Positions 1 through 64,000 of a stretch of 64,000 nucleotides of DNA are shown here, one piece after another; within the stretch, counting starts at the first letter, position 1, and each line of letters begins with the position of its first letter. The stretch is from Escherichia coli (GTDB lineage Bacteria > Pseudomonadota > Gammaproteobacteria > Enterobacterales > Enterobacteriaceae). The stretch lies in NCBI RefSeq assembly GCF_024700885.2, contig NZ_CP117016.1; one strand, written 5' to 3'. Below the pieces are notes generated by a model. It did no database searches, was not told the DNA's origin, and saw nothing but the letters and a program-made list of their open reading frames with translations. Both the position numbers and the translations under genes were made by a program.

Positions 1-167
1 CTGAAAAGCTGTTTGGAGTTATCATTTATATCGTTTTGGGTTTTATTGCACTCGATTATCGTCGTATGCACAGTCAGCAGGCGCGCACTATTGCCTTCCC
101 GCTGGCGTTGGTGGTGCTGTACATCATCATTAAACTCGCCACCACAAAAGTACCGTTACTGGGGTAA
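1..167 (+). CDS. sirB2: C-terminal fragment of a small inner-membrane protein (SirB2/YchQ-like); 5' end lies outside the window
   Basis: Open frame runs from the window edge to TAA at 165-167; hydrophobic tail (...LALVVLYIIIKLATTKVPLLG); sits directly upstream of sirB1 and kdsA as in K-12. Confidence 0.5.
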   Translation, partial: EKLFGVIIYIVLGFIALDYRRMHSQQARTIAFPLALVVLYIIIKLATTKVPLLG

Positions 168-170
168 GTC

Positions 171-980
171 ATGAGATCGTTAGCTGATTTCGAATTTAAT
201 AAAGCGCCATTGTGCGAAGGCATGATCCTGGCTTGCGAAGCAATCCGCCGCGATTTTCCCTCGCAAGATGTTTACGACGAACTGGAGCGTCTCGTTAGTC
301 TGGCGAAGGAAGAAATCAGCCAGCTTCTGCCTTTAGAAGAGCAGCTGGAAAAACTGATCGCGCTGTTTTACGGCGACTGGGGATTTAAAGCCTCACGCGG
401 CGTTTATCGTCTTTCCGATGCATTATGGCTGGACCAGGTGTTAAAGAATCGACAGGGCAGTGCCGTATCATTAGGTGCCGTTTTATTATGGGTCGCGAAT
501 CGTCTCGATTTGCCGCTGCTGCCGGTGATTTTCCCTACGCAGCTGATATTGCGCATTGAATGTCCGGATGGCGAAATTTGGCTGATTAATCCTTTTAACG
601 GTGAATCGTTAAGCGAACATATGCTGGACGTATGGTTAAAGGGAAATATCAGCCCGTCGGCGGAACTGTTTTATGAAGACCTTGATGAAGCTGATAACAT
701 TGAGGTAATCCGCAAATTGCTGGATACACTCAAAGCTTCGTTGATGGAAGAAAATCAGATGGAGCTGGCGTTACGCACCAGCGAAGCTTTATTACAATTC
801 AACCCGGAAGATCCCTATGAAATTCGCGATCGCGGGTTGATTTATGCGCAACTGGATTGCGAACACGTTGCGTTGAACGATTTAAGTTATTTCGTTGAAC
901 AGTGTCCGGAAGACCCGATCAGCGAAATGATCCGTGCGCAAATAAATAACATCGCGCATAAACATATTGTGCTGCATTAA
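171..980 (+). CDS. sirB1: SirB1/YchA-like protein (269 aa)
   Basis: Track ORF of 269 aa; position between sirB2 and kdsA matches K-12 synteny. Confidence 0.7.
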   Translation: MRSLADFEFNKAPLCEGMILACEAIRRDFPSQDVYDELERLVSLAKEEISQLLPLEEQLEKLIALFYGDWGFKASRGVYRLSDALWLDQVLKNRQGSAVSLGAVLLWVANRLDLPLLPVIFPTQLILRIECPDGEIWLINPFNGESLSEHMLDVWLKGNISPSAELFYEDLDEADNIEVIRKLLDTLKASLMEENQMELALRTSEALLQFNPEDPYEIRDRGLIYAQLDCEHVALNDLSYFVEQCPEDPISEMIRAQINNIAHKHIVLH

Positions 981-1006
981 TTAATCGACATTTTACTCAA
1001 GATTAA

Positions 1007-1870
<864 letters not shown>

Positions 1871-1891
1871 TCTTTTTTGCTTGAAAACTAA

Positions 1892-1921
1892 AGCCTTAGC
1901 GTTCTGCGTTAAGGCTTTTTT
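1892..1921 (+). terminator. Rho-independent terminator downstream of kdsA
   Basis: Inverted repeat aagccttagcg...cgttaaggc followed by a T-run (ttttttc). Confidence 0.55.
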
Positions 1922-2017
1922 CATGGGGCCGGATACAAAAAAGGCCGCAGGCTGTTACTCCTGCGGCCGGTTTCGGGCGCATATTGCCATCACGGCAGCC
2001 TGACGCCCGTTTTCACC

Positions 2018-2125
2018 TTACTTCCGGTTACGCCACCAGCTGACAATCGCTGCGGTAATAATTCCCGCCAGGATCGGTGTTGCCAGGTCGTGCCAGAAAG
2101 TCATGGCAAACTGCGTGAGCGTCAT
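2018..2125 (-). CDS. ldr: Ldr-family type I toxin peptide (35 aa), copy 1
   Basis: Minus-strand ORF ATG(2125)..TAA(2018) translating to MTLTQFAMTFWHDLATPILAGIITAAIVSWWRNRK, matching the Ldr toxin family; below the 60-aa cut-off of the ORF track. Confidence 0.8.
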   Translation of the reverse strand: MTLTQFAMTFWHDLATPILAGIITAAIVSWWRNRK

Positions 2126-2181
2126 ATAGCCGCCTTGTTGTAATGACAACATTTTGCGGCTATTCTTGAATTGTTCTGGTT

Positions 2182-2242
2182 CAAGATTAGCCCCCGTTCT
2201 GTTGTCAGGTTATACCTCTCAACGTGCGGGGGTTTTCTCTTT
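2182..2242 (+). ncRNA. rdl: Putative Rdl antisense RNA (antitoxin), copy 1; ends approximate
   Basis: Plus-strand stem cccccg...cggggg followed by ttttctcttt, 57-117 nt upstream of the ldr start on the opposite strand, i.e. antisense to the ldr leader. 5' end not determinable from sequence. Confidence 0.4.
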
Positions 2243-2552
2243 CCAGCAACCAATGCCACCAGGGATAGAGCCCCCGCAACATTGCGCCTCACCGGATAAC
2301 GCCGGCTTGGTGTGGATACTACGACTCAATTAATCTTCACTTCATCCCTGAAATGTATGCAATGAAGAGTGCATTCCGGTTTTTCAACAGCTGTTACAGT
2401 CGTTTCATGAGTGCTCTGGATGATGCTTCCAGCTCGGGTTGCCAATATTTACTTGTGGAAGAGATAAAGACAAAAAAGGCCGCAGGCTGTTACCCCTGCG
2501 GCCGGTTTCGGGCGCATATTGCCATCACGGCAGCCTGACGCCCGTTTTCACC

Positions 2553-2660
2553 TTACTTCCGGTTACGCCACCAGCTGACAATCGCTGCGGTAATAATTCC
2601 CGCCAGGATCGGTGCTGCCAGGTCGTGCCAGAAAATCATGGCAAACTGCGCGAGCGTCAT
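2553..2660 (-). CDS. ldr: Ldr-family type I toxin peptide (35 aa), copy 2
   Basis: Minus-strand ORF ATG(2660)..TAA(2553) translating to MTLAQFAMIFWHDLAAPILAGIITAAIVSWWRNRK. Confidence 0.8.
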   Translation of the reverse strand: MTLAQFAMIFWHDLAAPILAGIITAAIVSWWRNRK

Positions 2661-2717
2661 ATAGCCGCCTTGTTGTAATGACAACATTTTGCGGCTATTC
2701 TTGAATTGTTGATGGTT

Positions 2718-2778
2718 CAAGATTAGCCCCCGTTCTGTTGTCAGGTTTTACCTCTCAACGTGCGGGGGTTTTCTCTTT
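2718..2778 (+). ncRNA. rdl: Putative Rdl antisense RNA (antitoxin), copy 2; ends approximate
   Basis: Same hairpin+T-run as copy 1, in the second repeat unit. Confidence 0.4.
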
Positions 2779-3065
2779 CCAGCAACCAATGCCACCAGGG
2801 ATAAAGCCCCCGCAACATTGCGCCTCACCGGATAACGCCGGCTTGGTGTGGATACTACGTCTCAATTCATCTTCACTTCATCCCTGAAATGTTTGCAATA
2901 AAGAGTACATTCCGGCTTTTCAACAGCTGTTGCAGTGGTTTCGTGCAGGTTCTGGTACAGGCTCGCAATTCTGATTAACAACCTGTTCAGGTAGTATGAA
3001 GAAATACAATAAGCAGGAATTTATATTATCTCCCCCGATTTCTGTCATCGGAGGAGATATAACTG

Positions 3066-4166
3066 TCAGGCAAATATCGTCATCAAATAGGCGGCAAACA
3101 GTGCGAGATGCGCTGCGCCATTGAGCACGTTAGTACGTCCGGTGGAGAAGGAGATATGGCACAGCACTAAAGAGGCCACCATCACCACCATTTCTGGCGC
3201 ACCAAGTGCAAACTGCAATTCGTTACCCGTCATAAAGGCAATTAGCGTGACGACAGGTACGGTAAGCGAAATGGTTGCTAACACTGAACCAAAGAACAGA
3301 TTCATCGCGCGCTGGACCTGGTTGTTCAACACTGCTTTTAACGCACCTAAACCTTCCGGCGACAGAATCAACAGAGCCACCAGGAAGCCAGTAAAGGCGA
3401 CAGGGGCATTCATGCTGTCGAGCAATGTCTCCAGTGGGCTGGCGTTCATTTTGGTCACCGCAATAACGGCAATCAGATGGACAATCAACCAGATAGCATG
3501 CCACAGGCTGCTATGGGCAGACGGTTTACCGTGGTGCGGGTCGTCATCATCACTGTCATCTTCGTGCTCGTAGACAAATAAACTTTGATGCGTTTTGGTC
3601 TGGATCAGCAAAAATACGCCATACATTGCCGCAGAAATTAATGCTACCAGTAACGCCTGACCGGTTGAAAAATTCGCCGCAGGCAGAGCCATTGGAAATA
3701 CCAGTACGATTATCGCCAGGGGGAACAGCGCAATTAAATACTGCTTGATACCAAACAGATTCATATATTGGGTGGCAAACTTACGACCGCCCAACAATAA
3801 TGAAAAGCCAACCAGCCCACCGGTAACAATCATAATGATTGAATAGAGCGTATCACGCATTAGCGTTGGTGCGGCGTCGCCGGTTGCCATTAAAGCTGAA
3901 ATCAAACTGACTTCAAGAATAACCACTGAAAGGCTAAGAATAAGCGAACCGTAAGGTTCTCCCAGGCGATGGGCTAATACGTCCGCATGACGGACAACAC
4001 TAAAGGCGCTACTTAAAATACCAATAAGAGCAAGAAGATTGATGGCAATGACCACTGGTAGTGTCTGGCTGCTTCCCCACAGGAACAGCACTACCAGCGC
4101 CAGAACCGGGAAAATAAGCGAAGTCTCCTTGTGGCGGGTTTTTACCGCCTCTTGAGCATTTGACAT
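3066..4166 (-). CDS. chaA: Ca2+/H+ (Na+/H+) antiporter ChaA
   Basis: Polytopic membrane ORF; start moved to the internal ATG at 4166 (MSNAQEAVKTRHK..., 366 aa) because the 29-codon upstream extension of the track ORF is low-complexity with no RBS. Confidence 0.85.
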   Translation of the reverse strand: MSNAQEAVKTRHKETSLIFPVLALVVLFLWGSSQTLPVVIAINLLALIGILSSAFSVVRHADVLAHRLGEPYGSLILSLSVVILEVSLISALMATGDAAPTLMRDTLYSIIMIVTGGLVGFSLLLGGRKFATQYMNLFGIKQYLIALFPLAIIVLVFPMALPAANFSTGQALLVALISAAMYGVFLLIQTKTHQSLFVYEHEDDSDDDDPHHGKPSAHSSLWHAIWLIVHLIAVIAVTKMNASPLETLLDSMNAPVAFTGFLVALLILSPEGLGALKAVLNNQVQRAMNLFFGSVLATISLTVPVVTLIAFMTGNELQFALGAPEMVVMVASLVLCHISFSTGRTNVLNGAAHLALFAAYLMTIFA

Positions 4167-4435
4167 TATGGTTATCCCTTTGCAGATGAATTTATCGAAA
4201 ATGTAAAAAATAGGTAGGAAAAATAACAGAAAGTGTCTGGATGTCGGTAACATTTTACGAATTTTTACCCCGCTGTCGATTTTTTACTCATCGGGCCATA
4301 AAAATAAGCAATGCGTTTAGACAATGTTTGTTTTAGCGTTTCTTAAGAAGAGTCTGACATGAAAATTCTTATGTTTTGGCAAGAGTGGATATTGTTGACC
4401 ACACTTAATGTTCAACTTTGTAAAAGGAGTCAACG

Positions 4436-4666
4436 ATGCCGTATAAAACGAAAAGCGATCTGCCGGAAAGCGTAAAGCACGTGCTACCGTCTCATGCTCA
4501 GGATATCTATAAAGAAGCGTTCAACAGCGCATGGGATCAATATAAAGATAAAGAAGATCGGCGTGATGACGCCAGTCGCGAAGAAACCGCGCATAAAGTG
4601 GCCTGGGCTGCTGTGAAGCATGAATATGCCAAAGGGGATGATGATAAATGGCATAAAAAATCGTAA
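4436..4666 (+). CDS. chaB: Cation transport regulator ChaB (76 aa)
   Basis: 76-aa ORF MPYKTKSDLPESVKHV... next to chaA; K-12 synteny. Confidence 0.8.
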   Translation: MPYKTKSDLPESVKHVLPSHAQDIYKEAFNSAWDQYKDKEDRRDDASREETAHKVAWAAVKHEYAKGDDDKWHKKS

Positions 4667-4823
4667 AACCGGTAGCTTAGTTAAAGCTATTCGTGCGGTG
4701 TTGCCTTGCAAGTGGTCCGTGGATTGCATATTGTCCCGTTAGTGGTTTCAAAATGAGCAGTAAAAATGTCCGGAAGACACCAAAAAGTTGTCGCAGGGAA
4801 GTATGCAGTGGCGGAGGTGTAAG

Positions 4824-5519
4824 GTGATAACGCGTGATTTCTTGATGAATGCCGATTGTAAAACGGCATTTGGTGCCATTGAAGAATCACTCTTATGGTC
4901 AGCAGAGCAACGGGCGGCTTCGCTGGCGGCGACGCTGGCTTGTCGACCTGATGAGGGACCGGTGTGGATCTTCGGTTATGGATCGTTGATGTGGAATCCG
5001 GCACTGGAGTTTACCGAGTCGTGCACCGGTACACTGGTTGGATGGCATCGTGCGTTTTGCCTGCGCCTGACCGCCGGGCGCGGGACTGCGCACCAGCCGG
5101 GACGGATGCTTGCACTGAAAGAGGGCGGACGCACCACAGGCGTCGCCTATCGACTGCCAGAAGAGGCGCTGGAGCAGGAACTAACCCTGTTGTGGAAGCG
5201 CGAGATGATTACCGGCTGTTATCTGCCAACCTGGTGTCAGCTTGATCTTGATGATGGACGCACAGTAAACGCCATTGTGTTTATTATGGACCCGCGACAT
5301 CCAGAATATGAATCTGACACTCGCGCTCAGGTCATAGCGCCGTTGATTGCGGCGGCGAGCGGTCCGCTGGGAACCAATGCACAATACTTGTTTTCACTGG
5401 AACAGGAGCTTATCAAACTGGGAATGCAGGACGATGGGCTGAATGATTTGCTGGTATCGGTAAAAAAACTGCTGGCGGAGAATTATCCGGATGGTGTGTT
5501 ACGGCCGGGATTCGCCTGA
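4824..5519 (+). CDS. chaC: ChaC, gamma-glutamylcyclotransferase-like protein
   Basis: ORF with YGSLMWNP motif; GTG start at 4824 preceded by GGAGGTG gives 231 aa; track ORF begins 36 nt earlier. Confidence 0.8.
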   Translation: MITRDFLMNADCKTAFGAIEESLLWSAEQRAASLAATLACRPDEGPVWIFGYGSLMWNPALEFTESCTGTLVGWHRAFCLRLTAGRGTAHQPGRMLALKEGGRTTGVAYRLPEEALEQELTLLWKREMITGCYLPTWCQLDLDDGRTVNAIVFIMDPRHPEYESDTRAQVIAPLIAAASGPLGTNAQYLFSLEQELIKLGMQDDGLNDLLVSVKKLLAENYPDGVLRPGFA

Positions 5520-5562
5520 GTAAACTTCCCTCATAGTGGGGCGTCAGACGCCCCCTCAAACA

Positions 5563-5916
5563 TTAAAATGTGAGCACTTTATCGGCTGACAGCGTCCATT
5601 GCGCCAGTTCCACAAGCGTACCGATTTCCACCCCATCAATCAGAGGAAGTGTGCTAATCCCGCGCCCGTCGGTACAGGTTTTGCACAATTTCACCGGTAC
5701 ATTCTGAGCGGTAAGGATCTCCAGCATTTGCTGAATGTTGTAGCCTTCCCCTGGTTTTTGCCCGCGCAACCCGGCTGTGACCGCATCAGACATCAGGAAC
5801 AGGCGCAGATCCAGATTGCTCTCCTGCTCTCGTAACGCAATGGCCAGCCGCAAGCTGTTAAACAAGGATTCGCTCCCGTAAGGTGCGCCATTGGCAACGA
5901 TCACGATTTTTTGCAT
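5563..5916 (-). CDS. ychN: DsrE/YchN-family protein (117 aa)
   Basis: 117-aa ORF MQKIVIVANGAPYGSESLFNSLRLA...; position matches K-12. Confidence 0.8.
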   Translation of the reverse strand: MQKIVIVANGAPYGSESLFNSLRLAIALREQESNLDLRLFLMSDAVTAGLRGQKPGEGYNIQQMLEILTAQNVPVKLCKTCTDGRGISTLPLIDGVEIGTLVELAQWTLSADKVLTF

Positions 5917-5933
5917 TATTTACTCCTGTATTC

Positions 5934-6037
<104 letters not shown>

Positions 6038-6065
6038 TTACCAGTAATCGTTATTCTTTAGGGCT

Positions 6066-7496
6066 ATGGTTTTTCATTTTTTACCGGAAGTTACCGACGT
6101 TTTGAGCCGTTTCGTTCCTCGCATTATTCCGTTTTATTTACTCTTGCTGGCGGCAGGCGGTACCGCTAACGCACAATCTACCTTCGAGCAAAAAGCGGCA
6201 AATCCCTTTGATAATAACAATGATGGTCTGCCGGATTTAGGCATGGCACCTGAAAATCATGATGGGGAAAAACACTTTGCTGAAATTGTGAAAGATTTCG
6301 GCGAAACCAGTATGAATGATAACGGGCTGGATACTGGCGAGCAGGCAAAAGCTTTCGCATTGGGAAAAGTCCGCGACGCGCTTAGTCAACAGGTTAATCA
6401 GCACGTAGAGTCCTGGCTATCACCGTGGGGAAATGCCAGTGTTGACGTCAAAGTGGATAACGAAGGACATTTCACCGGCAGTCGTGGAAGCTGGTTTGTG
6501 CCGTTACAAGATAATGATCGTTATCTCACCTGGAGCCAGCTTGGTCTTACTCAGCAGGATGATGGGTTGGTGAGCAATGTGGGCGTTGGGCAACGCTGGG
6601 CGCGCGGCAACTGGCTGGTGGGTTATAACACTTTTTATGACAATTTGCTGGACGAAAATCTTCAGCGAGCGGGCTTTGGTGCCGAAGCGTGGGGCGAATA
6701 TTTGCGACTATCGGCAAACTTTTATCAGCCATTTGCTGCATGGCATGAACAGACAGCCACGCAGGAACAACGGATGGCGCGCGGGTACGACCTGACAGCC
6801 CGGATGCGCATGCCGTTCTATCAACACCTCAATACCAGTGTCAGCGTTGAACAGTATTTTGGTGATCGTGTCGATTTGTTTAACTCTGGTACGGGTTATC
6901 ACAATCCCGTCGCGTTGAGTCTGGGATTAAATTACACCCCTGTGCCCTTAGTCACTGTGACGGCCCAGCATAAACAGGGTGAAAGTGGCGAGAATCAAAA
7001 TAACCTCGGGCTGAATCTTAACTACCGCTTTGGTGTACCGCTCAAAAAACAACTTTCTGCGGGCGAGGTTGCCGAAAGTCAGTCGTTACGTGGTAGTCGC
7101 TATGACAATCCGCAGCGAAATAATCTACCGACTCTTGAGTACCGACAGCGAAAAACGTTAACGGTGTTTCTGGCGACACCGCCGTGGGATCTAAAACCTG
7201 GCGAAACAGTGCCGCTGAAATTACAAATCCGCAGTCGTTACGGTATTCGGCAACTGATTTGGCAGGGCGATACGCAGATATTAAGTTTGACGCCGGGCGC
7301 ACAAGCCAACAGCGCGGAGGGCTGGACGCTGATCATGCCTGACTGGCAAAACGGGGAAGGGGCAAGCAATCACTGGCGATTGTCTGTAGTGGTGGAAGAT
7401 AACCAGGGGCAGCGTGTCTCCTCCAATGAGATCACGCTAACGCTTGTCGAACCGTTCGACGCATTGTCAAACGACGAACTGCGCTGGGAACCGTAA
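6066..7496 (+). CDS. ychO: Putative invasin/intimin-like outer-membrane protein YchO (start uncertain)
   Basis: 476-aa ORF with signal-peptide-like N-terminus and beta-rich body; lies between ychN and narL as in K-12. True start may be downstream. Confidence 0.6.
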   Translation: MVFHFLPEVTDVLSRFVPRIIPFYLLLLAAGGTANAQSTFEQKAANPFDNNNDGLPDLGMAPENHDGEKHFAEIVKDFGETSMNDNGLDTGEQAKAFALGKVRDALSQQVNQHVESWLSPWGNASVDVKVDNEGHFTGSRGSWFVPLQDNDRYLTWSQLGLTQQDDGLVSNVGVGQRWARGNWLVGYNTFYDNLLDENLQRAGFGAEAWGEYLRLSANFYQPFAAWHEQTATQEQRMARGYDLTARMRMPFYQHLNTSVSVEQYFGDRVDLFNSGTGYHNPVALSLGLNYTPVPLVTVTAQHKQGESGENQNNLGLNLNYRFGVPLKKQLSAGEVAESQSLRGSRYDNPQRNNLPTLEYRQRKTLTVFLATPPWDLKPGETVPLKLQIRSRYGIRQLIWQGDTQILSLTPGAQANSAEGWTLIMPDWQNGEGASNHWRLSVVVEDNQGQRVSSNEITLTLVEPFDALSNDELRWEP

Positions 7497-8147
7497 TCAG
7501 AAAATGCGCTCCTGATGCACCCATACCGCTGCTTCCACGCGAGACTTGAGCTTCATTTTCTTCAGCATGTGCTTGACGTGCACTTTTACTGTGCTTTCGG
7601 TGATGTCCAGGCGGCGGGCAATCATCTTGTTCGGCAAACCCTGGGCAATCAGCTTGAGAATATCGCGCTCGCGTGGGGTTAACTGGTTAACATCGCGTTC
7701 AGTCGTGGCACGGTTAGCGCGCAAGCTGGCGGCCAGAACCGGCGTTAATGCTTCGCTTAATACCATTTCGCCAGCAGCTGCCTGATGCAATGCTTTCAGC
7801 AGATCTTCCGGCTCCATATCTTTTAACAGATAGCCATCCGCGCCGCGTTTCAGTGCGGTGACCACATCTTCTTCATGGTTAGAGACGCTGAATACCACAA
7901 TGCGCCCGGAGAGGGACTTTTCGCGCAGTTTATCCAGCGTTTCCAGACCATTCATGCCGGGCATATTGAGATCTAACAGGATCAGATCGGGATCAAGAGA
8001 TTCCGCCAGTTCAATACCCTGTTCGCCATTACTCGCTTCGCCAACCACGGTGATATCTGGTGCCATACTGATAAGCTGTTTTACGCCAGTTCGCAGCATC
8101 GGGTGATCGTCGATCAGCAGGATAGTAGCCGGTTCCTGATTACTCAT
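7497..8147 (-). CDS. narL: Nitrate/nitrite response regulator NarL
   Basis: Start set at ATG 8147 ([25 protein letters not shown]..., 216 aa): receiver domain plus LuxR-type HTH; 8-bp overlap with narX as expected. Confidence 0.9.
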
Positions 8148-9936
8148 GGGTATCTCCTTGGACGTCTGTGAAAGTTTTTTCGGGAATAAAGGTGACAACC
8201 ACTTCGGTGCCACCTGATTCACGACGGCGGACGCGGCAATCGCCTCGTAAACTTTGCGCACGGTCGCGCATTATTATCATGCCGTAGTGATTGCTGCGGA
8301 TGGCATTTTCAGGCACGCCGCAGCCGTTATCCTGGACGGTCAGTTTGACCTGATTATCGTTTTGCGCCACCGTCACCACGACCTCACTCGCTTGCGAATG
8401 TTTGAGGGCGTTACTTAATGCCTCACGGGCAATTTGCAACAAGTGGATTGCCTGATGCGAAGGCACCAGACGAGGCGGCAATTGATAATCCAGCTTCACC
8501 GGGAAGCCAAATTTGGCGCTGTACTCTTCGCAACTCGCCTCCAGCGCTGGACGTAATCCAGGCTCGGTGAGCTGCAAGCGGAATGTGGTGAGCAATTCAC
8601 GCAACTGCGCCCAGGATGCATTCAGTTCGTTACGGATCTGACTTAACAGTTCGCGGCTGCTTTCTGGCAGCGCATCGCCCTGCATCTGTAAACAACTCAC
8701 CTGCATCTTCATGCAAGAGAGAGATTGGGCAATAGAATCATGCAGTTCGCGCGCAATGGTGGCACGCTCTTCCATCACGATCAACTGTTGCTGACGTTCC
8801 TGATGGCGATCCAACGCCAGCGTGGCGGTGAGTTGTTCAACCAGGGTATCCACCAGTTGTTGTTGATCATGGCTAAGATGACGCCCCTGCGGCAGGGTCG
8901 CCAGCAAAATACCGTACTGCGTATGAGAGTCAGCCAGCCGCCACTTCAGGGTTGTGCCGCGATCGCCAACGGGTAATACGCCGCGCGGGCAGAGCTGGCA
9001 GCCTTTATCATCACAAGTCATATCTGGCTGGCAGGTAAACTCCTGATGATTCTCTTCATCATCAGTGTCATACACCCGCAGTTCAATATCACGTAGCAGG
9101 GTCAAATTCTGTAAGCCGTTGAGTACAGGTGACAGGCGTTCACACAGCGGGGCGCGGGAATGCAATCGGCGGTTGGCCTGCCATAAAAAAGAGAGGATCT
9201 GATTTTTATGCTCCAGCCCGGCGGTTTTCTCCTGAACCCGCTGCTCAAGTACGGCATAACTTTCGGCCAGTTCTGCAGACATATTGTTCAATGCAGTTCC
9301 AAGCATCGCCATTTCGTTGCGCCCGCTGATGTTTGCGCGTTGGGTAAAATCGCGATGGCTGACGGCACTCGCCATTGCCAGCAGTTGCCGCCACGGTTGT
9401 AGCAGTCGCGCCCGCAACCAGATAATAGTGAACACCAGTAAAAGTGCCATAAATACCGCCATTACCCGATGGACCAGTACCACTGTCTCAATGCGCATTT
9501 CCGTGGTGCGGTCAAAACCAGATACCAGCTGATCAAGCCCGGCAACAAACTGGCTGACATCCGCTGACACCGTTTCGCGGTTTTGTGCACGCATCAGCGC
9601 AGGGATCAGTTCATTACGCCAGTAATCTTGTAAACCCTGTAATTGCGCCAGTTGTCCGTCTCGTTCCGCTGCTCGAGTCAACTCGGCGCTAAATGCCGTT
9701 TGTTCCATTTCTTTAATTAAGGGCTTGTCTTTCTCGCTTAATGGCACTGCCGCCAACAGACGATAACTTTGCATGCGCAGCGATCCCGCTTTGTTGATCG
9801 CATGGGCGCTACCCTGAACGCCTTGCACCAGCCAGCCAGAAACTGCCATCCCTGCCAGTCCAATAGCAGTAGAAAGCAACACAATAAGCGCAACCTGATT
9901 AACCAGGGTGAGCGGAGAGAGACAACGTTTAAGCAT
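8140..9936 (-). CDS. narX: Nitrate/nitrite sensor histidine kinase NarX
   Basis: 598-aa ORF with N-terminal TM segments, HAMP and histidine-kinase domains (ELHDSIAQ H-box). Confidence 0.9.
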
Positions 9937-10201
9937 GTAAACCTCTTCCTTCAGGCTTTAAATGAGCAATAACCTTAATGAATGTGACGATACATTCTGG
10001 AATGGCAGTATTCTCGGCTATTGGCTGAAGTATACCCATACCCGGAAAGAGTTACTCCTTATTTGCCGTGTGGTTAGTCGCTTTACATCGGTAAGGGTAG
10101 GGATTTTACAGCACCGTGAAAAATCTCATAATTTTTATGAAATCACTGTACTCACTATGGGTAATGATAAATATCAATGATAGATAAAGTTATCTTATCG
10201 T

Positions 10202-10215
10202 TTGATTTACATCAA
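10202..10215. promoter_or_regulatory. FNR-box-like palindrome upstream of narK
   Basis: TTGATTTACATCAA matches the FNR consensus TTGAT-N4-ATCAA; lies about 60 bp upstream of the narK ATG. Confidence 0.55.
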
Positions 10216-10274
10216 ATTGCCTTTAGCTACAGACACTAAGGTGGCAGACATCGAAACGAGTATCAGAGGTGTCT

Positions 10275-11666
10275 ATGAGTCACTCATCCGCCCCCGAAAG
10301 GGCTACTGGAGCTGTCATTACAGATTGGCGACCGGAAGATCCTGCGTTCTGGCAACAACGCGGTCAACGTATTGCCAGCCGCAACCTGTGGATTTCCGTT
10401 CCCTGTCTGCTGCTGGCGTTTTGCGTATGGATGTTGTTCAGCGCTGTTGCGGTGAACTTACCGAAAGTCGGTTTTAATTTTACGACCGATCAGCTATTTA
10501 TGTTGACTGCGCTGCCTTCGGTTTCTGGCGCGTTATTACGTGTTCCATACTCCTTTATGGTTCCTATCTTCGGTGGTCGTCGCTGGACGGCGTTCAGCAC
10601 CGGTATTCTGATTATTCCTTGCGTCTGGCTGGGTTTTGCCGTGCAGGATACCTCCACGCCTTATAGCGTCTTCATCATCATCTCTCTGCTGTGCGGCTTT
10701 GCTGGCGCGAACTTCGCTTCCAGTATGGCAAACATCAGTTTCTTCTTTCCGAAACAGAAGCAGGGTGGCGCGCTGGGTCTGAATGGTGGTCTGGGCAACA
10801 TGGGCGTCAGCGTCATGCAGTTGGTTGCTCCGCTGGTGGTATCACTGTCGATTTTCGCAGTATTTGGTAGCCAGGGTGTCAAACAGCCGGATGGGACTGA
10901 GCTGTATCTGGCGAATGCGTCCTGGGTATGGGTGCCGTTCCTTGCCATCTTCACCATTGCGGCGTGGTTTGGCATGAACGATCTTGCTACCTCGAAAGCC
11001 TCCATCAAGGAGCAGTTGCCGGTACTCAAACGGGGTCATCTGTGGATTATGAGCCTGCTGTATCTGGCAACCTTCGGCTCCTTCATCGGCTTCTCCGCAG
11101 GCTTTGCGATGCTGTCAAAAACGCAGTTCCCGGATGTTCAGATTCTGCAATACGCTTTCTTCGGGCCGTTTATTGGTGCGCTGGCGCGTTCTGCAGGTGG
11201 TGCATTATCTGACCGTCTGGGCGGAACTCGTGTCACACTGGTGAACTTTATCCTGATGGCGATTTTCAGCGGCCTGCTGTTCCTGACCTTACCGACTGAC
11301 GGGCAGGGCGGAAGCTTCATGGCGTTCTTCGCAGTATTCCTGGCGCTGTTCCTGACAGCTGGGCTGGGTAGTGGTTCCACTTTCCAGATGATTTCCGTGA
11401 TCTTCCGTAAACTGACAATGGATCGCGTGAAAGCAGAAGGGGGTTCTGACGAACGTGCGATGCGTGAAGCGGCAACCGACACGGCGGCGGCGCTGGGTTT
11501 CATCTCTGCGATTGGCGCGATTGGTGGCTTCTTTATCCCGAAAGCGTTCGGTAGCTCGCTGGCATTAACGGGTTCGCCAGTCGGCGCAATGAAAGTATTT
11601 TTGATTTTCTATATCGCCTGCGTAGTGATTACCTGGGCGGTATACGGTCGGCATTCTAAAAAATAA
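10275..11666 (+). CDS. narK: Nitrate/nitrite transporter NarK (MFS)
   Basis: ATG at 10275 (MSHSSAPERATGAVITDWRPEDPAFW..., 463 aa) preceded by AGAGG; multi-TM MFS protein. Confidence 0.9.
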   Translation: MSHSSAPERATGAVITDWRPEDPAFWQQRGQRIASRNLWISVPCLLLAFCVWMLFSAVAVNLPKVGFNFTTDQLFMLTALPSVSGALLRVPYSFMVPIFGGRRWTAFSTGILIIPCVWLGFAVQDTSTPYSVFIIISLLCGFAGANFASSMANISFFFPKQKQGGALGLNGGLGNMGVSVMQLVAPLVVSLSIFAVFGSQGVKQPDGTELYLANASWVWVPFLAIFTIAAWFGMNDLATSKASIKEQLPVLKRGHLWIMSLLYLATFGSFIGFSAGFAMLSKTQFPDVQILQYAFFGPFIGALARSAGGALSDRLGGTRVTLVNFILMAIFSGLLFLTLPTDGQGGSFMAFFAVFLALFLTAGLGSGSTFQMISVIFRKLTMDRVKAEGGSDERAMREAATDTAAALGFISAIGAIGGFFIPKAFGSSLALTGSPVGAMKVFLIFYIACVVITWAVYGRHSKK

Positions 11667-11790
11667 ATCTTAATATTTGATTATCCTTTGCGCGGCATGA
11701 TGTCGCGCTTTTTTTATGCATCATTTAGTTACAACATACTAATGTTATATGGCTTATTTCGCCGGATTTCATTAAGAGCCATTAATATGT

Positions 11791-11820
11791 TACCCATGGG
11801 GAATACTCCTTAATACCCAT
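11791..11820. promoter_or_regulatory. Cluster of NarL heptamer-like sites upstream of narG
   Basis: TACCCAT (11791-11797), TACTCCT (11804-11810) and TACCCAT (11814-11820) fit TACYYMT, about 240-270 bp upstream of the narG start. Confidence 0.4.
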
Positions 11821-11953
11821 CTGCATAAAAATCTTAATAGTTTAAATAACTACAGGTATAAAATGCCTTAATTTACAGTCTTTTATGCTGTAACTGTTAA
11901 TTATCCTAAAGGGGTATCTTAGGAATTTACTTTATTTTTCATCCCCATCACTC

Positions 11954-11967
11954 TTGATCGTTATCAA
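11954..11967. promoter_or_regulatory. FNR box of the narG promoter
   Basis: Perfect TTGATCGTTATCAA palindrome about 90 bp upstream of the narG ATG. Confidence 0.6.
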
Positions 11968-12058
11968 TTCCCACGCTGTTTCAGAGCGTTACCTTGCCCT
12001 TAAACATTAGCAATGTCGATTTATCAGAGGGCCGACAGGCTCCCACAGGAGAAAACCG

Positions 12059-15000
12059 ATGAGTAAATTCCTGGACCGGTTTCGCTACTTCAAACAGAAG
12101 GGTGAAACCTTTGCCGATGGGCATGGCCAGCTTCTCAATACCAACCGTGACTGGGAGGATGGATATCGCCAGCGTTGGCAGCATGACAAAATCGTCCGCT
12201 CTACCCACGGGGTAAACTGCACCGGCTCCTGCAGCTGGAAAATCTACGTCAAAAACGGTCTGGTCACCTGGGAAACCCAGCAGACTGACTATCCTCGTAC
12301 CCGCCCGGACCTGCCAAACCATGAACCTCGCGGCTGCCCGCGCGGTGCCAGCTACTCCTGGTATCTTTACAGTGCCAACCGCCTGAAATACCCGATGATG
12401 CGCAAACGCCTGATGAAAATGTGGCGTGAAGCGAAGGCGCTGCATAGCGATCCGGTTGAGGCATGGGCTTCTATCATTGAAGACGCCGATAAAGCGAAAA
12501 GCTTTAAGCAGGCGCGTGGACGCGGTGGTTTTGTTCGTTCTTCCTGGCAGGAAGTGAACGAACTGATCGCCGCATCTAACGTTTACACCATCAAAAACTA
12601 CGGCCCGGACCGTGTCGCTGGCTTCTCGCCAATTCCGGCAATGTCGATGGTTTCTTACGCGTCGGGTGCGCGTTATCTTTCGCTGCTTGGCGGTACTTGC
12701 TTAAGCTTCTACGACTGGTACTGCGATCTGCCTCCTGCGTCTCCGCAAACCTGGGGCGAGCAAACTGACGTACCGGAATCTGCTGACTGGTACAACTCCA
12801 GCTACATCATCGCCTGGGGGTCAAACGTGCCGCAGACGCGTACTCCGGATGCTCACTTCTTTACTGAAGTGCGTTACAAAGGCACCAAAACTGTTGCCGT
12901 CACACCGGACTACGCTGAAATCGCCAAACTGTGCGATCTGTGGCTGGCACCGAAACAGGGCACCGACGCAGCAATGGCGCTGGCGATGGGCCACGTAATG
13001 CTGCGTGAATTCCACCTCGACAACCCAAGCCAGTATTTCACCGACTATGTGCGTCGCTACACCGACATGCCGATGCTGGTGATGCTGGAAGAACGCGACG
13101 GTTACTACGCTGCGGGTCGTATGCTGCGCGCTGCTGATCTGGTGGATGCGCTGGGCCAGGAAAACAATCCGGAATGGAAAACTGTCGCCTTTAATACCAA
13201 CGGCGAAATGGTTGCGCCGAACGGTTCTATTGGCTTCCGCTGGGGCGAGAAGGGCAAATGGAATCTTGAACAGCGCGACGGCAAAACTGGCGAAGAAACC
13301 GAGCTGCAACTGAGCCTGCTGGGTAGCCAGGATGAGATCGCTGAGGTGGGCTTCCCGTACTTTGGTGGCGACGGCACGGAACACTTCAACAAAGTGGAAC
13401 TGGAAAACGTGCTGCTGCACAAGCTGCCGGTGAAACGCCTGCAACTGGCTGATGGCAGCACCGCCCTGGTGACCACCGTTTATGATCTGACGCTGGCAAA
13501 CTACGGTCTGGAACGTGGCCTGAACGACGTTAACTGTGCAACCAGCTATGACGATGTGAAAGCTTACACCCCTGCCTGGGCCGAGCAAATCACTGGCGTT
13601 TCTCGCAGCCAGATTATCCGTATTGCCCGTGAATTTGCCGACAATGCTGATAAAACGCACGGTCGTTCGATGATTATCGTCGGCGCGGGGCTGAACCACT
13701 GGTATCACCTCGATATGAACTATCGTGGTCTGATCAACATGCTGATTTTCTGCGGCTGTGTAGGTCAGAGCGGTGGTGGCTGGGCGCACTATGTAGGTCA
13801 GGAAAAACTGCGTCCGCAAACCGGCTGGCAGCCGCTGGCGTTTGCCCTTGACTGGCAGCGTCCGGCGCGTCACATGAACAGCACCTCTTATTTCTATAAT
13901 CACTCCAGCCAGTGGCGTTATGAAACCGTGACCGCAGAAGAGTTGTTGTCGCCGATGGCGGATAAATCCCGTTATACCGGACATCTGATCGACTTTAACG
14001 TCCGTGCAGAACGTATGGGTTGGCTGCCGTCTGCGCCGCAGTTAGGCACTAACCCGCTGACTATCGCTCGCGAAGCGGAAAAAGCGGGCATGAATCCGGT
14101 GGATTACACCGTGAAATCTCTGAAAGAGGGTTCTATCCGTTTTGCGGCAGAACAACCAGAAAACGGTAAAAACCACCCGCGTAACCTGTTCATCTGGCGT
14201 TCTAACCTGCTCGGTTCTTCCGGTAAAGGTCATGAGTTTATGCTCAAGTACCTGCTGGGGACGGAGCACGGTATCCAGGGTAAAGATCTGGGGCAGCAGG
14301 GCGGCGTGAAGCCGGAAGAAGTGGACTGGCAGGACAATGGTCTGGAAGGCAAGCTGGATCTGGTGGTGACGCTGGACTTCCGTCTGTCGAGCACCTGTCT
14401 CTATTCCGACATCATTTTGCCGACGGCGACCTGGTACGAAAAAGACGACATGAATACTTCGGATATGCATCCGTTTATTCACCCGCTGTCTGCGGCGGTC
14501 GATCCGGCCTGGAAAGCGAAAAGCGACTGGGAAATCTACAAAGCCATCGCGAAGAAATTCTCCGAAGTGTGCGTTGGTCATCTGGGTAAAGAAACTGACA
14601 TCGTCACGCTGCCTATCCAGCACGACTCTGCCGCTGAACTGGCGCAGCCGCTGGATGTGAAAGACTGGAAAAAAGGCGAATGCGACCTGATCCCAGGTAA
14701 AACTGCACCGCACATTATGGTCGTAGAGCGCGATTATCCGGCAACTTACGAACGCTTTACCTCTATCGGCCCGCTGATGGAGAAAATCGGTAACGGCGGT
14801 AAAGGGATTGCCTGGAACACCCAGAGTGAGATGGATCTGCTGCGTAAGCTCAACTACACCAAAGCGGAAGGTCCGGCAAAAGGTCAGCCGATGCTCAATA
14901 CCGCAATTGATGCGGCAGAGATGATCCTGACGCTGGCACCGGAAACCAATGGTCAGGTAGCTGTAAAAGCCTGGGCTGCCCTGAGCGAGTTTACCGGTCG

Positions 15001-15802
15001 TGACCATACGCATCTGGCGCTGAATAAAGAAGACGAGAAGATTCGCTTCCGCGATATTCAGGCACAGCCGCGCAAAATCATCTCCAGCCCGACCTGGTCT
15101 GGCCTTGAAGATGAACACGTTTCTTACAACGCCGGTTACACCAACGTTCACGAGCTGATCCCGTGGCGTACGCTCTCTGGCCGTCAGCAGCTGTATCAGG
15201 ATCACCAATGGATGCGTGATTTCGGTGAAAGCTTGCTGGTTTATCGTCCGCCGATCGACACCCGTTCGGTGAAAGAAGTGATGGGCCAGAAATCTAATGG
15301 CAACCCGGAAAAAGCGCTCAACTTCCTGACGCCGCACCAGAAGTGGGGTATCCACTCCACTTACAGCGACAACCTGCTGATGCTGACTTTAGGTCGCGGT
15401 GGTCCGGTGGTCTGGTTGAGTGAAGCCGATGCCAAAGAGCTGGGTATCGCCGATAACGACTGGATTGAAGTCTTCAACAGCAACGGTGCACTGACTGCCC
15501 GTGCGGTTGTCAGCCAGCGTGTTCCGGCAGGGATGACCATGATGTACCACGCGCAGGAACGTATCGTTAACCTGCCTGGTTCAGAAATCACCAGCCAGCG
15601 CGGCGGTATTCATAACTCGGTCACCCGTATCACGCCGAAACCGACGCATATGATCGGTGGCTATGCCCATCTGGCATACGGCTTTAACTACTACGGCACC
15701 GTAGGTTCTAACCGCGATGAGTTTGTTGTGGTGCGTAAGATGAAGAACATTGACTGGTTAGATGGCGAAGGCAATGACCAGGTACAGGAGAGCGTAAAAT
15801 GA
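12059..15802 (+). CDS. narG: Respiratory nitrate reductase A, alpha subunit
   Basis: 1247-aa ORF; N-terminal Fe-S motif (HGVNCTGSCSWKIY); overlaps narH by 4 nt. Confidence 0.95.
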   Translation: MSKFLDRFRYFKQKGETFADGHGQLLNTNRDWEDGYRQRWQHDKIVRSTHGVNCTGSCSWKIYVKNGLVTWETQQTDYPRTRPDLPNHEPRGCPRGASYSWYLYSANRLKYPMMRKRLMKMWREAKALHSDPVEAWASIIEDADKAKSFKQARGRGGFVRSSWQEVNELIAASNVYTIKNYGPDRVAGFSPIPAMSMVSYASGARYLSLLGGTCLSFYDWYCDLPPASPQTWGEQTDVPESADWYNSSYIIAWGSNVPQTRTPDAHFFTEVRYKGTKTVAVTPDYAEIAKLCDLWLAPKQGTDAAMALAMGHVMLREFHLDNPSQYFTDYVRRYTDMPMLVMLEERDGYYAAGRMLRAADLVDALGQENNPEWKTVAFNTNGEMVAPNGSIGFRWGEKGKWNLEQRDGKTGEETELQLSLLGSQDEIAEVGFPYFGGDGTEHFNKVELENVLLHKLPVKRLQLADGSTALVTTVYDLTLANYGLERGLNDVNCATSYDDVKAYTPAWAEQITGVSRSQIIRIAREFADNADKTHGRSMIIVGAGLNHWYHLDMNYRGLINMLIFCGCVGQSGGGWAHYVGQEKLRPQTGWQPLAFALDWQRPARHMNSTSYFYNHSSQWRYETVTAEELLSPMADKSRYTGHLIDFNVRAERMGWLPSAPQLGTNPLTIAREAEKAGMNPVDYTVKSLKEGSIRFAAEQPENGKNHPRNLFIWRSNLLGSSGKGHEFMLKYLLGTEHGIQGKDLGQQGGVKPEEVDWQDNGLEGKLDLVVTLDFRLSSTCLYSDIILPTATWYEKDDMNTSDMHPFIHPLSAAVDPAWKAKSDWEIYKAIAKKFSEVCVGHLGKETDIVTLPIQHDSAAELAQPLDVKDWKKGECDLIPGKTAPHIMVVERDYPATYERFTSIGPLMEKIGNGGKGIAWNTQSEMDLLRKLNYTKAEGPAKGQPMLNTAIDAAEMILTLAPETNGQVAVKAWAALSEFTGRDHTHLALNKEDEKIRFRDIQAQPRKIISSPTWSGLEDEHVSYNAGYTNVHELIPWRTLSGRQQLYQDHQWMRDFGESLLVYRPPIDTRSVKEVMGQKSNGNPEKALNFLTPHQKWGIHSTYSDNLLMLTLGRGGPVVWLSEADAKELGIADNDWIEVFNSNGALTARAVVSQRVPAGMTMMYHAQERIVNLPGSEITSQRGGIHNSVTRITPKPTHMIGGYAHLAYGFNYYGTVGSNRDEFVVVRKMKNIDWLDGEGNDQVQESVK

Positions 15803-17337
15803 AAATTCGTTCACAAGTCGGCATGGTGCTGAATCTCGATAAGTGCATCGGCTGCCACACCTGTTCAGTTACCTGTAAAAACGTCTGGACCAGCCGCGAA
15901 GGTGTGGAATACGCGTGGTTCAACAACGTGGAAACCAAGCCGGGCCAGGGCTTCCCGACTGACTGGGAAAACCAGGAAAAATACAAAGGCGGCTGGATCC
16001 GTAAAATCAACGGCAAACTGCAGCCGCGCATGGGTAACCGCGCCATGCTGCTGGGTAAAATCTTTGCTAACCCGCATCTGCCGGGTATCGACGATTATTA
16101 CGAGCCGTTCGATTTTGATTATCAGAACCTGCATACCGCGCCGGAAGGCAGCAAATCGCAGCCGATTGCCCGTCCGCGTTCGCTGATTACCGGCGAACGG
16201 ATGGCGAAAATCGAAAAAGGGCCGAACTGGGAAGATGACCTGGGCGGTGAGTTTGACAAGCTGGCGAAAGACAAGAACTTCGACAACATCCAGAAGGCGA
16301 TGTATAGCCAGTTCGAAAACACCTTCATGATGTATTTGCCGCGCCTGTGCGAACACTGCCTGAACCCGGCATGTGTGGCGACCTGCCCGAGTGGTGCGAT
16401 TTACAAGCGTGAAGAAGATGGCATCGTCCTGATCGACCAGGATAAATGCCGTGGCTGGCGTATGTGCATCACCGGATGCCCGTACAAAAAAATCTACTTC
16501 AACTGGAAGAGCGGTAAGTCTGAGAAGTGCATCTTCTGCTATCCGCGTATTGAAGCCGGTCAGCCGACGGTATGCTCTGAAACCTGTGTCGGTCGTATCC
16601 GTTATCTCGGCGTGCTGCTGTACGATGCGGACGCCATTGAACGTGCAGCCAGCACCGAGAACGAGAAAGATCTCTACCAGCGTCAGCTGGAGGTGTTCCT
16701 CGATCCGAACGATCCGAAAGTCATCGAGCAGGCAATTAAAGACGGTATTCCGCTGAGCGTTATTGAAGCCGCACAGCAGTCGCCGGTTTATAAAATGGCG
16801 ATGGAATGGAAACTGGCGCTGCCGCTGCATCCGGAATATCGCACACTGCCGATGGTCTGGTACGTGCCGCCTCTGTCTCCGATTCAGTCTGCAGCAGATG
16901 CGGGCGAGCTGGGCAGCAACGGAATTCTGCCAGACGTCGAAAGCTTGCGTATTCCGGTACAGTATCTGGCGAATCTGCTGACCGCCGGTGATACCAAACC
17001 GGTACTGCGCGCGCTGAAACGTATGCTGGCGATGCGTCATTACAAACGTGCTGAAACCGTTGACGGTAAAGTTGATACCCGTGCGCTGGAAGAGGTCGGT
17101 CTGACCGAAGCCCAGGCACAGGAGATGTACCGTTATCTGGCGATTGCTAACTACGAAGATCGCTTTGTGGTGCCGAGTAGTCATCGTGAACTGGCACGGG
17201 AAGCCTTCCCGGAGAAAAATGGCTGCGGCTTTACCTTTGGTGATGGCTGCCACGGTTCAGATACCAAATTCAATCTGTTCAACAGCCGTCGTATCGATGC
17301 CATCGATGTGACCAGCAAAACGGAGCCGCATCCATGA
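15799..17337 (+). CDS. narH: Respiratory nitrate reductase A, beta subunit
   Basis: 512-aa ORF with multiple ferredoxin-type Cys clusters (CIGCHTCSVTC, CEHCLNPACVATCP...). Confidence 0.95.
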   Translation: MKIRSQVGMVLNLDKCIGCHTCSVTCKNVWTSREGVEYAWFNNVETKPGQGFPTDWENQEKYKGGWIRKINGKLQPRMGNRAMLLGKIFANPHLPGIDDYYEPFDFDYQNLHTAPEGSKSQPIARPRSLITGERMAKIEKGPNWEDDLGGEFDKLAKDKNFDNIQKAMYSQFENTFMMYLPRLCEHCLNPACVATCPSGAIYKREEDGIVLIDQDKCRGWRMCITGCPYKKIYFNWKSGKSEKCIFCYPRIEAGQPTVCSETCVGRIRYLGVLLYDADAIERAASTENEKDLYQRQLEVFLDPNDPKVIEQAIKDGIPLSVIEAAQQSPVYKMAMEWKLALPLHPEYRTLPMVWYVPPLSPIQSAADAGELGSNGILPDVESLRIPVQYLANLLTAGDTKPVLRALKRMLAMRHYKRAETVDGKVDTRALEEVGLTEAQAQEMYRYLAIANYEDRFVVPSSHRELAREAFPEKNGCGFTFGDGCHGSDTKFNLFNSRRIDAIDVTSKTEPHP

Positions 17338-18044
17338 TCGAACTCGTGATTGTATCGCGTCTCCTTGAATATCCGGATGCTGCCTTATGGCAGCATCAAC
17401 AAGAGATGTTTGAGGCGATTGCCGCGTCGAAAAATCTGCCAAAAGAGGATGCCCACGCGCTGGGCATTTTCCTGCGCGATTTAACGGCGATGGATCCGCT
17501 CGATGCTCAGGCCCAGTACAGCGAACTGTTCGACCGTGGCCGCGCCACGTCGTTGTTGCTGTTTGAACATGTGCACGGCGAATCCCGCGACCGCGGTCAG
17601 GCGATGGTAGACCTGCTGGCGCAGTATGAGCAGCACGGTTTGCAGTTAAACAGCCGCGAATTGCCGGACCATCTGCCGCTGTATCTGGAGTACCTGGCGC
17701 AGCTGCCGCAAAGCGAAGCCGTGGAGGGTTTGAAAGATATTGCGCCGATTCTGGCATTGCTGAGTGCGCGTCTGCAACAGCGTGAAAGCCGTTATGCCGT
17801 GCTGTTTGATCTGCTGCTGAAACTGGCGAATACCGCAATCGACAGCGACAAAGTGGCGGAAAAAATTGCCGACGAAGCGCGCGACGATACGCCGCAGGCG
17901 CTGGATGCTGTCTGGGAAGAAGAGCAGGTTAAATTCTTTGCTGACAAAGGCTGCGGTGATTCAGCAATCACTGCCCATCAACGTCGCTTTGCCGGTGCCG
18001 TCGCGCCGCAATATCTGAATATCACCACCGGAGGACAGCACTAA
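17334..18044 (+). CDS. narJ: Nitrate reductase assembly chaperone NarJ
   Basis: 236-aa ORF between narH and narI with overlapping stop/start codons. Confidence 0.9.
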
Positions 18045-18721
18045 TGCAATTCCTGAATATGTTCTTCTTTGATATCTACCCGTACATAGCCGGGGCGGTC
18101 TTCCTGATTGGTAGCTGGCTGCGTTATGACTACGGGCAGTATACCTGGCGCGCGGCGTCCAGCCAGATGCTGGATCGCAAAGGGATGAACCTGGCGTCGA
18201 ACCTGTTCCATATCGGTATTCTGGGGATTTTTGTCGGTCACTTCTTCGGTATGCTGACGCCGCACTGGATGTATGAAGCCTGGCTGCCGATTGAAGTGAA
18301 ACAGAAAATGGCGATGTTTGCTGGTGGTGCCAGCGGCGTGCTGTGTCTGATTGGCGGCGTACTGTTGCTGAAACGTCGTCTGTTCAGCCCACGCGTGCGT
18401 GCAACGACTACCGGAGCGGATATCCTGATCCTGTCGCTGCTCGTTATCCAGTGCGCACTCGGCCTGCTGACCATTCCTTTCTCCGCCCAGCATATGGATG
18501 GTAGCGAGATGATGAAACTGGTTGGCTGGGCGCAGTCGGTGGTGACCTTCCACGGTGGTGCTTCTCAACACCTTGATGGCGTGGCGTTTATCTTCCGTCT
18601 GCACCTGGTACTGGGGATGACGTTATTCCTGCTGTTCCCGTTCTCACGTCTGGTGCACATCTGGAGCGTACCGGTGGAGTATCTGACACGTAAGTATCAG
18701 CTGGTGCGCGCTCGTCACTAA
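18044..18721 (+). CDS. narI: Respiratory nitrate reductase A, gamma subunit (cytochrome b)
   Basis: 225-aa membrane ORF ending the narGHJI operon. Confidence 0.9.
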
Positions 18722-18742
18722 GCGAATTTTAGTTTGCATAGA

Positions 18743-18766
18743 CCCCGCTTCGGCGGGGTTTTTTTA
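18743..18766 (+). terminator. Rho-independent terminator of the narGHJI operon
   Basis: ccccgcttcggcgggg hairpin followed by TTTTTTT, 20 bp after the narI stop. Confidence 0.7.
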
Positions 18767-18779
18767 TGGGCACGGTACG

Positions 18780-18860
18780 GGGTGAGTTGTCGGATGCGCT
18801 TCGCTTATCCGACCTACAGGGGAGGATATTGTAGGTCCGGTAAACGCGGTGCCATTGGGC
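18780..18860. repeat. REP-like extragenic palindromic element(s)
   Basis: gtcggatgcgcttcgcttatccgacctaca...tgtaggtccgg: imperfect inverted repeats of REP type between narI and the tyrT locus. Confidence 0.35.
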
Positions 18861-18902
18861 AGAATTAGCTCGGAGTAACAGGTTTTGAGTATTTACAGGA
18901 AG

Positions 18903-19616
18903 TGATGGTGGTGGGGGAAGGATTACTCAGCGCTGCGCGCTTCACCCTTCGGGTCGTTGCCTGCGGCAACGCTTTCTCGCTGGCGCTCGAGTCGCACCTT
19001 GGTCGAAGCTTCTCATCCTTCCCCGCATGGGCAGAATATTTAATTGCGGATTCGTTTGAGAGTTCACGGACTTTTGAAAAGTGATGGTGGTGGGGGAAGG
19101 ATTACTCAGCGCTGCGCGCTTCGCCCTTCGGGTCGTTGCCTGCGGCAACGCTCTCTCGCTGGCGCTCGAGTCGAACCTTGGTCGAAGCTTCTCATCCTTC
19201 CCCGCATGGGCAGAATATTTAATCGCGGATTCGTTTGAGAGTTCACGGACTTTTGAAAGTGATGGTGGTGGGGGAAGGATTACTCAGCGCTGCGCGCTTC
19301 GCCCTTCGGGTCGTTGCCTGCGGCCACGCTCTCTCGTTGGCGCTCGAGTCGAACCTTGGTCGAAGCTTCTCATCCTTCCCCCGCTTGGGCAGAATATTTA
19401 ATTACGGATTCGTTTGAGAGTTCAGGGACTTTTGAAAGTGATGGTGGTGGGGGAAGGATTACTCAGCGCTGCGCGCTTCGCCCTTCGGGTCGTTGCCTGC
19501 GGCCACGCTCTCTCGCTGGCGCTCGAGTCGAACCTTGGTCGAAGCTTCTCATCCTTCCCCGCATGGGCAGAATATTTAATCGCGGATTCGTTTGAGAGTT
19601 CACGGACTTTTGAAAG
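18903..19616. repeat. rtT: Four tandem ~178-bp repeats of the tyrT-operon distal region (rtT/tpr-type), each starting with a copy of the tRNA-Tyr 3' end
   Basis: Units begin at 18903, 19081, 19259 and 19438 (period 178-179 bp, >95% identical); each starts with gtgatggtggtgggggaaggatt, which is the reverse complement of the tRNA-Tyr acceptor/T-arm 3' end. Confidence 0.85.
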
Positions 19617-19619
19617 TGA

Positions 19620-19704
<85 letters not shown>

Positions 19705-19738
19705 AGGGGTAATTCAAATTTTGAGGTAATGCTTGAGA

Positions 19739-19823
<85 letters not shown>

Positions 19824-19982
19824 ACGGGGTAATGCTTTTTACTGGCCTGCTCCCTTATCGGGAAGCGGGGCGCATCATATCAAATGACGCGCCGCTGTAA
19901 AGTGTTACGTTGAGAAAAATGAACTGGTTGCGTAATTTTCACCCGTAACGGATTAAAGGTAACCAGTTATTTTTGCTGGCGA

Positions 19983-20825
19983 TTAAAGAATAATCGTCCG
20001 ATTACCGTAAACAAAGACGCGCTGCGCCAGTACTTTGTAGAGTGCGCGACTTAAGACGTTTTTCTCGACGTCACGACCTGCGCGCATCATATCTTCAGCT
20101 GTGTAGGTATGATCGACATGAATAACGTCCTGCATGATGATTGGACCTTCGTCCAGATTGTCATTCACATAGTGAGCGGTTGCGCCAATAATCTTCACGC
20201 CACGTTCATAGGCCTGGTGATAAGGACGTGCGCCGATAAACGCTGGCAGGAATGAATGGTGAATATTGATGATCTTATTCGGGAAGCGTGCCACAAATTC
20301 TGGCGTTAATACCCGCATATACTTCGCCAGCACCACGTAGTCAGGCTGATAAGCATCAATGGCATCCGCCATCTTTTGATCGTGCTCGTTGCGGCTTAAC
20401 CCTTCATGGCTTACCAGCTCAAACGGAATATCAAAACGCTCAACCAGAGAACGTAAAGTATCGTGGTTACCAATAACTGCCGCGATTTCGACATCCAGGC
20501 CGCCGTAATTGGCTTTCATCAACAAATCGCCGAGGCAATGCGCCTCTTTAGTGACCAGAATCACTATCCGGCGACGACCGGCAGGATTCAGCTCACGTAC
20601 GGAGCCTTCTGGCAATGCGCTGTCGAGATCCGCCAGCAGGGTGGAATCATTAAAAATTCCTTCCAGTTCCGTGCGCATAAAAAAGCGCCCGGTACGGTGA
20701 TCAACAAATTCATTGTTCTGTACGATATTTAACTCGTGCTTGTAGCAAATATTGGTAATACGTGCGATCAGACCTTTTTGGTCCGGACAAATAGTACGCA
20801 GAACTTTACGTTGGAGTGAATGCAT
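19983..20825 (-). CDS. purU: Formyltetrahydrofolate deformylase
   Basis: 280-aa ORF with N-terminal ACT-like and C-terminal formyltransferase domains; K-12 synteny next to tyrT. Confidence 0.9.
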   Translation of the reverse strand: MHSLQRKVLRTICPDQKGLIARITNICYKHELNIVQNNEFVDHRTGRFFMRTELEGIFNDSTLLADLDSALPEGSVRELNPAGRRRIVILVTKEAHCLGDLLMKANYGGLDVEIAAVIGNHDTLRSLVERFDIPFELVSHEGLSRNEHDQKMADAIDAYQPDYVVLAKYMRVLTPEFVARFPNKIINIHHSFLPAFIGARPYHQAYERGVKIIGATAHYVNDNLDEGPIIMQDVIHVDHTYTAEDMMRAGRDVEKNVLSRALYKVLAQRVFVYGNRTIIL

Positions 20826-20874
20826 TGCTGGAAAAACCTTGTTGAGAGTGTTTGCTAAACCGTACCGTCAACCA

Positions 20875-21333
20875 TTATTGGCCGCAGCACTTTTTAAATT
20901 TTTTACCTGAACCACAAGGGCAGGGATCGTTGCGGCCAAACTGCGGACGTGTACCGTCAATATAGTACCATTGACCGTTTTCTTTCAAAAATCGCGAACG
21001 TTCAATTATTGCACCTGTTTTGCCACCTTCGGTAAATCGCGCAACAAAACTGACAAATCCGATATTGTCGCCGTCCTGCCAACAATGTTCAAATACGGTC
21101 AATCCCAACCATTCAGTATGCGCAAATCCGGCAATCAATTCGGCACGTAACGCCGCCGCTCCACAAGATGGATGCCAGGTCTTTATTAAATAATCTGCGT
21201 CTTGCATCACAAAAGCGCAGTAACGCGAACGCATGAGATGTTCTGGATCAGGTGCAACCTTTTCACCAGACACATAAGGGTGGCAACATAGGCTATACTC
21301 GACAGCACTACCACAGGGACAAAGCTGAGACAC
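20875..21333 (-). CDS. ychJ: YchJ (UPF0225, SEC-C-motif protein)
   Basis: GTG start at 21333 preceded by AGGGAG ([20 protein letters not shown]..., 152 aa); C-terminal [17 protein letters not shown] motif. Confidence 0.75.
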
Positions 21334-21445
21334 AAATAATCTCCCTGGAAACAATAACGGCGTATTAACCGCCTGAGTAGCACTATGTTAACCGAGCAGT
21401 AGCGATGTTGCTACGATTGCATTCCAGGGGAATCTTGCGGGAATA

Positions 21446-22351
21446 ATGAGAAAGATAAAAATAGGGCTGGCGCTGGGATCTGGCGCGGCGAGAGGTTGGT
21501 CGCATATTGGCGTTATTAATGCGCTAAAAAAAGTGGGTATTGAAATTGATATCGTTGCAGGATGTTCAATTGGTTCGCTGGTGGGCGCTGCCTATGCATG
21601 CGATCGATTATCTGCGCTGGAAGATTGGGTGACCTCTTTCAGTTATTGGGATGTTTTACGCCTGATGGATCTCTCCTGGCAGCGCGGTGGGTTACTGCGC
21701 GGCGAGCGTGTCTTCAATCAATATCGCGAAATAATGCCGGAAACAGAGATCGAAAATTGTTCCCGTCGCTTCGCGGCTGTTGCCACCAATTTAAGTACTG
21801 GGCGCGAATTATGGTTTACTGAAGGCGATCTCCATCTTGCTATTCGTGCATCATGCAGTATTCCAGGACTAATGGCACCCGTTGCGCATAACGGCTACTG
21901 GCTGGTTGATGGCGCTGTAGTTAACCCAATTCCTATTTCGCTCACGCGTGCATTGGGTGCTGATATTGTGATAGCGGTCGACCTGCAGCACGATGCTCAT
22001 TTGATGCAACAAGATCTGCTCTCCTTTAATGTCAGTGAAGAAAATAGCGAGAATGGTGATTCTCTGCCGTGGCATGCGCGTCTGAAAGAAAGGTTGGGCA
22101 GCATAACGACACGTCGGGCGGTGACAGCGCCAACGGCAACAGAGATTATGACCACTTCTATCCAGGTGCTGGAGAACCGCCTTAAAAGGAACCGCATGGC
22201 AGGTGATCCGCCCGATATTCTGATTCAACCTGTTTGCCCGCAAATATCTACGCTTGATTTCCATCGCGCGCACGCTGCCATTGCGGCTGGGCAGCTGGCA
22301 GTGGAAAAGAAAATGGACGAACTTTTGCCGTTGGTACGCACCAACATTTGA
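21446..22351 (+). CDS. rssA: Patatin-like phospholipase RssA
   Basis: 301-aa ORF with GxGxxG and GCSIG (GxSxG) patatin motifs. Confidence 0.8.
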   Translation: MRKIKIGLALGSGAARGWSHIGVINALKKVGIEIDIVAGCSIGSLVGAAYACDRLSALEDWVTSFSYWDVLRLMDLSWQRGGLLRGERVFNQYREIMPETEIENCSRRFAAVATNLSTGRELWFTEGDLHLAIRASCSIPGLMAPVAHNGYWLVDGAVVNPIPISLTRALGADIVIAVDLQHDAHLMQQDLLSFNVSEENSENGDSLPWHARLKERLGSITTRRAVTAPTATEIMTTSIQVLENRLKRNRMAGDPPDILIQPVCPQISTLDFHRAHAAIAAGQLAVEKKMDELLPLVRTNI

Positions 22352-22442
22352 CCAGAATTTTTATCTACACTTAAGTTAATTCTGACAGGCGCAGGTGGCA
22401 ATAGCATGCCACTATTGAGTAAAGCCAGTCAGGGGAGAGAAC

Positions 22443-23456
22443 ATGACGCAGCCATTGGTCGGAAAACAGATTCTCATTGTTGAAGATGAGCAGGTATTTC
22501 GCTCGCTTCTGGATTCGTGGTTTTCCTCATTGGGAGCGACAACGGTACTGGCGGCTGATGGGGTGGATGCCCTTGAGTTGCTGGGAGGTTTCACTCCAGA
22601 CCTGATGATATGTGATATCGCGATGCCACGAATGAACGGGCTTAAACTGCTGGAACATATACGCAACAGAGGTGACCAGACACCGGTTCTGGTGATATCT
22701 GCCACTGAAAATATGGCAGATATTGCCAAAGCGTTACGTCTGGGCGTTGAAGATGTTTTGCTGAAACCAGTTAAAGATCTGAATCGCTTGCGCGAGATGG
22801 TTTTTGCCTGTCTCTATCCCAGCATGTTTAATTCCCGCGTTGAGGAAGAGGAAAGGCTTTTTCGCGACTGGGATGCAATGGTTGATAACCCTGCCGCAGC
22901 GGCGAAATTATTACAGGAACTACAACCGCCGGTTCAGCAGGTGATTTCCCATTGCCGGGTTAATTATCGTCAATTGGTTGCCGCGGACAAACCCGGCCTG
23001 GTGCTTGATATTGCCGCACTTTCGGAAAACGATCTGGCATTTTATTGCCTTGATGTCACCCGAGCTGGACATAATGGCGTACTTGCTGCCTTGTTATTAC
23101 GCGCATTGTTTAACGGATTATTACAGGAACAGCTTGCACACCAAAATCAACGGTTGCCAGAGTTGGGCGCGTTATTGAAGCAGGTAAACCATTTACTCCG
23201 TCAGGCCAATCTGCCGGGGCAGTTTCCGCTATTAGTTGGCTATTATCATCGCGAACTGAAAAATCTCATTCTGGTTTCTGCGGGGCTGAATGCGACGTTA
23301 AATACCGGCGAACACCAGGTGCAAATCAGTAATGGTGTTCCGTTAGGCACTTTAGGTAACGCTTATTTGAATCAATTGAGCCAGCGATGCGATGCCTGGC
23401 AATGCCAAATATGGGGAACCGGTGGTCGGCTGCGCTTGATGTTGTCTGCAGAATGA
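22443..23456 (+). CDS. rssB: RpoS-degradation adaptor/response regulator RssB
   Basis: 337-aa ORF with N-terminal receiver domain (ILIVEDEQVFRSLL...); downstream of rssA. Confidence 0.85.
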   Translation: MTQPLVGKQILIVEDEQVFRSLLDSWFSSLGATTVLAADGVDALELLGGFTPDLMICDIAMPRMNGLKLLEHIRNRGDQTPVLVISATENMADIAKALRLGVEDVLLKPVKDLNRLREMVFACLYPSMFNSRVEEEERLFRDWDAMVDNPAAAAKLLQELQPPVQQVISHCRVNYRQLVAADKPGLVLDIAALSENDLAFYCLDVTRAGHNGVLAALLLRALFNGLLQEQLAHQNQRLPELGALLKQVNHLLRQANLPGQFPLLVGYYHRELKNLILVSAGLNATLNTGEHQVQISNGVPLGTLGNAYLNQLSQRCDAWQCQIWGTGGRLRLMLSAE

Positions 23457-23657
23457 GCAAACGATAACGCGGGCTAAATTTGCATTACCAGCTAATGTCG
23501 GCTGGTGGTACTATCGTCGCCATTCGTATAAGTAATTGTCTTAATTATGCTAACTCGCATCCTTTTCAGAACTTAGCCCCTTCGGGGTGCTGATATACTG
23601 GGATGCGATCCAGAAATATGAACACGTTCAAAACACGAACAGTCCAGGAGAATTTAA

Positions 23658-24566
23658 ATGGCTGCCATTAATACGAAAGTCAAAAAAGCCGTTATCCCCG
23701 TTGCGGGATTAGGAACCAGGATGTTGCCGGCGACGAAAGCCATCCCGAAAGAGATGCTGCCACTTGTCGATAAGCCATTAATTCAATACGTCGTGAATGA
23801 ATGTATTGCGGCTGGCATTACTGAAATTGTGCTGGTTACTCACTCATCTAAAAACTCTATTGAAAACCACTTTGATACCAGTTTTGAACTGGAAGCAATG
23901 CTGGAAAAACGTGTAAAACGTCAACTGCTTGATGAAGTGCAGTCTATTTGTCCGCCGCACGTGACTATTATGCAAGTTCGTCAGGGGCTGGCGAAAGGCC
24001 TGGGACACGCGGTATTGTGTGCTCACCCGGTAGTGGGTGATGAACCTGTGGCTGTTATTTTGCCTGACGTTATTCTGGATGAATATGAATCCGATTTGTC
24101 ACAGGATAACCTGGCAGAGATGATCCGCCGCTTTGATGAAACGGGTCATAGCCAGATCATGGTTGAACCGGTTGCTGATGTGACCGCATATGGCGTTGTG
24201 GATTGCAAAGGCGTTGAATTAGCGCCGGGTGAAAGCGTACCGATGGTTGGCGTGGTTGAAAAACCAAAAGCGGATGTTGCGCCGTCTAATCTCGCTATTG
24301 TGGGTCGTTACGTTCTTAGCGCGGATATTTGGCCGTTGCTGGCGAAAACACCTCCGGGTGCTGGTGATGAAATTCAGCTCACCGACGCAATTGATATGCT
24401 GATCGAAAAAGAAACGGTGGAAGCCTATCATATGAAAGGGAAGAGCCATGACTGCGGTAATAAATTAGGTTACATGCAGGCCTTCGTTGAATACGGAATT
24501 CGTCATAACACCCTTGGCACGGAATTTAAAGCCTGGCTTGAAGAAGAGATGGGCATTAAGAAGTAA
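23658..24566 (+). CDS. galU: UTP-glucose-1-phosphate uridylyltransferase
   Basis: 302-aa ORF with nucleotidyltransferase motif ([24 protein letters not shown]). Confidence 0.9.
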
Positions 24567-24589
24567 CTTCTGTATCGGTGTTATCCACG

Positions 24590-24622
24590 AAACGGCGTTG
24601 AGCAATCGACGCCGTTTTTTTA
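24590..24622 (+). terminator. Rho-independent terminator after galU
   Basis: aacggcgttgagcaatcgacgccgtt hairpin followed by TTTTTTT. Confidence 0.65.
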
Positions 24623-24660
24623 TAGCTTATTCTTATTAAATTGTCTTAAACCGGACAATA

Positions 24661-24689
24661 AAAAATCCCGCCGATGGCGGGATTTTAAG
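24661..24689 (-). terminator. Rho-independent terminator after hns
   Basis: On the minus strand, aaatcccgccatcggcgggattt hairpin followed by a T-run, immediately 3' of the hns stop. Confidence 0.6.
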
Positions 24690-24709
24690 CAAGTGTAATC
24701 TACAAAAGA

Positions 24710-25123
24710 TTATTGCTTGATCAGGAAATCGTCGAGGGATTTACCTTGCTCATCCATTGCTTTTTTGATTACAGCTGGAGTACGGCCCTGGCCAGTCCAG
24801 GTTTTAGTTTCGCCGTTTTCGTCAACGTAGCTATATTTTGCCGGACGCTGAGCACGTTTAGCTTTGGTGCCAGATTTAACGGCAGCAAGGCTATTCAGCA
24901 GTTCGTTCGGGTCAATACCGTCAGCGATCAGCATTTCGCGATATTGCTGCAGTTTACGAGTGCGCTCTTCAACTTCAGCAGCAGCCGCGCTTTCTTCTTC
25001 GCGACGTTCGTTAACAACAACTTCTAATTTTTCCAGCATTTCTTCCAGCGTTTCAAGTGTACATTCTCTTGCCTGCGCACGAAGAGTACGGATGTTGTTC
25101 AGAATTTTAAGTGCTTCGCTCAT
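24710..25123 (-). CDS. hns: Nucleoid-associated protein H-NS
   Basis: 137-aa [47 protein letters not shown]... with C-terminal [12 protein letters not shown]-binding motif. Confidence 0.95.
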
Positions 25124-25726
25124 TGTAGTAATCTCAAACTTATATTGGGGTGGTTTGTTGAGGTAATAATAGAGCCTTAAATTCAGTTGTGCAATAGCCA
25201 GGAATGTAAGGAATTCAAAATTGTTCTTTATTTTGTGCCGCCAATAAATATCTTTTCATAAAATTAGCCAGAAAAGACGCGGCATATAGCCCTATTTGCG
25301 CCGATGATTTCGCAGCACGTGAGGTTAAAACTTCCTGATTCATGTCACATTTTATGGGGAGATTATCGTAGGCTGACGACCTTTCAGTCTTCTGTATTAG
25401 TCGTGTTTACGAGAATTCCCTATTAAGCGAATGATGAAAAGTAGAACAGTCGCAATAAGAGCAGGGACTTAGTATTGCACTATCTCCAGGAGGTCAACAG
25501 AGGGCTATTACTTGCACAACAGGTTAAAGATTGTGAATAGTTACCAGCAGTCATTTACCCGCTTATAACAAGCGAGGCAGTTGTAATGATAGCTCAGAAG
25601 GATTATGCAAGGCTTCGTAAGGGAGAACGCATATACTACTTCTATGCATACTGTTGAGCTGAAAAACTGACGAATTATGATAAACTCCAGCCAACTTTAA
25701 TTCATATCATTGAGGGCCTGTGGCTG

Positions 25727-26344
25727 ATGGCACAGCTATATTTCTACTATTCCGCAATGAATGCGGGTAAGTCTACAGCATTGTTGCAATCTTCATACAA
25801 TTACCAGGAACGCGGCATGCGCACTGTCGTATATACGGCAGAAATTGACGATCGCTTTGGTGCCGGGAAAGTCAGTTCGCGTATAGGTTTGTCATCGCCT
25901 GCAAAATTATTTAACCAAAATTCATCATTATTTGATGAGATTCGTGCGGAACATGAACAGCAGGCAATTCATTGCGTACTGGTTGATGAATGCCAGTTTT
26001 TAACCAGACAACAAGTATATGAATTATCGGAGGTTGTCGATCAACTCGATATACCCGTACTTTGTTATGGTTTACGTACCGATTTTCGAGGTGAGTTATT
26101 TATTGGCAGCCAATACTTACTGGCATGGTCCGACAAACTGGTTGAATTAAAAACCATCTGTTTTTGTGGCCGCAAAGCAAGCATGGTGCTGCGTCTTGAT
26201 CAAGCAGGCAGACCTTATAACGAAGGTGAGCAGGTGGTTATTGGTGGTAATGAACGCTACGTTTCTGTATGCCGTAAACACTATAAAGAGGCGTTAGAAG
26301 TCGGCTCATTAACGGCTATTCAGGAAAGGCATCGCCACGATTAA
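25727..26344 (+). CDS. tdk: Thymidine kinase
   Basis: 205-aa ORF with P-loop ([10 protein letters not shown]) and C-terminal zinc-ribbon cysteines. Confidence 0.85.
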
Positions 26345-26602
26345 TAAGAATTTCTTTACTGACAGGGTGAGCAGGGCGCTTTTATCCTGTCAGTTCGTTT
26401 TACTCACTTCATCCGGTGTATATACCCTTCTCGACAGTTCTTTAACGCTACTATACCCCTCACAGAGCGCTTTACAGTGACGTTGACTTGTGACCTGTAA
26501 AGTACAATATCGCTGTGTGTAGGCGTTATACATCGCCGTAAATATGATGAAGGCAAATGCTGTCGGTTTATGGGAAAGTTGCTTTGGGTAAAACAAAAAA
26601 AC

Positions 26603-26627
26603 GGCCCCAGAAGGGACCGTTTATGTT
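26603..26627 (-). terminator. Rho-independent terminator after adhE
   Basis: On the minus strand, acggtcccttctggggccgt hairpin followed by TTTTTTT, just 3' of the adhE stop. Confidence 0.6.
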
Positions 26628-26645
26628 GCCAGACAGCGCTACTGA

Positions 26646-29321
26646 TTAAGCGGATTTCTTCGCTTTTTTCTCAGCTTTAGCCGGAGCGGCTTCTTTTTTC
26701 GCTGCAGTTTCACCTTCTACATAATCACGACCGTAGTAGGTATCCAGCAGAATCTGTTTCAGCTCGGAGATCAGTGGGTAACGCGGGTTAGCACCGGTGC
26801 ACTGGTCATCGAATGCATCTTCAGACAGTTTATCCACATTCGCCAGGAAGTCTGCTTCCTGAACGCCAGCTTCACGGATAGATTTCGGAATACCCAGTTC
26901 AGCTTTCAGCGTTTCCAGCCATGCCAGCAGTTTCTCGATCTTAGCAGCAGTACGGTCGCCCGGTGCGCTCAGACCCAGGTGGTCAGCAATTTCAGCATAA
27001 CGACGGCGAGCCTGCGGACGGTCATACTGGCTGAATGCAGTCTGCTTGGTCGGGTTGTCATTCGCGTTGTAGCGAATAACGTTACAAATCAGCAGGGCGT
27101 TTGCCAGACCGTGCGGAATATGGAACTGGGAACCCAGTTTGTGCGCCATTGAGTGACATACACCCAGGAAGGCGTTCGCAAACGCGATACCCGCGATAGT
27201 TGCTGCACTGTGAACACGTTCACGCGCTACCGGATTTTTAGATCCTTCGTGGTAGGACGCTGGCAGATATTCTTTCAGCAGTTTCAGCGCCTGCAGAGCC
27301 TGACCATCAGAGAACTCAGATGCCAGTACAGAAACATAAGCTTCCATGGCGTGAGTTACTGCGTCCAGACCACCGAAAGCACACAGGGACTTCGGCATGT
27401 CCATAACCAGGTTGGCATCGACAATCGCCATATCCGGGGTCAGCGCATAGTCTGCCAGCGGATATTTCTGACCAGTAGCGTCGTCAGTTACAACCGCAAA
27501 CGGAGTGACTTCAGAACCTGTACCAGAAGTGGTGGTGACAGCGATCATTTTCGCTTTCACGCCCATTTTCGGGAACTTGTAGATACGTTTACGGATATCC
27601 ATAAAGCGCAGCGCCAGTTCTTCGAAGTGAGTTTCCGGATGTTCGTACATGACCCACATGATCTTCGCGGCGTCCATCGGGGAACCACCACCCAGCGCGA
27701 TAATCACGTCTGGTTTGAAGGAGTTTGCCAGTTCTGCACCTTTACGAACGATGCTCAGGGTCGGGTCAGCTTCTACTTCGAAGAAGACTTCAGTTTCAAC
27801 GCCTGCTGCTTTCAGTACGGAAGTGATCTGATCAGCATAACCATTGTTGAACAGGAAGCGGTCAGTCACGATGAGCGCACGTTTGTGGCCATCAGTAATC
27901 ACTTCATCCAGCGCGATTGGCAGAGAGCCACGGCGGAAGTAGATAGATTTCGGAAGTTTGTGCCACAACATGTTTTCAGCTCGCTTAGCAACGGTTTTCT
28001 TGTTGATCAGGTGTTTCGGACCAACGTTTTCAGAGATGGAGTTACCACCCCAGGAACCACAACCCAGAGTCAGGGAAGGTGCGAGTTTGAAGTTATACAG
28101 GTCACCGATACCACCCTGAGAAGCCGGGGTGTTAATCAGGATACGAGCCGTTTTCATTTTCTGACCGAAGTAAGAAACGCGAGCCGGTTGGTTATCCTGG
28201 TCAGTGTACAGGCAAGAGGTATGACCGATACCGCCCATAGCTACCAGTTTCTCTGCTTTTTCTACCGCGTCTTCGAAATCTTTAGCGCGGTACATTGCCA
28301 GAGTTGGGGACAGTTTTTCATGTGCGAACGGTTCGCTTTCATCAACAACGGTCACTTCACCGATCAGAATCTTGGTGTTTTCTGGTACAGAGAAGCCTGC
28401 CAGTTCAGCAATTTTATAGGCTGGCTGACCAACGATAGCCGCGTTCAGCGCACCGTTTTTCAGGATAACATCCTGAACAGCTTTCAGCTCTTTACCCTGC
28501 AACAGATAGCCGCCGTGGGTTGCGAAACGTTCACGTACTGCGTCATAAACAGAGTCAACAACAACAACAGACTGTTCAGACGCACATATTACGCCGTTGT
28601 CGAAGGTTTTGGACATCAGCACAGATGCAACTGCACGTTTGATATCAGCAGTTTCATCGATAACAACTGGCGTGTTACCCGCGCCTACACCGATAGCTGG
28701 TTTACCGGAGCTGTATGCGGCTTTAACCATGCCCGGACCACCAGTCGCGAGGATCAGGTTGATGTCTGGGTGGTGCATCAGTGCGTTAGACAGTTCAACA
28801 GAAGGTTGATCGATCCAGCCGATCAGATCTTTCGGAGCACCGGCAGCGATAGCAGCCTGCAGAACGATATCAGCCGCTTTGTTGGTTGCATCTTTTGCAC
28901 GCGGGTGCGGGGAGAAGATAATGGCGTTACGGGTCTTCAGGCTGATCAGCGATTTGAAGATAGCAGTTGAAGTCGGGTTAGTGGTCGGAACGATACCGCA
29001 AATAATACCGATTGGTTCAGCGATAGTGATGGTACCAAAAGTGTCGTCTTCAGACAGAACACCACAGGTTTTTTCATCTTTATAGGCGTTATAGATATAT
29101 TCAGAAGCAAAGTGGTTTTTGATCACTTTATCTTCGACGATACCCATGCCGGATTCGGCAACGGCCATTTTCGCGAGTGGGATTCGAGCATCTGCAGCAG
29201 CCAGAGCGGCGGCGCGGAAGATTTTGTCTACTTGCTCTTGAGTGAAACTGGCATATTCACGCTGGGCTTTTTTTACACGCTCTACGAGTGCGTTAAGTTC
29301 AGCGACATTAGTAACAGCCAT
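26646..29321 (-). CDS. adhE: Bifunctional aldehyde/alcohol dehydrogenase AdhE
   Basis: 891-aa ORF: N-terminal aldehyde dehydrogenase and C-terminal Fe-alcohol dehydrogenase domains ([26 protein letters not shown]...). Confidence 0.95.
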
Positions 29322-29797
29322 AATGCTCTCCTGATAATGTTAAACTTTTTTAGTAAATCATCTGCTCGAATACGAGAGTATAGTCAGTGCGGTGATGATT
29401 TGCTTAACCGATGAAAATCAAAAGCTTACTCGCGCTCACACTCACTGTGATTTACTAAAAGAGTTTAAACATTAGAGTTATTATCTCTAATGCGTCACTT
29501 CCAGGTGGCGTAAGCAAGATTACTCACTTCTGGGTACTGATTACGTGATCCAAATCAAATTTTTGCAAAGCTGACACCTTTCAGCATCGCTTTTCGCCAT
29601 TATAGCTAACAGTTAATAAATTGTAGTATGATTTGTTGGCTACATTATCATGTTTTGCACAACTAGATAACAATAACGAATGATAGCAATTTTAAGTAGT
29701 TAGGAGGTGAAAAATGCTGTCAAAAGGCGTATTGTCAGCGCGTCTTTTTAACCTTATTTATGGCTAACATTATCCGGCTTTTGCTTCGGAGCTAACC

Positions 29798-30445
29798 GTG
29801 ATTCAGACCCTTTTTGATTTTCCCGTTTACTTCAAATTTTTCATCGGGTTATTTGCGCTGGTCAACCCGGTAGGGATTATTCCCGTCTTTATCAGCATGA
29901 CCAGTTATCAGACAGCGGCAGCGCGAAACAAAACGAACCTTACAGCCAACCTGTCTGTGGCTATTATCTTGTGGATCTCGCTTTTTCTCGGCGACACGAT
30001 TCTGCAACTTTTTGGTATATCAATTGATTCGTTCCGTATCGCCGGGGGCATCCTGGTGGTGACGATAGCGATGTCGATGATCAGCGGCAAGCTTGGCGAG
30101 GATAAACAGAACAAGCAAGAAAAATCAGAAACCGCGGTACGTGAAAGCATTGGTGTGGTGCCACTGGCGTTGCCGTTGATGGCGGGGCCAGGGGCGATCA
30201 GTTCTACCATCGTCTGGGGTACGCGTTATCACAGCATTAGCTATCTGTTTGGTTTCTTTGTGGCTATTGCATTGTTCGCTTTATGTTGCTGGGGATTGTT
30301 CCGCATGGCACCGTGGCTGGTACGGGTTTTACGCCAAACCGGCATCAACGTGATCACGCGTATTATGGGGCTATTGCTGATGGCATTGGGGATTGAATTT
30401 ATCGTTACTGGTATTAAGGGGATTTTCCCCGGCCTGCTTAATTAA
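29798..30445 (+). CDS. ychE: MarC-family integral membrane protein YchE
   Basis: 215-aa multi-TM ORF; position between adhE and oppA. Confidence 0.8.
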   Translation: MIQTLFDFPVYFKFFIGLFALVNPVGIIPVFISMTSYQTAAARNKTNLTANLSVAIILWISLFLGDTILQLFGISIDSFRIAGGILVVTIAMSMISGKLGEDKQNKQEKSETAVRESIGVVPLALPLMAGPGAISSTIVWGTRYHSISYLFGFFVAIALFALCCWGLFRMAPWLVRVLRQTGINVITRIMGLLLMALGIEFIVTGIKGIFPGLLN

Positions 30446-31182
30446 TTCCTTTCAAATGAAACGGAGCTGCCATGCTCCGTTTACTTCGTCATTATTTTTA
30501 CTTTGTACCCGCGCAGTTATCAAAAGCAAAAGGAATAGGTAAAAATATTCTTCTCAAATTACAGTTAGTTATAAGGATTTCCTTAACTGCTTCTCCTCAC
30601 CATCATGTTATTTTCGCCACATCATAATCCTGGGCTTGCTGAAGAATAATTGAAATGATATTAGTAATTCCACTGCCTTTGGTAGAGGAAAGTGCTAAAT
30701 AATAATCAATTGTTAAATTATTGTGCATTTCACTACTGGAACTGTAATCAGAAAAGAGAGACATGCTTAACCAATCTCTATTTGATTGAATTAAAAGATG
30801 TTTGTTAAGACATGGATGCAAGCTATAGATTCTGATACGGTCAATAAAAGAGAATTGCTTAACAATTTTGCAAAATGTATTGGCGAGTAAGAAGCGCATT
30901 TGGTACTTTCCGGGCAACCGCCAGACGATTCTTTATTGGTAATGAGAATAATTAACAATTAAAGAGCGTCGCGAAAGAATAATGTGTCTCGACAGGGGAG
31001 ACACAGTACGAATCGACATAAGGTGATCGTCTGAATCACCAGAATAAATAAAGTCGGTGATAGTAATACGTAACGATAAAGTAACCTGACAGCAGAAAGT
31101 CTCCGAGCCTGTGCAGGGTCCCAATCCGGGATTACACATGCTGGTTAATACCAGTAATTATAATGAGGGAGTCCAAAAAACA

Positions 31183-32814
31183 ATGACCAACATCACCAAG
31201 AGAAGTTTAGTAGCAGCTGGCGTTTTGGCTGCGCTTATGGCAGGGAATGTCGCGCTGGCAGCTGATGTACCCGCAGGCGTCACACTGGCGGAAAAACAAA
31301 CGCTGGTACGTAACAATGGTTCAGAAGTTCAGTCATTAGATCCGCACAAAATTGAAGGTGTTCCGGAGTCTAATATCAGCCGAGACCTGTTTGAAGGCTT
31401 ACTGGTTAGCGATCTTGACGGCCATCCGGAACCTGGCGTCGCTGAATCCTGGGATAATAAAGACGCGAAAGTCTGGACCTTCCATTTGCGTAAAGATGCG
31501 AAATGGTCTGATGGCACGCCAGTCACAGCACAAGACTTTGTGTATAGCTGGCAACGTTCTGTTGATCCGAACACTGCTTCTCCGTATGCCAGTTATCTGC
31601 AATATGGGCATATCGCCGGTATTGATGAAATTCTTGAAGGGAAAAAACCGATTACCGATCTCGGCGTGAAAGCTATTGATGATCACACACTAGAAGTTAC
31701 CTTAAGTGAACCCGTTCCGTACTTCTATAAATTACTTGTTCACCCATCAACTTCACCGGTGCCAAAAGCCGCTATCGAGAAATTCGGCGAAAAATGGACC
31801 CAGCCTGGTAATATCGTCACCAACGGTGCCTATACCTTAAAAGATTGGGTCGTAAACGAACGAATCGTTCTTGAACGCAGCCCGACCTACTGGAACAACA
31901 CGAAAACCGTTATTAACCAGGTAACCTATTTGCCTATTGCTTCTGAAGTTACCGATGTCAATCGCTACCGTAGTGGTGAAATCGACATGACTTATAACAA
32001 CATGCCGATCGAATTGTTCCAGAAGCTGAAAAAAGAGATCCCGGACGAAGTTCACGTTGATCCATACCTGTGCACTTATTATTACGAAATTAACAACCAG
32101 AAACCGCCATTTAACGATGTACGTGTGCGTACCGCACTGAAACTGGGTATGGACCGCGATATCATTGTTAATAAAGTGAAAGCGCAGGGCGACATGCCCG
32201 CCTATGGTTACACTCCACCGTATACTGATGGCGCAAAATTGACTCAGCCGGAATGGTTTGGCTGGAGCCAGGAAAAACGTAACGAAGAAGCGAAAAAACT
32301 GCTGGCTGAAGCGGGTTATACCGCAGACAAACCGTTAACCATCAACCTGTTGTATAACACCTCCGATCTGCATAAAAAGCTGGCGATTGCTGCCTCTTCA
32401 TTGTGGAAGAAAAACATTGGTGTAAACGTCAAACTGGTTAACCAGGAGTGGAAAACATTTCTCGACACCCGTCACCAGGGCACTTTTGATGTGGCCCGTG
32501 CAGGCTGGTGTGCAGACTACAACGAACCAACTTCCTTCCTGAACACCATGCTGTCGAACAGCTCGATGAATACCGCGCATTATAAGAGCCCGGCCTTTGA
32601 CAGCATTATGGCGGAAACGCTGAAAGCGACTGACGAGGCGCAGCGCACAGCTCTGTACACTAAAGCAGAACAACAGCTGGATAAGGATTCGGCCATTGTT
32701 CCTGTTTATTACTACGTGAATGCGCGTCTGGTGAAACCGTGGGTTGGTGGCTATACCGGCAAAGATCCGCTGGATAATACCTACACCCGGAATATGTACA
32801 TTGTGAAGCACTAA
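31183..32814 (+). CDS. oppA: Periplasmic oligopeptide-binding protein OppA
   Basis: ATG at 31183 after GAGGGA; MTNITKRSLVAAGVLAALMAGNVALA signal peptide; 543 aa, SBP family 5. Confidence 0.9.
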   Translation: MTNITKRSLVAAGVLAALMAGNVALAADVPAGVTLAEKQTLVRNNGSEVQSLDPHKIEGVPESNISRDLFEGLLVSDLDGHPEPGVAESWDNKDAKVWTFHLRKDAKWSDGTPVTAQDFVYSWQRSVDPNTASPYASYLQYGHIAGIDEILEGKKPITDLGVKAIDDHTLEVTLSEPVPYFYKLLVHPSTSPVPKAAIEKFGEKWTQPGNIVTNGAYTLKDWVVNERIVLERSPTYWNNTKTVINQVTYLPIASEVTDVNRYRSGEIDMTYNNMPIELFQKLKKEIPDEVHVDPYLCTYYYEINNQKPPFNDVRVRTALKLGMDRDIIVNKVKAQGDMPAYGYTPPYTDGAKLTQPEWFGWSQEKRNEEAKKLLAEAGYTADKPLTINLLYNTSDLHKKLAIAASSLWKKNIGVNVKLVNQEWKTFLDTRHQGTFDVARAGWCADYNEPTSFLNTMLSNSSMNTAHYKSPAFDSIMAETLKATDEAQRTALYTKAEQQLDKDSAIVPVYYYVNARLVKPWVGGYTGKDPLDNTYTRNMYIVKH

Positions 32815-32899
32815 TGGCAATACGTGGGGCAGGCGTGTCCTGCTCCACGGTGTCTGATTTTTATCGCATTACAGAAGGCACAGGCCAGAAGGTAGGGCA

Positions 32900-33820
32900 A
32901 TGTTAAAATTTATTCTACGTCGCTGTCTGGAAGCGATTCCGACGCTATTTATTCTTATTACTATTTCGTTCTTTATGATGCGCCTCGCGCCGGGAAGCCC
33001 TTTTACCGGCGAACGTACTTTACCGCCGGAAGTGATGGCCAATATCGAAGCGAAATATCATCTTAATGATCCGATCATGACACAGTATTTCAGCTACCTG
33101 AAACAACTGGCGCATGGCGATTTCGGTCCATCGTTTAAATATAAAGATTATTCGGTCAACGACCTGGTTGCATCCAGTTTTCCCGTTTCTGCCAAACTGG
33201 GAGCCGCAGCATTTTTCCTTGCGGTAATACTGGGTGTTAGTGCTGGCGTTATTGCCGCATTAAAACAAAACACCAAATGGGACTATACCGTGATGGGGCT
33301 GGCAATGACCGGGGTTGTTATCCCCAGTTTTGTGGTTGCGCCATTATTAGTCATGATATTTGCGATCATTTTGCATTGGCTGCCGGGCGGTGGCTGGAAT
33401 GGTGGGGCGCTTAAATTCATGATATTGCCGATGGTGGCGTTGTCACTCGCCTATATCGCCAGTATTGCGCGTATTACCCGTGGCTCTATGATTGAGGTTT
33501 TACACTCCAACTTTATTCGTACTGCCCGGGCGAAAGGGTTACCTATGCGGCGGATCATTTTACGCCACGCATTAAAACCTGCTCTGTTACCCGTGCTCTC
33601 CTATATGGGCCCCGCATTTGTCGGCATTATTACCGGTTCTATGGTTATCGAAACCATTTATGGTTTGCCGGGGATTGGGCAACTGTTCGTTAATGGCGCA
33701 TTGAACCGTGACTATTCCTTAGTGTTAAGCCTGACTATCCTGGTTGGTGCGTTAACCATTTTGTTTAATGCCATTGTCGATGTGCTATATGCGGTTATCG
33801 ACCCGAAAATCCGTTACTGA
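32900..33820 (+). CDS. oppB: Oligopeptide ABC transporter permease OppB
   Basis: 306-aa membrane ORF following oppA. Confidence 0.9.
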   Translation: MLKFILRRCLEAIPTLFILITISFFMMRLAPGSPFTGERTLPPEVMANIEAKYHLNDPIMTQYFSYLKQLAHGDFGPSFKYKDYSVNDLVASSFPVSAKLGAAAFFLAVILGVSAGVIAALKQNTKWDYTVMGLAMTGVVIPSFVVAPLLVMIFAIILHWLPGGGWNGGALKFMILPMVALSLAYIASIARITRGSMIEVLHSNFIRTARAKGLPMRRIILRHALKPALLPVLSYMGPAFVGIITGSMVIETIYGLPGIGQLFVNGALNRDYSLVLSLTILVGALTILFNAIVDVLYAVIDPKIRY

Positions 33821-33834
33821 TACTGGAGCTCGCG

Positions 33835-34743
33835 ATGATGTTAAGTAAGAAAAACAGCGAGACGCTGGAAAATTTCAGTGAAAAGCTGGAGGTCGAAGGG
33901 CGCAGCTTGTGGCAGGACGCACGTCGACGTTTTATGCATAACCGTGCGGCGGTTGTCAGTCTGATAGTGCTGGTGCTGATCGCGTTATTTGTAATCCTGG
34001 CACCGATGCTTTCGCAGTTTGCCTATGACGATACTGACTGGGCGATGATGTCCAGTGCCCCGGATATGGAGTCCGGTCACTACTTTGGTACTGACTCATC
34101 CGGTCGCGACCTGCTTGTGCGTGTTGCGATTGGCGGGCGTATCTCACTCATGGTCGGTGTTGCTGCGGCACTGGTGGCTGTGGTCGTCGGGACACTTTAT
34201 GGTTCGCTTTCCGGTTATCTGGGCGGTAAAGTGGATTCGGTAATGATGCGTCTGCTGGAAATCCTCAACTCCTTCCCATTCATGTTCTTCGTCATTTTGC
34301 TGGTGACCTTTTTCGGTCAAAACATCCTGCTGATTTTCGTGGCGATTGGCATGGTTTCCTGGCTGGATATGGCTCGTATTGTGCGTGGGCAAACCCTGAG
34401 TCTGAAGCGTAAAGAGTTTATTGAGGCGGCACAAGTTGGCGGTGTATCGACGTCGGGCATTGTTATTCGCCACATTGTGCCGAATGTACTCGGTGTGGTG
34501 GTGGTCTACGCATCACTTCTGGTGCCCAGCATGATCCTCTTTGAATCTTTCCTTAGCTTCCTGGGGTTGGGTACGCAAGAGCCGTTAAGCAGCTGGGGTG
34601 CATTGCTGAGTGATGGCGCGAACTCGATGGAAGTCTCTCCATGGTTATTGTTGTTCCCAGCGGGATTCCTCGTGGTGACACTGTTTTGTTTCAACTTTAT
34701 CGGCGATGGCTTGCGTGATGCCCTCGACCCGAAAGATCGTTAA
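33835..34743 (+). CDS. oppC: Oligopeptide ABC transporter permease OppC
   Basis: 302-aa membrane ORF following oppB. Confidence 0.9.
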   Translation: MMLSKKNSETLENFSEKLEVEGRSLWQDARRRFMHNRAAVVSLIVLVLIALFVILAPMLSQFAYDDTDWAMMSSAPDMESGHYFGTDSSGRDLLVRVAIGGRISLMVGVAAALVAVVVGTLYGSLSGYLGGKVDSVMMRLLEILNSFPFMFFVILLVTFFGQNILLIFVAIGMVSWLDMARIVRGQTLSLKRKEFIEAAQVGGVSTSGIVIRHIVPNVLGVVVVYASLLVPSMILFESFLSFLGLGTQEPLSSWGALLSDGANSMEVSPWLLLFPAGFLVVTLFCFNFIGDGLRDALDPKDR

Positions 34744-34754
34744 GGAGTGCAGCC

Positions 34755-35768
34755 ATGAGCGTAATTGAAACTGCAACTGTGCCGCTCGCACAACAACAGG
34801 CTGACGCACTTCTGAACGTGAAAGATTTGCGTGTCACCTTTAGTACCCCGGACGGCGACGTCACGGCGGTCAATGATTTGAATTTTTCCCTACGTGCCGG
34901 AGAAACGCTGGGCATTGTAGGTGAGTCTGGTTCGGGTAAATCGCAAACTGCATTTGCGTTGATGGGCCTGTTGGCTGCCAACGGACGTATTGGCGGATCG
35001 GCAACCTTCAATGGGCGTGAAATCCTCAATTTGCCAGAGCGTGAACTCAATAAACTGCGCGCTGAACAAATCTCAATGATTTTTCAGGACCCAATGACTT
35101 CGTTGAATCCCTATATGCGCGTCGGTGAGCAGTTGATGGAAGTGCTGATGCTGCATAAGAACATGAGCAAAGCTGAGGCGTTTGAAGAGTCGGTGCGGAT
35201 GCTCGATGCGGTAAAAATGCCGGAAGCGCGTAAACGCATGAAAATGTACCCGCACGAATTTTCTGGCGGCATGCGTCAGCGAGTTATGATTGCGATGGCA
35301 TTGCTATGTCGACCTAAGCTGCTGATTGCGGATGAACCCACTACTGCGCTGGACGTCACCGTACAGGCGCAGATCATGACGCTATTGAATGAACTGAAGC
35401 GGGAATTTAATACCGCCATCATTATGATCACCCACGATCTTGGCGTGGTTGCGGGGATCTGCGACAAAGTGCTGGTAATGTACGCCGGGCGCACGATGGA
35501 ATATGGCAACGCGCGCGATGTCTTTTATCAACCCGTTCATCCTTATTCTATCGGTTTACTCAACGCGGTGCCGCGTCTCGATGCGGAAGGTGAAACAATG
35601 TTGACCATCCCGGGTAATCCGCCAAACCTGTTGCGATTACCGAAAGGTTGCCCGTTCCAGCCACGTTGTCCGCATGCGATGGAAATTTGTAGTAGCGCAC
35701 CGCCGCTGGAAGAGTTTACGCCTGGCCGTCTGCGTGCTTGCTTTAAACCGGTGGAGGAACTGTTATGA
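34755..35768 (+). CDS. oppD: Oligopeptide ABC transporter ATP-binding protein OppD
   Basis: 337-aa ORF with Walker A GESGSGKS and ABC signature. Confidence 0.9.
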   Translation: MSVIETATVPLAQQQADALLNVKDLRVTFSTPDGDVTAVNDLNFSLRAGETLGIVGESGSGKSQTAFALMGLLAANGRIGGSATFNGREILNLPERELNKLRAEQISMIFQDPMTSLNPYMRVGEQLMEVLMLHKNMSKAEAFEESVRMLDAVKMPEARKRMKMYPHEFSGGMRQRVMIAMALLCRPKLLIADEPTTALDVTVQAQIMTLLNELKREFNTAIIMITHDLGVVAGICDKVLVMYAGRTMEYGNARDVFYQPVHPYSIGLLNAVPRLDAEGETMLTIPGNPPNLLRLPKGCPFQPRCPHAMEICSSAPPLEEFTPGRLRACFKPVEELL

Positions 35769-36769
35769 ATGCTGTAACCGAAGGAAGAAAAGTCCTCCTC
35801 GAAATCGCCGATCTGAAAGTGCACTTTGAAATCAAAGATGGCAAACAGTGGTTCTGGCAACCGCCGAAAACGCTCAAAGCCGTCGATGGTGTCACTCTTC
35901 GCCTGTATGAAGGGGAAACATTAGGTGTGGTAGGGGAATCGGGATGCGGTAAGTCCACCTTTGCTCGCGCCATCATTGGTTTGGTCAAGGCGACCGACGG
36001 TCATGTTGCCTGGTTAGGTAAAGAGTTGCTGGGCATGAAGCCCGATGAATGGCGTGCCGTTCGCAGTGATATTCAGATGATTTTCCAGGATCCATTGGCA
36101 TCGCTTAACCCGCGTATGACCATCGGCGAGATTATCGCTGAACCGCTGCGTACCTATCATCCGAAAATGTCACGCCAGGAAGTTCGCGAGCGCGTGAAGG
36201 CGATGATGCTGAAAGTCGGGTTATTGCCTAACCTGATTAACCGCTATCCGCATGAGTTCTCTGGTGGGCAGTGCCAGCGTATCGGGATTGCTCGTGCTCT
36301 TATTCTTGAACCGAAGCTGATTATCTGTGATGAGCCGGTGTCGGCGCTGGACGTGTCAATTCAGGCGCAGGTGGTCAACCTGCTCCAGCAGCTGCAACGC
36401 GAGATGGGATTGTCATTAATTTTTATCGCTCACGACCTGGCCGTGGTAAAACACATTTCCGATCGTGTGCTGGTGATGTATCTCGGCCATGCGGTAGAAC
36501 TGGGGACCTATGATGAGGTCTATCACAATCCGCTACATCCTTACACCAGGGCATTGATGTCGGCAGTCCCCATACCTGATCCGGATCTGGAGAAGAACAA
36601 AACCATCCAGTTACTGGAAGGGGAATTACCGTCGCCGATCAACCCGCCTTCCGGTTGTGTTTTCCGTACCCGTTGCCCGATTGCCGGTCCGGAGTGTGCC
36701 AAAACACGTCCTGTGCTGGAGGGGAGTTTCAGACACGCTGTTTCTTGCCTGAAAGTCGATCCGCTTTAA
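35765..36769 (+). CDS. oppF: Oligopeptide ABC transporter ATP-binding protein OppF
   Basis: 334-aa ORF with Walker A GESGCGKST; 4-nt overlap with oppD. Confidence 0.9.
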   Translation: MNAVTEGRKVLLEIADLKVHFEIKDGKQWFWQPPKTLKAVDGVTLRLYEGETLGVVGESGCGKSTFARAIIGLVKATDGHVAWLGKELLGMKPDEWRAVRSDIQMIFQDPLASLNPRMTIGEIIAEPLRTYHPKMSRQEVRERVKAMMLKVGLLPNLINRYPHEFSGGQCQRIGIARALILEPKLIICDEPVSALDVSIQAQVVNLLQQLQREMGLSLIFIAHDLAVVKHISDRVLVMYLGHAVELGTYDEVYHNPLHPYTRALMSAVPIPDPDLEKNKTIQLLEGELPSPINPPSGCVFRTRCPIAGPECAKTRPVLEGSFRHAVSCLKVDPL

Positions 36770-36776
36770 ACACAAT

Positions 36777-36804
36777 AAGGGCTGACAGTTGTCAGCCCTT
36801 TTTC
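36777..36804. terminator. Bidirectional terminator between oppF and yciU
   Basis: aagggctgacagttgtcagccctt perfect palindrome flanked by a T-run on the plus strand and an A-run 5' of it. Confidence 0.7.
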
Positions 36805-36821
36805 ACGCCAAAAGCGATTAT

Positions 36822-38646
<1,825 letters not shown>

Positions 38647-38788
38647 AGATTAGAAATCCTTTTGAAAGCGCATTGTTATGAGTTTACGCATATGGATTCA
38701 TCTGGCAAATAAAAACGCGGGAAAAGCACTGGTCAGCGTCGGGGGTGGGGGTATAATGACCATTCTGTTATTGCATAGAGTAGTTAAC

Positions 38789-38962
38789 ATGAAGCGGAGT
38801 AGAACGGAAGTGGGGCGCTGGCGCATGCAGCGTCAGGCTAGCCGACGTAAATCGCGTTGGCTTGAGGGGCAGTCGCGCCGAAATATGCGTATCCACAGCA
38901 TCAGGAAGTGCATTCTAAACAAACAGCGTAACTCGTTATTGTTTGCGATCTACAATATCTAA
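38789..38962 (+). CDS. yciY: Small basic protein YciY-like (57 aa)
   Basis: ATG at 38789 gives a 57-aa Arg/Lys-rich peptide (MKRSRTEVGRWRMQRQASRRKSRW...) in the cls-kch intergenic region where K-12 carries a 57-aa gene; the upstream part of the track ORF is rejected. Confidence 0.45.
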   Translation: MKRSRTEVGRWRMQRQASRRKSRWLEGQSRRNMRIHSIRKCILNKQRNSLLFAIYNI

Positions 38963-39016
38963 ATGTACTGGGCACCATTGCGGTGCCCAATAAGTTTACT
39001 CTTCCGTCTTTAAAGT

Positions 39017-40270
39017 CTATTTTTGCGCCGATTCTTTATTGTCAGCTTTCGTTTCTTGTTCATCGTTATCGCTGAAAATACCATGACCGGAGTTCAACAA
39101 CATTGAAACGAGCATATCATTATTAATCTCTTCACCATTTAAAACTCGCGCCAGAATTTCGCTGCCAAACAGTTGCGGTGAGAGAATGATATCCGGATGT
39201 ACCATCTTAATCTTATTCAGGTTTTTGCTATCACTGACGGCGAGAACTGTTTTGACATCACTGCTCATATCTTTTGCCGAGAGTACAACAAACGCGTTAT
39301 CTGCATCGTTATCACTCAGCGCCAGAATGGCCCGGCATCGATCGATTCCCGCTTTCTTTAATACTGAACTGTCATTACTGTCACCGGGGATAACATCAGC
39401 GTTATCGCCTAAGCGTTGCTCAAGTTGCTTGATATCATCTTCAGGCAAGTTGCTGATAACCGTTACGTTTTGTCCGCGTTGATTCAGTTGCAGGATCGTA
39501 TTGATGGCGAGAATCGAATGTCCGCAAACAATAAAATGATCTTTACGATGCATTGTATGATTGTTTCCTTTTACAAGTTTGTTGAATCCCCCGCGGATAA
39601 GCGGACCAAAAATTGAGGTCATAGAGGTGGCAAAAACGGTAATGCCGGAAATAATGACCGAAATAGTGAACAATCGTGCTGATTCAGAAACAGGGACAAT
39701 ATCGCCATAGCCGACGGTTGACATGGTTTCTATCGAAAAATAGAACGCGGTCATCAAACTTTCTATTCGCGGATTAAAACCTTCGCTTAAATAAAGCGCA
39801 CCGTAGGTGGAGTAAAACAGTAACGTCGTGAAACTAATAAATGCGAAAATTGTCCCGGCTGCGGCGCTACTGTGGGAGAAGTCTTTGCGCAGTATCAGCA
39901 AAAACACCAGCGTAAAAATGCAAAATCCAATACTAAATTTCAGCCAGGGATAAAAATGCAGGGTGTAAATTAGCGCTATCAACAACAAAATGATACTGAT
40001 TGCCCATGCGAGCTTTGCCCGGAACAGTAAGCCAATGGAGTTCAGGACAAGAAAGACGCCGAGCATAAATAGTGGGGCGTTTGCCAGCAAGGAGAGATCC
40101 AACTCTGAAAATGCTTTGATATGGAAAATATCAAGCAAATTGACCGACATACCATAGATTGTTTTAAAAATAAGCAATCCATTTAAAAAGACGGCCAGCG
40201 CGAGAATGTCGTGCCGTAGGGTCACCCATAAATTTGTTGCTGTTTGTTTGAATGTAGCCCAGTGACTCAC
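39017..40270 (-). CDS. kch: Voltage-gated potassium channel Kch
   Basis: GTG start at 40270 (VSHWATFKQTATNLW..., 417 aa); selectivity filter TVGYGD present; C-terminal RCK/TrkA domain. Confidence 0.85.
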   Translation of the reverse strand: MSHWATFKQTATNLWVTLRHDILALAVFLNGLLIFKTIYGMSVNLLDIFHIKAFSELDLSLLANAPLFMLGVFLVLNSIGLLFRAKLAWAISIILLLIALIYTLHFYPWLKFSIGFCIFTLVFLLILRKDFSHSSAAAGTIFAFISFTTLLFYSTYGALYLSEGFNPRIESLMTAFYFSIETMSTVGYGDIVPVSESARLFTISVIISGITVFATSMTSIFGPLIRGGFNKLVKGNNHTMHRKDHFIVCGHSILAINTILQLNQRGQNVTVISNLPEDDIKQLEQRLGDNADVIPGDSNDSSVLKKAGIDRCRAILALSDNDADNAFVVLSAKDMSSDVKTVLAVSDSKNLNKIKMVHPDIILSPQLFGSEILARVLNGEEINNDMLVSMLLNSGHGIFSDNDEQETKADNKESAQK

Positions 40271-40570
40271 TGATACCTCTGTAACCACAATTTTGTTTAA
40301 TTATCTCAACGTGCACATTTTCTGAACATACATGCGGCACGTGAATGTGTTAAACAATAGTAGATGACTTTATCCGCAGTAATCAAAGGTTTTGAGTGAG
40401 CAACTCTGCGTCAGGAAAGGGCATTTTTCCTGAATATGCTCACATCATATAAAGAAATACAGATAAAGTTATTATCTGCTTGTGGGGGTGAATGCACTGA
40501 CCGACCTATAAGGAAAGGCCAAACAAGAACACGGTTGCAAAAACCGTGCCCTTAAATATTGAATCTCTAT

Positions 40571-40867
40571 TCAGAACACTTTCTTAAATGGTTTCACTGA
40601 AACGTGTTCATAGACTCCTGCCGCTACGTACGGGTCAGCATCGGCCCAGGCCTGAGCTGCTTCCAGCGATTCAAATTCAGCAATAACGGTTGAGCCAGTA
40701 AATCCCGCAGCCCCTGGATCGTTACTGTCTACCGCTGGCATTGGACCAGCTGTCAACAAACGACCTTCATCATGCAGTAACTGTAAACGTGCTAAATGTG
40801 CCGGACGAACGGAAAGGCGTTTTTCGAGGCTATCAGCTTTGTCTTGAGCGTAAATAACATACAACAC
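40571..40867 (-). CDS. yciI: YciI-like protein (98 aa)
   Basis: GTG start at 40867 preceded by AAGGAG; 98-aa product ([25 protein letters not shown]...). Confidence 0.75.
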
Positions 40868-41090
40868 GGGCACAACTCCTTGTTCGGGAAAGTTGTAAAG
40901 TACGTTATTTGAAAGGGCGAAGATCTGCAACGGAAAGATGATGTCTTTGTTAAGACCATGCATAAAGTAAGGTCAATTACGCCAAAAATGACATTTTCAC
41001 TGATCCTGATCGTCTTGCCTTATTGAATATGATTGCTATTTGCATTTAAAATCGAGACCTGGTTTTTCTACTGAAATGATTATGACTTCA

Positions 41091-41810
41091 ATGACCCTTG
41101 ATTTACCTCGCCGCTTCCCCTGGCCGACGTTACTTTCGGTCTGCATTCATGGTGCTGTTGTGGCGGGTCTGCTCTATACCTCGGTACATCAGGTTATTGA
41201 ACTACCTGCGCCTGCGCAGCCAATTTCTGTCACGATGGTTGCGCCTGCGGATCTCGAACCGCCACAAGCCGTTCAGCCGCCACCGGAGCCGGTGGTAGAG
41301 CCAGAACCGGAACCTGAGCCGATCCCCGAACCGCCAAAAGAAGCACCGGTGGTCATTGAAAAGCCGAAGCCGAAACCTAAGCCAAAACCGAAGCCGGTGA
41401 AAAAGGTACAGGAGCAGCCAAAACGCGATGTCAAACCCGTAGAGTCGCGTCCGGCATCACCGTTTGAAAATACGGCACCGGCACGCCCGACATCAAGTAC
41501 AGCAACGGCTGCAACCAGCAAGCCGGTTACCAGTGTGGCTTCAGGACCACGCGCATTAAGCCGTAATCAGCCGCAGTATCCGGCACGAGCACAGGCATTG
41601 CGCATTGAAGGGCAGGTTAAAGTTAAATTTGACGTCACGCCGGATGGTCGCGTGGATAACGTACAAATCCTCTCAGCCAAGCCTGCGAATATGTTTGAGC
41701 GTGAGGTGAAAAATGCGATGCGCAGATGGCGTTATGAGCCGGGTAAGCCAGGCAGTGGGATTGTGGTGAATATCCTGTTTAAAATTAACGGCACCACCGA
41801 AATTCAGTAA
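41091..41810 (+). CDS. tonB: TonB energy transducer
   Basis: 239-aa ORF from ATG 41091 ([26 protein letters not shown]...) with the EP/KP proline-rich spacer ([15 protein letters not shown]...[12 protein letters not shown]). Confidence 0.95.
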
Positions 41811-41819
41811 GCATAAAGT

Positions 41820-41843
41820 CAAAAGCCTCCGACCGGAGGCTTT
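41820..41843. terminator. Bidirectional terminator between tonB and yciA
   Basis: aaaagcctccgaccggaggctttt palindrome with flanking T/A runs on both strands. Confidence 0.7.
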
Positions 41844-41849
41844 TGACTA

Positions 41850-42248
41850 TTACTCAACAGGTAAGGCGCGAGGTTTTCCTTCAGGATCAACCGCGACATA
41901 CTTAAATAATGCTTCTGTCGCTTTATAGCGTTGCCCGATGGGTTCAGACGCGACTTTTTTCACCCACACTTCAATATTAATGCTGACCGATGTCGTCCCT
42001 TTCTGGACACAGCGTGCATAGCAGCACACCACATCGCCGACCGCAACCGGCCGTAAGAAAGTCATTCCTTCAACCCGCACGGTCACTACGCGACCGTGGG
42101 CAATTTCTTTCGCCAGAATAGCGCCGCCAATATCCATTTGTGACATTAACCAACCACCAAAGATGTCACCATTGGCATTGGTATCGGCGGGCATGGCTAA
42201 AGTACGTAAAACAAGATCGCCCTGAGGGACGTTATGTGTTGTAGACAT
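41850..42248 (-). CDS. yciA: Acyl-CoA thioesterase YciA
   Basis: 132-aa hotdog-fold-like ORF; K-12 synteny. Confidence 0.85.
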   Translation of the reverse strand: MSTTHNVPQGDLVLRTLAMPADTNANGDIFGGWLMSQMDIGGAILAKEIAHGRVVTVRVEGMTFLRPVAVGDVVCCYARCVQKGTTSVSINIEVWVKKVASEPIGQRYKATEALFKYVAVDPEGKPRALPVE

Positions 42249-42352
42249 GGTAAAACCGACTTAAAAGGAAAATCACAGGCGCGATGCTACTATGATTTTC
42301 CTGAGGAGAACAGAGGAGATACAGCGCCAGCCCCGAAGGACTGGCAGTCTGG

Positions 42353-42892
42353 TTAGGATTTATCTTCCTGCGGCATGTGGCGGTAGATATAGATACCGCT
42401 TAACAATGTGAAGATTAAGGTAAGGGCGGTCAGGCCAAAGACTTTAAAGTTGACCCAAATATTTTGCGGCAGCCAGAATGCGATGTAGATGTTTGCCAGA
42501 CCGCAAAGGATAAAGAAAACAGCCCAGGCCAGATTCAGCTTCGACCATACCGGTTGCGGCAGCGTGAGTTCTTTACCCAGCATCCGCTGAATTAGCGGCT
42601 TTTTCATCACCCATTGGCTGACTAACAGGGCTCCCGCAAACAGAGCATAAATGACTGTAACCTTCCATTTAATAAACTCATCATTGTGGAAGAACAGCGT
42701 CAAGCCACCGAAGACGACCACCAGAACAAAAGTGATCAGGGCCATCTTCTCAACCTTACGAAAGCGAACCCAGCTATATATAAGCACAATCGCCGTGGCG
42801 ACGATCAGCGCCGCAGTAGCCGCATAGATGTCATAAATCTTGTAAAACGCGAAAAAGACAACCAGCGGTAAAAAATCAAGAAACTGCTTCAT
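42353..42892 (-). CDS. yciB: Inner-membrane protein YciB (intracellular septation protein family)
   Basis: 179-aa multi-TM ORF. Confidence 0.85.
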
Positions 42893-42921
42893 TTTACGAT
42901 TCCGTAATCAAATGCTTAAGG

Positions 42922-43665
42922 TTATTGGCGAATCAACATATACAGGCGGAACAGATAGATGAGCAGTACGGCTGAAATCAGGTTGCTCAAGGTGTTCGCC
43001 AGTACGGCACCAATTTCCGGGGTTAATGCGGCAAAAGAAGAGGCAAAAAGCAGCAACAGTGTCTTTGCCAGCAACCAGCTCAGTACTGCGGGTGCCACCA
43101 GACGCATATTCGCCCAAGTCAGCCGCATACTGCTACGCATCGAGGCAAAAACGCCCATTTTGTCCTGTACCAACATCACCGGTGCCAGAGCCAGTAAAAT
43201 GGCCATGATAATTCCCGGAACGACCACCAGCATGATGCCAATCTGTACTAAAAGGGTAGTCAGAAAAATCAGAATAAATAACTTTGGCAATATCGGCGCA
43301 CTGGCACCAATAGCTCGAAGCGCACTGACTCTCTGACCCGCAGACACCAGCTGGATAATTAATATTACGCCTCCGGCGAGAATGGCGTTACCGATTAATC
43401 CTGAAAAAGTGGACGCCGCTGAAGCCTGCAGCAAAATTTGTTGCTGTTCCGGTGACATATTCTGAACCAGGTCGAACAACCCACTACTGCCGCTAACGGG
43501 CACGCCGTCATTGAGCTGCGCAAGCTGTGCATCACTGGGTGAGAAAACATGCCCTAACACCACTGTGATAAACGCACATAGCAACGATACCAACAGAATG
43601 GTCATAAATTGATTACGGAAGAAATTTCCGGTGTCACGGTATACGGACTGCGCCGTGATAGACAT
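42922..43665 (-). CDS. yciC: UPF0259 membrane protein YciC
   Basis: 247-aa multi-TM ORF. Confidence 0.85.
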
Positions 43666-44021
43666 GCACTCTCCTTGAGTTTTATGCAGGTGTTAATTAG
43701 CGGGCAATTGTACCCTGGTTAAGCCTCGGGTGGCAGCATCAGGTCTTGTATGGAAAAGCATATCTTTGTAAAGCGGAGGTAATTGCTGGCCTTCAGGCGT
43801 GGGCAAACCGCTGCAAGTGGCGAGCGAGTTAATATTTGCGTAGCGAAAATATGTAAAAATTGATTTAAATCACATTAACCAGGATTTTCAATGCAACTTC
43901 TAAATTAATCCAGATCAATAAAGGGTGAATTATCATATGTAATGTGATCTATGTAGGATCATTTGTTACTCCAATGTAGGTATATTCGTCACGTTTTTAT
44001 AACCATAACGACGGAGCGGAT

Positions 44022-44660
44022 ATGAAAAAGTTAACAGTGGCGGCTTTGGCAGTAACAACTCTTCTCTCTGGCAGTGCCTTTGCGCATGAAGCAGGCGAAT
44101 TTTTTATGCGTGCAGGTTCTGCAACCGTACGTCCAACAGAAGGTGCTGGTGGTACGTTAGGAAGTCTGGGTGGATTCAGCGTGACCAATAACACTCAACT
44201 GGGCCTGACGTTTACTTATATGGCGACCGACAACATTGGTGTGGAATTACTGGCAGCGACGCCGTTCCGCCATAAAATCGGCACCAGGGCGACCGGCGAT
44301 ATTGCAACCGTTCATCATCTGCCGCCAACACTGATGGCGCAGTGGTATTTTGGTGATGCCAGCAGCAAATTCCGTCCTTATGTTGGGGCAGGCATCAACT
44401 ACACCACCTTCTTTGATAATGGATTTAACGATCATGGCAAAGAGGCGGGGCTTTCCGATCTCAGTCTGAAAGATTCCTGGGGAGCTGCCGGGCAGGTGGG
44501 GGTTGATTATCTGATTAACCGTGACTGGTTGGTTAACATGTCAGTGTGGTACATGGATATCGATACCACGGCTAAGTACAAATCTGGTGTTACTACCGTA
44601 AAAGACTCGGTACGACTGGATCCGTGGGTGTTTATGTTCTCCGCAGGATATCGTTTTTAA
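44022..44660 (+). CDS. ompW: Outer-membrane protein W
   Basis: 212-aa ORF with signal peptide (MKKLTVAALAVTTLLSGSAFA) and C-terminal aromatic residue (…YRF) typical of beta-barrel OMPs. Confidence 0.9.
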   Translation: MKKLTVAALAVTTLLSGSAFAHEAGEFFMRAGSATVRPTEGAGGTLGSLGGFSVTNNTQLGLTFTYMATDNIGVELLAATPFRHKIGTRATGDIATVHHLPPTLMAQWYFGDASSKFRPYVGAGINYTTFFDNGFNDHGKEAGLSDLSLKDSWGAAGQVGVDYLINRDWLVNMSVWYMDIDTTAKYKSGVTTVKDSVRLDPWVFMFSAGYRF

Positions 44661-44705
44661 TTTTCTCTGCAAAACCTCTGCAAAACCCCTCTGCAAAACT
44701 GGTCA

Positions 44706-45836
44706 TCAAATGACCAGTTTTTTCCATTCCTTACCGCGTGCATCGTTATAAATATCGGTCATTTTTTGATTCGAATGGCCTAGCAAAATTTTGGTATCAA
44801 CCCCCTGCTCTCTGAACAATCGCTCTGATAAAGATCTCTGCTCATGGAAAGAGGGTGGGGTGCCATTAGCACGCCAGTTGTAATCCACAGAATCCCGGGC
44901 TTTTTTAAATGCAACGGTTAATGTTGCTGGCTTAACCATCCCGCCGCGCTTAGCTGTCCCTTTCGCGTGATGGTGGTGCAATAGCCACGGACTAAGAACG
45001 CAATCGCGGCAGGATGACACTACATCATCCAGGGTGAGATTTAATTTATCGCAACGCAGAGCCAGAGGGATGGCAATCCGGGTTCCTGTTTTTTGCTGTT
45101 CGACATGAAGATAACCATCCCGGATATCCGAAAATTGCATTTTGCAAATATCTGAAAGGCGCTGGCCTGTCATCAGTGCCAGCAGCATACCGCGCTGTAA
45201 AAAGTAACCATCCTTTTCCGCTGCGTTATAAATCATCATCCACTCATCAAAAGTCAGTCGCTGTCTTGATATCCGCACCTGCGGTTTTTTTGCCGATTCT
45301 GCAGGGTTAAAGCCTGGCGGGACATCGCCCGTTTGCTGAGCTTCCCGGAAAACATCGATCAGTACTTTCCTGAAAATTTGTCCCATTCTGTTATGTCCTC
45401 TGGCCTTGTACTCTTCCAGTACTGATACCACATCTTTTACGGTTATGGCATCTAACGGTCTGGTGCCAAAACGTTCATCAAATACCCTGAGAGGGGCCGC
45501 TTTCTGTTTCAGCGTGTTGAGTTTGATCTCGCCGTTTTCATATCTTTCCTGTTGAATTTTTCTGTAATTATTCAGAAAAATGGTAACGGTTGATGAACCG
45601 CCGGTATCACTAATAATTTTCTCCTGCAGACTGAGCATTTGTTCCATTTGCTGCCGGGCAAGACGGCTGTTCGCTTCTGCTGCAATAGTTTCTGCCAGTT
45701 TCTGGTCAATACTGCCGAGACCGTGATTTTTGCCTGTTATGGGATGCCTGTAACGCCAGTAAACTTTGTTATTTCTTTTGTCAAAATACGGAGATAATCC
45801 CGGAACATCGGTTTTATATTTTCGCGGGCGCGCCAT
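44706..45836 (-). CDS. int: Phage tyrosine integrase
   Basis: 376-aa ORF ending at the ompW-proximal junction; C-terminal LLGHSNQKMTDIY box II with catalytic Tyr; overlaps the upstream xis gene by 23 nt. Confidence 0.9.
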   Translation of the reverse strand: MARPRKYKTDVPGLSPYFDKRNNKVYWRYRHPITGKNHGLGSIDQKLAETIAAEANSRLARQQMEQMLSLQEKIISDTGGSSTVTIFLNNYRKIQQERYENGEIKLNTLKQKAAPLRVFDERFGTRPLDAITVKDVVSVLEEYKARGHNRMGQIFRKVLIDVFREAQQTGDVPPGFNPAESAKKPQVRISRQRLTFDEWMMIYNAAEKDGYFLQRGMLLALMTGQRLSDICKMQFSDIRDGYLHVEQQKTGTRIAIPLALRCDKLNLTLDDVVSSCRDCVLSPWLLHHHHAKGTAKRGGMVKPATLTVAFKKARDSVDYNWRANGTPPSFHEQRSLSERLFREQGVDTKILLGHSNQKMTDIYNDARGKEWKKLVI

Positions 45837-46062
45837 CTTCCAGTATCCTCTTCAAAGCAGGGTGATCTGTGGCGATCACCTCCGGCTTGTTTACCATTCC
45901 GACAAAGCGAGCTTGCGGATCCACTCGCCAGCGTCTTCCAACTTTTTTGGGGAGAGGAAATATCATTCCGGCTTTAGCGTATTTACTTAACGTACTCGGA
46001 GTAGGGACCGGTTCACTGAATTCCTCTTTTGCCCACTCAGTGAGCAGAATAAGTCTTGCCAT
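45814..46062 (-). CDS. xis: Excisionase (lambda Xis-like)
   Basis: 82-aa ORF just upstream of and overlapping int; basic winged-helix-like core (GMIFPLPKKVGRRWRV). Confidence 0.65.
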   Translation of the reverse strand: MARLILLTEWAKEEFSEPVPTPSTLSKYAKAGMIFPLPKKVGRRWRVDPQARFVGMVNKPEVIATDHPALKRILEDGAPAKI

Positions 46063-46126
46063 GAGCGTCGTTCGCTAATCATGGTCGCCGCCACTATAGC
46101 TGGTGGGCAACGACCGGGGTTGAACA

Positions 46127-48571
46127 TTAAAAATCAGCCTGATTCGGGATCAGTTTTTGCCAGATAACTGAAACGTATTTTGCCTGGTAACGGGCGTCAT
46201 CAAGTGCATTATGGCGCTCACCTTCGAATGGAATAGCCGTTCTGGCATCGAAGTCTATGGCTTTCCCCAGCTCAACGATTGTGCGTACATCTCGATCGTT
46301 GTAGTAACGCCACGGGCAGGGGATCCCCTGCCGTTCGTATGAACGGCGCAAAATCGTGTTGTCGAAGTTGGCTCCATTTCCCCAGACCTGAACAAAAAAT
46401 TCACCGGAGTTTTCGTCGATAAATTCCCGCAATTGTAACAGTGCATCATCTAACGGGATTTCATCGGTCATAATGGCAGATTGCGCTTCGCGTGATTGCT
46501 TAAGCCACCATTTAATGGTGTCCCGATCAATGACCCCGCCAGCAGTTTCCAGATCGATAGTCTTACTAAATTCCGGTCCCATATCTCCGGTTTGCGGATC
46601 GAAAAATATTGCACCTATTGAGATGATCGGGGCATCAGGATTTTTTCCCATGGTTTCAAGGTCGATCATTAGATGGTCACACGTCCTGCTGGTGGATGTG
46701 ATAATGTAATGATCGTTCACCGTAATTAAGGGATCTGCCGTCTCGCCAGTTTCACTATCGCTGGCGTGATCCTGAGCGCTGCCAGCATTCTCCTTGTGTG
46801 GATGTTCAGCGCCTTCCATTTCCTTCGGATCATTTTCCTGAACTTCAACCTGATTCTCTTCATCGAATGTTTCCTGGTATGTTGCGTCGCCCATCACCGC
46901 GCCACAATCAGGGCAGTTACCGCCGCCGGTCTGACCGCAGGCGGTGCAGACTTTTTCCACTTCCTGTTGCGCCACTGGTTCAGGCTGTTTCGTTTCTGGC
47001 TCGTTTTGTTGCGTATTTGGGCTGTTTTGTTCCGCTTTCTGGTCGTTCTGTTCCGATTCTTGCTGGTTCTGGTTTACAGAATCGCGGGTTTCAATCCCCT
47101 TTACCCATTTCGGATCATTCGGGTCGCTAATCCCTGCAACAAATTCTCCGCGAGAGGCAGCCAGTAATTTGTCTGCATCGACAGGATTTTTGGGCGGAAT
47201 GTTTTTCCGGGCTTCATAGAGTTCTGCCCGCAGTTTCTGATATTTCGCATCAACAGAATTTACCTGTGACTGAGCATCCAGCGGCTGCGTGTCCTGATGA
47301 TGTTCAGTTGCATCCGGTTCCACTGTTTCAGCCGTTGCCTGTTCATCTGCCATTGCGCAAGATGGTTGCAGTTTTTCTTCATCATCCTGTTTTTCTTCTT
47401 CTGTTACACGCTGCGGCATCGGGGCAGAGGAACGACCGCAGGCAATATCCACGATTTCTGGATCAGGGTTGGCATGATCAGTTTCAGTCAGTACTTTGTT
47501 AAGATATTCAGTGACGTGTGCGGGGATAACCTCGATCCCAATTGGTGCTTCTTTTACGGACGCAACCACGATGGCGCGGGAATAATCCAGCCCGCCAGGC
47601 ATGGTGATGAATTTGTCGCGGAAAACAGAAAAGGGCGGTTTATTTTCAGCGATAATTTCCTCGACACGTTTAGCGTGTGCCGGATGAAGGTTATAAATGT
47701 CCACGTCCATTGAACGAGCCAGTACGCCAGTGGCTACGTCGCGCGCCAGTGACGTCAGATCGTGAACGAAACCTTCGCCGCGATCGGTGAGGTTCCCGCC
47801 GCCAGCATTAGCGCCGGAAGCCGTGCGCGTGATGCGTGAAACACGATTTCCTTTCATCCACTCTTTTGTCAGCAGACCGCGATCGGTGTAGTCTGCGTCC
47901 AGGTATGCTTCGAAAAAAGCAGTCATCAGCCCCAGGCTTGAATTGCCTGGATTAGGGAAAACTCTGTCAGTATCACGCACCAGTTTGTGGAGATCGCGAA
48001 TTTCCAGCGGGTCGAGCAGGCTGGTTTTGTGGGAAACAGCCAGGGCAGTAACAGCTGGTAGTTCTTCAGCTCGTGCAATGTGTAATGCCTGTAGTTCGTT
48101 GCGTGAAACGTGCGTTACCGGTTTTTCGCTGCCGTGTTGAGCAAGCCAGCGAATGGGCAGCTCCTGACCGGAAATCGGGAGTAGCATATTCTCCTCAATC
48201 TCCGTCATGTCTTCGCCATTAACATTGGTATTGTCAGTGCTGGCTGGCTTGTCCTGCGCAGAGGATGAGGGCGCGATAAATACCATTGTGATGCCATCTT
48301 CCCCGCCTTTTTCGTAACGGTTGCAGAATTCCGTATCAAATACGCCTTCTGGTGGAAGGTCATCAACAACGGGCAAATTGACGCGAACAGGTTTTTTAAA
48401 GTCATCTTCATCGTAGCCAGCATCGTCAATCGCAACAGCACCACGATAGATGGCAATGGATAATTTTTTCGCTTCAGCCCAGTAGAAACCGCCTTTAATA
48501 CCGAGACGTTTTCTTACTTTGTCATTTTTTGCTTCGTAATACAGTGGGTAAACTTGTTTATCGGTGCTCAT
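46127..48571 (-). CDS. Large early-region protein (814 aa) with C-terminal DEDDh (DnaQ-like) 3'-5' exonuclease domain
   Basis: C-terminal ~180 aa carry Exo I (MIDLETMG), Exo II ([12 protein letters not shown]) and Exo III (HNALDDARY) motifs; the central segment is highly acidic/low-complexity with a CxxC...CxxC zinc ribbon ([16 protein letters not shown]). Confidence 0.6.
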
Positions 48572-48670
48572 TGCTTTTTAACCTCAACTCAGATTAAAAT
48601 TAATGCGAGTGATGAATAAATGTCCCAGGTTCTTCACTCAGGCCTGCACAGTGTGCAGGCTTTCTTTTTT

Positions 48671-48946
48671 TCAGATTTCACCTTTTAATTTCATTGCAAT
48701 CAGAGTTGCCAGAAATTCGGCTTTTTTTTCTGCGGGCAGATTCTTTCCTATGTGCACCAGACACATTTTTTTAACACCATCGTTAAGTGTTTTAACGTTG
48801 CCTGTTGAACTGTCGATATCAACCACAGTGAATGGGGTTTCTTTATTTTCTGTTTTAATCACGTAGCCAATACGTTTTCCCTCCAGGATAACTTCGAGCA
48901 CAATGCCATCAGTAGTAACAATGGTGGCTTCATAACTGTTAATCAT
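48671..48946 (-). CDS. Hypothetical phage protein (91 aa)
   Basis: ATG at 48946 preceded by AAGGAG at 6-nt spacing (MINSYEATIVTTDGIVLEVILEGKRIGYV...); the 16-codon upstream extension in the track is rejected. Confidence 0.5.
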   Translation of the reverse strand: MINSYEATIVTTDGIVLEVILEGKRIGYVIKTENKETPFTVVDIDSSTGNVKTLNDGVKKMCLVHIGKNLPAEKKAEFLATLIAMKLKGEI

Positions 48947-49020
48947 GTTTTTCTCCTTAATTAAGGTTGAGCGAATCTCTGCCATTGCTGGCATAAATTC
49001 AGTTTTGAATAGTCAGTTAA

Positions 49021-49308
49021 TTAAAGTTCGTGTGCCATCTGGTATTTTTCGGCGCATTGCTTACAGCAGTATTTATGCTCCTTACGTGCAATAAGGGAAC
49101 CGTGCATATAAATAATTTCAGCGGTAAAGGCTTTTTCAGGTTCAATTTGTTTATTACAGAGCGTATATGCACAGGGAATTAAATCCGGGTCACCCTTTTG
49201 CTGGAGGATTTTTCTGATTCTCCACAGCCATTTTTTAATTCCGGTGTGACTGATGGTCTGCCTGGAGGCAGGCGTAAAACAATAATCAAGCATGGGGTTC
49301 ATATCCAT
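49021..49308 (-). CDS. Hypothetical Cys-rich phage protein (95 aa), possible zinc-binding
   Basis: ORF with clustered cysteines (PCAYTLC, KYCCKQC); same strand and operon context as neighbours. Confidence 0.4.
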   Translation of the reverse strand: MDMNPMLDYCFTPASRQTISHTGIKKWLWRIRKILQQKGDPDLIPCAYTLCNKQIEPEKAFTAEIIYMHGSLIARKEHKYCCKQCAEKYQMAHEL

Positions 49309-49318
49309 AGCTCCATTT

Positions 49319-49873
49319 TTATTTTAAGGAAAGCAACTGCTCTACGGTCATATTTTTAATTGCGCTCCGGTTTACAAGAGTCCAGCCTTGTTGCTCCAGA
49401 TAAAACAGGAAGGTATCCAGGGTGCAGACCATTGCGCCGTCAGGAACGGTTTCAGTGAATTTGATATTGCCGTGTTCGTCGAGACGGATAACCAGGGTGC
49501 GTCCGTCCCCGTGAATCATTTTGTCGGGAGACGGGGCGTTATTCTGGCGCAGTTCAGCTTCCATGCGGTCGAACTCAGCAATGTATGCCTCTTTAAATGC
49601 AGCGGCTTTTTTGCCAGTGAAGCCCATCACCAGGAAAACGAAGCCGTTTTTGGTGATTTGGTACATTGGGAGTTTGCGCCCGGTTGAGTCGGTGTATTCG
49701 CTCGACACAAAATTGTGCTCAGTGAATTTTGCTGAACAGTCCAGATTGCGAATTTTATCCAACACTCGTTCGTGGCGTTTGCCAAAGAACTCGGCGATCG
49801 CAACAGACGTAGTGACAGCGCGACCATTTTCGATGGTTACGTCAGGGTGAGAAAGGGTAAGGATAGTAGCCAT
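49319..49873 (-). CDS. Rha-family phage regulatory protein (184 aa)
   Basis: ATG at 49873 preceded by GGAGG; N-terminal motif VTTSVAIAEFFGKRHERVLDKIRNL and downstream PMYQITKNGFVFLVMGFTGKKAAAFKEAYIAEFDRME match the pRha pattern. The 100-codon upstream extension of the track ORF reads through a terminator hairpin and is rejected. Confidence 0.65.
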   Translation of the reverse strand: MATILTLSHPDVTIENGRAVTTSVAIAEFFGKRHERVLDKIRNLDCSAKFTEHNFVSSEYTDSTGRKLPMYQITKNGFVFLVMGFTGKKAAAFKEAYIAEFDRMEAELRQNNAPSPDKMIHGDGRTLVIRLDEHGNIKFTETVPDGAMVCTLDTFLFYLEQQGWTLVNRSAIKNMTVEQLLSLK

Positions 49874-50042
49874 GATGGCAGCCTCCGCGATGAATTTGAT
49901 TAACTCACCACCGAGGTTTTCCACGACCATAAGGGTGGTGAGACGTACAGGGGTGGAAATACCGGTCATCACGGAACCCGGCCAGCCTTGCGGCTGCCCT
50001 GCACGCCCCACCATAATGCGAATGTGGCTGTGCTTAACGCAT

Positions 50043-50064
50043 AAAAAAACCGCCTGAGCGCGGT
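50043..50064 (-). terminator. Rho-independent terminator downstream of the DicF-like sRNA
   Basis: On the minus strand, aaccgcgctcaggcggtt hairpin followed by TTTTTTT. Confidence 0.55.
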
Positions 50065-50352
50065 TATGCGCCGTGAATGATTTCGGGTTTCCACGCCCGG
50101 CACCCGTTTTATGAGGTGCAGGTGCACTATAATTCCACCCGTTCTGGTTTTCAATAGCTACATTCAACATTTTCTCTACCTTTCATCACCGAAGTGAACT
50201 TTGTTGATGCGGTGCCTGGTGCCTCCAGGTGATGTTAACCAGTTAACAATTAACGCCGGATACAGAGAATCCACCCATAACACTGTTTTTGGTTTTAACT
50301 GTTCCGCGTGCGCTGAGCCGCATTCACCGCATCACAAAATTCACTTTAAAAA

Positions 50353-50405
50353 GGGCGGCAGAGCAGTCACGGAGTAAAACTGATACCGCCAAAAGTCACC
50401 AGAAA
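50353..50405 (-). ncRNA. dicF: DicF-like sRNA (cell-division inhibitor sRNA of Qin-type prophages)
   Basis: Minus-strand 53 nt TTTCTGGTGACTTTTGGCGGTATCAGTTTTACTCCGTGACTGCTCTGCCGCCC differs at one position from the K-12 DicF sequence as I recall it; followed by a T-run. Confidence 0.65.
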
Positions 50406-50737
50406 ATTGATAACAGAGGGCGTTGCAGCGGAGTTGTCACTTAAGCGTATGGTCAACCTGACAACCCGGTGTCCTCAACGGGGGAAGGAATAACCCCGCC
50501 ATACTTACCGCCGCGCCATTTCGCGGAGTGCCACAACCGGAAGCGCACGGTCGAACTAAATTTAACGACACCGTACAGAGAGACCAATTTCGCCGTGCGC
50601 TTTCGCGTTATGCCCTGACTTTTCAGGGACATATCCTTTCAGTAAACTGTCAGTGCCGGATGTTCACCCGTGTCCGGCGCACGCACTCCACCTGACCCGT
50701 GGAGAACTCCTTAATTACCAACCCTCAGGAGGGTGAA

Positions 50738-51016
50738 ATGGATAAAAAGCAAATTGAGGCCCTGCAATCTATTATTGAAAAACAAGATGAAGCTATCAGG
50801 ATTCTTTCATATCGCACTGATATGATACTAAATATGCTTTCTGCATTAACGGCTGCGCTTGGTGGTACAAAAACAAACGTATACCGCGAAGTTGTTATTC
50901 AACAGATAGATAAATTTGAAAAAACCATACCAGGTATTAATGCTCATCTTGCAGAACAAGAGAAAGACCATGCTCTTATGGCAATTTCTTCAGTAGCTCT
51001 CCCGAAAGTTGAGTAG
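50738..51016 (+). CDS. Hypothetical AT-rich cargo protein (92 aa), convergent to the neighbouring minus-strand operon
   Basis: ATG at 50738 preceded by AGGAGG at 6-nt spacing (MDKKQIEALQSIIEKQDEAIRILSYRTDMILNMLSALTAALGG...); local GC is clearly below the flanks; 3' end overlaps the convergent 137-aa gene by 41 nt. Confidence 0.5.
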   Translation: MDKKQIEALQSIIEKQDEAIRILSYRTDMILNMLSALTAALGGTKTNVYREVVIQQIDKFEKTIPGINAHLAEQEKDHALMAISSVALPKVE

Positions 51017-51389
51017 TTTTAATTGTTGTTTTGAAATAATCACTGCTTTCACATTTGAGTGATTTCATGGCAATCCAAATGCGGGCCTCTGTGCCTGCAT
51101 TTGGTTCCAGTTGCTGTAGACGTTTTGCGTCTTCCAAAAGTAAGGCGATAATGTGTTTCAGCTTCTCATCATTTGCTTGATTCTTGTTTTCAGGCGAATT
51201 CTGTCCGCCGAATAGGCGCTTCTCTTCATACAGACCTATAAAGGCACGACGCACGTTACCGGATATAGTATCGATGGTTTCCTTTTCTACAGTACTCAGG
51301 TCAAGAGTCGCCAGTTGAGAGCGAACCACATTCGATGCCATTTCCTGGAATGGTACTGGTAAATCTTTAAATTCCATCGTCAACCTCAT
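50976..51389 (-). CDS. Hypothetical phage protein (137 aa; alternative start at 51377 after GAGG)
   Basis: ORF whose ATG overlaps the stop of the upstream gene (ATGA), suggesting translational coupling. Confidence 0.5.
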   Translation of the reverse strand: MRLTMEFKDLPVPFQEMASNVVRSQLATLDLSTVEKETIDTISGNVRRAFIGLYEEKRLFGGQNSPENKNQANDEKLKHIIALLLEDAKRLQQLEPNAGTEARIWIAMKSLKCESSDYFKTTIKTTQLSGELLKKLP

Positions 51390-51541
51390 CAGTCAGTGTT
51401 TCTGGTTAACCAGCGACGTGCGCCAGCTTCAGTTTTAAACGTTTTGCTTCTGGTATATGTCATCGCGGTAAACGTGCCGTCCTGGTTGGGAAACACGCCG
51501 CATACCAGAGATTCGTTGTTGCCAAGCTCGATAGTATCCAT
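51389..51541 (-). CDS. Small YdfA-like protein (50 aa)
   Basis: ATG at 51541 preceded by GAGG (MDTIELGNNESLVCGVFPNQDGTFTAMTYTRSKTFKTEAGARRWLTRNTD); it is the first gene after the repressor terminator, as ydfA follows dicA in Qin. The track ORF extends 27 codons upstream. Confidence 0.45.
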   Translation of the reverse strand: MDTIELGNNESLVCGVFPNQDGTFTAMTYTRSKTFKTEAGARRWLTRNTD

Positions 51542-51783
51542 GCTGACCTCATTTCCCCTTAACGCCGGGGTAGCGGAACAAAAACCTGCTGCATAGTTAT
51601 TAAAGTTGAACCCTGCCGTCATGTTCTTACGCCTCGGGCTGGCTACTTACCCCCTGACCACTGCTTGGTAACTCGAAGTATTGCCCGGCGTTCTGTGGGG
51701 CGGGGTGGGTTGGTATGTTGTTAAGGTAACAAGAGTTACCTTTCGAGTCAATACAATGTTGCAAAAGGTACATTTGAGGGCAT

Positions 51784-51807
51784 AAAAAACCCGCAATGAA
51801 TGCGGGT
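51784..51807 (-). terminator. Rho-independent terminator immediately after the cI-like repressor gene
   Basis: On the minus strand, acccgcattcattgcgggt hairpin followed by TTTTTTAT, starting 7 nt after the repressor stop. Confidence 0.6.
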
Positions 51808-51813
51808 TCTGAC

Positions 51814-52488
51814 TCAGTCTAAGTATTGATGTATTTGTGAAACTTTACCTTTAATGGTGTAACCACCATTCAGTTCGATGGGTTTGTAAAGCGGATTCAG
51901 TGACAACAGATAGATGTTTGGTCCGTCAATCGCAACTTTTTTTAGTGTTACGTTTGGCGTTCCTTCCAATTGGATTAAGATTATTTTTCCCACCAGTTCT
52001 CTAATGTTACTTGAGCATGGTGTGATCAGCACGGTAGATCCGTCGGGGATGGTTGGGAGGCCGTTAGAGTTTGTCATCGCATCTCCCTCAACATGCAATA
52101 AAAAAGAGTTTTCAGCGGTTTTTGTCATGACATCAACCCAGTTCTTAATACCAGGAATCTTGGTTACTGGACAACTCATATCCCAATAACCAGCCTGTTC
52201 CCACGTTAAAACGGGCAACCGGGCGATGTTGTCACTAATGTAAGGGTACTGATTCAGACGCAGATCATCGGTTTTATCGTGACCGTCCTTTCCATAAAGA
52301 ATCCATTCAGGAGATTTGGAAAGCAATTTTGACAGTAGATACAAATTCTCACCGTCAGGTTTTGAAGAGCCATTTTCCCATTTTGTTACGGATACACGAG
52401 ATATGCCGATTGCTTTCGCAACCTGCTGTTGGGTTAATCCAACGTCTTTTCGACGATTCCGAATACGTTCGCTGATAGTGTTTTTCAT
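51814..52488 (-). CDS. cI: CI-like prophage repressor (HTH_XRE plus S24 LexA-like peptidase domain)
   Basis: N-terminal XRE HTH (GLTQQQVAKAIGISRVSVTKWENG) and C-terminal S24-like domain; divergent from the cro-like gene. Start chosen at ATG 52488 (MKNTISERIR..., 224 aa, no SD, compatible with a leaderless PRM-type transcript); alternative start at 52530. Confidence 0.8.
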   Translation of the reverse strand: MKNTISERIRNRRKDVGLTQQQVAKAIGISRVSVTKWENGSSKPDGENLYLLSKLLSKSPEWILYGKDGHDKTDDLRLNQYPYISDNIARLPVLTWEQAGYWDMSCPVTKIPGIKNWVDVMTKTAENSFLLHVEGDAMTNSNGLPTIPDGSTVLITPCSSNIRELVGKIILIQLEGTPNVTLKKVAIDGPNIYLLSLNPLYKPIELNGGYTIKGKVSQIHQYLD

Positions 52489-52550
52489 GTAACCAATGTT
52501 ACTACCAAGTGATGTTGCTATGGTTGACATTGTTATGTAACTATTGTTAC
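52489..52550. promoter_or_regulatory. Putative operator/divergent-promoter region between cI and cro
   Basis: Two 14-bp inverted repeats of the same form, GTAACCAATGTTAC (52489-52502) and GTAACTATTGTTAC (52537-52550), plus a TTGACA hexamer at 52524-52529. Confidence 0.4.
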
Positions 52551-52579
52551 CCTTCTGCTCGAAATAACAGGAGAGTTTT

Positions 52580-52795
52580 ATGTTCAAAGATGATGTTCTG
52601 CGCTATTTCAAAAAAAAGCGACTAGTAGCTGAGGCTCTTGGAATTTCACATGTGGCTGTTGTGCGGTGGAAAGCAGTTATTCCCAAACTTCGCGCAATGG
52701 AACTGGATGAAATTACTAACGGTGAATTGAAATACAACCCAGAACTTTACAAGAAGCAGGATAGCACCTCGAACGAAGGAAAGAATGATTCATGA
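52580..52795 (+). CDS. cro: Cro-like / YdaS-family HTH regulator (71 aa)
   Basis: Small HTH ORF (RLVAEALGISHVAVVRWKAVIP) divergent from cI; AGGAG RBS; stop overlaps the next gene (ATGA). Confidence 0.7.
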   Translation: MFKDDVLRYFKKKRLVAEALGISHVAVVRWKAVIPKLRAMELDEITNGELKYNPELYKKQDSTSNEGKNDS

Positions 52796-53217
52796 AAATC
52801 AAGCATGAACACATCCGCATGGCGATGAATGCCTGGGCGCATCCGGACGGCGAAAAAGTACCGGCTGCGAAAATTACCAAAGCGTATTTCGAGCTGGGAA
52901 TGACGTTCCCGGAACTGTATGACGACAGCCATCCGGAAGCCCTGGCCCGTAATACCCAGAAAATTTTCCGTTGGCTGGATAAAGACACCCCTGATGCTGT
53001 TGAAAAAATGCAGGCTCTGTTACCGGCGATCGAAAAGGCGATGCCGCCTTTGCTGGTGGCCCGTATGCGCAGCCACAGTTCTGAATATTACCGTGAGATC
53101 GTCGAACGGAGGGATCGGCTGGTGAAGGATGTCGATGATTTTGTTGCGTCAGCGGTTGTTTTGTATGACCAGATGAATCGCGGCGGCCCGGCAGGGAATG
53201 CTGTGGTGATGCACTAA
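52792..53217 (+). CDS. YdaT-family protein (141 aa), CII-position gene
   Basis: Starts MKIKHEHI and ends ...VVMH, like Rac YdaT; translationally coupled to the cro-like gene. Confidence 0.65.
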   Translation: MKIKHEHIRMAMNAWAHPDGEKVPAAKITKAYFELGMTFPELYDDSHPEALARNTQKIFRWLDKDTPDAVEKMQALLPAIEKAMPPLLVARMRSHSSEYYREIVERRDRLVKDVDDFVASAVVLYDQMNRGGPAGNAVVMH

Positions 53218-53239
53218 AAGCACGGTGTTCGGGGGTTTT

Positions 53240-54202
53240 ATGAGCAGCAAGCTTCATGGTCTTGTCTGGGAAGGGTGCGCCTTCACCGGCATGATCTTAT
53301 CCAGGGTGGCGGTTATGGCCCGTCTTGCAGACTACAGCAATGACGAGGGCGTGTCATGGCCTGCCATTGAAACTATCCGGCGTCAGATCGGTGCAAGAAG
53401 TGAATCCACAGTGAAATCGGCTATTGCAGAACTGGCGAAAGAGGGCTGGCTGACGAAGGAAGAGCGTAAGGTCGGTGGGCGTAATGTAAGCAATATCTAT
53501 CGGCTTAATGTGGAAAAACTCGAAGCAGCTGCGGCGGCGGCGCGTGAGTCATATAAACCGAAAAGAAAAATTAGCCCGGCAAAAAATGACCCGTTAACAG
53601 TTGACCCGTCAAATATTGACCCCTCAACGGTTGACCCGTCAAATTTTGATGGATCAACTGTTGATAAAAAACTGCCGATTAGGGGGCCGATGATTGACCC
53701 CGATCCGTCAGTATTAAAACCTGATCCGTCAGATAAAAGATCTTCTTGTCCGGACGCTTCGCAACCGGACCCGCAGACGGCTGAACAGGATTTTTTAACC
53801 CGACACCCTGACGCGGTTGTGTTCAGTGCGAAAAAACGCCAGTGGGGAAGTCAGGAAGATTTGGTGTGCGCACAGTGGATCTGGGGACGAATCGTGAGTC
53901 TTTACGAGCAGGCGGCCAGCTATGATGGCGAGATCACTAGACCGAAAGAACCCAACTGGACAGCATGGGCCAATGACGTTCGCACAATGCGGATGCTGGA
54001 TGGCAGAACTCACAGACAAATTTGTGAAATGTTTGGGCGTCTCCAGCGGGATTCGTTCTGGGTAAAAAACATCATGAGTCCGGCAAAACTCCGGGAAAAA
54101 TGGGATGAACTGGTTATCCGCCTGGGGCGTTCGCCTGCGCAGCGTTGCGTGAATCACATTTCTGAACCGGACACTGAAATACCGCCGGGATTCAGGGGGT
54201 GA
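53240..54202 (+). CDS. Replication initiator (lambda O-like / YdaU-like) containing the putative origin iterons
   Basis: ATG at 53240 preceded by GGGGG; N-terminal winged-helix-like region; iterons lie inside the coding sequence; followed by a DnaC-like gene. Confidence 0.6.
   Translation: MSSKLHGLVWEGCAFTGMILSRVAVMARLADYSNDEGVSWPAIETIRRQIGARSESTVKSAIAELAKEGWLTKEERKVGGRNVSNIYRLNVEKLEAAAAAARESYKPKRKISPAKNDPLTVDPSNIDPSTVDPSNFDGSTVDKKLPIRGPMIDPDPSVLKPDPSDKRSSCPDASQPDPQTAEQDFLTRHPDAVVFSAKKRQWGSQEDLVCAQWIWGRIVSLYEQAASYDGEITRPKEPNWTAWANDVRTMRMLDGRTHRQICEMFGRLQRDSFWVKNIMSPAKLREKWDELVIRLGRSPAQRCVNHISEPDTEIPPGFRG
53586..53726. repeat. Putative phage replication origin: iterons within the O-like gene
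   Basis: Repeated TGACCCGTCAA-type motifs at 53586-53599, 53600-53614, 53616-53629 and 53629-53644, related ATCCGTCAG copies at 53703-53726, and an A-rich stretch at 53661-53671. Confidence 0.5.
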
Positions 54203-54208
54203 CGTGTC

Positions 54209-54955
54209 ATGAAAAACATTGCGGCAGTTGGGGTTCTTGAACGTATTCGCAGACTTGCACCACAGGGGTCGGTTCCACCGTACCGGACGGTGGAGGAGTG
54301 GCGGGAATGGCAACTTGCTGAAGGACGAAAACGCAGCGAGGAGATTAACCGCCAGAATCGCCAGTTGCGGGTGGAAAAAATCCTGAATCGTTCGGGCATC
54401 CAGCCTCTGCACAGCAAATGCTCGTTTGCAAATTATCAGGTGCAGAACGACGGGCAAAAATACGCGCTGAGCCAGGCCAAATCCATAGCTGACGAACTGA
54501 TGACCGGGTGCACGAATTTTGTGTTCAGCGGTAAAACCGGCACCGGGAAAAATCACCTTGCAGCGGCGATGGGCAACCGGCTGATGGTGAAGGGGCGCAG
54601 CGTGATTATCGTCACCGTGTCTGACGTCATGAGCGTGTTGCATGACAGCTACGACAACGGCAAATCCGGGGAAAAATTTTTACAGGAGCTTTGCGGGGTT
54701 GATTTGCTGGTCCTGGATGAAATAGGCGTTCAGCGGGAGACGAAAAACGAGCAGGTGGTATTGCACCAGATAATTGATCGCCGGACAGCATCACTGTGCA
54801 GTGTCGGGATGTTAACAAACCTGAATCATGCCGCAATGAGTACGCTTCTTGGTGAGAGGATTATGGACCGCATGACCATGAACGGTGGTCGATGGGTGAC
54901 GTTTAACTGGGATAGCTGGCGTCCAAATGTCAGCAATATGAGGGTTGTGAAGTAA
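54209..54955 (+). CDS. DnaC-like helicase loader (IstB-like AAA+ ATPase)
   Basis: Walker A GKTGTGKNHL and Walker B LLVLDEIG; 248 aa; directly after the initiator gene. Confidence 0.8.
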   Translation: MKNIAAVGVLERIRRLAPQGSVPPYRTVEEWREWQLAEGRKRSEEINRQNRQLRVEKILNRSGIQPLHSKCSFANYQVQNDGQKYALSQAKSIADELMTGCTNFVFSGKTGTGKNHLAAAMGNRLMVKGRSVIIVTVSDVMSVLHDSYDNGKSGEKFLQELCGVDLLVLDEIGVQRETKNEQVVLHQIIDRRTASLCSVGMLTNLNHAAMSTLLGERIMDRMTMNGGRWVTFNWDSWRPNVSNMRVVK

Positions 54956-54976
54956 TTTTGTCCGGAGGAAATTTTA

Positions 54977-55747
54977 ATGGAAACCGTATCTGACGCACTG
55001 AAAGCACTGAAAAAAGCCTCTTCACATGTGGTGGCAGCTCGCCTTGGAATCAGTCGTGAAGAGGCTGTCAACGAGCTGTGGGAACTCAAAAGAAATGGCG
55101 TCGTTGATAAAACTGGTCACACCTGGTTTCTGGCTGGCGAAGGTGAATCCCGGGTAACCGAAGAGCGGCCAGTAAAATCTGAAGCACAGGATATGCTGAC
55201 CGGGGAGGTCGAACAAAAAGTTACCGCAGACATGATGATTGAGTTTATCGGTCAGGATGGGGCTAAAACGTGTGAGGAACTGGCGGGTAAGTTCGGTGTC
55301 AGTACTCGCAAGGTTGCTTCCACGCTGGCGGTGGTAACCGCAACGGGGCGGCTGGCACGCGTTAATCAGAACGGTAAATTTCGTTACTGCATGCCGGGCG
55401 ATAATTTACCAGCAGAGCCGAAAGCCGCGCTGGTAACGGAAAGTGATGGTAAGGCCTTTCCTCAGCCAGCAGGTGCTGCGTTACCAGTCCGGGAAGCCGC
55501 AACACAGGAAGAAATTAAAACAGAAACTGTGGCGGACATTGTGCAGCCGTTGCCATCGTTTACCGAAACGCAAGCAGATGAGCTGATTTTTCCGTCCCTT
55601 CGCAGGGCAAACCTGGCGCTGCGCAGGGCGAAAAGTGATGTTCAGAAGTGGGAGCGAGTCTGCGCCGCGCTGCGGGAGCTGAACAAGCACCGGGATATTG
55701 TTCGACAGATTACTGATTCTTCCCGCCGTGTTGTATCGGAAAAGTGA
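54977..55747 (+). CDS. Hypothetical phage protein (256 aa) with two winged-helix-like segments
   Basis: ORF with RBS-like GGAGG upstream; segments VAARLGISREEAVNELWELKRNGVV and CEELAGKFGVSTRKVASTLAVV resemble HTH units. Confidence 0.45.
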   Translation: METVSDALKALKKASSHVVAARLGISREEAVNELWELKRNGVVDKTGHTWFLAGEGESRVTEERPVKSEAQDMLTGEVEQKVTADMMIEFIGQDGAKTCEELAGKFGVSTRKVASTLAVVTATGRLARVNQNGKFRYCMPGDNLPAEPKAALVTESDGKAFPQPAGAALPVREAATQEEIKTETVADIVQPLPSFTETQADELIFPSLRRANLALRRAKSDVQKWERVCAALRELNKHRDIVRQITDSSRRVVSEK

Positions 55748-55762
55748 TTGCCGGAGGCGCTT

Positions 55763-56185
55763 ATGGCAAAAGTATTTACACAAGAAGAGCGGGAAAAAAT
55801 TAAAGGGCAGGTTGTTGAACTTGTACGTCTGAGCGGTCGCGAGACGTTGCGGCAACTGGAAGCCAAGACAGGTGCGACAAGATATCTGATGAGTGTTCTC
55901 GCCAGAGAGCTGGTTGCCAGTGGCGATGTATACAACTCTGTTTACGGGTTATTCCCGTCTGAACAGGCGCGTAAGGACTGGCAAAACGCCCGCAAAAAAC
56001 TCTCAAGGGCAAATCTGAAGAAACCATCTGTGGTTGATCCTGACCTTATCTGGACATTACCCGACGGAGAAATACGCCGCTACGACAGGCGTATGAACAT
56101 AATCTGTCGCGAGTGCCGGAAGAGTGAAGTTATGCAGCGCATATTGTCGTTTTATCAGGGTGATGTTCGGTATTTATTGAAGTGA
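55763..56185 (+). CDS. Hypothetical phage protein (140 aa)
   Basis: ATG at 55763 preceded by GGAGG at 5-nt spacing (MAKVFTQEEREKIKGQVVELV...). Confidence 0.45.
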   Translation: MAKVFTQEEREKIKGQVVELVRLSGRETLRQLEAKTGATRYLMSVLARELVASGDVYNSVYGLFPSEQARKDWQNARKKLSRANLKKPSVVDPDLIWTLPDGEIRRYDRRMNIICRECRKSEVMQRILSFYQGDVRYLLK

Positions 56186-56352
56186 CGAGATTAAAGTGCA
56201 TTAGTTCAGATGCAAATTGACATTTTGTGGCACAGGGTAGAGCTAGCGTGGTTGTCCGCTTTGTGCCAGAAGCGGACATAGCAGGTGCCAGATGCATTTG
56301 TTATTCTTCATTGAATTGAGCAGTATCCTTAACAGGAACTCTGAATACATAA

Positions 56353-56991
56353 ATGAAGATGAAAAACATGTCTGAAGTGTTGACCCAAGAAAAGCTTATT
56401 TTTGTTGCCCAGAGACTAAATGCCCTCGCGCAGTCAGGCCTGACCTATTCAAAAGACGTCTTTGACAAGGAACGCTATGAAGCCTTGCGTGAAATTGCCG
56501 CTGGACTGCTGAGTTCGCAGTTTGATATTAGCCGCAATGATTTGTTTCATGTATCGGAAACGGGTTACGCGACGCCCAAAACAGATGTGCGTGCGTTTAT
56601 CCTGCGTAATAATCGTATTCTGATGGTGAAAGAGGCTGCAGATGGATTATGGAGTCTTCCTGGCGGATGGGCAGATGTTGGAGATACACCTTCTGAAGCT
56701 GTGCGTCGAGAGGTCGAAGAAGAAACCGGATTAAAAGTCAGAGTGACTAAACTATTGGGAGTTTGGGATCGTAATCTTCACGGCCATCCGCCTTTACCCT
56801 GGCATGTTTACAAGCTGATTTTTCTCTGTGAAGAAGTAGGTGGCAGCCTGTCAATCAGCCATGAGTCACTCGATGCTGATTTTTTTGATGTCAACGACCT
56901 GCCTGAATTGTCGCTTTCAAGAATTGTGCCTGAGCAGATTGCTGTCAGCCTGAGAGTAGCGAAAGGTGATGAAAAAACATGGTTTGATTAA
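56353..56991 (+). CDS. NUDIX hydrolase with Nudix_N-type N-terminal domain (prophage cargo)
   Basis: Nudix box GGWADVGDTPSEAVRREVEEETGL (Gx5Ex7REUxEExGU); N-terminal ~60 aa resemble the Nudix N-terminal extension of ADP-ribose pyrophosphatase-type enzymes. Start may be 56359 or 56368. Confidence 0.8.
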   Translation: MKMKNMSEVLTQEKLIFVAQRLNALAQSGLTYSKDVFDKERYEALREIAAGLLSSQFDISRNDLFHVSETGYATPKTDVRAFILRNNRILMVKEAADGLWSLPGGWADVGDTPSEAVRREVEEETGLKVRVTKLLGVWDRNLHGHPPLPWHVYKLIFLCEEVGGSLSISHESLDADFFDVNDLPELSLSRIVPEQIAVSLRVAKGDEKTWFD

Positions 56992-57020
56992 CTTTCTTCT
57001 GCAACCATTAAGGAATGGCA

Positions 57021-57659
57021 ATGATATTCAACGCTAAGGGTTTTTTATTCGATATGGACGGTACGCTGGTTGATTCAACAGCCGTAGTGGAAAGCGTCTG
57101 GAGAGATTTTTGTGCAGAATACGGTCTTGATACTCAGGCTGTGATTGCTTACGCACACGGGCGGCAAACGATTGATACACTGACGCATTTTATTGGTGCA
57201 GGTGAGAAAACCAATAAAATCGCGGCCTCACTCGAAGAGGTTGAAATCAACACGACAGAAGGCGTTACTGAAGTAAAAGGGGCCGCTGCACTCTTATCAA
57301 AACTGCCACCGGATAGCTGGGCACTTGTTACTTCTGCAGGCAGAATGCTTGCCGAAAACAGGATGAAAGCGGCTAATCTCCCCTTACCCATAGTAATGGT
57401 GTGTGCAGAAGATGTAATGACGGGAAAACCAAGTCCCGAGGGTTACATCAAAGCAGCTTTGGCTTTGGGCCTTGAGCCTGGTGAATGCGTGGTATTTGAG
57501 GATGCATCTGCGGGTATAAAAGCAGGGCTGGCAAGTGGAGCTTCGGTAATAGCTGTTCAGCCTGACGCTCTGGGATCATCTGAAGCCCATGCCGTCAGCG
57601 AGCTGTCTGACATTATGGTCAAGATTTCCGGAGAACGTTTCAATATCATCTGTGGTTAA
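57021..57659 (+). CDS. HAD-superfamily phosphatase (beta-phosphoglucomutase-like subfamily)
   Basis: Motif I FDMDGTLVDS, motif II VTSAG, motif IV EDASAGIKAG; ATG at 57021 is 6 nt after AAGGA; 29 bp downstream of the Nudix gene. Confidence 0.8.
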   Translation: MIFNAKGFLFDMDGTLVDSTAVVESVWRDFCAEYGLDTQAVIAYAHGRQTIDTLTHFIGAGEKTNKIAASLEEVEINTTEGVTEVKGAAALLSKLPPDSWALVTSAGRMLAENRMKAANLPLPIVMVCAEDVMTGKPSPEGYIKAALALGLEPGECVVFEDASAGIKAGLASGASVIAVQPDALGSSEAHAVSELSDIMVKISGERFNIICG

Positions 57660-57922
57660 TCACGTTACACAATACGCATCAATGGACGCTGAGTAGTTCG
57701 CGAGTTTTAAACTTCCAACGTCCGCTTTTCGCTCAAAGCGGACTAGAAGGTTAGCTTGCGTCGGACTTGGCGTATTTAAAGAAGTGCTGGTGGTGACTGG
57801 TTGTTGTGTTCCATTTCTACAGAACAAAATCACAGAAACTATACCCAATAGTTGTATTGAATCACTGACGAGACAGCCTCATATTTATCAGGACTGGTGT
57901 ACGTCCAATACAGGAGGTTGTG

Positions 57923-58012
57923 GTGCTGGTTCTCAAATGTGCGCTGGCTATTGCTGCTGTAATGGCAATTTATTGCCTTGCTGTTGTTCTTATGGATCGC
58001 CTTTCTGATTGA
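57923..58012 (+). CDS. Candidate small hydrophobic peptide (29 aa) with strong Shine-Dalgarno
   Basis: AGGAGG at 57912-57917, then GTG at 57923 (or 57920); translation MLVLKCALAIAAVMAIYCLAVVLMDRLSD has a single predicted TM helix and charged tail; not in the ORF track (<60 aa). Confidence 0.3.
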   Translation: MLVLKCALAIAAVMAIYCLAVVLMDRLSD

Positions 58013-58223
58013 TTTCATATTGGCGAGGTGACGGGAGTTAAGTAGAATGGCTGCGGGTGCTTGAGGCTATCTGTCTCAGGCATGAACACCAAAGGCAGAT
58101 AGAGAAAAGCCCCAGTTAACATTACGCGTCCTGCAAGACGCTTAACATTAATCTGAGGCCATATCTATGCTCTACACACGTAGGTTAGCCTCTTACGTGC
58201 CGAAAGGCAAGGAGAAGCAGGCT

Positions 58224-58379
58224 ATGAAGCAGCAAAAGGCGATGCTAATCGCCCTGATCGTCATCTGTTTAACCGTCATGGTGACGGCACTGGTAACGAG
58301 GAAAGACCTCTGCGAGGTACGAATCCGAACCGGCCAGACGGAGGTCGCTGTCTTCACAGCTTACGAACCTGAGGAGTAA
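58224..58379 (+). CDS. hok: Hok/Gef-family type I toxin (51 aa), near-identical to HokD/RelF
   Basis: MKQQKAMLIALIVICLTVMVTALVTRKDLCEVRIRTGQTEVAVFTAYEPEE; the in-frame upstream extension in the track (from 58167) is not the toxin start. Confidence 0.85.
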   Translation: MKQQKAMLIALIVICLTVMVTALVTRKDLCEVRIRTGQTEVAVFTAYEPEE

Positions 58380-58447
58380 GAGACCCGGCGGGGGAGAAAT
58401 CCCTCGCCACCGCTGATGTGTCAGGCATCCTCAACGCACCCGCACTT

Positions 58448-58474
58448 AACCCGCTTCGGCGGGTTTTGTTTTTT
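58448..58474 (+). terminator. Rho-independent terminator after hok
   Basis: aacccgcttcggcgggtt hairpin followed by TTGTTTTTT. Confidence 0.65.
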
Positions 58475-58546
58475 CTGGTCGTTCTGGTTTACAATCCATC
58501 CGTCAGCCTGAACAACTGGCACCTGCTGCGCCAGCAGAGAAAACAG

Positions 58547-58825
58547 ATGGCGCACGATACCAAATTTTACAATTCGGATAACTCTGCCGCCCCTGCCAGC
58601 AGGCACGGGCGGCGTTCTCATGCATTCAAATCTGACTGGTATCAGCACGACCCCTGCACCGAAGAACAGGCTGAATGGCTCATTCAGTGTTACCGCAGGC
58701 GCGGATGCGAGGTTAAAAAAGCCCTTAGCCTCGACTACCGTCACTGGATAATCTCCGTCAGGCTCCCTTACTCAGAACGGCCAGCGCGTCCGTCCCGCAC
58801 ATTCCAGCAACGGATCTGGAGGTAA
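58547..58825 (+). CDS. Hypothetical protein (92 aa), Rem-position gene
   Basis: ATG at 58547 after the hok terminator (MAHDTKFYNSDNSAAPASRHGRR...); occupies the slot between hok and the DUF968-like gene, as rem does in Qin. Confidence 0.4.
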   Translation: MAHDTKFYNSDNSAAPASRHGRRSHAFKSDWYQHDPCTEEQAEWLIQCYRRRGCEVKKALSLDYRHWIISVRLPYSERPARPSRTFQQRIWR

Positions 58826-58826
58826 T

Positions 58827-59885
58827 GTGCGGGTATTACTTCGACCTGTTCTGGTACCGGAACTCGGTCTGGTTATCGTTAAGCCAGGCCGTGAATCAAT
58901 GTCAGCATTCCATAACGGCAGAATACTGGTGGAGCCGGAACCAAAAAGCATGCGTAATCTGCCGTCCGGGGTCGTTCCTGCCGCTCGCCAGCCGCTGGTG
59001 GAAGACAAAACATTGCTGCCGTTTTTCAGTAACGCACGGGTGATTCGTGCTGCTGGTGGTGCTGGTGCATTGTCTGACTGGCTGTTGCGCCATATTAAAT
59101 CCTGCCAGTGGCCACACGGCGATTATCATCACAGCGAAACCGTCATTCACCGTTATGGTACCGGCGCAATGGTGTTGTGCTGGCACTGCGACAACCAGCT
59201 GCGTGACCAGACATCCGAATCACTCGGGCAACTTGCTCATCAAAACCTGTCAGCATGGATGATTGACGTCATCGGTCACGCAATAAGCGGTACGCAGGAG
59301 CGTGAATTATCTCTGGCTGAATTATCCTGGTGGGCGGTCCGCAATCAGGTGGCGGACGCGCTACCGGAAGCGGTATTACGTCGTTCGCTGGGGTTGCGTG
59401 CGGAAAAAATTCGCTCTGTGTACAGTGAAAGCGACATCATACCGGGAGAGCAGACCGCCACCAGCATACTGAAGCAGCGCACAAAAAATATTGCGTTACT
59501 GCCTCACGTCCACCAGCAACAGAACCCACCACAGGAAAAGACGGTGGTCAGCATTGCCGTTGATCCGGAGTCACCGGCTCAGTATCTCCAGCGCCAGAAA
59601 TCACAACGGGAAGAGATGCCTGTATACACGCGCTGGGTAAAAACGCAGAAATGCATGACGTGTGGCAATCAGGCAGATGATCCGCATCACATCATTGGTC
59701 ATGGACTGGGAGGGATGGGAACAAAGGCTGATGATTTGTTTGTTATTCCGTTATGCCGTAAATGCCGTAACGAACTACATGCCGGAGTAAAAGATTTTGA
59801 AGAGAAACACGGCAGTCAGCTGTTGTTGCTGATTCGTTTTTTAATGCACGCGAGAAATTCGGGTGTTCTGAAGTGGAAAGCATAA
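58827..59885 (+). CDS. DUF968-like protein (YdfU-like, 352 aa)
   Basis: GTG at 58827 preceded by GGAGG; Cys/His-rich C-terminal segment (CMTCGNQADDPHHIIGHGLGG...CRKCRNELH); synteny hok-rem-ydfU as in Qin. Confidence 0.55.
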   Translation: MRVLLRPVLVPELGLVIVKPGRESMSAFHNGRILVEPEPKSMRNLPSGVVPAARQPLVEDKTLLPFFSNARVIRAAGGAGALSDWLLRHIKSCQWPHGDYHHSETVIHRYGTGAMVLCWHCDNQLRDQTSESLGQLAHQNLSAWMIDVIGHAISGTQERELSLAELSWWAVRNQVADALPEAVLRRSLGLRAEKIRSVYSESDIIPGEQTATSILKQRTKNIALLPHVHQQQNPPQEKTVVSIAVDPESPAQYLQRQKSQREEMPVYTRWVKTQKCMTCGNQADDPHHIIGHGLGGMGTKADDLFVIPLCRKCRNELHAGVKDFEEKHGSQLLLLIRFLMHARNSGVLKWKA

Positions 59886-60266
59886 ATGACCGAGCGCATA
59901 GAATTTGTTTTACCTTACCCGCCGACGGTGAACACTTACTGGCGACGCCGTGGCAGCACATATTTTATCTCGGAGGAGGGAAAGCGTTATCGCCGGGCTG
60001 TGGCGCTTATTGTTCGCCAGCAGCGGCTGAAATTAAGCCTGTCCGGAAGGCTGGCGATAAAGGTGATTGCAGAGCCACCGGATAAGCGTCGTCGCGACCT
60101 GGACAATATCCTGAAAGCACCGCTGGATGCGCTGACGCATGCGGGAGTGTTAATGGACGATGAGCAGTTTGATGAAATCAATATCGTTCGTGGTCAGCCA
60201 GTATCTGGTGGACGTCTGGGGGTGAAGATTTACCCCATAATGCATGAAGAGCAGGTCAAAAAATGA
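59886..60266 (+). CDS. rusA: RusA-family Holliday-junction resolvase
   Basis: 126-aa ORF with MTERIEFVLPYPPTVNTYWRRRG and the catalytic-region motif DKRRRDLDNILKAPLDALTHAGVLMDDEQF. Confidence 0.75.
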   Translation: MTERIEFVLPYPPTVNTYWRRRGSTYFISEEGKRYRRAVALIVRQQRLKLSLSGRLAIKVIAEPPDKRRRDLDNILKAPLDALTHAGVLMDDEQFDEINIVRGQPVSGGRLGVKIYPIMHEEQVKK

Positions 60267-61084
60267 AACTGGAAGATTTACCGAAATACTACTCCCCAAA
60301 ATCCCCTGGCCTGACCGATGCATCGGCCTCAACGTCAAAAGATGCGCTGAGTATCACTGATGTGATGGCCGCGCAGGGCATGACACAGAATCGGGCTGAG
60401 ATGGGGTTTTCTGCGTTCCTGGGGAAAATGGGCATCAGTATGAATGACAGGGCGCGGGCAACAGAATTACTGGCAGATTATGCACTCAGTCGGTGCGATC
60501 GTGTGGCGGCGTTGAGAAAACTTCCGGCAGAAATAAAACCGGTAGTGATGCGCATTATGGCTTCGTACGCTTTTGAGGATTATGCCCGCAGCGCAGCGAG
60601 TAAAAAGCAGTGCCCCTGTTGCCGAGGGGAAAAATTTATTGAAGGCGAAGTTTTTACAAACAAGGTTCAGTATCCGGATGGCAAGCCGCCAGTATGGGCA
60701 AAGTGTACGAAAGGTGTGTATCCGTCTTACTGGGAAGAATGGAAAAAAATTCGGGAGGTGGTGAAAGTTTCTTGTCCTGAATGTAAAGGGAAGGGGGAGA
60801 TTTCCACTGCCTGTAAAGACTGCCGTGGGCGTGGTGTTGCCATTCATCGTGAAGAGTCGGTAAAACGTGGTATGCCTGTTATCAGAGACTGCCAGCGTTG
60901 TGGTGGTCGTGGCTGTGAAAGACTACCATCAACGGAGGCATTTAATGCCATACGCAAAGTGACGAGTGCTATCACGCTTGATACGTGGAAAAAATCAGTG
61001 AAACGCTTTTACGATACGTTGGTGGTTCGGTTTGACATTGAAGAGGCATGGGCGGAGCGGCAGTTAAAGAGGGTAACGCGATAG
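60263..61084 (+). CDS. Putative late-gene antiterminator (Q-like) with four DnaJ-type CxxCxGxG zinc-finger repeats
   Basis: Position (after rusA, before a strong terminator and the late region) is that of Q; contains CPCCRGEK, CPECKGKG, CKDCRGRG and CQRCGGRG. Confidence 0.5.
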   Translation: MKLEDLPKYYSPKSPGLTDASASTSKDALSITDVMAAQGMTQNRAEMGFSAFLGKMGISMNDRARATELLADYALSRCDRVAALRKLPAEIKPVVMRIMASYAFEDYARSAASKKQCPCCRGEKFIEGEVFTNKVQYPDGKPPVWAKCTKGVYPSYWEEWKKIREVVKVSCPECKGKGEISTACKDCRGRGVAIHREESVKRGMPVIRDCQRCGGRGCERLPSTEAFNAIRKVTSAITLDTWKKSVKRFYDTLVVRFDIEEAWAERQLKRVTR

Positions 61085-61165
61085 TGTTGTTGATTTTTCC
61101 CGAATCTGTGGTAAATTTGCTCTAACGATGGGCGTTTTATGCCTGACGTTAGAAGATTTTTTACA

Positions 61166-61188
61166 CCCCGCCGCCTGGCGGGTTTTTT
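61166..61188 (+). terminator. Rho-independent terminator downstream of the Q-like gene (tR'-like)
   Basis: cccgccgcctggcggg hairpin followed by TTTTTT. Confidence 0.65.
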
Positions 61189-61310
61189 ATGACTGAAATC
61201 GCGTCAGTACAGTAAACGCGCTGGTGGCGGTGAATACCTGTCTTTCAGCTTGCTGGCTTTTTCGACAAGAGTTATTGGTGTGTCACGTTAACCGGAAAAG
61301 GGAAAAAGAC

Positions 61311-61508
61311 ATGCTAAAACAGCAGGATATGACAGAAACCGCCAGAGTGGTGTTTAATGAATTAAGCGTTACCGAACCGGCGACAGTCGGGGAGATAGCG
61401 CAGAATACTTACCTTTCACGCGAACGCTGCCAGTTAATACTGACCCAGCTGGTTATGGCGGGTCTGGCAGACTATCAGTTCGGTTGTTACAGACGCCTTC
61501 AGTCCTGA
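61311..61508 (+). CDS. Small hypothetical protein (65 aa)
   Basis: ATG at 61311 after AAGGGA (MLKQQDMTETARVVFNELSVTEPATVGEIAQN...); ends inside a terminator hairpin. Confidence 0.4.
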   Translation: MLKQQDMTETARVVFNELSVTEPATVGEIAQNTYLSRERCQLILTQLVMAGLADYQFGCYRRLQS

Positions 61509-61518
61509 AGGCTTTTTT
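61494..61518 (+). terminator. Rho-independent terminator
   Basis: gccttcagtcctgaaggc hairpin followed by TTTTTTATTT. Confidence 0.65.
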
Positions 61519-61658
61519 ATTTGTGGTAAATGGGCGGCTGGTGGGTGTTAGGGGCACCCACCAGCCATCTGCTCATGCGTTGGGTTCACAAGCAAACCTC
61601 AGGCCCACTGCTTTGCGCAAAAGCAGAATGAGCCTATCAGAGACAGGCTTAATGATCC

Positions 61659-62708
61659 ATGCTTAATACTGTAAAAATATCCAGTTGTGAGTTAATCAAC
61701 GCCGACTGCCTGGAATTTATCCGGTCGTTACCCGAAAATTCTGTTGACCTGATAGTCACGGACCCGCCGTACTTTAAAGTGAAGCCTGAGGGCTGGGATA
61801 ACCAGTGGAAGGGCGACGATGATTACCTGAAGTGGCTGGACCAGTGTCTGGCGCAGTTCTGGCGGGTGCTGAAACCTGCCGGAAGTCTTTACCTGTTCTG
61901 TGGTCATCGCCTGGCATCTGATATCGAAATCATGATGCGTGAACGCTTCAGTGTGCTGAACCATATTATCTGGGCGAAGCCGTCCGGACGCTGGAACGGA
62001 TGCAACAAGGAAAGCCTGCGGGCGTATTTCCCCGCCACAGAGCGCATTCTGTTCGCGGAACATTATCAGGGGCCGTATCGTCCGAAAGATGCCGGGTATG
62101 CGGCGAAGGGCAGTGCACTGAAACAGCATGTGATGGCCCCGCTGATTTCTTACTTTCGTGATGCGCGCGCGGCCCTGGGGATAACGGCAAAACAGATTGC
62201 AGATGCCACAGGAAAGAAAAACATGGTGTCGCACTGGTTCAGTGCCAGTCAGTGGCAGCTACCGAATGAAAGCGATTATCTGAAATTACAGGCGCTGTTT
62301 GCCCGGGTGGCAGAAGAGAAGCATCGGCGTGGTGAACTGGAAAAGCTCCACCACCAGCTGGTGGATACGTATACCTCACTGAACCGGCAGTATGCGGAGC
62401 TGCTGAGTGAATATAAACATCTGCGGCGGTATTTTGGCGTGACGGTGCAGGTGCCGTATACCGATGTGTGGACGCATAAACCGGTGCAGTTCTATCCCGG
62501 GAAACATCTGTGCGAAAAACCGGCAGAAATGCTGCAGCAGATAATCAGCGCAAGCAGTCGTCCGGGTGACCTGGTTGCAGATTTTTTCATGGGGTCGGGT
62601 TCAACGGTAAAAGCGGCGATGGCACTGGGGCGTCGTGCGATTGGCGTTGAACTGGAGACCGGACGTTTTGAGCAGACAGTCAGGGAAGTTCAGGATTTAA
62701 TCGTTTGA
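61659..62708 (+). CDS. Orphan DNA methyltransferase (beta-class N6-adenine/N4-cytosine type)
   Basis: Motif IV DPPY (LIVTDPPYF) near the N-terminus and AdoMet motif I FFMGSGST near the C-terminus (beta-class order); no adjacent restriction endonuclease gene. Confidence 0.8.
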   Translation: MLNTVKISSCELINADCLEFIRSLPENSVDLIVTDPPYFKVKPEGWDNQWKGDDDYLKWLDQCLAQFWRVLKPAGSLYLFCGHRLASDIEIMMRERFSVLNHIIWAKPSGRWNGCNKESLRAYFPATERILFAEHYQGPYRPKDAGYAAKGSALKQHVMAPLISYFRDARAALGITAKQIADATGKKNMVSHWFSASQWQLPNESDYLKLQALFARVAEEKHRRGELEKLHHQLVDTYTSLNRQYAELLSEYKHLRRYFGVTVQVPYTDVWTHKPVQFYPGKHLCEKPAEMLQQIISASSRPGDLVADFFMGSGSTVKAAMALGRRAIGVELETGRFEQTVREVQDLIV

Positions 62709-62757
62709 AACGGATGAGATTGCAGAATTAATTACGCACCATTATTATTCTGCTTCC

Positions 62758-62833
62758 GGCCCTTTAGCTCAGTGGTGAGAGCGAGCGACTCATAATCGCC
62801 AGGTCGCTGGTTCAAATCCAGCAAGGGCCACCA
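62758..62833 (+). tRNA. Prophage tRNA with CAU anticodon (Ile2/lysidine-type, ileZ-like; Met not excluded)
   Basis: 76 nt folding into a cloverleaf by hand: acceptor GGCCCTT/AAGGGCC, D-stem GCTC/GAGC, anticodon loop CTCATAA, T-arm GCTGG-TTCAAAT-CCAGC, 3' ACCA. Confidence 0.8.
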
Positions 62834-62933
62834 TCACAAACCGCCATTAGCTTATCAGGAAGAGCAGACGACACGATAACAGGGTTGTTGGTGCGGGGGC
62901 GGGTCCCCGATGGCGGTCCATTATCGGTATTCA

Positions 62934-63010
62934 GCGTTGTTAGCTCAGCCGGACAGAGCAATTGCCTTCTAAGCAATCGGTCACTGGTTCGAATCCAGTA
63001 CAGCGCGCCA
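62934..63010 (+). tRNA. Prophage tRNA-Arg (UCU)
   Basis: 77 nt: acceptor GCGTTGT/ACAGCGC, D-arm TAGCTCAGCCGGACAGAGCA, anticodon loop CTTCTAA, T-arm ACTGG-TTCGAAT-CCAGT, 3' GCCA; related to argU-type tRNAs. Confidence 0.8.
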
Positions 63011-63117
63011 TATTCATTCTTCCAGATTCCTTTCGGCAGAGCCTTATACTGAAATATACCTGGCTCAGGATATTGTTGAAAATATTATATGTTTGTCAAA
63101 AATAAAAGTTCTGTTAA

Positions 63118-63474
63118 GTGTTGATTGAGTGTTTGTTATACGGTCTAATGGTTTTTTCAGCATTAAATATTTATCATTCATATGGTGTGGGTAGAGTGAA
63201 TATTGATGAGGCGTCGGGGTGTTTCATCCTTAGGCAGCGTATTGATATAGTCAATGCAGAACGAGCAAAGGCCTTCAGCCGTTTGACAGTTTTGTTCTGT
63301 ACTCCTGATCGTCTTTCGGGAAGAGACGTTATTATTCTGAATAGTGATGCTATACAGAGGGTTTGCGATGAGTTCATGGTGGCTAATTCAGAATTATTTG
63401 CTCTTGTTCAGGAGTACAACAGAATAGCCAGGACCTGTGGTATGGATGAACTTCGGATTACTCATCTGGGGTAG
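63118..63474 (+). CDS. Hypothetical AT-rich cargo ORF (118 aa) in the post-tRNA slot
   Basis: ORF directly downstream of the tRNA pair; low GC; no recognisable motif (MLIECLLYGLMVFSALNIYHSYGVGRVNIDEASGCFILRQRIDIVNAERAK...). Start uncertain (alternative Met at 63148). Confidence 0.4.
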   Translation: MLIECLLYGLMVFSALNIYHSYGVGRVNIDEASGCFILRQRIDIVNAERAKAFSRLTVLFCTPDRLSGRDVIILNSDAIQRVCDEFMVANSELFALVQEYNRIARTCGMDELRITHLG

Positions 63475-64000
63475 ATACATATCTGGATTATCACCGGTTA
63501 CGGTAAAAAGTGATTGCTTACTGTTTTTGTGAATGGCATTGCAGCAGCCGGATAATGTCAGTGCTGGCTGACGGTGTGCTGGTGGCGGGTGTGGTGGTTG
63601 CTGCTTTCCCGTTGCTGAAAAAGAAAACGCCAGACTGTTAGCCGGGTATCAGTTAGCGGGAGAAATTTTTAAATACTTCACAATTCAGGCGGTTGACTGT
63701 TGTCTGGTTTGCGGGGAGTTTGTTAAAAGAAACTGGCATGGTGAATCCCCCTGTGCGGAGGGGCAATCAGCGAGTAGGTATATGGGATAATCGCGGATTC
63801 AGGTGCTGGTACTGAATTCACCGGGAGGCACCCGGCACCATGCAATGGCACATAGCGCCACTCTCCAGCCCCTCTCCGGAGGGGCTGTTTATATTGATTT
63901 TGTCAGATGTGAGTAAACTCCTTATGGACTTTGTTGTTTTAGCCCATAAGGACATATTTGCAGAGTGCAACGGTTATTAAAGCATTCATTCAATACGTTA

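Follow-up and report, generated by a model that had tools for sequence, protein, structure and literature searches.

The Nudix and HAD genes and the region upstream of them

A window of 64,000 nucleotides of Escherichia coli DNA (contig NZ_CP117016.1) was analyzed, in which a lambdoid prophage carries two hydrolase genes. Both ORFs are real, lie on the + strand and are arranged head to tail. The first gene (56353-56991, 212 amino acids) encodes a Nudix hydrolase with Nudix_N and NUDIX domains. Since its homologues have 207 amino acids, translation probably starts at 56368, which gives the same length. The second gene (57015-57659, 214 amino acids) encodes a HAD-IA phosphatase, and its probable start at 57021 gives a protein of 212 amino acids. 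This start is also the choice of RefSeq and leaves an intergenic gap of 29 bp, in agreement with the initial annotation; the gap is 23 bp if the HAD gene starts at 57015. Between the two co-oriented genes lies an internal ribosome-binding site, AAGGA at 57010-57014, six bases 5′ of the HAD ATG at 57021.

In the RefSeq annotation of the identical record from E. coli MLI114 (NZ_CP117013), the pair is located between the DUF977 gene, which is the end of the replication module, and the hokD/DUF968/RusA/antiterminator genes. Thus, the position proposed for the pair, between the replication module and the hok region, was confirmed.

An independent promoter had also been proposed in 56186-56352, with a TTGACA hexamer at 56219-56224. 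The hexamer is actually at 56217-56222. It belongs to the segment 56186-56253 (+ strand), which is prophage backbone 3′ of DUF977 and lies outside the cassette described below. This backbone segment, together with the left boundary site of the cassette (L site), is common to more than 1,000 E. coli genomes with other cargo. When 56186-56352 was scanned with a simple sigma-70 consensus, which leaves room for weak or alternative promoters, no promoter-like site was detected. Thus, the proposed promoter was not supported. The leader, from the L site to the Nudix start (56278-56367, + strand), is likewise without a recognisable promoter, and a weak terminator-like stem is present at 56278-56304. 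The repeats gatgcaaattg (56209-56219) and gatgcatttg (56291-56300), which had been regarded as paired, do exist. As a unit they were rejected, because they straddle the left boundary at 56254; gatgcaaattg lies in the backbone segment and is missing where the cassette lies in a P2-like phage. The two genes run in the same direction as the early-right operon of this prophage and, in the P2-like phage P24C9, as the late operon.

A mobile cassette with palindromic ends

The pair is contained in a discrete 1,491-bp unit (56254-57744, + strand), which consists of the L site, the leader, the Nudix gene, the HAD gene, a trailer and the right boundary site (R site). The ends are two related 24-bp palindromes, to which no strand is assigned. 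The L site (56254-56277) is GTCCGCTTT-GTGCCA-GAAGCGGAC, and the R site (57720-57743) is GTCCGCTTT-TCGCTC-AAAGCGGAC. An exact search for the palindrome pattern gave two matches in the window versus zero expected. The L site folds into a hairpin of 9-11 bp, and the hairpin of the R site has a z value of -4.1. In both sites, the 9 nt on the outer side differ from one backbone to the next, and the 15 nt on the inner side travel unchanged with the cargo. The GC content of the cassette is 0.465 (window, 0.492).

Two other identities were considered for the terminal hairpins. Intrinsic terminators were rejected because a T-tract is missing on either strand. A known RNA element was also rejected, since Rfam matched only sok (58055-58229) and a weak isrK-like element.

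The same cassette ends were found, at 99-100% identity, in five unrelated contexts: the present lambdoid replication/hok slot, the P2 G/FI ("fun") variable locus, the P2 A/Q variable locus, the lambdoid right end and an integrase island. In phage P24C9 (L002, 8001-9491), homology starts and stops at the positions of 56254 and 57744, and the flanks are unrelated. The same limits were observed in a paoD-adjacent copy (L004), in the integrase island (L007) and in the P2 A/Q copy (L230, 4234-5722). These four copies are 99.3-99.5% identical to the cassette, and the last one brought its own L and R sites to the A/Q locus. The P2-like phages P24C9, 10W and 11W carry the cassette at the G/FI locus. 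Phage 11W was considered as a decayed copy, and this was rejected because its N-rich sequence explains the low coverage.

The boundary sites correspond to repeats that are already annotated in the P2 Z-region record AJ512680. The L site is the end of the 'left inverted repeat', which ends ...GTCCGCTnTGTGCCAnnAGCGGAC, and the R site is the start of the 'right inverted repeat', which begins nTnCGCTnnTCGCTCAAAGCnGAC.... L and R sites also surround P2 fun(Z) and the Z-region cargo of P2-EC46; none were found around P2 old/tin. Thus, the cassette shares the G/FI locus and the inverted-repeat ends with the P2 Z-region conversion cargo (fun(Z); records of Nilsson et al. 2004, e.g. AJ512680). In contrast to that cargo, it carries two metabolic-type hydrolases and not fun or other exclusion genes. 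Furthermore, the identical cassette occurs also outside the G/FI locus, in the lambdoid replication/hok slot, the A/Q locus, the lambdoid right end and the integrase island.

The cassette was detected in 21 of 5,426 complete E. coli genomes (0.4%). One gene is disrupted in each of three of these 21 copies: the HAD gene has a 235-bp deletion in two, and the Nudix gene is replaced by IS3 in one. This damage suggests weak selection in E. coli. A true empty site was not found among 50,697 phage records, and the nearest to it is a 230-bp deletion remnant in one of the 5,426 E. coli genomes. As expected of a moron, the backbones accept alternative cargo: the DUF977...hokD backbone holds different genes at two loci (L017 and L018), and the G...FI backbone holds fun in P2. 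The slot itself is present in roughly 1,800 E. coli genomes.

These results show that the unit is a mobile accessory cassette of 1.49 kb rather than a phage core function. The proposal that the pair is phage cargo was therefore borne out by the identical ends, the five unrelated contexts and the occurrence in 21 genomes. The pair is conserved across prophages, in lambdoid and P2-like contexts alike, and it is mobile and rare, not a widespread housekeeping duo confined to this prophage. Even without a role in conflict, the cassette is a clean natural marker of recent movement among lambdoid prophages, both P2 variable loci and a genomic island. Because one and the same 1.5-kb unit, palindromic ends included, moved recently, the exchange mechanism at these sites is experimentally approachable.

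Families of the two proteins

Profile searches of both proteins agreed with the families proposed initially. In the Nudix protein, Pfam detected Nudix_N at residues 14-61 (E 1.6e-17) and NUDIX at residues 77-184 (E 1.1e-18); the PHROG family is phrog_25541 (489 bits). The protein aligns end to end with the PDB entries 3q1p, 3o8s and 4hfq. The matches to Bacillus cereus CDP-Chase (3q1p; E 9e-50, 45% identity) and Streptococcus pneumoniae UDP-X diphosphatase SP_1669 (4hfq; E 2e-37, 38% identity) indicate a shared build of a helical Nudix_N and a Nudix domain. The Nudix box GWADVGDTPSEAVRREVEEETGL is intact, with Asp for the first Glu of GX5EX7REUXEEXGU and with the REVEEE core kept.

The motifs of the UDP-X diphosphatase/CDP-Chase subfamily were taken from PMC3655063, where the box is GXarXsm[E/D]UX2[S/T]X2EX3KEUXEEXGU. 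All of them are present: YXTP (as YATP), LPXLS (as LPELS) and the box, in which REVEEE has Arg where the KEUXEE of the subfamily has Lys. In addition, the Glu of 'SHESLD' aligns to Glu162 of 4hfq. Members of this subfamily hydrolyse CDP-choline, UDP-glucose and UDP-MurNAc; the subfamily is further defined by an asymmetric homodimer with both NDP-X hydrolase and 3′-5′ RNA exonuclease activities (PMC3655063). The cassette protein differs from 4hfq and 3q1p in its origin, a Gram-negative mobile element and not a cell-wall or sporulation gene neighbourhood. Judged by its motifs and alignments, the Nudix protein is a member of the UDP-X diphosphatase/CDP-Chase subfamily and not of the ADP-ribose type. 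At 38-45% identity to the characterised enzymes, its specificity may have changed.

The initial annotation had described the N-terminal domain as of ADP-ribose-pyrophosphatase type. This proved to be a database name only, since the characterised relatives act on CDP-choline and UDP-sugars/UDP-MurNAc, and none of the ADP-ribose pyrophosphatase models of NCBIfam was matched. The sole hit to a model for an ADP compound was NudE, whose cut-off of 169 bits is far above the 19 bits obtained. Bifunctional models of the NadM type, with cut-offs above 350, gave about 28 bits, and weak hits to MutT and pyrimidine-dNTPase models were also obtained. Homologues are ordinary chromosomal genes in many Enterobacterales. 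On these homologues, 'ADP-ribose pyrophosphatase YjhB' is a source label only.

These results bear on a counter-defence function, as suggested initially. In this view, the pair would be produced in lytic growth and break down an immune signal derived from a nucleotide, or the precursor of such a signal, with ADP-ribose derivatives and cyclic ADPR isomers among the possible targets. Lytic expression would fit the orientation of the genes, which follows the early-right operon in this prophage and the late operon in P24C9, and the lack of a detected promoter of their own. However, signals that are cyclic mono-, di- or oligonucleotides are not known to contain a pyrophosphate bond that a Nudix enzyme could cut. 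The absence of an ADP-ribose pyrophosphatase match, the preference of the characterised relatives for CDP- or UDP-linked substrates and the ordinary chromosomal nature of the homologues also argue against it. A role against ADPr-derived signals has been proposed for Nudix domains of phages (PMC9503650), but the cassette protein is outside the T4 NudE and NadM phage clades of that study. It is likewise a phage-encoded Nudix protein, but of a different clade; members of the T4 NudE/NadM clades are mostly from large myoviruses, and only about 0.25% of small phages and less than 1% of non-myoviruses are reported to have Nudix genes (PMC9503650). Thus, we regard a counter-defence function of this kind as highly improbable.

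The HAD protein was matched by the Pfam families HAD_2 (E 6e-22) and Hydrolase (E 5e-16), by the HAD-IA model TIGR01509 of NCBIfam (59.8 against a cut-off of 29.4) and by phrog_8468. Motifs I-IV are present as FDMDGTLVDS, VTSAG, GKPSPE and FEDASAG. The nearest model is PRK11587/NF008610 for sugar phosphatases of the YfbT/HxpA type, at 189.3 bits, below its equivalog cut-off of 282. Among PDB entries, yeast glycerol-3-phosphatase (2qlt, E 2e-22) matched best, and the best matches overall are sugar-, hexitol- and glycerol-phosphate phosphatases. Similarity to the pyrimidine 5′-nucleotidase model was marginal (E 1e-3). Among 100,044 species-representative genomes, a scan with exact 8-residue words, which can miss relatives of 60-90% identity, detected no relative above 52% identity, and the nearest relatives were actinobacterial (48-52%). 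Thus, the HAD protein shares the HAD-IA fold and the four catalytic motifs with E. coli YfbT/HxpA and yeast Gpp1. By its model score, it is a relative of YfbT/HxpA but not an equivalog, and represents a paralogous lineage. It is nearest to the sugar- or polyol-phosphate phosphatases of the YfbT/Gpp type. The folds of both cassette proteins are fixed by the sequence matches to solved structures.

Linkage of the genes and possible roles of the cassette

The two genes are adjacent in three lineages, namely the E. coli cassette, L019 and L011/L012. Compared with L019, the two genes have almost the same dS (0.55 and 0.51), and their dN/dS values are 0.105 and 0.168. Thus, the Nudix and HAD genes have co-diverged under purifying selection. 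The Nudix gene alone was found in Cedecea, Pseudescherichia and L009, and the HAD gene alone in L020-L023. Since each gene is commoner alone than paired, pairing is not obligatory. The L and R sites were also found at two chromosome-like loci, around the Nudix gene alone in L009 and around GGACT, Nudix and HAD genes in L019.

These data have to be weighed against the explanation that the pair is a neutral or housekeeping hitch-hiker. A palindrome-bounded system would shuffle any gene block, and a housecleaning Nudix enzyme and a promiscuous sugar phosphatase would have been acquired jointly from an array of cassettes in a chromosome, with no joint pathway or phage role. The chromosome-like loci that share the L and R sites fit this explanation, as do the other cassettes with ars, LysR-hydrolase-MFS, SDR and GNAT genes. 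The near-identical copies in 0.4% of the E. coli genomes (indicative of recent spread), the three damaged copies and the GC content near that of the host are also in line with it. In contrast, adjacency in three lineages out to saturated dS, the equal dS values and purifying selection are not expected of a hitch-hiker, and the cassette is retained in five phage or island slots despite limited packaging space. We consider a hitch-hiker unlikely, while leaving it an appreciable share of probability.

The P2 fun locus is a defence-enriched hotspot (PMC9519451). Sister cassettes carry PD-T7-1, NsnA, TIR and HNH proteins. Comparable slots also hold arsenic-resistance, SDR, MFS and GNAT genes, and LysR-hydrolase-MFS blocks are among the cassettes. 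Therefore, location alone implies no role in conflict, and the cassette is a caution that 'hotspot location' by itself does not mark immune genes. PADLOC-DB v2 gave no match for the HAD protein, and the Nudix protein matched only PDC-S07 (36.6 bits), weakly and across the generic Nudix fold. A known defence system was rejected on this ground, and immune-messenger depletion or abortive infection, both suggested initially, would be conjectural roles. In the literature search, no paper on a Nudix and HAD phage module was found, and the present accessions are absent from the supplements of Rousset et al.

Depletion of nucleotides as a defence against phages was also considered. Defence by removal of dNTPs is well established, as in dCTP deaminase and dGTPase systems. 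Here, the Nudix enzyme would hydrolyse (d)NTPs, modified pyrimidine nucleotides or UDP-glucose needed by an incoming phage, and the HAD enzyme, as a nucleotidase or sugar phosphatase, would render the loss irreversible. The P2 fun and old/tin hotspots, the lambdoid slot with PD-T7-1, NsnA and TIR sister cargo, the weak similarity to the PADLOC candidate PDC-S07 and the weak MutT and pyrimidine-dNTPase hits point in this direction. However, neither a sensor nor a regulatory domain is present, which means that an always-active enzyme would burden the host. Moreover, the nucleotidase similarity of the HAD protein is marginal, the genes are co-oriented with lytic transcription with no promoter found, and neither protein matches a validated defence family. 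On balance, anti-phage depletion appears improbable.

As the best explanation we tentatively favour, with confidence somewhat short of even, a mobile cassette whose two enzymes destroy a nucleoside-diphosphate (NDP)-linked precursor and which serves as conversion or competition cargo. The class of substrate, a functional coupling of the two reactions and any advantage for phage or host are inferred. The Nudix enzyme would most likely act on a sugar or alcohol that is linked to a nucleoside diphosphate, probably of a pyrimidine, and split its pyrophosphate bond, so that NDP-X is converted to NMP and X-phosphate. The HAD enzyme would then convert X-phosphate to X and phosphate, so that destruction of the precursor becomes irreversible. 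In this way, the pair may lower the pool of an activated precursor of the envelope or of DNA modification, and the cassette may act in lysogenic conversion or inter-phage competition, like other genes in these slots. The two-step route suggested initially, with the Nudix enzyme followed by the phosphatase, is plausible, given the kept adjacency and the co-divergence under purifying selection, and the ADP-ribose-type enzyme was not supported.

A more far-reaching reading would make the Nudix-HAD pair a previously unrecognised two-enzyme module of inter-phage conflict, exchanged as a cassette at paired palindromic sites between lambdoid and P2-like phages. Irreversible hydrolysis of a pyrimidine-nucleotide-linked metabolite would either starve competing phages or erase an immune signal. 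Candidate substrates for starvation are UDP-glucose or modified dCTP/dCDP species of T-even DNA modification, and an envelope precursor needed for adsorption; alternatively, a nucleotide-derived signal would be erased on behalf of the own phage. We hold this reading to be rather doubtful. If a conflict role is true, a metabolic, sensor-less Nudix-plus-phosphatase module would join the mechanisms of phage-borne defence and counter-defence, and nucleotide-sugar or nucleotide-alcohol pools would be a battleground.

HAD enzymes can serve anti-phage systems, as a defence system of the P4 hotspot consists of a HAD-like hydrolase and a transmembrane protein (Rousset et al. 2022). Here too, a HAD-superfamily hydrolase is carried in a hotspot of a temperate element. 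The cassette differs from the P4 system in that the partner is a Nudix protein and not a membrane protein, and in that no PADLOC sequence match was obtained. The pair is a new type of cargo in known hotspots and a reasonable candidate. Part of the cassette's leader can be aligned with two other regions, the leader at L009, where the Nudix gene stands alone, and the junction of the GGACT and Nudix genes at L019.

A hydrolase gene pair with constant ends in five contexts

As the initial annotation had reported, two hydrolase genes are present on the plus strand of the prophage: a Nudix ORF at 56353-56991 (Pfam Nudix_N, E 1.6e-17; NUDIX, E 1.1e-18) and a HAD ORF at 57015-57659 (HAD_2, E 6e-22; Hydrolase, E 5e-16). 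Since the Nudix homologues have 207 aa, the Nudix start is probably 56368. The HAD start is most likely 57021, 6 bases past an AAGGA at 57010-57014; from that start, the intergenic gap is 29 bp, as originally stated. The pair is flanked by a DUF977 gene on one side and by hokD, DUF968, RusA and antiterminator genes on the other, in a lambdoid prophage integrated adjoining ompW. E. coli MLI114 (NZ_CP117013) has exactly the same sequence over the window.

When 55700-58400 was compared by BLAST with the fetched loci, homology started at 56254 and stopped at 57743/57744 regardless of the flanks. This cassette was found in the lambdoid DUF977/hokD slot (at least 2 backbone lineages, 86-100% identical), in the G/FI ('Z/fun') locus of the P2-like phages P24C9, 10W and 11W, in the gpA/gpQ (old/tin) locus of another P2-like phage (L230), at the right end of a lambdoid prophage adjoining paoD, and in an integrase/ankyrin island (L007), where the HAD gene carries a 235-bp deletion. 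No copy falls below 99% identity. A discrete unit with the same ends across differing flanks in five contexts strongly supports the proposal that the pair is cargo.

Among 5,426 complete E. coli genomes, only 21 carriers of the cassette were found. The 235-bp deletion truncates HAD in two genomes, B4103-1 and MB06101 (L007 4640-4641, corresponding to window 57439-57674), and in S1-CAM-02-A, 1 of the 21 carriers, an IS3 element is in place of the Nudix gene (L008 2245-3500). The phage 11W record (NC_070902; L025 1501-2840) contains many N bases over the cassette and annotates its genes merely as 'similar to hypothetical protein'. Gene decay was rejected for this copy, because the N-rich stretch is a sequence-quality artefact.

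Palindromic boundary sites

The cassette is bounded by two 24-bp palindromes, the L site at 56254-56277 (GTCCGCTTT-GTGCCA-GAAGCGGAC) and the R site at 57720-57743 (GTCCGCTTT-TCGCTC-AAAGCGGAC). They belong to one family with shared 9-bp arms, whereas the spacers differ. The pattern has 2 matches in the window against 0 expected, and both sites form stable hairpins on folding. Further pairs were found at 2569-2592 and 3577-3600 of L017, a lambdoid locus with other cargo, and at 92-115 and 3166-3189 of AJ512680, the P2-EC46 Z-region. In P2, the sites flank fun(Z), one lying at 536-559 of the fetched locus. The L and R sites match exactly the ends of the 'left/right inverted repeat' features in AJ512680; thus, the P2 repeats had already been described. 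These repeats are annotated in GenBank records of 2003-04, and the description is presumably that of Nilsson et al. 2004. Site-bounded slots are the lambdoid DUF977/hokD slot, whose backbone occurs in over 1,000-1,800 E. coli genomes, and P2 G/FI. The Nudix-HAD pair is a new cargo type in already known hotspots.

For the same cargo in different contexts, the 15 nt closest to the cargo are constant and the outer 9 nt vary with the backbone. The reverse was observed for the same backbone with different cargos (window, L017 and L018): the outer 9 nt are constant, and the cargo-side 15 nt differ. Since the outer arm tracks the backbone and the inner arm and spacer track the cargo, the exchange falls between outer arm and spacer. 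The pattern has the look of a natural exchange of cassettes at a pair of heterospecific sites. Joined-flank searches through 50,697 phage records and 5,426 E. coli genomes found no truly empty slot; the nearest case (L238 446-716) has an L site, a remnant of about 230 bp and half an R site. Slots that are seemingly always filled fit replacement rather than insertion and excision.

In an IMG/VR scan, 120 stretches contained 72 L sites that form a hairpin, and for 26 of these an R site lay no more than 9 kb away. The cargos between sites measured 0.5-5.4 kb, and conservation around the sites in these loci was limited to the 24 bp of each. Tandem L-R-L-R-L arrays were also found. Such arrays (L-cargo-R, about 18 nt, L-cargo-R) lie at L046 2245-5310, L009 4229-8008 and L019 4875-6760, on one viral contig and on chromosome-like contigs of other Enterobacterales. 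In layout, they recall the cassette array of an integron, but no recombinase was seen near them. The L-site spacer GTGCCA(A/G), for example GTGCCAA at L017 2578-2584, is the same as the 7-bp core at the sfx sites on which the tyrosine recombinase Rci acts in the R64 shufflon. The arms are unrelated, so the core match may be chance and is a lead only.

Gene linkage and predicted activities

Solo chromosomal Nudix homologues, roughly 70-84% identical, occur in Cedecea, Pseudescherichia and other Enterobacterales, and solo HAD relatives reach at most 69% identity. The genes are adjacent near integrases in L011/L012 (Nudix 80%, HAD 73%) and, between L and R sites, in L019 (Nudix 89%, HAD 83%). In L019, a 111-aa GGACT (gamma-glutamyl-cyclotransferase-like) gene at 4982-5317 directly precedes Nudix. 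Since the E. coli leader can be aligned to the GGACT-Nudix junction, the E. coli cassette may be a shortened version. Against L019, dS was 0.55 for Nudix and 0.51 for HAD, and dN/dS was 0.105 and 0.168; by these estimates, the genes co-diverged, each under constraint. A word-based scan of 100,044 species-representative genomes, which can miss relatives, detected no HAD relative above 52% identity. On this evidence, the pair is not a widespread housekeeping duo. That these are hitch-hiking housekeeping enzymes is somewhat unlikely.

The best solved relative of Nudix is B. cereus CDP-Chase (3q1p; E 9e-50, 45% identity); others are S. pneumoniae UDP-X diphosphatase (4hfq; E 2e-37, 38% identity) and S. 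suis 3o8s, labelled ADP-ribose pyrophosphatase. The UDP-X diphosphatase/CDP-Chase subfamily is defined by the YXTP and LPXLS motifs, by Glu162 and by a modified Nudix box; members hydrolyse UDP-MurNAc(-L-Ala) and UDP-glucose, CDP-Chase hydrolyses CDP-choline, and 3'-5' RNA exonuclease activity also occurs (PMC3655063). In the window protein, the motifs read YATP and LPELS, the Glu162 equivalent is present, and the Nudix box is there with Arg replacing Lys. Curated ADP-ribose pyrophosphatase models did not match it, leaving the ADP-ribose-type substrate first suggested unsupported; counter-defence through signal degradation is very unlikely. PHROGs assigns both proteins to phage families, Nudix to phrog_25541 (listed function unknown) and HAD to phrog_8468. 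The phage Nudix enzymes discussed to date fall into other clades and are seldom found in small phages (PMC9503650). The HAD protein clears the HAD-IA model; its nearest model, a YfbT-type sugar phosphatase, is below cut-off (189 vs 282 bits), and among solved structures it matches yeast glycerol-3-phosphatase best.

Of the readings considered, a mobile accessory unit encoding a two-step hydrolytic route has the most support. Nudix would convert NDP-X to NMP and X-phosphate, and HAD would convert X-phosphate to X and phosphate. From these relationships, the substrate is probably a pyrimidine-nucleotide-activated sugar or alcohol. A role in lysogenic conversion or competition, via depletion of an activated precursor, is tentatively proposed. 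The literature searched contained no report of a Nudix-HAD phage module. As a candidate for experiments the cassette is reasonable, but it does not yet amount to a discovery.

Sister cargos and expression

PADLOC recognised PD-T7-1 (521 bits), NsnA (190 bits), a TIR-TM protein, an HNH effector-like protein and a trypsin-like protease among the sister cargos. Judged by sequence, others are non-defence: an ars operon, LysR-hydrolase-MFS, SDR plus regulator, and XRE plus GNAT. Vassallo et al. describe P2 fun as a second locus enriched in defence genes (PMC9519451). With this mix, the slot is defence-rich, not defence-only. Defence by the pair through nucleotide depletion is unlikely. The same lambdoid slot also holds a Cys-rich protein of 269 aa, encoded on the opposite strand (L017 2647-3456; also IMG/VR L048 and L098) and a 320- plus 333-aa protein pair (L018 2692-4671), and in L230 three co-oriented ORFs (377, 142 and 215 aa) follow the cassette at 6056-8277; none of these matched PADLOC.

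An independent promoter had been suggested, but is unsupported: TTGACA (56217-56222) lies in the prophage backbone, and no sigma-70-like site was found in 56186-56352, where a weak promoter is possible. The two short 'repeats' cited with it lie at 56209 and 56291. In this prophage the cassette runs in the same direction as the early-right operon, and in P24C9 in that of the late operon. Given this co-orientation and no promoter found, read-through expression in lytic growth is possible. Directly downstream, in the hokD locus, the sok antitoxin RNA is matched over its full length (114.7 bits) at 58055-58229; a weak, sub-threshold isrK-like match (27 bits) follows at 58388-58469.

Follow-up and report, generated by a model that had tools for sequence, protein, structure and literature searches.

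Between the HAD hydrolase gene and the hok gene of a lambdoid prophage of Escherichia coli lies a stretch of DNA on which three open reading frames overlap, the shortest of them preceded by a perfect Shine-Dalgarno sequence. Which of these frames codes for a protein, and what could its product do directly in front of hok? We address both questions in a window of 64,000 nucleotides (the whole stretch of DNA that was analysed, from contig NZ_CP117016.1), to which the positions refer unless another record is named. The account which we regard as probable, with some reservation for the sum of its parts, is that the stretch holds a real gene translated from its own Shine-Dalgarno sequence, that the product is a single-helix peptide of the inner membrane, and that the gene lies in the constant flank of an exchangeable cargo region and is an accessory gene of the moron type.

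The locus is the early-right arm of the prophage. Replication module, DUF977 gene, Nudix hydrolase gene, HAD hydrolase gene, small open reading frame, hok/sok, a hypothetical gene, DUF968/ydfU, rusA and Q follow one another in this order. The features discussed below are collected in Table 1.

Table 1. Features at and around the small gene (positions in the window)
Feature	Position	Strand	Basis and remarks
Nudix hydrolase gene	56353-56991		ORF list
HAD hydrolase gene	57015-57659		ORF list
Hairpin GTCCGCTTT/TCGCTC/AAAGCGGAC	57720-57743		boundary between the exchangeable cargo (left) and the conserved block (right)
Cys-rich 74-aa ORF, ending ...CAGYCCCNGNLLPCCCSYGSPF	57784-58008	+	ORF list
Antisense 59-aa ORF	57839-58018	-	ORF list; overlaps the same DNA
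Promoter-like element: -35 TTGAAT (57857-57862), 17-bp spacer, -10 CATATT (57880-57885)	57857-57885	+	phylogenetic footprint
Shine-Dalgarno sequence AGGAGG	57912-57917	+	direct reading; five bases (TTGTG) before the GTG at 57923
Small gene, CDS of the 29-aa peptide MLVLKCALAIAAVMAIYCLAVVLMDRLSD	57923-58012	+	GTG start; TGA (58010-58012) included
hok promoter TTGGCG-N17-TAGAAT	58020-58048	+	promoter scan; -35 starts 8 bp past the stop codon of the small gene
hok mRNA leader and Sok antisense region	58055-58229	+	Rfam RF01794 (sok), 114.7 bits, E = 1.8e-26
mok/hok frame (hok CDS 58224-58379)	58167-58379	+	ORF list; PGAP hokD at the equivalent position in NZ_CP117013.1
Intrinsic terminator after hok	58448-58475	+	scan; 7-bp stem with 5 G-C pairs, then TTGTTTTTTC

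The reading frame and its signals

The earlier note on this DNA described an AGGAGG at 57912-57917, followed after 5 nt by a GTG and a frame of 29 codons, and placed it between the HAD gene and hok. Each of these elements is found as described: the GTG is at 57923, a TGA at 58010-58012 closes the frame, and its neighbours are the HAD gene at 57015-57659 and hok at 58224-58379. The list of open reading frames carries the same frame as 57920-58012 (30 aa), starting from a further GTG at 57920, the codon just before. In many alleles this codon is GTC, and 57923 is therefore the conserved start. The start codon itself changes between GTG and ATG from allele to allele. The Shine-Dalgarno sequence occurs as AGGAGG, AGGAGA, GGGAGG, AGGGGG or TGGAGA, and its spacing of 5 nt is unchanged. 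The exception is the L136 allele, in which AAGGAGGG stands ahead of an ATG further upstream and the N-terminus is longer. Some databases contain N-terminally extended gene calls of 68-97 aa. We rejected these since they rely on the allele-specific loss of an upstream stop codon, and the region concerned is broken by indels in other alleles.

The motif AGGAGG-N5-RTG occurs twice in the 64-kb window, against 0.58 occurrences expected from shuffled sequences. The comparative data are stronger evidence against a chance arrangement than this count.

Comparative evidence for the coding frame

Homologous DNA was collected from complete E. coli genomes, cultured phages and IMG/VR, most sequences being retrieved through a search pattern which lies inside the open reading frame. 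Substitutions were counted along a minimum-spanning tree of the 31 unique ORF sequences, with recombination ignored. The 29-aa frame is intact in 128 of the 132 collected copies. The other four comprise two copies of the L005 allele, whose stop codon lies a few codons further on owing to an 11-nt deletion, one copy with a frameshift and no Shine-Dalgarno sequence left, and one copy truncated by a rearrangement. When only unique flanks are counted, the 29-aa frame is intact in 93 of 95 sequences, the 74-aa frame in 42 and the antisense frame in 36.

The substitutions point the same way. On the tree the 29-aa frame has undergone 34 synonymous and 27 non-synonymous changes, with an expected synonymous fraction of 0.31 (p = 4e-5), and the changes fall on the three codon positions as 14/12/35. 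Leaving out the codons of the search pattern strengthens the synonymous excess (30 synonymous and 17 non-synonymous changes, positions 7/9/31, p = 7e-6). On the same tree 13 synonymous changes stand against 48 non-synonymous ones in the 74-aa frame and 12 against 49 in the antisense frame, and the synonymous excess is confined to the 29-aa frame among the three. Pairwise dN/dS between distant alleles and the allele of the window is 0.12-0.35 at dS 0.5-0.9. One allele carries an in-frame deletion of 3 nt. At loci of the L003, L006 and L008 types homology to the window starts just upstream of the Shine-Dalgarno sequence.

Could one of the longer overlapping frames nevertheless be the real gene? 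Both are open in the window, and the antisense ORF has a CDS annotation in phage HannyBb (PP925841.1). Set against this are their intactness in fewer than half of the unique sequences and their mainly non-synonymous changes, as given above, together with indels of 1-2 nt that break the upstream part of the 74-aa frame. Neither exact protein occurs in a collection of 15 billion proteins, neither ORF has a family match in Pfam, PHROGs, NCBIfam or PADLOC, and by direct reading neither start is preceded by a Shine-Dalgarno sequence. We regard this alternative as effectively refuted already, and its residual probability as negligible. The earlier note had remarked that the 74-aa frame has no ribosome binding site, which agrees with the sequence ahead of 57784, and that it looks like a bacteriocin or RiPP. 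The latter impression does not hold up against the intactness and substitution counts and the missing Shine-Dalgarno sequence. There are also no maturation or export genes near this frame; its neighbours are the Nudix, HAD, hok and DUF968 genes.

A different objection is that the stretch does not code at all and owes its conservation to a regulatory role ahead of the hok promoter, or to its use as an anchor for the recombination that exchanges cargos. The last ~20 bases of the ORF are indeed common to many hok loci which lack the remainder (matches span query positions 203-276 or 211-276), and the RefSeq annotation leaves the stretch empty almost everywhere. Such DNA would not explain why the third codon positions vary most (from 7/9/31 to 14/12/35, depending on the codons counted) and why the synonymous excess appears in one frame only. 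Frame, Shine-Dalgarno spacing and start codon are moreover held at dS ~0.9, and the ORF is kept where hok is absent. We consider a non-coding role very unlikely.

The earlier note had supposed that only one of the two overlapping sense frames is real and had named, beforehand, the conservation of the peptide frame in homologous prophages as a check. Intactness and substitution pattern single out the 29-aa frame, and the synonymous type of change is present. On the strength of these comparisons we are confident that the 29-aa frame is a genuine gene under purifying selection and that the other two ORFs are not.

Relatives, distribution and annotation

A profile built from the alleles gave 17 matches among 1.84 billion representative proteins. 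They include relatives of 29-36 aa, for example MLIIKGVLAIVIVVAIYCLVVTLWERLSD and MLAALKGFVAILAVVAIYCLVVVLMDRLSD, which have the motif (I/V)YCLxxxxLM(D/E)R in common. Three distant relatives were traced to their DNA. All three lie directly upstream of hok, with a purine-rich Shine-Dalgarno sequence at matching spacing, and all show the order DUF977 gene, cargo, small ORF and hok.

The gene is carried by 1,895 of 5,426 complete E. coli genomes (~35%). A degenerate codon pattern, run against one genome per species, returned only Escherichia albertii besides chance matches, so that no wider taxonomic range is demonstrated. Judged from these sequence searches the family appears to be narrow, comprising Escherichia (including E. 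albertii) and the Shigella plasmids described below.

Annotation of the small gene is inconsistent, and pipelines nearly always miss it. PGAP and GenBank annotators have called it occasionally, and then with the identical start. A few GenBank records contain the exact peptide, named "hypothetical protein" or "membrane protein" (e.g. GCZ25347.1), and for one allele RefSeq has the protein WP_000960667.1, 29 aa with the same GTG start, at 1516-1605 of locus L154 (NZ_CP085637.1). RefSeq thus calls the gene in at least one genome; among the other matches listed, from searches that matched ~1,900 E. coli genomes, no feature is annotated at the ORF. In the full-text literature, searched for the peptide string, hokW/sokW, small ORFs at icsP/ospZ and Shigella sORF surveys, we found no mention of the peptide.

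The constant flank of a cargo hotspot

The earlier note assigned the small ORF to the Nudix-HAD cargo. This assignment has to be given up. The same Shine-Dalgarno sequence and small ORF follow at least a dozen unrelated cargos in different genomes, among them the retron Ec67 reverse transcriptase, SIR2, AIPR, DUF2326, RipA, QueH, DUF262 with an AAA ATPase, HigBA, DUF4145 and DUF5677. Conversely, the Nudix-HAD cassette (56353-57743) is also found in the P2-like phage P2_4C9 (L147, 1154-2545), hairpin included; there it is flanked by the tail-fibre and tail-sheath genes, and no small ORF accompanies it. Thus the ORF is a component of the constant flank rather than of the cargo, and one cassette occupies two unrelated phage hotspots. 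The small gene is part of the constant right flank that borders a cargo hotspot in the lambdoid prophages of Escherichia, with the order DUF977 gene, variable cargo, small gene, hok, ydfU, rusA and Q.

The hotspot extends from the DUF977 gene to the small ORF and hok (~56200-57743 in the window) and is also seen in the loci L004-L014, L135-L138, L153 and L154. The hairpin at its right edge has a 9-bp stem. Homology between loci with different cargos mostly begins here, and the homology to the cassette of the P2-like phage stops here. No T-run adjoins the hairpin on either strand, so that it is unlike a typical intrinsic terminator; it may be a recombination or boundary element instead. As an aside, the 4.83-Mb sequence NZ_CP026085.1 (L153), which is labelled DH5alpha, carries this lambdoid prophage with the DUF262/AAA cargo. 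Such a prophage is unexpected in K-12 DH5alpha, and the strain label may therefore be wrong.

Putative promoter and transcript

The sequences upstream of the small gene fall into about a dozen classes. In nine divergent ones a TTGAAT-like hexamer and CATATT are kept exactly 17 bp apart, with a mean pairwise identity of 1.00 for the -10 hexamer and 0.66 for the -35 hexamer, against 0.50 for the spacer. The distance from this promoter-like element to the start codon is a constant 36-37 nt. Only 8 of its 12 positions agree with the consensus, which is why a consensus scan did not flag it. We infer that the pair is a modest sigma-70-type promoter of the small gene, with a transcription start near 57891-57893. 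This position would give a leader of ~30 nt. The element is missing in the L008 and L135 alleles, which would depend on read-through from upstream.

Between the -10 hexamer and the Shine-Dalgarno sequence, at 57894-57910, most upstream classes share the short motif GT(A/G)(T/C)ACGTC(A/C)A, and in L008 homology starts exactly at this motif. A LexA box and an IHF site in the leader were considered and rejected by direct reading. Weak terminator-like hairpins reported inside the ORF were likewise rejected, because synonymous changes explain their variation equally well.

The terminator scan finds no terminator between the small gene and hok, and the first convincing one downstream is that at 58448-58475. 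Having no terminator of its own, the transcript of the small gene probably continues through hok/sok and ends at the hok terminator. At the 3' end of the hok mRNA and over the terminator (58388-58469) Rfam reports an isrK-like match below threshold (27 bits, gathering score 50), which is reproducible in the diverged locus L136 (3404-3485).

Relation to hok

The small gene and hok are close neighbours. In 98 of 102 copies the stop codon of the small gene and the first base of the hok leader are 42 nt apart, and the adjacency is nearly constant and is kept at dS ~0.9, which hints at a functional link. The link is not obligate. About 16% of the copies are without hok. In these hok-less copies hok/sok is replaced by ~215 nt of unrelated sequence and a DUF1971 gene on the minus strand, as seen ~200 nt downstream of the small ORF in L014, L043 and L088; Rfam finds no RNA in place of hok in this context. 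The first ~16 nt past the stop codon of the small gene stay similar with or without hok. In the other direction, related hok loci occur in 4,976 E. coli genomes, compared with the 1,895 of 5,426 that carry the small ORF, and most E. coli hok loci lack it (roughly 12,800 places versus 2,200). The hokW-type loci of O157 match only the last ~70 bases.

A copy of the small gene which is 83% identical was found by a plasmid search in 124 Shigella records. This pINV allele, MLVLKGTLAIAAVMTIYCLIVVLMERFSD, is intact in pWR501 and in the S. sonnei, S. dysenteriae and S. boydii pINV plasmids examined. In pWR501 (L148, NC_002698.1) it lies at about 3040-3130, and L150, L151 and L152 carry it as well. It has an ATG start, AGGAGG and TTGAGT-N17-CATATT, and is located in the ospZ-icsP intergenic region ~330 nt before the start of icsP. 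The neighbouring hok is truncated, with only ~75 nt of its leader left. The ORF copies from the four Shigella species are identical, so they are uninformative on selection there. A published Shigella sORF survey does not list this allele. Presumably, the reporter fragments used for VirB and H-NS control of icsP would include it.

These observations bear on the idea that the peptide is a partner of Hok at the protein level, binding the transmembrane helix of Hok and thereby neutralising it or aiding pore formation. Such a partnership would account for the constant place of the gene right ahead of the hok promoter, for the 42-nt spacing and for the synteny that is maintained even in the most diverged alleles; and with no terminator in between, the transcript of the small gene would carry hok too. 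It fits badly with the hok-less copies, with the large majority of hok loci that do without the ORF, and with pINV, which retains the ORF beside a truncated hok. Shared ancestry of one conserved block could alone explain the adjacency. We think that a Hok partner is unlikely. A broader version of the idea, to which we give no better chance, makes the peptide a membrane partner of the flanking modules: either a modulator of Hok, acting as antitoxin or co-toxin beside the Sok RNA, or a stand-alone effector which accompanies any defence cargo and was kept on pINV upstream of icsP after the loss of hok.

Properties of the peptide and its possible role

The earlier note's picture of one transmembrane helix with a charged C-terminal tail is borne out by prediction. 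The highest Kyte-Doolittle mean over 19 residues is 2.7 and the GRAVY value 1.81, and AlphaFold models one continuous helix from residue 2 to residue 29 (pLDDT 92.9). The prediction is thus a single hydrophobic helix lying in the inner membrane, and an N-in/C-out orientation is suggested by the charged residues, K5 towards the N-terminus and DRLSD at the C-terminal end. The invariant core consists of (I/V)YCL and, near the C-terminus, LM(D/E)R. Pfam, PHROGs, NCBIfam and PADLOC contain no meaningful match.

With these properties, is the peptide a second type I toxin, as the earlier note thought possible? It would then depolarise or permeabilise the inner membrane and be restrained by an unrecognised antisense or trans-acting RNA. 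Size (<60 aa), the single hydrophobic helix modelled across the membrane and the short charged tail agree with type I toxins, and the prophage location right beside a bona fide hok/sok is suggestive; a very hydrophobic 29-mer beside hok could still be toxic. The further hallmarks of such a system were not found. A consensus scan of the minus strand over 57500-58600, which includes the stretch 57900-58020 named for this check in the earlier note, shows no promoter-like or terminator-like sites, and no minus-strand hexamers are conserved across contexts. No direct repeat marks a divergent trans-acting antitoxin RNA, and Rfam at E <= 1 over 57700-58050 has no match on the ORF; these searches are consensus and homology scans and may miss a non-canonical RNA. 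The leader is short and shows no folding beyond that of shuffled sequences: the segment 57890-58054 gives -46.2 kcal/mol compared with a shuffle mean of -44.7 (z = -0.45). The Shine-Dalgarno sequence is of consensus strength and not clearly hidden. The peptide is unmatched by the toxin-family models of Pfam, NCBIfam, PHROG and PADLOC, and the allele with the 11-nt deletion just after the ORF survives. As antisense RNA, structured leader and toxin-family match are not found, the proposal of a second type I toxin is unsupported, and we rate it as improbable.

We suggest instead the following model. In most alleles the gene would be transcribed from its own modest sigma-70-type promoter into a ~30-nt leader and translated from a consensus Shine-Dalgarno sequence at optimal spacing. 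It is also oriented in the same sense as the early-right operon of the prophage, and its transcript probably runs on into hok/sok, ending at the hok terminator. The 29-residue peptide would insert into the inner membrane as a single hydrophobic helix, N-in/C-out. Most likely it is an accessory membrane micro-protein of the moron type which is expressed in the lysogen and acts via helix-helix contacts. This function is inferred, and in our opinion a moron-type micro-protein is more probable than a type I toxin under RNA control.

About 35% of the complete E. coli genomes and the sampled Shigella virulence plasmids carry a selected, essentially unannotated and unstudied gene for a predicted membrane micro-protein. 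It occupies the invariable border of a prophage hotspot in which anti-phage cargos are swapped, directly ahead of hok/sok. The cargo and hok/sok modules would have to be read differently if the product took any part in membrane killing, in exclusion or in the timing of lysis. Should the product be only a benign small protein, it would be a useful if ordinary addition to the small-protein catalogues.

Comparison with known systems

Among the known systems the Hok/Gef toxins (PF01848, RF01794) come to mind first, as they are short prophage or plasmid peptides with one N-terminal transmembrane helix, encoded here at the same locus and in the same orientation. The small peptide differs from them in having no match to PF01848 (in Pfam even at E <= 10) or in NCBIfam and no periplasmic C-terminal domain; by direct reading it ends five residues past the helix. 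Its gene, unlike hok, is accompanied neither by a leader ORF of the mok kind nor by an antisense RNA like Sok, and a long folded mRNA is missing as well.

TisB, ZorO, DinQ, ShoB, Ibs and Ldr are toxins of 18-35 aa with a single hydrophobic helix, and they are missed by gene callers. In all three respects the small gene resembles them. The toxins differ by a long 5' UTR that is processed and by an antitoxin sRNA encoded divergently from, or overlapping, the toxin gene; neither was found at the small gene, and there is no profile match.

Phage morons such as HK97 gp15 and lambda bor and lom offer a comparison at the level of gene organisation. Like a moron, the small gene is non-essential and has its own promoter-like element inside a lambdoid prophage, and related phages differ in whether they carry it at this position. 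It differs by the lack of its own terminator, the first one following only after hok, and it is far smaller than the morons described. It is not known to cause an exclusion or fitness phenotype.

KdpF (29 aa), MgtS (31 aa), AcrZ (49 aa) and MgrB (47 aa) are small modulators of the inner membrane whose genes lie on the chromosome, in some cases within the same transcription unit as the complex they modulate; the small gene, by contrast, is borne by prophages or plasmids. It shares with them the size, the single-pass helix, which is predicted here, and the style of an ordinary, non-toxic gene driven by a Shine-Dalgarno sequence, as well as a short, conserved polar tail through which a partner might be contacted. 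Purifying selection and the predicted helix, both indirect evidence, make the peptide a candidate for this class of small inner-membrane proteins (<= 50 aa).

Follow-up and report, generated by a model that had tools for sequence, protein, structure and literature searches.

The locus described here lies within a window of 64,000 nt of Escherichia coli DNA (by window we mean the whole stretch that was analysed), of which the region 57700-58800 was read directly and its open reading frames (ORFs) were listed. The toxin gene is a 51-codon hok ORF whose product, MKQQKAMLIALIVICLTVMVTALVTRKDLCEVRIRTGQTEVAVFTAYEPEE, matches the Pfam family HOK_GEF (PF01848) with 82.6 bits (E 1.4e-23, cut-off 22). 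It is identical to HokD of E. coli K-12 at 50 of 51 positions, with one residue different, which confirms the near-identity noted in the initial annotation. It had also been suggested that an in-frame upstream extension from 58167 could play a mok-like role. This extension is a frame of 70 codons that has its own Shine-Dalgarno sequence (SD), starts upstream of the hok start and overlaps hok, and its product is identical to the annotated MokW of phage 933W in 63 of 70 residues. The mok SD, GAGGC, aligns with the GAGG mok SD of plasmid R1, and the mok ATG is invariant among relatives of the cassette (80 close ones fetched from IMG/VR prophage contigs, 67 unique ones of which were used for conservation). 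Counted over 77 relatives, mok is in frame and ends with Hok in 61 (70 codons in 60 of them, 73 codons in one); in 13 a 2-nt difference puts mok out of frame, with a stop after 19 codons. Every element of a hok/mok/sok cassette is present at the locus, with its homology and its predicted pairing (Table 1); transcription, processing, toxicity and biological role of the cassette we infer from related systems. We regard it as very likely that 58020-58475 constitutes a complete hok/mok/sok type I toxin-antitoxin (TA) cassette, an allele of hokW-sokW of 933W/Sp5 that would act by the classical mechanism. The type of system has already been described, and the cassette is a close allele of the experimentally characterised hokW-sokW. 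The initial annotation, which placed a type I toxin locus of the hokD/relF type inside a prophage nin-like region, was borne out, and the locus proved more complete than claimed.

Table 1. Features of the hok/mok/sok cassette, with window positions, strand and the basis of each assignment
Feature	Position	Strand	Basis
Candidate hok/mok promoter: -35 TTGGCG 58020-58025, 17-nt spacer, -10 TAGAAT 58043-58048	58020-58048	+	sigma-70 consensus scan, 9/12
Predicted full-length hok mRNA, ~420 nt	58055-58475	+	inferred 5′ end GGGUGCUUGAGG to terminator U-run
tac, translational activator element at the mRNA 5′ end	58055-58066	+	MFE pairing with fbi
Leader hairpin (inverted repeat of the initial annotation), 58067-58076 with 58093-58102	58067-58102	+	unconstrained MFE, RF01794 consensus structure
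Predicted Sok antisense RNA, ~71-77 nt	58175 to 58105 (sokW annotation) or to 58099 (sokC annotation)	-	homology with sokC, sokW
Parts of Sok: single-stranded 5′ tail; terminator hairpin; U-rich tail	58175-~58161; 58160-58108	-	fold
ucb/anti-SD box AAGCCCC (core GCCCC 58109-58113)	58107-58113	+	MFE; invariant in relatives
mok Shine-Dalgarno GAGGC	58155-58159	+	8 nt before mok ATG; invariant in relatives
mok reading frame, 70 codons, in frame with hok	58167-58379	+	ORF list; MokW identity
Putative Sok promoter: -35 TTGCCT 58210-58205, 17-nt spacer, -10 TAACCT 58187-58182	58182-58210	-	read from sequence
dcb, downstream complementary box GCCUC	58188-58192	+	direct complementarity to mok SD 58155-58159
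hok SD GGAG	58211-58214	+	upstream of hok CDS
hok toxin CDS, 51 aa	58224-58379	+	Pfam match, HokD identity; 'hokD' in identical E. coli MLI114 locus
TACG motif at Tyr47 codon, candidate TadA A-to-I editing site (Tyr to Cys)	58362-58365	+	motif match
3′ UTR hairpin, 9 bp, GAAA loop	58387-58408	+	MFE
fbi, fold-back inhibitory element CCUCAACGCACCC	58429-58441	+	tac complement, one bulged C
Intrinsic terminator of hok mRNA, stem 58448-58465 and T-run; right cassette boundary	58448-58475	+	terminator scan

The hok mRNA would be transcribed from the putative promoter TTGGCG-17-TAGAAT, the -10 of which is ~90% conserved among the 67 unique relatives, with differing upstream flanks. The proposed start at 58055 lies 7 nt past this -10 and coincides with the beginning of the Rfam leader model; in the alignment, the leaders of hokC, hokB and R1 hok begin at the point where GGGUGCUUGAGG stands in the window. 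The comparison with the hok/sok family that had been suggested for this leader gave a full-length match to Rfam RF01794 (58055-58229, + strand, model positions 1-157 of 157; 114.7 bits, E 9e-27, gathering score 59), and the conserved leader structures are present. Among the reference loci the same model scored 118.3 bits in hokC, 113.5 in hokW, 109.7 in hokB, 87.2 in the R1-type locus and 84.4 in hokE. This family is called 'sok' and falls on the hok-sense strand in every reference locus; it therefore models the leader of the hok mRNA, with Sok encoded inside it on the opposite strand, and the family name is misleading. The inverted repeats that had been noticed in the leader form a conserved hairpin with a 10-bp helix, paired in 98% of cells in an alignment of 70 sequences and with compensatory changes at two pairs (AU:62, GC:5, UA:2). 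However, this hairpin is not a fold-back element, as the repeats had been read: fbi lies at 58429-58441 and pairs with 58055-58066. Downstream of hok, the hairpin in the 3′ UTR is 99.7% paired and shows changes on both sides at 4 pairs in the 70 sequences; by analogy with R1, it would protect the 3′ end that processing (truncation) of the hok mRNA is expected to leave. Similarity among the relatives stops at ~58467, within the intrinsic terminator. Weak Rfam matches inside the region to isrK (58388-58469; 27 bits, below the gathering score of 50), sR55 and ceN48 were rejected as chance or generic hairpin-plus-terminator likeness. A genuine isrK is present elsewhere in the window.

A Sok-like antisense RNA had been expected on the minus strand around 58150-58220. 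A predicted Sok gene that has its own promoter and terminator and spans the start of mok translation can be placed on the minus strand here; its promoter and the 5′ third of the RNA lie inside that interval, but the body of the RNA extends further left, to ~58099/58105. The annotation of K-12 sokC aligns end to end with minus strand 58175-58099 and that of 933W sokW corresponds to minus strand 58175-58105, and the published probe for sokW, YO-592, has its end at the equivalent of 58175 (PMC8621323). The 77-nt RNA folds with -31.9 kcal/mol (z = -4.76) and is complementary to both the SD and the ATG of mok. Promoter prediction on the minus strand had been proposed in the initial annotation. The Sok promoter was missed by the sigma-70 consensus scan, as TTGCCT and TAACCT reach only 7/12 matches, and TTGCCT-17-TAACCT was instead placed from its homology to sokC and sokW, its conservation and a published 'pro-less' mutation. 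Both hexamers are nearly invariant among the relatives, and the Sok start lies 7 nt beyond the -10. The 'pro-less' construct of hokW-sokW replaces a -10 identical to the one in the window (primer YO-421), by which HokW toxicity is unmasked (PMC8621323).

The RNA from 58055 to 58473 folds with -170.8 kcal/mol in the unconstrained MFE (z = -7.46 against shuffles), and this fold contains a long-distance 5′-3′ helix of 12 bp and one bulge between tac and fbi. The helix is 98.8% paired across the 70 sequences, including hokB and R1-type hok, and one A-U replaces a G-C pair; pairing of tac with fbi would, according to this model, lock the full-length mRNA. The ucb core 58109-58113 pairs with the mok SD 58155-58159 in the same MFE, and the isolated 60-nt 5′ fragment folds into an alternative tac/ucb stem. 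The dcb sequence GCCUC shows no change in any of the 70 aligned sequences, hokB and R1 among them. Both boxes, ucb and dcb, are defined as in the work on R1, which describes a full-length mRNA that is inert and becomes translatable once truncated (PMC9841398). When the open tac/ucb stem was enforced, the cost was +11.3 kcal/mol in the full-length RNA compared with +2.5 kcal/mol when the RNA was cut after the 58387-58408 hairpin, by which fbi is removed. In the plain MFE of the truncated RNA the mok SD is still paired, and the published open conformation was not reproduced. As the open form is 2.5 kcal/mol less stable in the truncated RNA, the switch is only thermodynamically plausible; the enforced-stem energies plausibly agree with the published full-length/truncated switch, with an open form that is not the MFE. 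We counted the conservation of the structure on 70 sequences, comprising the 67 unique prophage relatives, 933W, K-12 hokB and R1-type hok. Over the whole structure 96.4% of cells are paired, compared with ~40% in controls slid by 1-3 columns. Pairs changed on both sides number 37, compared with 5.2 in shuffles and 10-17 in slid controls, in a test in which the structure was derived from the window sequence itself and most rows are close relatives.

Equipped with a promoter and a terminator of its own, the cassette forms a self-contained unit within the nin-like region of a lambdoid E. coli prophage. Similarity among the relatives is limited to ~58020/58036-58467, with diverse flanks on both sides. 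Since similarity is confined to the cassette and many different flanks are found on either side, it appears to behave as a self-contained mosaic 'moron' module. A complete cassette was found in 76 of the 80 IMG/VR prophage relatives and a K-12-type truncation in the other 4. A 551-base query across the locus is 100% identical in E. coli MLI114 and strain 600029, and copies at >=80% coverage of this query, annotated as 'hokD', were found in at least 3,415 of 5,426 complete E. coli genomes. The number of places matching the query has a median of 2 per E. coli genome and reaches up to 10, not all of which are full cassettes. The current annotation of the identical MLI114 locus contains neither the antisense Sok gene nor the mok frame. 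Proper annotation would be that of a complete hok/mok/sok locus (hokW-sokW-like) and not merely of 'hokD'; the significance of the finding is otherwise small.

According to the MLI114 annotation and Pfam, the order of genes is LexA-like repressor, Cro/CI-family regulator, YdaT, replication genes, DUF1627, DUF977, NUDIX, HAD and hok, followed by a 92-aa gene, DUF968, RusA, Q, a methyltransferase and tRNAs; hok is co-oriented with this replication-to-Q early operon. A Qin-like synteny with an inserted rusA had been described for this region. The order and the slot agree, the DUF968 gene is 78% identical to YdfU and RusA is inserted, being found only in the window. However, where hok is followed by rem in K-12, the window carries an unrelated 92-aa gene that gave no alignment to Rem in BLASTP, and the Q gene is only 40% identical to K-12 YdfT/QuuQ. 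The label 'rem' for the 92-aa gene was dropped, as it has no detectable similarity to Rem. Given the lack of likeness to Rem and the 40% identity of Q, the synteny with Qin appears to be positional and only partly homologous. Upstream of hok lie NUDIX and HAD hydrolases and not relBE, and a leader is present, so the configuration of K-12, with a leaderless hok as third gene of relBEF, is not found here. Terminator-like hairpins were reported by the scan just upstream of the cassette at 57947-57977. Phage Tritos carries a cassette in the same slot, between replication genes and DUF968/Q; in 933W the cassette is located near the right end of the genome.

Judged by sequence, the best comparator of the cassette is hokW-sokW of 933W/Sp5 and not K-12 hokD. 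The hokW-mokW-sokW locus (AF125520; PMC8621323) shows 93% nucleotide identity over 92% of the cassette and a similar RF01794 score (113.5 versus 114.7 bits in the window). The -35 and -10 of Sok are identical in both, and an 18-nt extension of the Sok terminator hairpin is common to the window and sokW but absent from sokC. The two loci differ by six substitutions in the 16 nt that hold the Sok 5′ tail and the start of mok, and in the C-terminus of the toxin, which reads TAYEPEE in the window and VDYESEK in HokW. Past fbi the 933W sequence diverges, while the window continues to a GC-rich intrinsic terminator of its own, and the map positions differ as well (nin region in the window, right genome end in 933W). 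hokW-sokW is a demonstrated type I TA system: HokW is toxic and is neutralised by sokW, with partial dependence on RNase III and Hfq (PMC8621323). Treatment with mitomycin C leads to a RecA-dependent loss of sokW and to HokW production, and the system contributes two-fold to Sp5 phage release (PMC8621323). The most similar chromosomal leader is that of K-12 hokC (gef)/mokC/sokC, in which tac, leader hairpin, ucb and mok SD are nearly identical and mokC is in frame with hokC, as mok is with hok in the window and in 933W. In contrast, sokC does not have the 18-nt hairpin extension carried by the Sok of the window, and the 3′ UTR of hokC is interrupted by IS186, so that fbi is missing there. Plasmid R1 hok/mok/sok (parB) has the same architecture with all elements (tac, fbi, ucb, dcb, mok and Sok). 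However, it is plasmid-borne and not prophage-borne, its toxin is distant (HokW, near-identical to the Hok of the window, is 44% identical to R1 Hok; PMC8621323) and its mok is out of frame with hok (judged from positions in PMC9841398), whereas mok is in frame in the window. For R1 hok/sok, post-segregational killing and a reduction of T4 plating are reported (as cited), and the chromosomal hokA, hokB and hokC with intact elements are described, in work cited in bioRxiv 10.1101/2025.08.07.668861, as showing neither post-segregational killing nor activation by rifampicin.

By homology with R1 hok/sok and hokW-sokW, a stable mRNA of ~420 nt would start at ~58055 and would exist in an inert form in which tac is paired with fbi and ucb masks the ribosome-binding site of mok. 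Slow 3′ trimming to the 58387-58408 hairpin would remove fbi, tac could then pair with ucb and the mok SD would be freed. Translation of mok from 58167 would open the hok start, so that the 51-aa membrane toxin would be made. In normal cells the short-lived Sok would pair over the mok SD and ATG, block mok translation and mark the duplex for RNase III. Once Sok synthesis stops, Sok would decay first and Hok would depolarise the membrane; element loss, shut-off of transcription by an infecting phage or prophage induction are possible triggers. By analogy, the cassette may serve in prophage stabilisation, in abortive infection or in helping lysis and release, as reported for hokW.

Several other readings of the locus have to be weighed against a complete cassette with the classical mechanism. 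The initial annotation had allowed for an orphan, possibly silent hok like K-12 hokD (relF, in the cryptic prophage Qin), that is, a toxin gene without leader, mok and sok of its own which is expressed by read-through at most. This is suggested by the toxin, 98% identical to K-12 HokD, and by the downstream DUF968 and Q, which resemble Qin genes. However, homology to K-12 Qin starts only at ~58210, at the hok SD, upstream of which K-12 has relE, its hok being preceded by relBE. K-12 hokD is devoid of promoter, tac, ucb, mok start and Sok, and the model search that gave 114.7 bits for the leader in the window gave no RF01794 leader match for K-12 hokD. In the window the promoter, tac, ucb, mok SD and ATG and the Sok promoter and body are all present and conserved. 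We therefore give almost no credence to an orphan hok, which is already refuted at the sequence level. As the homology begins at ~58210 and K-12 has no Rfam leader match, the window holds the full-length form of a very common prophage cassette, of which K-12 hokD is a 5′-truncated, decayed derivative. In the 3′ UTR, fbi and the terminator the two are identical in sequence.

A structurally intact cassette might still be physiologically inert, if Sok were in excess or the hok mRNA stayed unactivated; it would then be a selfish or hitch-hiking module that brings about neither post-segregational killing nor phage exclusion. The predicted open form of the truncated RNA, which is not the MFE, is in line with this. 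We nevertheless consider such inertness unlikely, as hokW-sokW, which is nearly identical, is active (growth arrest follows when the Sok promoter is lost, and mitomycin C removes sokW and yields HokW) and as the strong conservation of all regulatory elements among the 67 unique relatives is hard to reconcile with a dead locus. More weight, though still well short of an even chance, can be given to the idea that the main role of the cassette is to help lysis and phage release on induction, in that read-through from the early operon raises hok RNA and interferes with the convergent Sok promoter. The doubling of Sp5 release by hokW-sokW and the RecA-dependent disappearance of sokW after mitomycin C argue for it, as do the orientation of hok along the replication-to-Q early operon and the use of the same slot by phage Tritos. 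On the other hand, the mechanism of read-through and interference is speculation, the 933W cassette sits at a different map position, and the cassette in the window has its own promoter and terminator, with terminator-like hairpins upstream at 57947-57977. A complete, classically regulated hok/mok/sok cassette remains our preferred reading. The points that count against it are the weak consensus match of the Sok promoter, the truncated-RNA MFE in which the mok SD stays paired, and the failure of chromosomal hokA, hokB and hokC in the assays cited above.

The conservation of this cassette is interrupted at one place: 22 nt at 58160-58181 are hypervariable, whereas the rest is >90% conserved. 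They span the 5′ recognition tail of Sok, the initial codons of mok and the nucleotides that separate the Sok -10 from the start of the RNA. In 77 prophage copies at least 16 discrete alleles of this stretch occur, whereas the flanking SD and ATG of mok and the -10 of Sok are fixed. Tentatively, the hypervariability of the tail could reflect diversifying selection for Sok/hok pairing specificity, although we rate this explanation as rather doubtful. If it were true, co-resident prophage copies would not cross-neutralise one another, and each prophage would be individually 'addictive' or would kill independently on loss or induction. If the Sok tails proved to be specificity determinants, the family would provide a convenient natural system for studying how antisense-RNA TA systems of co-resident prophages avoid cross-talk. 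The alleles differ in 4 of 4 IMG/VR genomes with two copies, which is not statistically significant: four genomes are too few, and ~88% of random pairs would differ anyway.

A further feature lies within the toxin gene itself. The TACG motif at the Tyr47 codon is found in the window and in 68 close relatives. The K-12 hokD mRNA has been reported to be A-to-I edited by TadA at the homologous Tyr, which changes Tyr to Cys (PMC5630033), and by analogy the Tyr47 codon in the window may be edited in the same way.

The segment at 58160-58181, which holds the 5′ tail of the Sok antisense RNA and the first codons of mok, was found to be hypervariable: at least 16 haplotypes occur among the 77 related cassettes that we compared in this region, and on either side of it the SD sequence and ATG of mok and the -10 element of Sok are invariant. 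Diversification of the antisense specificity may underlie this variability. In 13 of the 77 cassettes mok is out of frame with hok and stops after 19 codons; these include the fetched loci L063, L059, L027, L066, L017, L057, L043, L077, L042 and L074. The frame change results from a 2-nt deletion 3′ of the mok ATG combined with a second, compensating alteration close to the Sok -35 element (GTGCC to GGACC...GGT).

The Rfam family RF01794 carries the name ‘sok antitoxin’, and its match at 58055-58229 lies on the hok-sense strand. The same orientation was observed in all reference loci in which sok is annotated on the opposite strand (L003, L004 and L088). What RF01794 models is thus the leader of the hok mRNA and not the Sok RNA. 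Within the hok coding sequence, the Tyr47 codon lies in a TACG motif that was found in the window and in the 68 close relatives; in hokD of E. coli K-12 the homologous tyrosine is reportedly edited to cysteine by TadA (PMC5630033).

A small hydrophobic ORF ends 8 nt upstream of the hok -35 element. Counterparts located 5′ of other hok cassettes conserve the frame, the hydrophobicity and the C-terminal ...LMDRL(S/G)(D/N), even at 76% DNA identity. A Pfam search with this ORF yielded zero matches, and it is not annotated in E. coli MLI114, whose locus is identical, or in the phages Tritos, Evi and mEp460. Its product may be a small membrane protein that travels together with hok.

Features outside the hok/mok/sok genes and the Tyr47 motif of hok (window coordinates)
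Feature	Position	Strand	Remark
rdlD antitoxin RNA	2173-2238	+	ldr/rdl type I toxin-antitoxin repeat
rdlD antitoxin RNA	2709-2774	+	ldr/rdl type I toxin-antitoxin repeat
RtT repeats	18906-19823		four, with tRNAs
C4 antisense RNA	49931-50018	-	above Rfam gathering score
isrK	50043-50119	-	above Rfam gathering score
DicF	50353-50404	-	above Rfam gathering score
NUDIX (with Nudix_N domain) and HAD-family hydrolases	56353-57659	+	adjoining gene pair
Small ORF	57920-58012	+	30 aa, MVLVLKCALAIAAVMAIYCLAVVLMDRLSD; SD AGGAGG
TACG motif	58362-58365		Hok Tyr47 codon
tRNA gene	62758-62830	+	one of two annotated as Ile and Arg in MLI114
tRNA gene	62934-63007	+	one of two annotated as Ile and Arg in MLI114
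STnc100 sRNA	63707-63896	+	

C4, isrK and DicF all fall within the immunity-side region of the prophage (49931-50404, minus strand), and both rdlD RNAs belong to the chromosomal portion of the window sequence. A further isrK-like match in the hok 3′ UTR (58388-58469) scored 27 bits, which is under the threshold, and this similarity is probably generic. The NUDIX/HAD gene pair is flanked by the replication genes of the prophage on one side and by hok on the other, as metabolic-looking cargo of the nin-like region. The two tRNA genes and STnc100 (62758-63896) are found 3′ of the prophage genes for Q and a DNA methyltransferase.

Follow-up and report, generated by a model that had tools for sequence, protein, structure and literature searches.

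The 273-aa protein encoded directly downstream of rusA in a 64,000-nucleotide stretch of E. coli DNA (hereafter, the window) is, with a probability we put at about 93%, the late-gene antiterminator Q of a lambdoid prophage, of the lambda Q family and in its long, phi80/QuuQ form. The protein belongs to that family, is collinear with lambda Q, has the same fold and is followed by the cis elements of a Q cassette; antitermination activity is most likely by homology with Q-lambda. It is thus an already known and annotated Q, neither a divergent nor a new family. The coordinates of the locus are collected in Table 1.

Table 1. Features of the Q locus, in window coordinates
Feature	Position	Strand	Remarks
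rusA (Holliday junction resolvase)	59886..60266	+	Pfam PF05866, E 2e-17; directly upstream of Q
Q antiterminator gene	60263..61084	+	273 aa; long phi80/QuuQ form within the lambda Q family (PF03589)
Codons 1-44 of Q	60263..60394	+	counterpart of the lambda Q segment that refolds to form the RNA-exit-channel torus (nozzle)
Insertion relative to lambda Q	60602..60808	+	aa 114-182, between lambda residues 113 and 117; phmmer to 7ubm_Q, MAFFT, AF2
CxxC motif 1	60611-60634	+	in insertion
CxxC motif 2	60773-60796	+	in insertion
Zinc-ribbon arm homologous to that of lambda Q	60812..60913	+	motifs 3 and 4
Motif 3, CKDCRGRG	60812-60835	+	arm
Motif 4, CQRCGGRG	60890-60913	+	arm
pR'-like late promoter	61090..61117	+	alignment with lambda, P22, Evi, Klebsiella phage, mEp460 and K-12 Qin
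-35, TTGATT	61090-61095	+	followed by 16-nt spacer
Candidate Q-binding element	61096..61111	+	in promoter spacer; TGG just upstream of -10
Core of candidate Q-binding element, TCCCGAA	61098-61104	+	
Extended -10, TGn	61109-61111	+	
-10, TAAATT	61112-61117	+	identical to lambda pR'
Sigma70-dependent pause element AACGAT with GGG discriminator-like triplet	61124..61132	+	identical to lambda pR' +1..+9
Intrinsic terminator, tR'-like	61167..61188	+	6 G-C pairs, 4-nt loop, T6; ends at ~+65 from putative start
Small winged-helix-like ORF in late leader	61311-61508		ends at second terminator-like hairpin
Second terminator-like hairpin and T-run	61495..61520	+	end of small winged-helix-like ORF

A Pfam scan of the protein gave PF03589 (Q-lambda, 'Antiterm') as the sole family above threshold (170.4 bits against a gathering cutoff of 26.7, E 9e-51), with no match at E<=0.1 to Q21 (PF06530) or Q82 (PF06323), families defined as in PMC9388147. 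The protein also matched PHROG 127, 'anti-termination protein Q-like' (E 8e-110), and a phmmer search against the PDB found lambda Q (7ubm, E 2e-38). The first-pass annotation had correctly placed a 273-aa ORF between rusA and a terminator, and had offered as one possibility a Q family that has diverged and whose zinc domain resembles that of DnaJ. The protein is a Q and the likeness to DnaJ is present locally, but it is an ordinary lambda-family Q; the HMM comparison with Q families and the DnaJ cysteine-rich domain that had been proposed returned a family already known.

Homology with lambda Q (207 aa; PDB 4MO1, 7UBJ-7UBN) extends from end to end, residues 1-113 of the query corresponding to lambda 1-113 and residues 183-273 to lambda 117-207 (phmmer). 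As in lambda Q and P22 gp23, which are members of the same family with the same fold, an N-terminal torus segment is followed by a helix-turn-helix body, a CxxCxGxG...CxxCxGxG arm and a C-terminal VTR. The fold is that of Q-lambda: a four-helix body with a helix-turn-helix, and a zinc-ribbon arm with four Cys ligands. Identity to the lambda Q/P22 gp23 group was ~30% by tblastn, where the whole query with its insertion was used, and 39% over aligned MAFFT columns. The best-kept segment consists of codons 1-44 (52% identity to lambda Q); residues 1-44 of lambda Q refold into a torus, or nozzle, at the RNA-exit channel (PMC9388147). Positions with functional roles in lambda Q (PMC9388147) that are kept in the alignment include G39, S110-A112, the four zinc cysteines, L202 and T206, while several residues implicated in torus contacts are altered (C53L, H56M, L58I and V6L).

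The protein contains four CxxC motifs, at aa 117, 171, 184 and 210, a number reached or exceeded in only 0.06% of composition-preserving shuffles. All four are conserved among database homologues, 110 of 120 of which have exactly four. The first-pass annotation had described four evenly spaced CxxCxGxG repeats. The count of four CxxC holds; the start-to-start gaps are uneven (54, 13 and 26 residues), and the strict CxxCxGxG pattern is found in three of the four (CPECKGKG, CKDCRGRG and CQRCGGRG), the first motif reading CPCCRGEK. The accompanying statement that these motifs stand in place of the zinc motif of lambda Q proved mistaken, as the lambda Q ribbon, CRDCHGTG...CGRCKGVG, is itself two CxxCxGxG motifs, which phmmer aligns to motifs 3 and 4. 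Cysteines C184, C187, C210 and C213 correspond to lambda Q C118, C121, C144 and C147.

Motifs 1 and 2 lie in an insertion of 66-69 aa that lambda Q and P22 gp23 lack, placed where the body of lambda Q meets its arm. When the insertion alone was used in a tblastn search, 53 phage records matched, and every annotated match among those listed was a Q or antitermination gene, including those of phi80 and Gifsy-2. Insertion lengths form a graded series across the homologue alignments, with motifs 1 and 2 present or absent jointly in long and short forms. In both AF2 models, 12-residue strands (125-136 and 159-170) sit between the two motifs. They are predicted to form a self-paired long beta-hairpin, because there is no other long strand to serve as partner, and so would bring motifs 1 and 2 together. 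On the strength of these models and of homology with lambda Q, the most plausible reading of the four motifs is a tandem pair of zinc ribbons, 1+2 and 3+4, and we interpret the insertion as a second ribbon, in which motifs 1 and 2 may clasp the base of the hairpin. A BLASTP comparison of the insertion with the lambda-like ribbon found similarity at the level of the motif alone (12 aa, E 0.005), and beyond the motif gave no evidence for or against an internal duplication.

For the arm, a nested zinc pairing (1+4 and 2+3), which would make it a true DnaJ-type cysteine-rich domain, is unlikely. Motifs 2 and 3, 13 residues apart, do align with the single zinc site of anti-TRAP (NCBIfam RtpA, E 6e-5; PDB 2bx9), one BLASTP alignment matches Q motifs 2, 3 and 4 to DnaJ motifs 2, 3 and 4, and the entry and exit of the arm must be close together, as they are in DnaJ. 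However, the lambda Q equivalents of motifs 3 and 4 jointly bind one zinc in the ribbon formed by residues 114-152, the single zinc ribbon of the lambda Q structures (PMC9388147). The joint occurrence and loss of motifs 1 and 2, and the hairpin strands that are predicted to draw them together, likewise argue against nesting. The Pfam alignment, moreover, sets Q motifs 2-4 on DnaJ motifs 1-3, which would equate Q motifs 3 and 4 with the second zinc site (Zn2) of DnaJ.

The proposed tandem ribbons would place the second one at a surface that contacts polymerase. Lambda Q residues 110-112, 117 and 122-126 touch the zinc-binding domain of the RNA polymerase beta' subunit (PMC9388147), and in the alignment the 66-69 aa insertion falls among them; polymerase engagement could therefore differ in detail from that of lambda Q. 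A stronger version, in which the insertion gives phi80/QuuQ-type Q proteins a mode of polymerase or DNA engagement unlike that of the solved Q-lambda complexes, such as an extra contact with upstream DNA or with the beta' zinc-binding domain, or an altered dependence on NusA, we consider rather doubtful, as we do the idea that the Q arm is related to the DnaJ cysteine-rich domain by circular permutation. Among the structures retrieved from the PDB, none was of a long-form Q.

The closest parallels to the window Q are two known long-form proteins. Phi80 Q (gp17, 269 aa), also a PF03589 member, is 40% identical over its full length, including an insertion in the same place that is 55.6% identical to a 72-aa insertion query (tblastn). 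It differs in its third motif, which is CxC (SCRCHGKG) rather than CxxC. Phi80 Q was reportedly studied alongside lambda Q by Guo and Roberts in 2004 (J Bacteriol 186:3599, as cited in PMC9388147). QuuQ (YdfT, 250 aa), from the K-12 Qin cryptic prophage, is likewise 40% identical over its full length and has four CxxC motifs; its insertion is ~23 aa shorter, as is the hairpin between motifs 1 and 2. Qin and the window both carry a DUF968 gene and hokD upstream of Q, but the window has rusA between the DUF968 gene and Q, whereas Qin does not.

Downstream of Q, the sequence was assigned to a cassette of promoter, candidate Q-binding element, pause element and terminator, in a layout that is conserved in seven phages and prophages. 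The string TAAATT-N6-AACGATGGG, which joins the -10 to the pause element, is identical to that of lambda (0 mismatches) and matches once in the whole window; AACGAT starts 6 nt after the -10, the same spacing as in lambda, and P22 shares the -10, the spacing and the AACGAT with GGG. The sigma-dependent pause element of lambda is defined in PMC4005639. By this alignment, position 61124 would be the transcription start, and the pause would be placed accordingly. A generic promoter scan of 60900-61700 called no promoter; it was set aside because its threshold of 9/12 hexamer matches excludes TTGATT/TAAATT, which scores 8/12 and relies on the extended -10, and because lambda pR' has the same TAAATT. 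The promoter was placed instead by alignment to lambda and its relatives.

The element in the promoter spacer is a candidate Q-binding site by its position, which matches that of the site TCGCGGA annotated in the phi80 record, and by its conservation, TTTCCCGAA being kept in Evi, Klebsiella ST974 phage and Erwinia phage 49. The Q-binding sequence of lambda and P22 is different. The most terminator-like site in the region is a G+C-rich hairpin (61167-61182) followed by T6 up to 61188, and comparable terminators lie 3' of the Q genes of Evi, Klebsiella phage, mEp460, K-12 Qin, P22 and phi80. The first-pass annotation had anticipated a tR'-like terminator here and a qut-like site and late promoter in 61085-61165, and at the sequence level the putative promoter, candidate Q-binding site and AACGAT support this. 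The phi80 record annotates pR', Q-binding site and terminator in the same layout, with the Q-binding site just past the -35, an AACGnT pause-like element and a terminator ~60 nt downstream; the two cassettes differ in spacer length (16 nt in the window, 17 nt in phi80), in Q-binding core (candidate TCCCGAA versus annotated TCGCGGA) and in pause-like element (AACGAT versus AACGCT). The Qin leader (AACGATGGGC...CGTT...terminator) can be aligned with that of the window, but its promoter spacer (TTTTCAAAAAATATGGA), and hence presumably its Q-binding site, differs. The first terminator of P22 is close to the start, as in the window, while that of lambda is farther than the ~65 nt seen here, none comparable being present in the first ~110 nt of its leader. 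A search of 60900-64000 against Rfam returned no family for the short pR'-tR' transcript.

The Q gene is common. DNA at least 80% identical to it was found in 2651 of 5426 complete E. coli genomes, where, among the matches listed, the gene is annotated as 'antitermination protein', and 273 aa is also the length of the dominant database clusters, which hold thousands of member sequences. In strain 600029, whose prophage has a Q locus 100% identical to that of the window, the PGAP annotation gives Q this same label and the order rusA, Q, methylase, tRNAs, holin, lysozyme, Rz, terminase.

We regard it as very unlikely that the gene is an inactive relic in a defective prophage, as in much of K-12 Qin, with downstream signals that no longer serve a lytic switch. 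Related cassettes do occur in cryptic prophages such as Qin, and the window, ending ahead of the lysis and structural genes, does not show directly whether this copy is complete. Yet the ORF is full length, and neither its four Cys motifs nor its conserved N- and C-terminal ends are damaged; the promoter, pause element and terminator are intact and match the sequenced phage record Evi; and late genes follow the identical locus in strain 600029.

The resemblance to DnaJ is real but local, judging from the sequences, and is common to lambda Q. The whole protein scores 30.0 bits on PF00684 (DnaJ_CXXCXGXG), below the cutoff of 32.7, and the isolated arm 33.8 bits, just above it; there are also weak matches to DnaJ and anti-TRAP NCBIfam profiles. 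Lambda Q (23.1 bits) and phi80 Q (24.0) give similarly weak matches to PF00684, QuuQ scores 35.4, and the motif is therefore a Q-family trait that does not indicate chaperone function. The zinc-knuckle motif CxxCxGxG is one that the window Q has in common with the DnaJ cysteine-rich domain (PF00684; PDB 1EXK), anti-TRAP and BSD2. In E. coli DnaJ, however, the motifs start at ~144, 161, 183 and 197 (gaps of ~17, 22 and 14, versus 54, 13 and 26) and zinc pairing is nested; that proposed for the window Q, whose cysteine-rich domain is embedded in a Q-lambda body, is tandem. A full-text search of the literature found no text joining Q antitermination protein, zinc and DnaJ.

The other option of the first-pass annotation, a DnaJ-like zinc-finger chaperone (or co-chaperone) with the true late antiterminator elsewhere, is barely credible: beyond the profile matches just given, one database source does call a homologue 'chaperone protein DnaJ', but the protein shares its fold and whole-length homology with lambda Q, lacks the J domain, G/F region and C-terminal substrate-binding domains of DnaJ (no match to PF00226 or DnaJ_C at E<=0.1), resembles E. 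coli DnaJ by BLASTP over 26-58 residues around the motifs alone, and has no further Q-family gene beside it, either elsewhere in the window or in the PGAP-annotated prophage of strain 600029.

The mechanism of Q-lambda most likely applies to this Q, by analogy. RNA polymerase would initiate at the pR'-like promoter, and sigma70 would rebind AACGAT (61124-61129), producing a pause at ~+16. The helix-turn-helix body and zinc-ribbon arm of Q would then bind the site in the spacer, with TCCCGAA as candidate core. Bound Q would make contact with polymerase at the pause and would fold its 44 conserved N-terminal residues into a nozzle at the RNA-exit channel. Polymerase so modified would pass the terminator at 61167-61188 and later ones, and transcribe the methylase, tRNA, lysis and morphogenesis genes.

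As a discovery, a common and correctly annotated Q antiterminator, with DNA at least 80% identical in about half of complete E. coli genomes, carries little weight. The locus does correct a tempting misreading, in that CxxCxGxG here does not mean a DnaJ chaperone, because lambda Q bears the same motif. A late promoter, pause element, candidate Q-binding site and terminator are now located for this prophage type, and a widespread long form of the Q-lambda family appears to carry a second zinc ribbon on the surface that contacts polymerase. The cassette sits where Shiga-toxin expression is controlled in Stx phages, which lends the correct typing of Q variants some practical relevance.

At the upstream end of the gene, the stop codon of rusA and the ATG of Q overlap as ATGA. 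A second Q gene to the right was ruled out, the ORFs there encoding a small winged-helix-like protein, an N6/N4 DNA methylase, a DUF3927 protein and one protein with no Pfam family; the first of these lies in the late leader and ends at a second terminator-like hairpin.

The gene in the late antiterminator position encodes a 273-aa protein, and its start codon and the rusA stop codon overlap (ATGA; RusA, PF05866). The first-pass annotation had described an ORF of this size after rusA and before a strong terminator, and both were confirmed, the latter as a hairpin followed by T6. When the protein was searched against Pfam, PF03589 ("Antitermination protein Q") was the sole family over threshold (170.4 bits; cutoff, 26.7), and no match to Q21 (PF06530) or Q82 (PF06323) was found; PF03589 defines the Q-lambda family, separate from these two (PMC9388147). 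The protein also matched PHROG 127 (Q-like, E = 8e-110) and, in a PDB sequence search, lambda Q (7ubm, E = 2e-38). The two proteins are collinear: residues 1–113 align with lambda Q 1–113 and residues 183–273 with lambda Q 117–207. The best kept segment is residues 1–44 (52% identity); in lambda Q, the N-terminal 44 residues fold into the RNA-exit-channel nozzle upon NusA binding (PMC9388147). G39, L202, T206, and the four zinc ligands of lambda Q are retained as well. Over the full length, the protein is 40% identical both to phi80 gp17 (269 aa) and to QuuQ/YdfT (250 aa), the Q protein of K-12 Qin. We conclude that it is an ordinary lambda Q-family protein of the phi80/QuuQ form that had already been annotated. 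Of the earlier suggestion of a divergent Q family, Q stands but divergence does not, since PF03589, PHROG 127, and the lambda Q alignment place the protein clearly in a known family.

The first-pass annotation had offered as an alternative a chaperone-like protein, with the true Q elsewhere, and had proposed comparing profiles of Q families and the DnaJ CR domain. The DnaJ profile (PF00684) gave 30.0 bits with the whole protein, below its cutoff of 32.7, and 33.8 bits with the isolated zinc-ribbon part (the arm); known Q proteins scored 23.1 (lambda Q), 24.0 (phi80 Q), and 35.4 (QuuQ). BLASTP alignment with E. coli DnaJ was limited to 26–58 residues around the cysteine motifs, and neither a J domain nor a DnaJ C-terminal domain was found in the Pfam search. 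There is a genuine resemblance to DnaJ, but it is a local one, shown by the Q-lambda family as a whole, and it does not imply chaperone function. The chaperone reading was rejected because the protein has no J domain, belongs to PF03589, and shares only a local motif likeness with DnaJ; nor does any other Q-family gene lie to its right within the 64-kb window. Two genes upstream of Q is a 352-aa DUF968 protein, a YdfU homologue with a weak HNHc_6 match. Its counterpart in phage Evi (1–217 of record L003) likewise carries the label "Phage antitermination protein Q," probably an annotation error, which could misdirect searches for a second Q.

The protein had been credited with four evenly spaced CxxCxGxG repeats. 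Four CxxC motifs (1–4, from the N to the C terminus) are indeed present, starting at residues 117, 171, 184, and 210; four arise by chance in 0.06% of shuffles of the protein, and all are kept in 110 of 120 database homologues. Only three are strict CxxCxGxG (CPECKGKG, CKDCRGRG, and CQRCGGRG), motif 1 being CPCCRGEK, and the gaps between motif starts are uneven (54, 13, and 26 residues). The signature had also been set against the zinc motif of lambda Q, mistakenly: the lambda Q ribbon itself reads CRDCHGTG...CGRCKGVG, so CxxCxGxG is the lambda Q zinc motif and no alternative to it. Its homologues here are motifs 3 and 4.

A 66- to 69-aa insertion (aa 114/115 to 180/182) contains motifs 1 and 2. 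It falls between lambda residues 113 and 117, where the helix-turn-helix "body" and the "arm" of lambda Q meet. Among aligned phage Q proteins, insertion length is graded: none in lambda and P22, intermediate in mEp554, mEp460/QuuQ, ST104, Erwinia phage, and LMessi, and longest in the window protein, Evi, and Klebsiella phage. Motifs 1 and 2 are either both present or both absent. The insertion alone, used as a query, matched 53 phage records, and the annotated matches among those listed were all in Q/antitermination genes, including those of phi80 and Gifsy-2. In phi80 gp17 (L013 574–1380, SCRCHGKG) and phage LMessi Q (L009 601–1380, RCRCGGKG), the third zinc motif is CxC, not CxxC, so knuckle spacing at this ligand pair varies within the family. 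AlphaFold predictions of the whole protein and of the arm alone placed two 12-residue strands (125–136 and 159–170) between motifs 1 and 2, and neither prediction contained another long strand able to pair with them. From these models we infer that the strands pair with each other in a hairpin, held at its base by motifs 1 and 2. On that reading, the arm would consist of two zinc ribbons in tandem (1+2 and 3+4), in contrast to the nested pairing of DnaJ (1+4 and 2+3).

The late regulatory cassette beside the Q gene is lambda-type and intact. A late promoter and a qut-like site had been anticipated within 61085–61165, and a lambda-type promoter, AACGAT, and a candidate binding element were found there. 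Lambda pR′ comprises TTGACT, a 17-nt spacer, TAAATT, TGACTC, and AACGAT-GGG. In lambda, AACGAT (+1 to +6) is a −10-like element that causes the σ70-dependent pause at +16 on which Q loading depends, and the GGG after it acts in a discriminator-like manner (PMC4005639). The 64-kb window holds a single, mismatch-free copy of TAAATT-N6-AACGATGGG, and the layout is common to regions 3′ of Q genes in Evi, Klebsiella phage, mEp460, K-12 Qin, lambda, and P22. The promoter spacer holds TTTCCCGAA, which is kept in the closest relatives (Evi, Klebsiella phage, and Erwinia phage 49) and stands where the phi80 record annotates the Q-binding site TCGCGGA; on this sequence likeness, we propose it as a candidate Q-binding element.

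Features of the Q locus and its surroundings
Feature	Position (nt)	Strand	Remark
NUDIX hydrolase and HAD hydrolase	56353-57659	+	cargo-like; early-right region
Hok/Gef toxin gene	58167-58379	+	PF01848; cargo-like; early-right region
DUF968 protein	58827-59885	+	
Q gene	60263-61084	+	
Insertion with motifs 1 and 2	60602-60808		
Late promoter −35, TTGATT	61090-61095	+	directly after Q stop codon
Promoter spacer, 16 nt	between 61095 and 61112	+	ends in TGG; read from sequence
Late promoter −10, TAAATT	61112-61117	+	then TGCTCT
Pause element, AACGAT-GGG	61124-61132	+	after TGCTCT; identical in lambda pR′
Expected short transcript, ~65 nt	61124-61188	+	promoter to terminator
Terminator-like hairpin, CCCGCC-GCCT-GGCGGG + T6	61167-61188	+	read from sequence
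65-aa ORF	61311-61508	+	after Q-controlled promoter
Second terminator-like hairpin	61495-61520		at the end of the 65-aa ORF
N6/N4 DNA methyltransferase	61659-62708	+	PF01555, E = 1e-41
tRNA-Met (CAT), ARAGORN	62758-62833	+	late leader
tRNA-Arg (TCT), ARAGORN	62934-63010	+	late leader
STnc100 sRNA	63707-63896	+	Rfam, 132 bits, E = 3e-30

By homology with Q-lambda (PMC9388147), polymerase at the late promoter would pause once σ70 region 2 rebinds AACGAT. Q would bind the spacer element via its helix-turn-helix body and zinc-ribbon arm, contacting the paused complex; its N-terminal segment would form the RNA-exit-channel nozzle, blocking formation of the terminator hairpin, and the modified polymerase would read past this terminator and those beyond it to reach the late genes. 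Lambda Q contacts the β′ zinc-binding domain of RNAP through residues 110–112, 117, and 122–126 (PMC9388147), and the insertion falls among them, which may mean, speculatively, that it modifies this contact or adds a contact with DNA. This effect is the only part with residual novelty; PDB searches returned no structure of a long-form Q.

Counted from the inferred start (61124), the terminator ends at about +65. Folding of the intervening transcript (−21.9 kcal/mol, z = −2.8) predicts a stem-loop at the 5′ end and the terminator hairpin, joined by an A/U-rich linker. The transcript is shaped like an Hfq-type sRNA with a U6 tail, and its leader aligns with regions 3′ of quuQ in K-12 Qin and mEp460 and with those of Evi and Klebsiella phage; no Rfam family matched it. 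As a precedent, processing of the PR′-tR′ transcript of Stx phages yields the regulatory sRNA StxS (PMC7547250).

A prophage of E. coli strain 600029 carries a Q locus with 100% identity to this one; there, PGAP names the Q counterpart "antitermination protein" (WP_000762881.1). Among 5426 complete E. coli genomes, 2651 carry DNA matching the Q gene at 80% identity or more. The PGAP order in strain 600029 is DUF968, RusA, "antitermination protein," hypothetical protein, DNA methyltransferase, tRNA-Ile, tRNA-Arg, and DUF3927, then a cut pseudogene and IraM (both on the opposite strand), SASA esterase, holin, YdfR, lysozyme, further lysis genes, and terminase. In the window, the 65-aa ORF gave weak winged-helix matches (TrmB/MarR, E = 0.002–0.04); the methyltransferase follows it, likewise downstream of the Q-controlled promoter. 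Two tRNA genes follow the methylase and precede the late genes, and the PGAP call of Ile for the first in strain 600029 suggests a lysidine-type Ile tRNA. Stx phages carry tRNAs upstream of stx, in the same slot. Farther right is a strong match to STnc100. In a 2026 preprint, STnc100 is placed in one group with the prophage sRNAs PasD1/PasD2, which the authors report at no more than 10 kb from PF03589 Q genes in >98% of cases; the match here fits this proximity. Upstream, the hydrolases take their names from PGAP in the strain 600029 prophage, and the layout resembles the hokD, DUF968, Q order of K-12 Qin.

Follow-up and report, generated by a model that had tools for sequence, protein, structure and literature searches.

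The gene at 61,659-62,708 of the window (the whole 64,000-nucleotide stretch of Escherichia coli DNA analysed here; features lie on the + strand unless stated otherwise) has an ATG start, encodes 349 amino acids and is very probably an ordinary copy of the M.EcoGI/M.EcoGII family of prophage methyltransferases; judged from its sequence, its product would methylate adenine at N6 regardless of the flanking bases. We propose a corrected annotation: a non-specific adenine methyltransferase of the M.EcoGII type, expressed late and dependent on Q, in place of a lysogeny regulator or a site-specific enzyme whose target is unknown. NCBI already contains an identical protein. The enzyme family is already known and characterised, is sold commercially and widely used for chromatin and RNA footprinting, and is present in most sequenced E. 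coli, so the assignment carries little weight as a discovery. For specialists, the window strain provides a naturally occurring Pro284Leu variant within a conserved motif.

The gene is real and intact in its DPPY and FxGxG motifs. In a profile search, residues 29-340 matched PF01555 (N6_N4_Mtase) with an E-value of 1.1e-41, and since the score of 143.7 bits compares with a cut-off of 26.7, the match is far above chance. By direct reading of the sequence, the catalytic motif IV (D35-P-P-Y38; 61,761-61,772) is found near the N-terminus and the AdoMet-binding motif I (D308-F-F310-M-G312-S-G314; 62,580-62,600), with FxGxG at residues 310-314, near the C-terminus. D35 and G312 were invariant in a family alignment of 94 sequences, while P36, P37, Y38, D308 and F310 were at least 90% conserved. 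The two motifs are separated by a central insert of about 110-150 residues, the target recognition domain (TRD), giving the order DPPY, TRD, FxGxG. Beta-class enzymes are defined by this order of motif IV (D/N/S-P-P-Y/F/W), TRD and motif I (FxGxG) (PMC7544214).

The AlphaFold2 model (mean pLDDT 93.4, pTM 0.88) has a helical TRD and linker at residues ~147-255 (62,097-62,423), with an HTH-like segment, ITAKQIADATGKKNMVSHWF, and helices at 147-158, 160-173, 177-184, 187-194, 204-223 and 238-255. These agree with the four-helix bundle described for the M.EcoGII TRD at residues 160-237 (PMC11551740). The top solved structures found with Foldseek were CcrM (6pbd), M.BceJIV (8urk), M.RsrI, M1.MboII (MboIIA) and M1.HpyAVI, with E-values from 1e-17 to 1e-12. 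Thus the beta-class assignment of the original prediction was borne out by the PF01555 match, the placement of the two motifs and the structural matches. The likeness to CcrM and YhdJ that it also named holds at the level of the class and fails beyond it: membership was rejected for both CcrM (NCBIfam NF050803; score 69.6 against a cut-off of 830) and the YhdJ type (NF008572; 107.9 against 292), as only two conserved half-domains match. CcrM, YhdJ-type enzymes, M.BceJIV, M.RsrI and M1.MboII share the fold and motif order of the window enzyme; however, they are only ~19-22% identical to it and have other TRDs and defined recognition sites.

The comparison with M.EcoGII, from E. coli O104:H4 C227-11, gave a very different picture. 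Against the M.EcoGII sequence in Table S1 of PMC11551740, whose printed copy was machine-read with visible errors, we found 330/350 identities, and correcting three evident reading errors brought this to ~334/349 (about 15 differences, about 95.7% identity). Because the reference is a machine-read copy with errors, we give the identity as a range of about 94-96%; two "repaired" M.EcoGII sequences had no match by exact look-up. The two proteins are of equal length (349 aa) and colinear, with no real indels. Their N-terminal 147 residues are identical, and 13 of the ~15 differences lie at residues 148-254, in the TRD and linker, the window protein also carrying F278 and a private L284. Its Gln179 is the state of the M.EcoGII clade. 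Both genes are prophage-borne orphans with the same DPPY-TRD-FxGxG order.

M.EcoGII methylates adenine in any context, in dsDNA, ssDNA and RNA; the share of dA that it modified was 86% in vivo and as high as 99% in vitro. It blocks many restriction enzymes, its expression slows growth, and it is silent in the native lysogen (PMC5778455, Murray et al. 2018). Its paralogue in the same strain, M.EcoGI, which differs from it at 16 positions, is likewise non-specific. Reconstructed ancestors of the family also stay non-specific (PMC11551740). For the window enzyme, non-specific activity, silence in the lysogen and toxicity are expectations carried over from the literature on these near-identical enzymes. 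It had been held that target specificity could not be read from the sequence, a statement that we would revise given about 94-96% identity to a biochemically non-specific enzyme whose reconstructed ancestors are non-specific too.

Not all family-invariant residues are kept in the window protein, Leu284 being the single exception. The conserved HPxEKP motif just upstream of motif I reads H283-L284-C-E-K287-P288 (62,505-62,522), owing to a private change in codon 284 (62,508-62,510): the codon is CTG, a C to T change (T at 62,509) giving leucine for proline. Since proline occupies this position in 119 of 120 close family representatives, its description as a fully typical member is weakened, though its family membership is not. 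Inactivating substitutions in the catalytic motifs, which the original prediction had named as grounds for doubt, were looked for and none was found in DPPY or FxGxG; P284L in the neighbouring motif is a caveat. The window allele could be a crippled copy, a decaying passenger in which P284L, beside the AdoMet pocket, cuts or abolishes activity. Leu284 is absent from all 120 close representatives, and among 5426 complete E. coli genomes the T allele occurs once and the C allele 1728 times. The only difference from strain 600029, which carries the Pro284 counterpart (WP_000935515.1), over 2.5 kb is the single base that changes codon 284, which suggests a recent, selection-naive mutation, and the near invariance of H283, K287 and P288 points to a functional motif around it. 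However, universal invariance of Pro284 was rejected: 127 diverged representatives include 93 with Pro, 8 with Ile, 7 with Val, 5 with Glu and 4 with Ser at this position, and M1.MboII, active and crystallised, reads HITPKP, with Ile at the equivalent site. Since Ile or Val is found in diverged relatives and Ile in active M1.MboII, inactivation by P284L is possible but not indicated. The AlphaFold2 model is confident across the block (mean pLDDT 95-98 for residues 271-300). Moreover, the exact protein is present on 7 contigs from several submissions, so Leu284 is no sequencing error, and it has been retained in a small clone. We consider a crippled copy unlikely and infer that the protein with Leu284 retains activity; conceivably, the change is a natural attenuation that makes the enzyme less toxic. 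A literature search on the HPTQKP motif found nothing.

The window matches a lambdoid prophage at ompW in E. coli MLI114, which has integrase, cI/Cro, Q, lysis, terminase, capsid and portal genes and looks complete. Of 5426 complete E. coli genomes, 3393 had matches to the 2.5-kb region of the window. The methyltransferase has as neighbours Q, a 65-aa ORF, tRNAs, and DUF968 and RusA genes. As originally proposed, it is a prophage-borne orphan: the RefSeq annotation of the identical MLI114 prophage contains no restriction endonuclease between the integrase and portal genes, and six neighbouring ORFs that were examined gave no match to PADLOC restriction-endonuclease models, the only PADLOC match among them being that of a NUDIX ORF to the candidate family PDC-S07. 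A Type II restriction-modification system was rejected on this absence of a cognate endonuclease from the annotation and the PADLOC matches.

The placement of the gene in the late region was also confirmed. It follows a Q antiterminator gene (60,263-61,084; 273 aa; PF03589 Antiterm, E 9e-51), which matches phrog_127 ("anti-termination protein Q-like") and is named "antitermination protein" by RefSeq in the identical MLI114 locus. Directly downstream of Q, alignment to the lambda post-Q region identified a putative late promoter pR' (61,093-61,135) with a -35-like TTGATT, an extended -10 TGgTAAATT and a lambda-type sigma70 pause element, AACGATGGG, in its initial transcribed region. The arrangement GGTAAATTTG....AACGATGGG is conserved with respect to lambda, whereas the -35/-10 spacer differs. 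An automatic promoter scan reported no + strand promoter upstream of the methyltransferase, the putative pR' being under its threshold. Two intrinsic terminators were found by scanning. The first, tR'-like (61,167-61,188; CCCGCC-GCCT-GGCGGG followed by T6, with 6 G-C pairs), aligns with the T-tract of lambda tR' and is kept in phages Stx2a_WGPS2 and 1720a-02 despite their different upstream Q/pR' sequences. The second (61,495-61,518; GCCTTCAG-TCCT-GAAGGC followed by TTTTTTATTT) is invariant in a three-phage alignment and overlaps the stop codon of a small conserved leader ORF (61,311-61,508; 65 aa; RefSeq CDS WP_000917768.1). This ORF belongs to phrog_331 (unknown function; E 1e-37) and has a weak winged-helix/TrmB-like signal (PF01978, E 0.006) below the cut-off.

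Since Q, pR' and two terminators precede the gene, its transcription should need Q antitermination, and we infer Q-dependent expression of the window copy, which would fit the published silence of the family in lysogens. Indeed, M.EcoMV of E. coli ST131 EC958, 99% identical to M.EcoGI, was not transcribed in culture, and M.Eco95JB1I/II, O111 STEC homologues with ~93% amino-acid similarity to M.EcoGI/GII, gave no methylome signal; these are prophage-encoded homologues from other strains and prophages. A review places M.EcoGII among temperate-phage modification enzymes whose expression is off in lysogens and starts upon induction.

In the lysogen, the two terminators would be expected to end the transcripts that start at a constitutive pR', and no enzyme would be made. 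Upon induction, Q would render RNA polymerase terminator-resistant and the enzyme would be made along with the lysis and morphogenesis genes. Before packaging, it could then methylate a large fraction of the adenines in phage DNA that is replicating or concatemeric. Since m6A blocks many Type I, II and III restriction systems, progeny genomes would arrive in the next host already protected against these. The most likely role would thus be to mark phage DNA indiscriminately with m6A as it replicates late in infection, for broad evasion of restriction, and we accept protection of progeny DNA, proposed from the outset, as the presumed function. The literature that we examined holds no demonstration of an in vivo anti-restriction role for any family member; searches for data on methylation following prophage induction came up empty, and those combining M.EcoGII with "anti-restriction" or "lambdoid" found only a review of relevance. 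Very dense m6A is costly, because plasmid heavily methylated by M.EcoGII gave 10^4-10^5-fold poorer transformation even of E. coli that does not restrict.

The immediate surroundings of the gene have features of their own. Its leader folds at -63.7 kcal/mol (z -3.6) and contains a perfect 12-bp hairpin (61,536-61,566; inverted repeat, 100% complementary) formed by two inverted Chi octamers (GCTGGTGG), with Chi matches at 61,537 (+) and 61,558 (-). A sub-threshold Rfam match to P26 in the leader was disregarded. Two tRNA genes lie downstream, as had been noticed originally, the first starting 49 nt after the methyltransferase: an ileZ-type tRNA-Ile2 with a CAT anticodon (62,758-62,833; ARAGORN, and Rfam tRNA at 72.5 bits), annotated tRNA-Ile by RefSeq and ileZ in Stx-phage annotations, and an argO-type tRNA-Arg (TCT) (62,934-63,010; ARAGORN, Rfam and Stx-phage comparison). 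The sequence between them (62,834-62,933) is a degenerate argN remnant, both ends of which align with argN of Stx2a_WGPS2 while the middle has been replaced, and which neither ARAGORN nor Rfam (E-value search) detected. As M.EcoGII-type enzymes act on ssDNA and RNA, late transcripts, tRNAs and ssDNA replication intermediates are possible substrates. That they are indeed substrates, and that the linkage of the enzyme with phage tRNA genes and a double-Chi leader is not incidental and reflects a role beyond restriction evasion, seems to us a distinctly long shot.

We hold it to be still less probable that the gene encodes a conventional site-specific orphan methyltransferase, with a target set by its own TRD variant, unlike that of M.EcoGII. 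The clustering of nearly all M.EcoGII differences within the TRD and linker, the HTH-like element in the TRD and the NCBI label of its relatives, "site-specific DNA-methyltransferase", could be taken in its favour. However, M.EcoGI remains non-specific with its 16 changes, and so do ancestral reconstructions far more diverged than the window allele, while the NCBI name is an automatic family label and not a tested property.

Least probable of all, and scarcely credible, is an epigenetic regulator acting in the lysogen, on host genes or on the lysis-lysogeny switch as the original prediction suggested, since, although orphan methyltransferases can regulate phage cycles and a passage of PMC4587872 cites Dam as needed for stable 933W lysogeny, two intrinsic terminators precede the gene in a late operon, family members are reported silent in lysogens and lack a methylation signal or transcript in uninduced cultures, methylation without specificity marks no particular position, and constitutive expression is harmful.

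The non-specific, late-expressed methyltransferase that we favour has a counterpart in Stx2 and related lambdoid phages, which share a cassette of ~93% nucleotide identity with the window, in the order tR'-like terminator, 65-aa ORF, second terminator, methyltransferase and ileZ/argN/argO tRNAs. This cassette is kept across phages with different Q/pR' modules. Phages 1720a-02, Stx2a_WGPS2 and phiP27 and many Stx2a phages of the LC5678xx accessions carry the gene as "DNA methylase" with 94-95% protein identity to that of the window, and 1720a-02 was named in the M.EcoGII paper as the carrier of a very similar methyltransferase (PMC5778455). In Stx2 phages the methylase lies between Q and the tRNA/stx genes, argN is intact and stx2AB comes right after the tRNAs. 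In contrast, the window prophage lacks stx, its slot after the tRNAs being filled by a low-GC 118-aa ORF and a DUF3927 ORF, its argN is degenerate, and its upstream Q/pR' module is of another type. The logic proposed here is also like that of phage Mu Mom, whose protein and chemistry are unrelated to the M.EcoGII type, but whose toxic, broad modification is likewise confined to lytic growth and evades many restriction systems.

The open reading frame at 61659..62708 (+ strand) begins with ATG and encodes a protein of 349 amino acids, which matches Pfam PF01555 (N6_N4_Mtase) over residues 29-340 (E 1.1e-41; 143.7 bits against a cut-off of 26.7 bits). Reading of the sequence placed motif IV (D35-P-P-Y38, preceded by T; nt 61761-61772, + strand) near the amino-terminus and the FxGxG motif I (D308-F-F310-M-G312-S-G314; nt 62580-62600, + strand) near the carboxy-terminus, with a central insert of about 110-150 amino acids between them. 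Inactivating substitutions in the catalytic motifs, which the original prediction had named as evidence that would count against it, are found in neither DPPY nor FxGxG. The order of motif IV, insert and motif I fits the definition of the beta class, in which motif IV is followed by the target recognition domain (TRD) and then by motif I (PMC7544214). A sequence search of the PDB matched both conserved halves in M.BceJIV (8urk/9c3u), M.RsrI, CcrM, M1.MboII, M1.HpyAVI and N4-cytosine enzymes, and a confident AlphaFold2 model (mean pLDDT 93.4, pTM 0.88), built from a 94-sequence alignment, returned the same beta-class enzymes as its top Foldseek matches in the PDB (E 1e-17 to 1e-12). By profile, motif order and fold, the protein is a beta-class member of PF01555. 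The CcrM and YhdJ equivalogs were both ruled out, with NCBIfam scores of 69.6 (cut-off 830) and 107.9 (cut-off 292), respectively.

The 2.5-kb region from 61100 to 63600 matches the E. coli MLI114 chromosome (NZ_CP117013.1) at 100% identity and belongs there to a lambdoid prophage inserted next to ompW. In the window, ompW (44022-44660) adjoins the prophage end that carries the integrase gene (44706-45836, - strand), which is followed in order by a RecE-like exonuclease, Rha, cI/Cro, replication genes, a NUDIX/HAD pair and hokD; the prophage also encodes a DUF968/HNH protein (58827-59885), RusA (59886-60266) and the antiterminator Q (60263-61084). Since the MLI114 annotation continues past the window end with holin, lysozyme, Rz-like, terminase, capsid and portal genes, the prophage looks complete. 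The same site is labelled 'PPompW' for some Stx2a prophages in the phage collection. The NUDIX and HAD hydrolase genes lie in the nin region (56353-57659), and the NUDIX product gives a match to PDC-S07, a candidate defence family in PADLOC (E 7e-10). No restriction endonuclease annotation was found across the whole prophage, and the PADLOC restriction-endonuclease models had no match among six neighbouring ORFs tested, so the label 'orphan' is correct. Membership in a Type II restriction-modification pair was ruled out, as there is no endonuclease partner.

The sequence right after Q is TTGATTTTTCCCGAATCTGTGGTAAATTTGCTCTAACGATGGG. When we aligned it with the sequence that follows Q in phage lambda, the block GGTAAATTTG....AACGATGGG was conserved and the spacer between -35 and -10 was not. 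In lambda, this block comprises the -10 element of the late promoter pR' (TAAATT) and, after it, the sigma70-dependent pause-inducing element, and the variable spacer holds the Q-binding element. The automatic promoter scan missed pR'; upstream of the methyltransferase gene it detected no further + strand site resembling a promoter. Past pR', the + strand carries two strong intrinsic terminators, the first (61167-61182 plus T-run) aligning with the T-tract of the lambda late terminator tR' and the second (61495-61512 plus T-run) overlapping the stop codon of a conserved 65-amino-acid ORF (61311-61508) that lies between the two and matches phrog_331 (function unknown). The gene is thus placed downstream of pR' and of both terminators, an anatomy that we infer to be that of a Q-dependent late gene. 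The 65-amino-acid ORF, which gave a weak TrmB/winged-helix signal below the cut-off, accompanies the methyltransferase in every phage examined. The leader also contains a perfect 12-bp hairpin (61536-61566) formed by a pair of Chi octamers in inverted orientation (GCTGGTGG) and kept in two Stx2 phages apart from one mismatch; a palindromic double Chi (CCACCAGCTGGTGG) lies within the methyltransferase gene (62351-62364), and the 58.9-63.6 kb interval holds 10 of the 23 Chi sites in the window.

Two tRNA genes were called next to the methyltransferase gene, the first starting 49 nt 3' of it: a tRNA with a CAT anticodon (62758-62833; tRNA-Ile in RefSeq, ileZ in Stx phages) and a tRNA-Arg(TCT) (62934-63010). 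At both ends, the 100-nt spacer between them (62834-62933) aligns with argN, a tRNA-Arg gene of Stx2a_WGPS2, and its middle has been replaced. Neither ARAGORN nor Rfam made a call in this degenerate argN, and the prophage therefore has two late-region tRNAs instead of the usual three. Farther on, a low-GC region at 63118-63641 occupies the slot of stx2AB in Stx phages (GC over 63020-63500 is 39%, versus 49% for the prophage part); within it are a 118-amino-acid ORF (phrog_2873, function unknown) with no Pfam or NCBIfam match and a 43-amino-acid DUF3927/TciB-like ORF, and in MLI114 the anti-adapter gene iraM comes next on the opposite strand. A strong, full-length match to the Rfam sRNA family STnc100 (RF02076; 63707-63896, + strand; 132 bits, where the gathering score is 47) adjoins the 3' side of this tRNA/moron region. 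A tandem tRNA-Tyr(GTA) pair (19620-19823, - strand) lies in the chromosomal part of the window.

Many Stx2 phages carry, at about 93% nucleotide identity, a small ORF, a 'DNA methylase', tRNA-Ile and two tRNA-Arg genes followed by stx2AB; a nucleotide search of phage genomes gave 1720a-02, Stx2a_WGPS2 and phiP27 as examples. In a three-way alignment, conservation begins exactly at the first terminator and the Q/pR' segments upstream are unrelated; the two terminators with the 65-amino-acid ORF between them, the methylase and the tRNAs are thus a mosaic cassette common to lambdoid phages with different antiterminators.

The enzyme of known activity to which the protein is closest is M.EcoGII of E. 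coli O104:H4 C227-11, a 349-amino-acid beta-class prophage enzyme; 16 residues distinguish it from its paralogue M.EcoGI. We found 330/350 identities with the M.EcoGII sequence of PMC11551740 Table S1, a text that contains evident recognition errors; three mismatches are such errors, and correction leaves about 15 differences (~95.7% identity), 13 of them within residues 148-254. Two repaired M.EcoGII sequences had no exact match on look-up. Identity to the enzymes of 1720a-02 and Stx2a_WGPS2 is 94.6% and 94.3%, and Gln179 is common to our protein and the M.EcoGII clade. The exact protein is present in NCBI and UniRef (7 contigs), its 90%-identity cluster holds 4845 member sequences, and the 2.5-kb region is matched by 3393 of 5426 complete E. 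coli genomes. The protein is a member of the M.EcoGI/M.EcoGII family, judged by its sequence, its length and its genomic setting. The original prediction was accurate in its description (a real ORF, the beta-class order, the late region, orphan status and adjacent tRNA genes), but two parts of its interpretation fail: the statement that specificity cannot be read from sequence no longer stands, given near-identity to the characterised M.EcoGII, and the suggested effect on the lytic switch found no support.

Compared with 120 close family representatives, the protein departs from the consensus (at least 85%) at Leu284 only, where 119 of the 120, and M.EcoGII, have Pro (G-K-H-P-C-E-K-P). The changed base is the T at 62509, in the CTG codon at 62508-62510; the 41-mer centred on it occurs in a single one of the 5426 genomes (MLI114), the version with C occurs in 1728, and this is the single-base difference between strain 600029 and the window over 61100-63600. 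Leu284 is thus a recent, private missense change within a conserved motif that lies directly ahead of motif I. The substitution is not obviously inactivating: among 127 more distant representatives, taken from clusters at 50% identity, Ile (8), Val (7), Glu (5) or Ser (4) as well as Pro (93) occur at this position, the nearly invariant H283, K287 and P288 are all intact, and M1.MboII, which is active and crystallised, has H-I-T-P-K-P at the corresponding place. A literature search for the HPTQKP motif found nothing. We consider it unlikely that the allele is impaired.

M.EcoGII methylates adenine in every dinucleotide context, acts on dsDNA, ssDNA (~80% of duplex activity), RNA/DNA hybrids and RNA, and converts 86% of dA to m6dA on a plasmid in vivo and as much as 99% in vitro; DNA modified in this way is protected from many restriction enzymes (PMC5778455). 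M.EcoGI has likewise been reported to be non-specific. Reconstructed family ancestors far more diverged than our allele are non-specific too; in size-exclusion chromatography the enzyme runs as a dimer, and AlphaFold2 predicts for it a Rossmann core (residues 1-134 and 260-349) with a helix-turn-helix in a four-helix-bundle TRD (residues 160-237) (PMC11551740), helices that are also present in our model. In the native lysogen M.EcoGII activity is undetectable, and its expression slows cell growth (PMC5778455). ST131 EC958 carries a 99%-identical M.EcoGI copy that is transcriptionally silent in culture (PMC4659465), and O111 STEC homologues with ~93% amino-acid similarity to M.EcoGI/GII have no methylome signature (PMC6602927).

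The best explanation, with its biochemistry drawn from near-identical enzymes and its timing and benefit as we infer them, is that the methyltransferase would be produced only after Q-mediated antitermination and would blanket replicating phage DNA with m6A, so that packaged genomes might escape m6A-sensitive restriction on entering a new host. For the allele in the window, non-specific methylation and silence in the lysogen would be properties carried over from its relatives; a literature search for methylation data after induction found nothing. A caution against a simple picture of blanket protection is that transformation drops 10^4-10^5-fold, even in non-restricting E. coli, for plasmid DNA carrying 80% m6dA (PMC5778455), so the density of methylation on phage DNA in vivo must matter. 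A 2025 review groups M.EcoGII with Mu Mom as modification enzymes that are silent in the lysogen, toxic if expressed and switched on at induction (PMC12707154).
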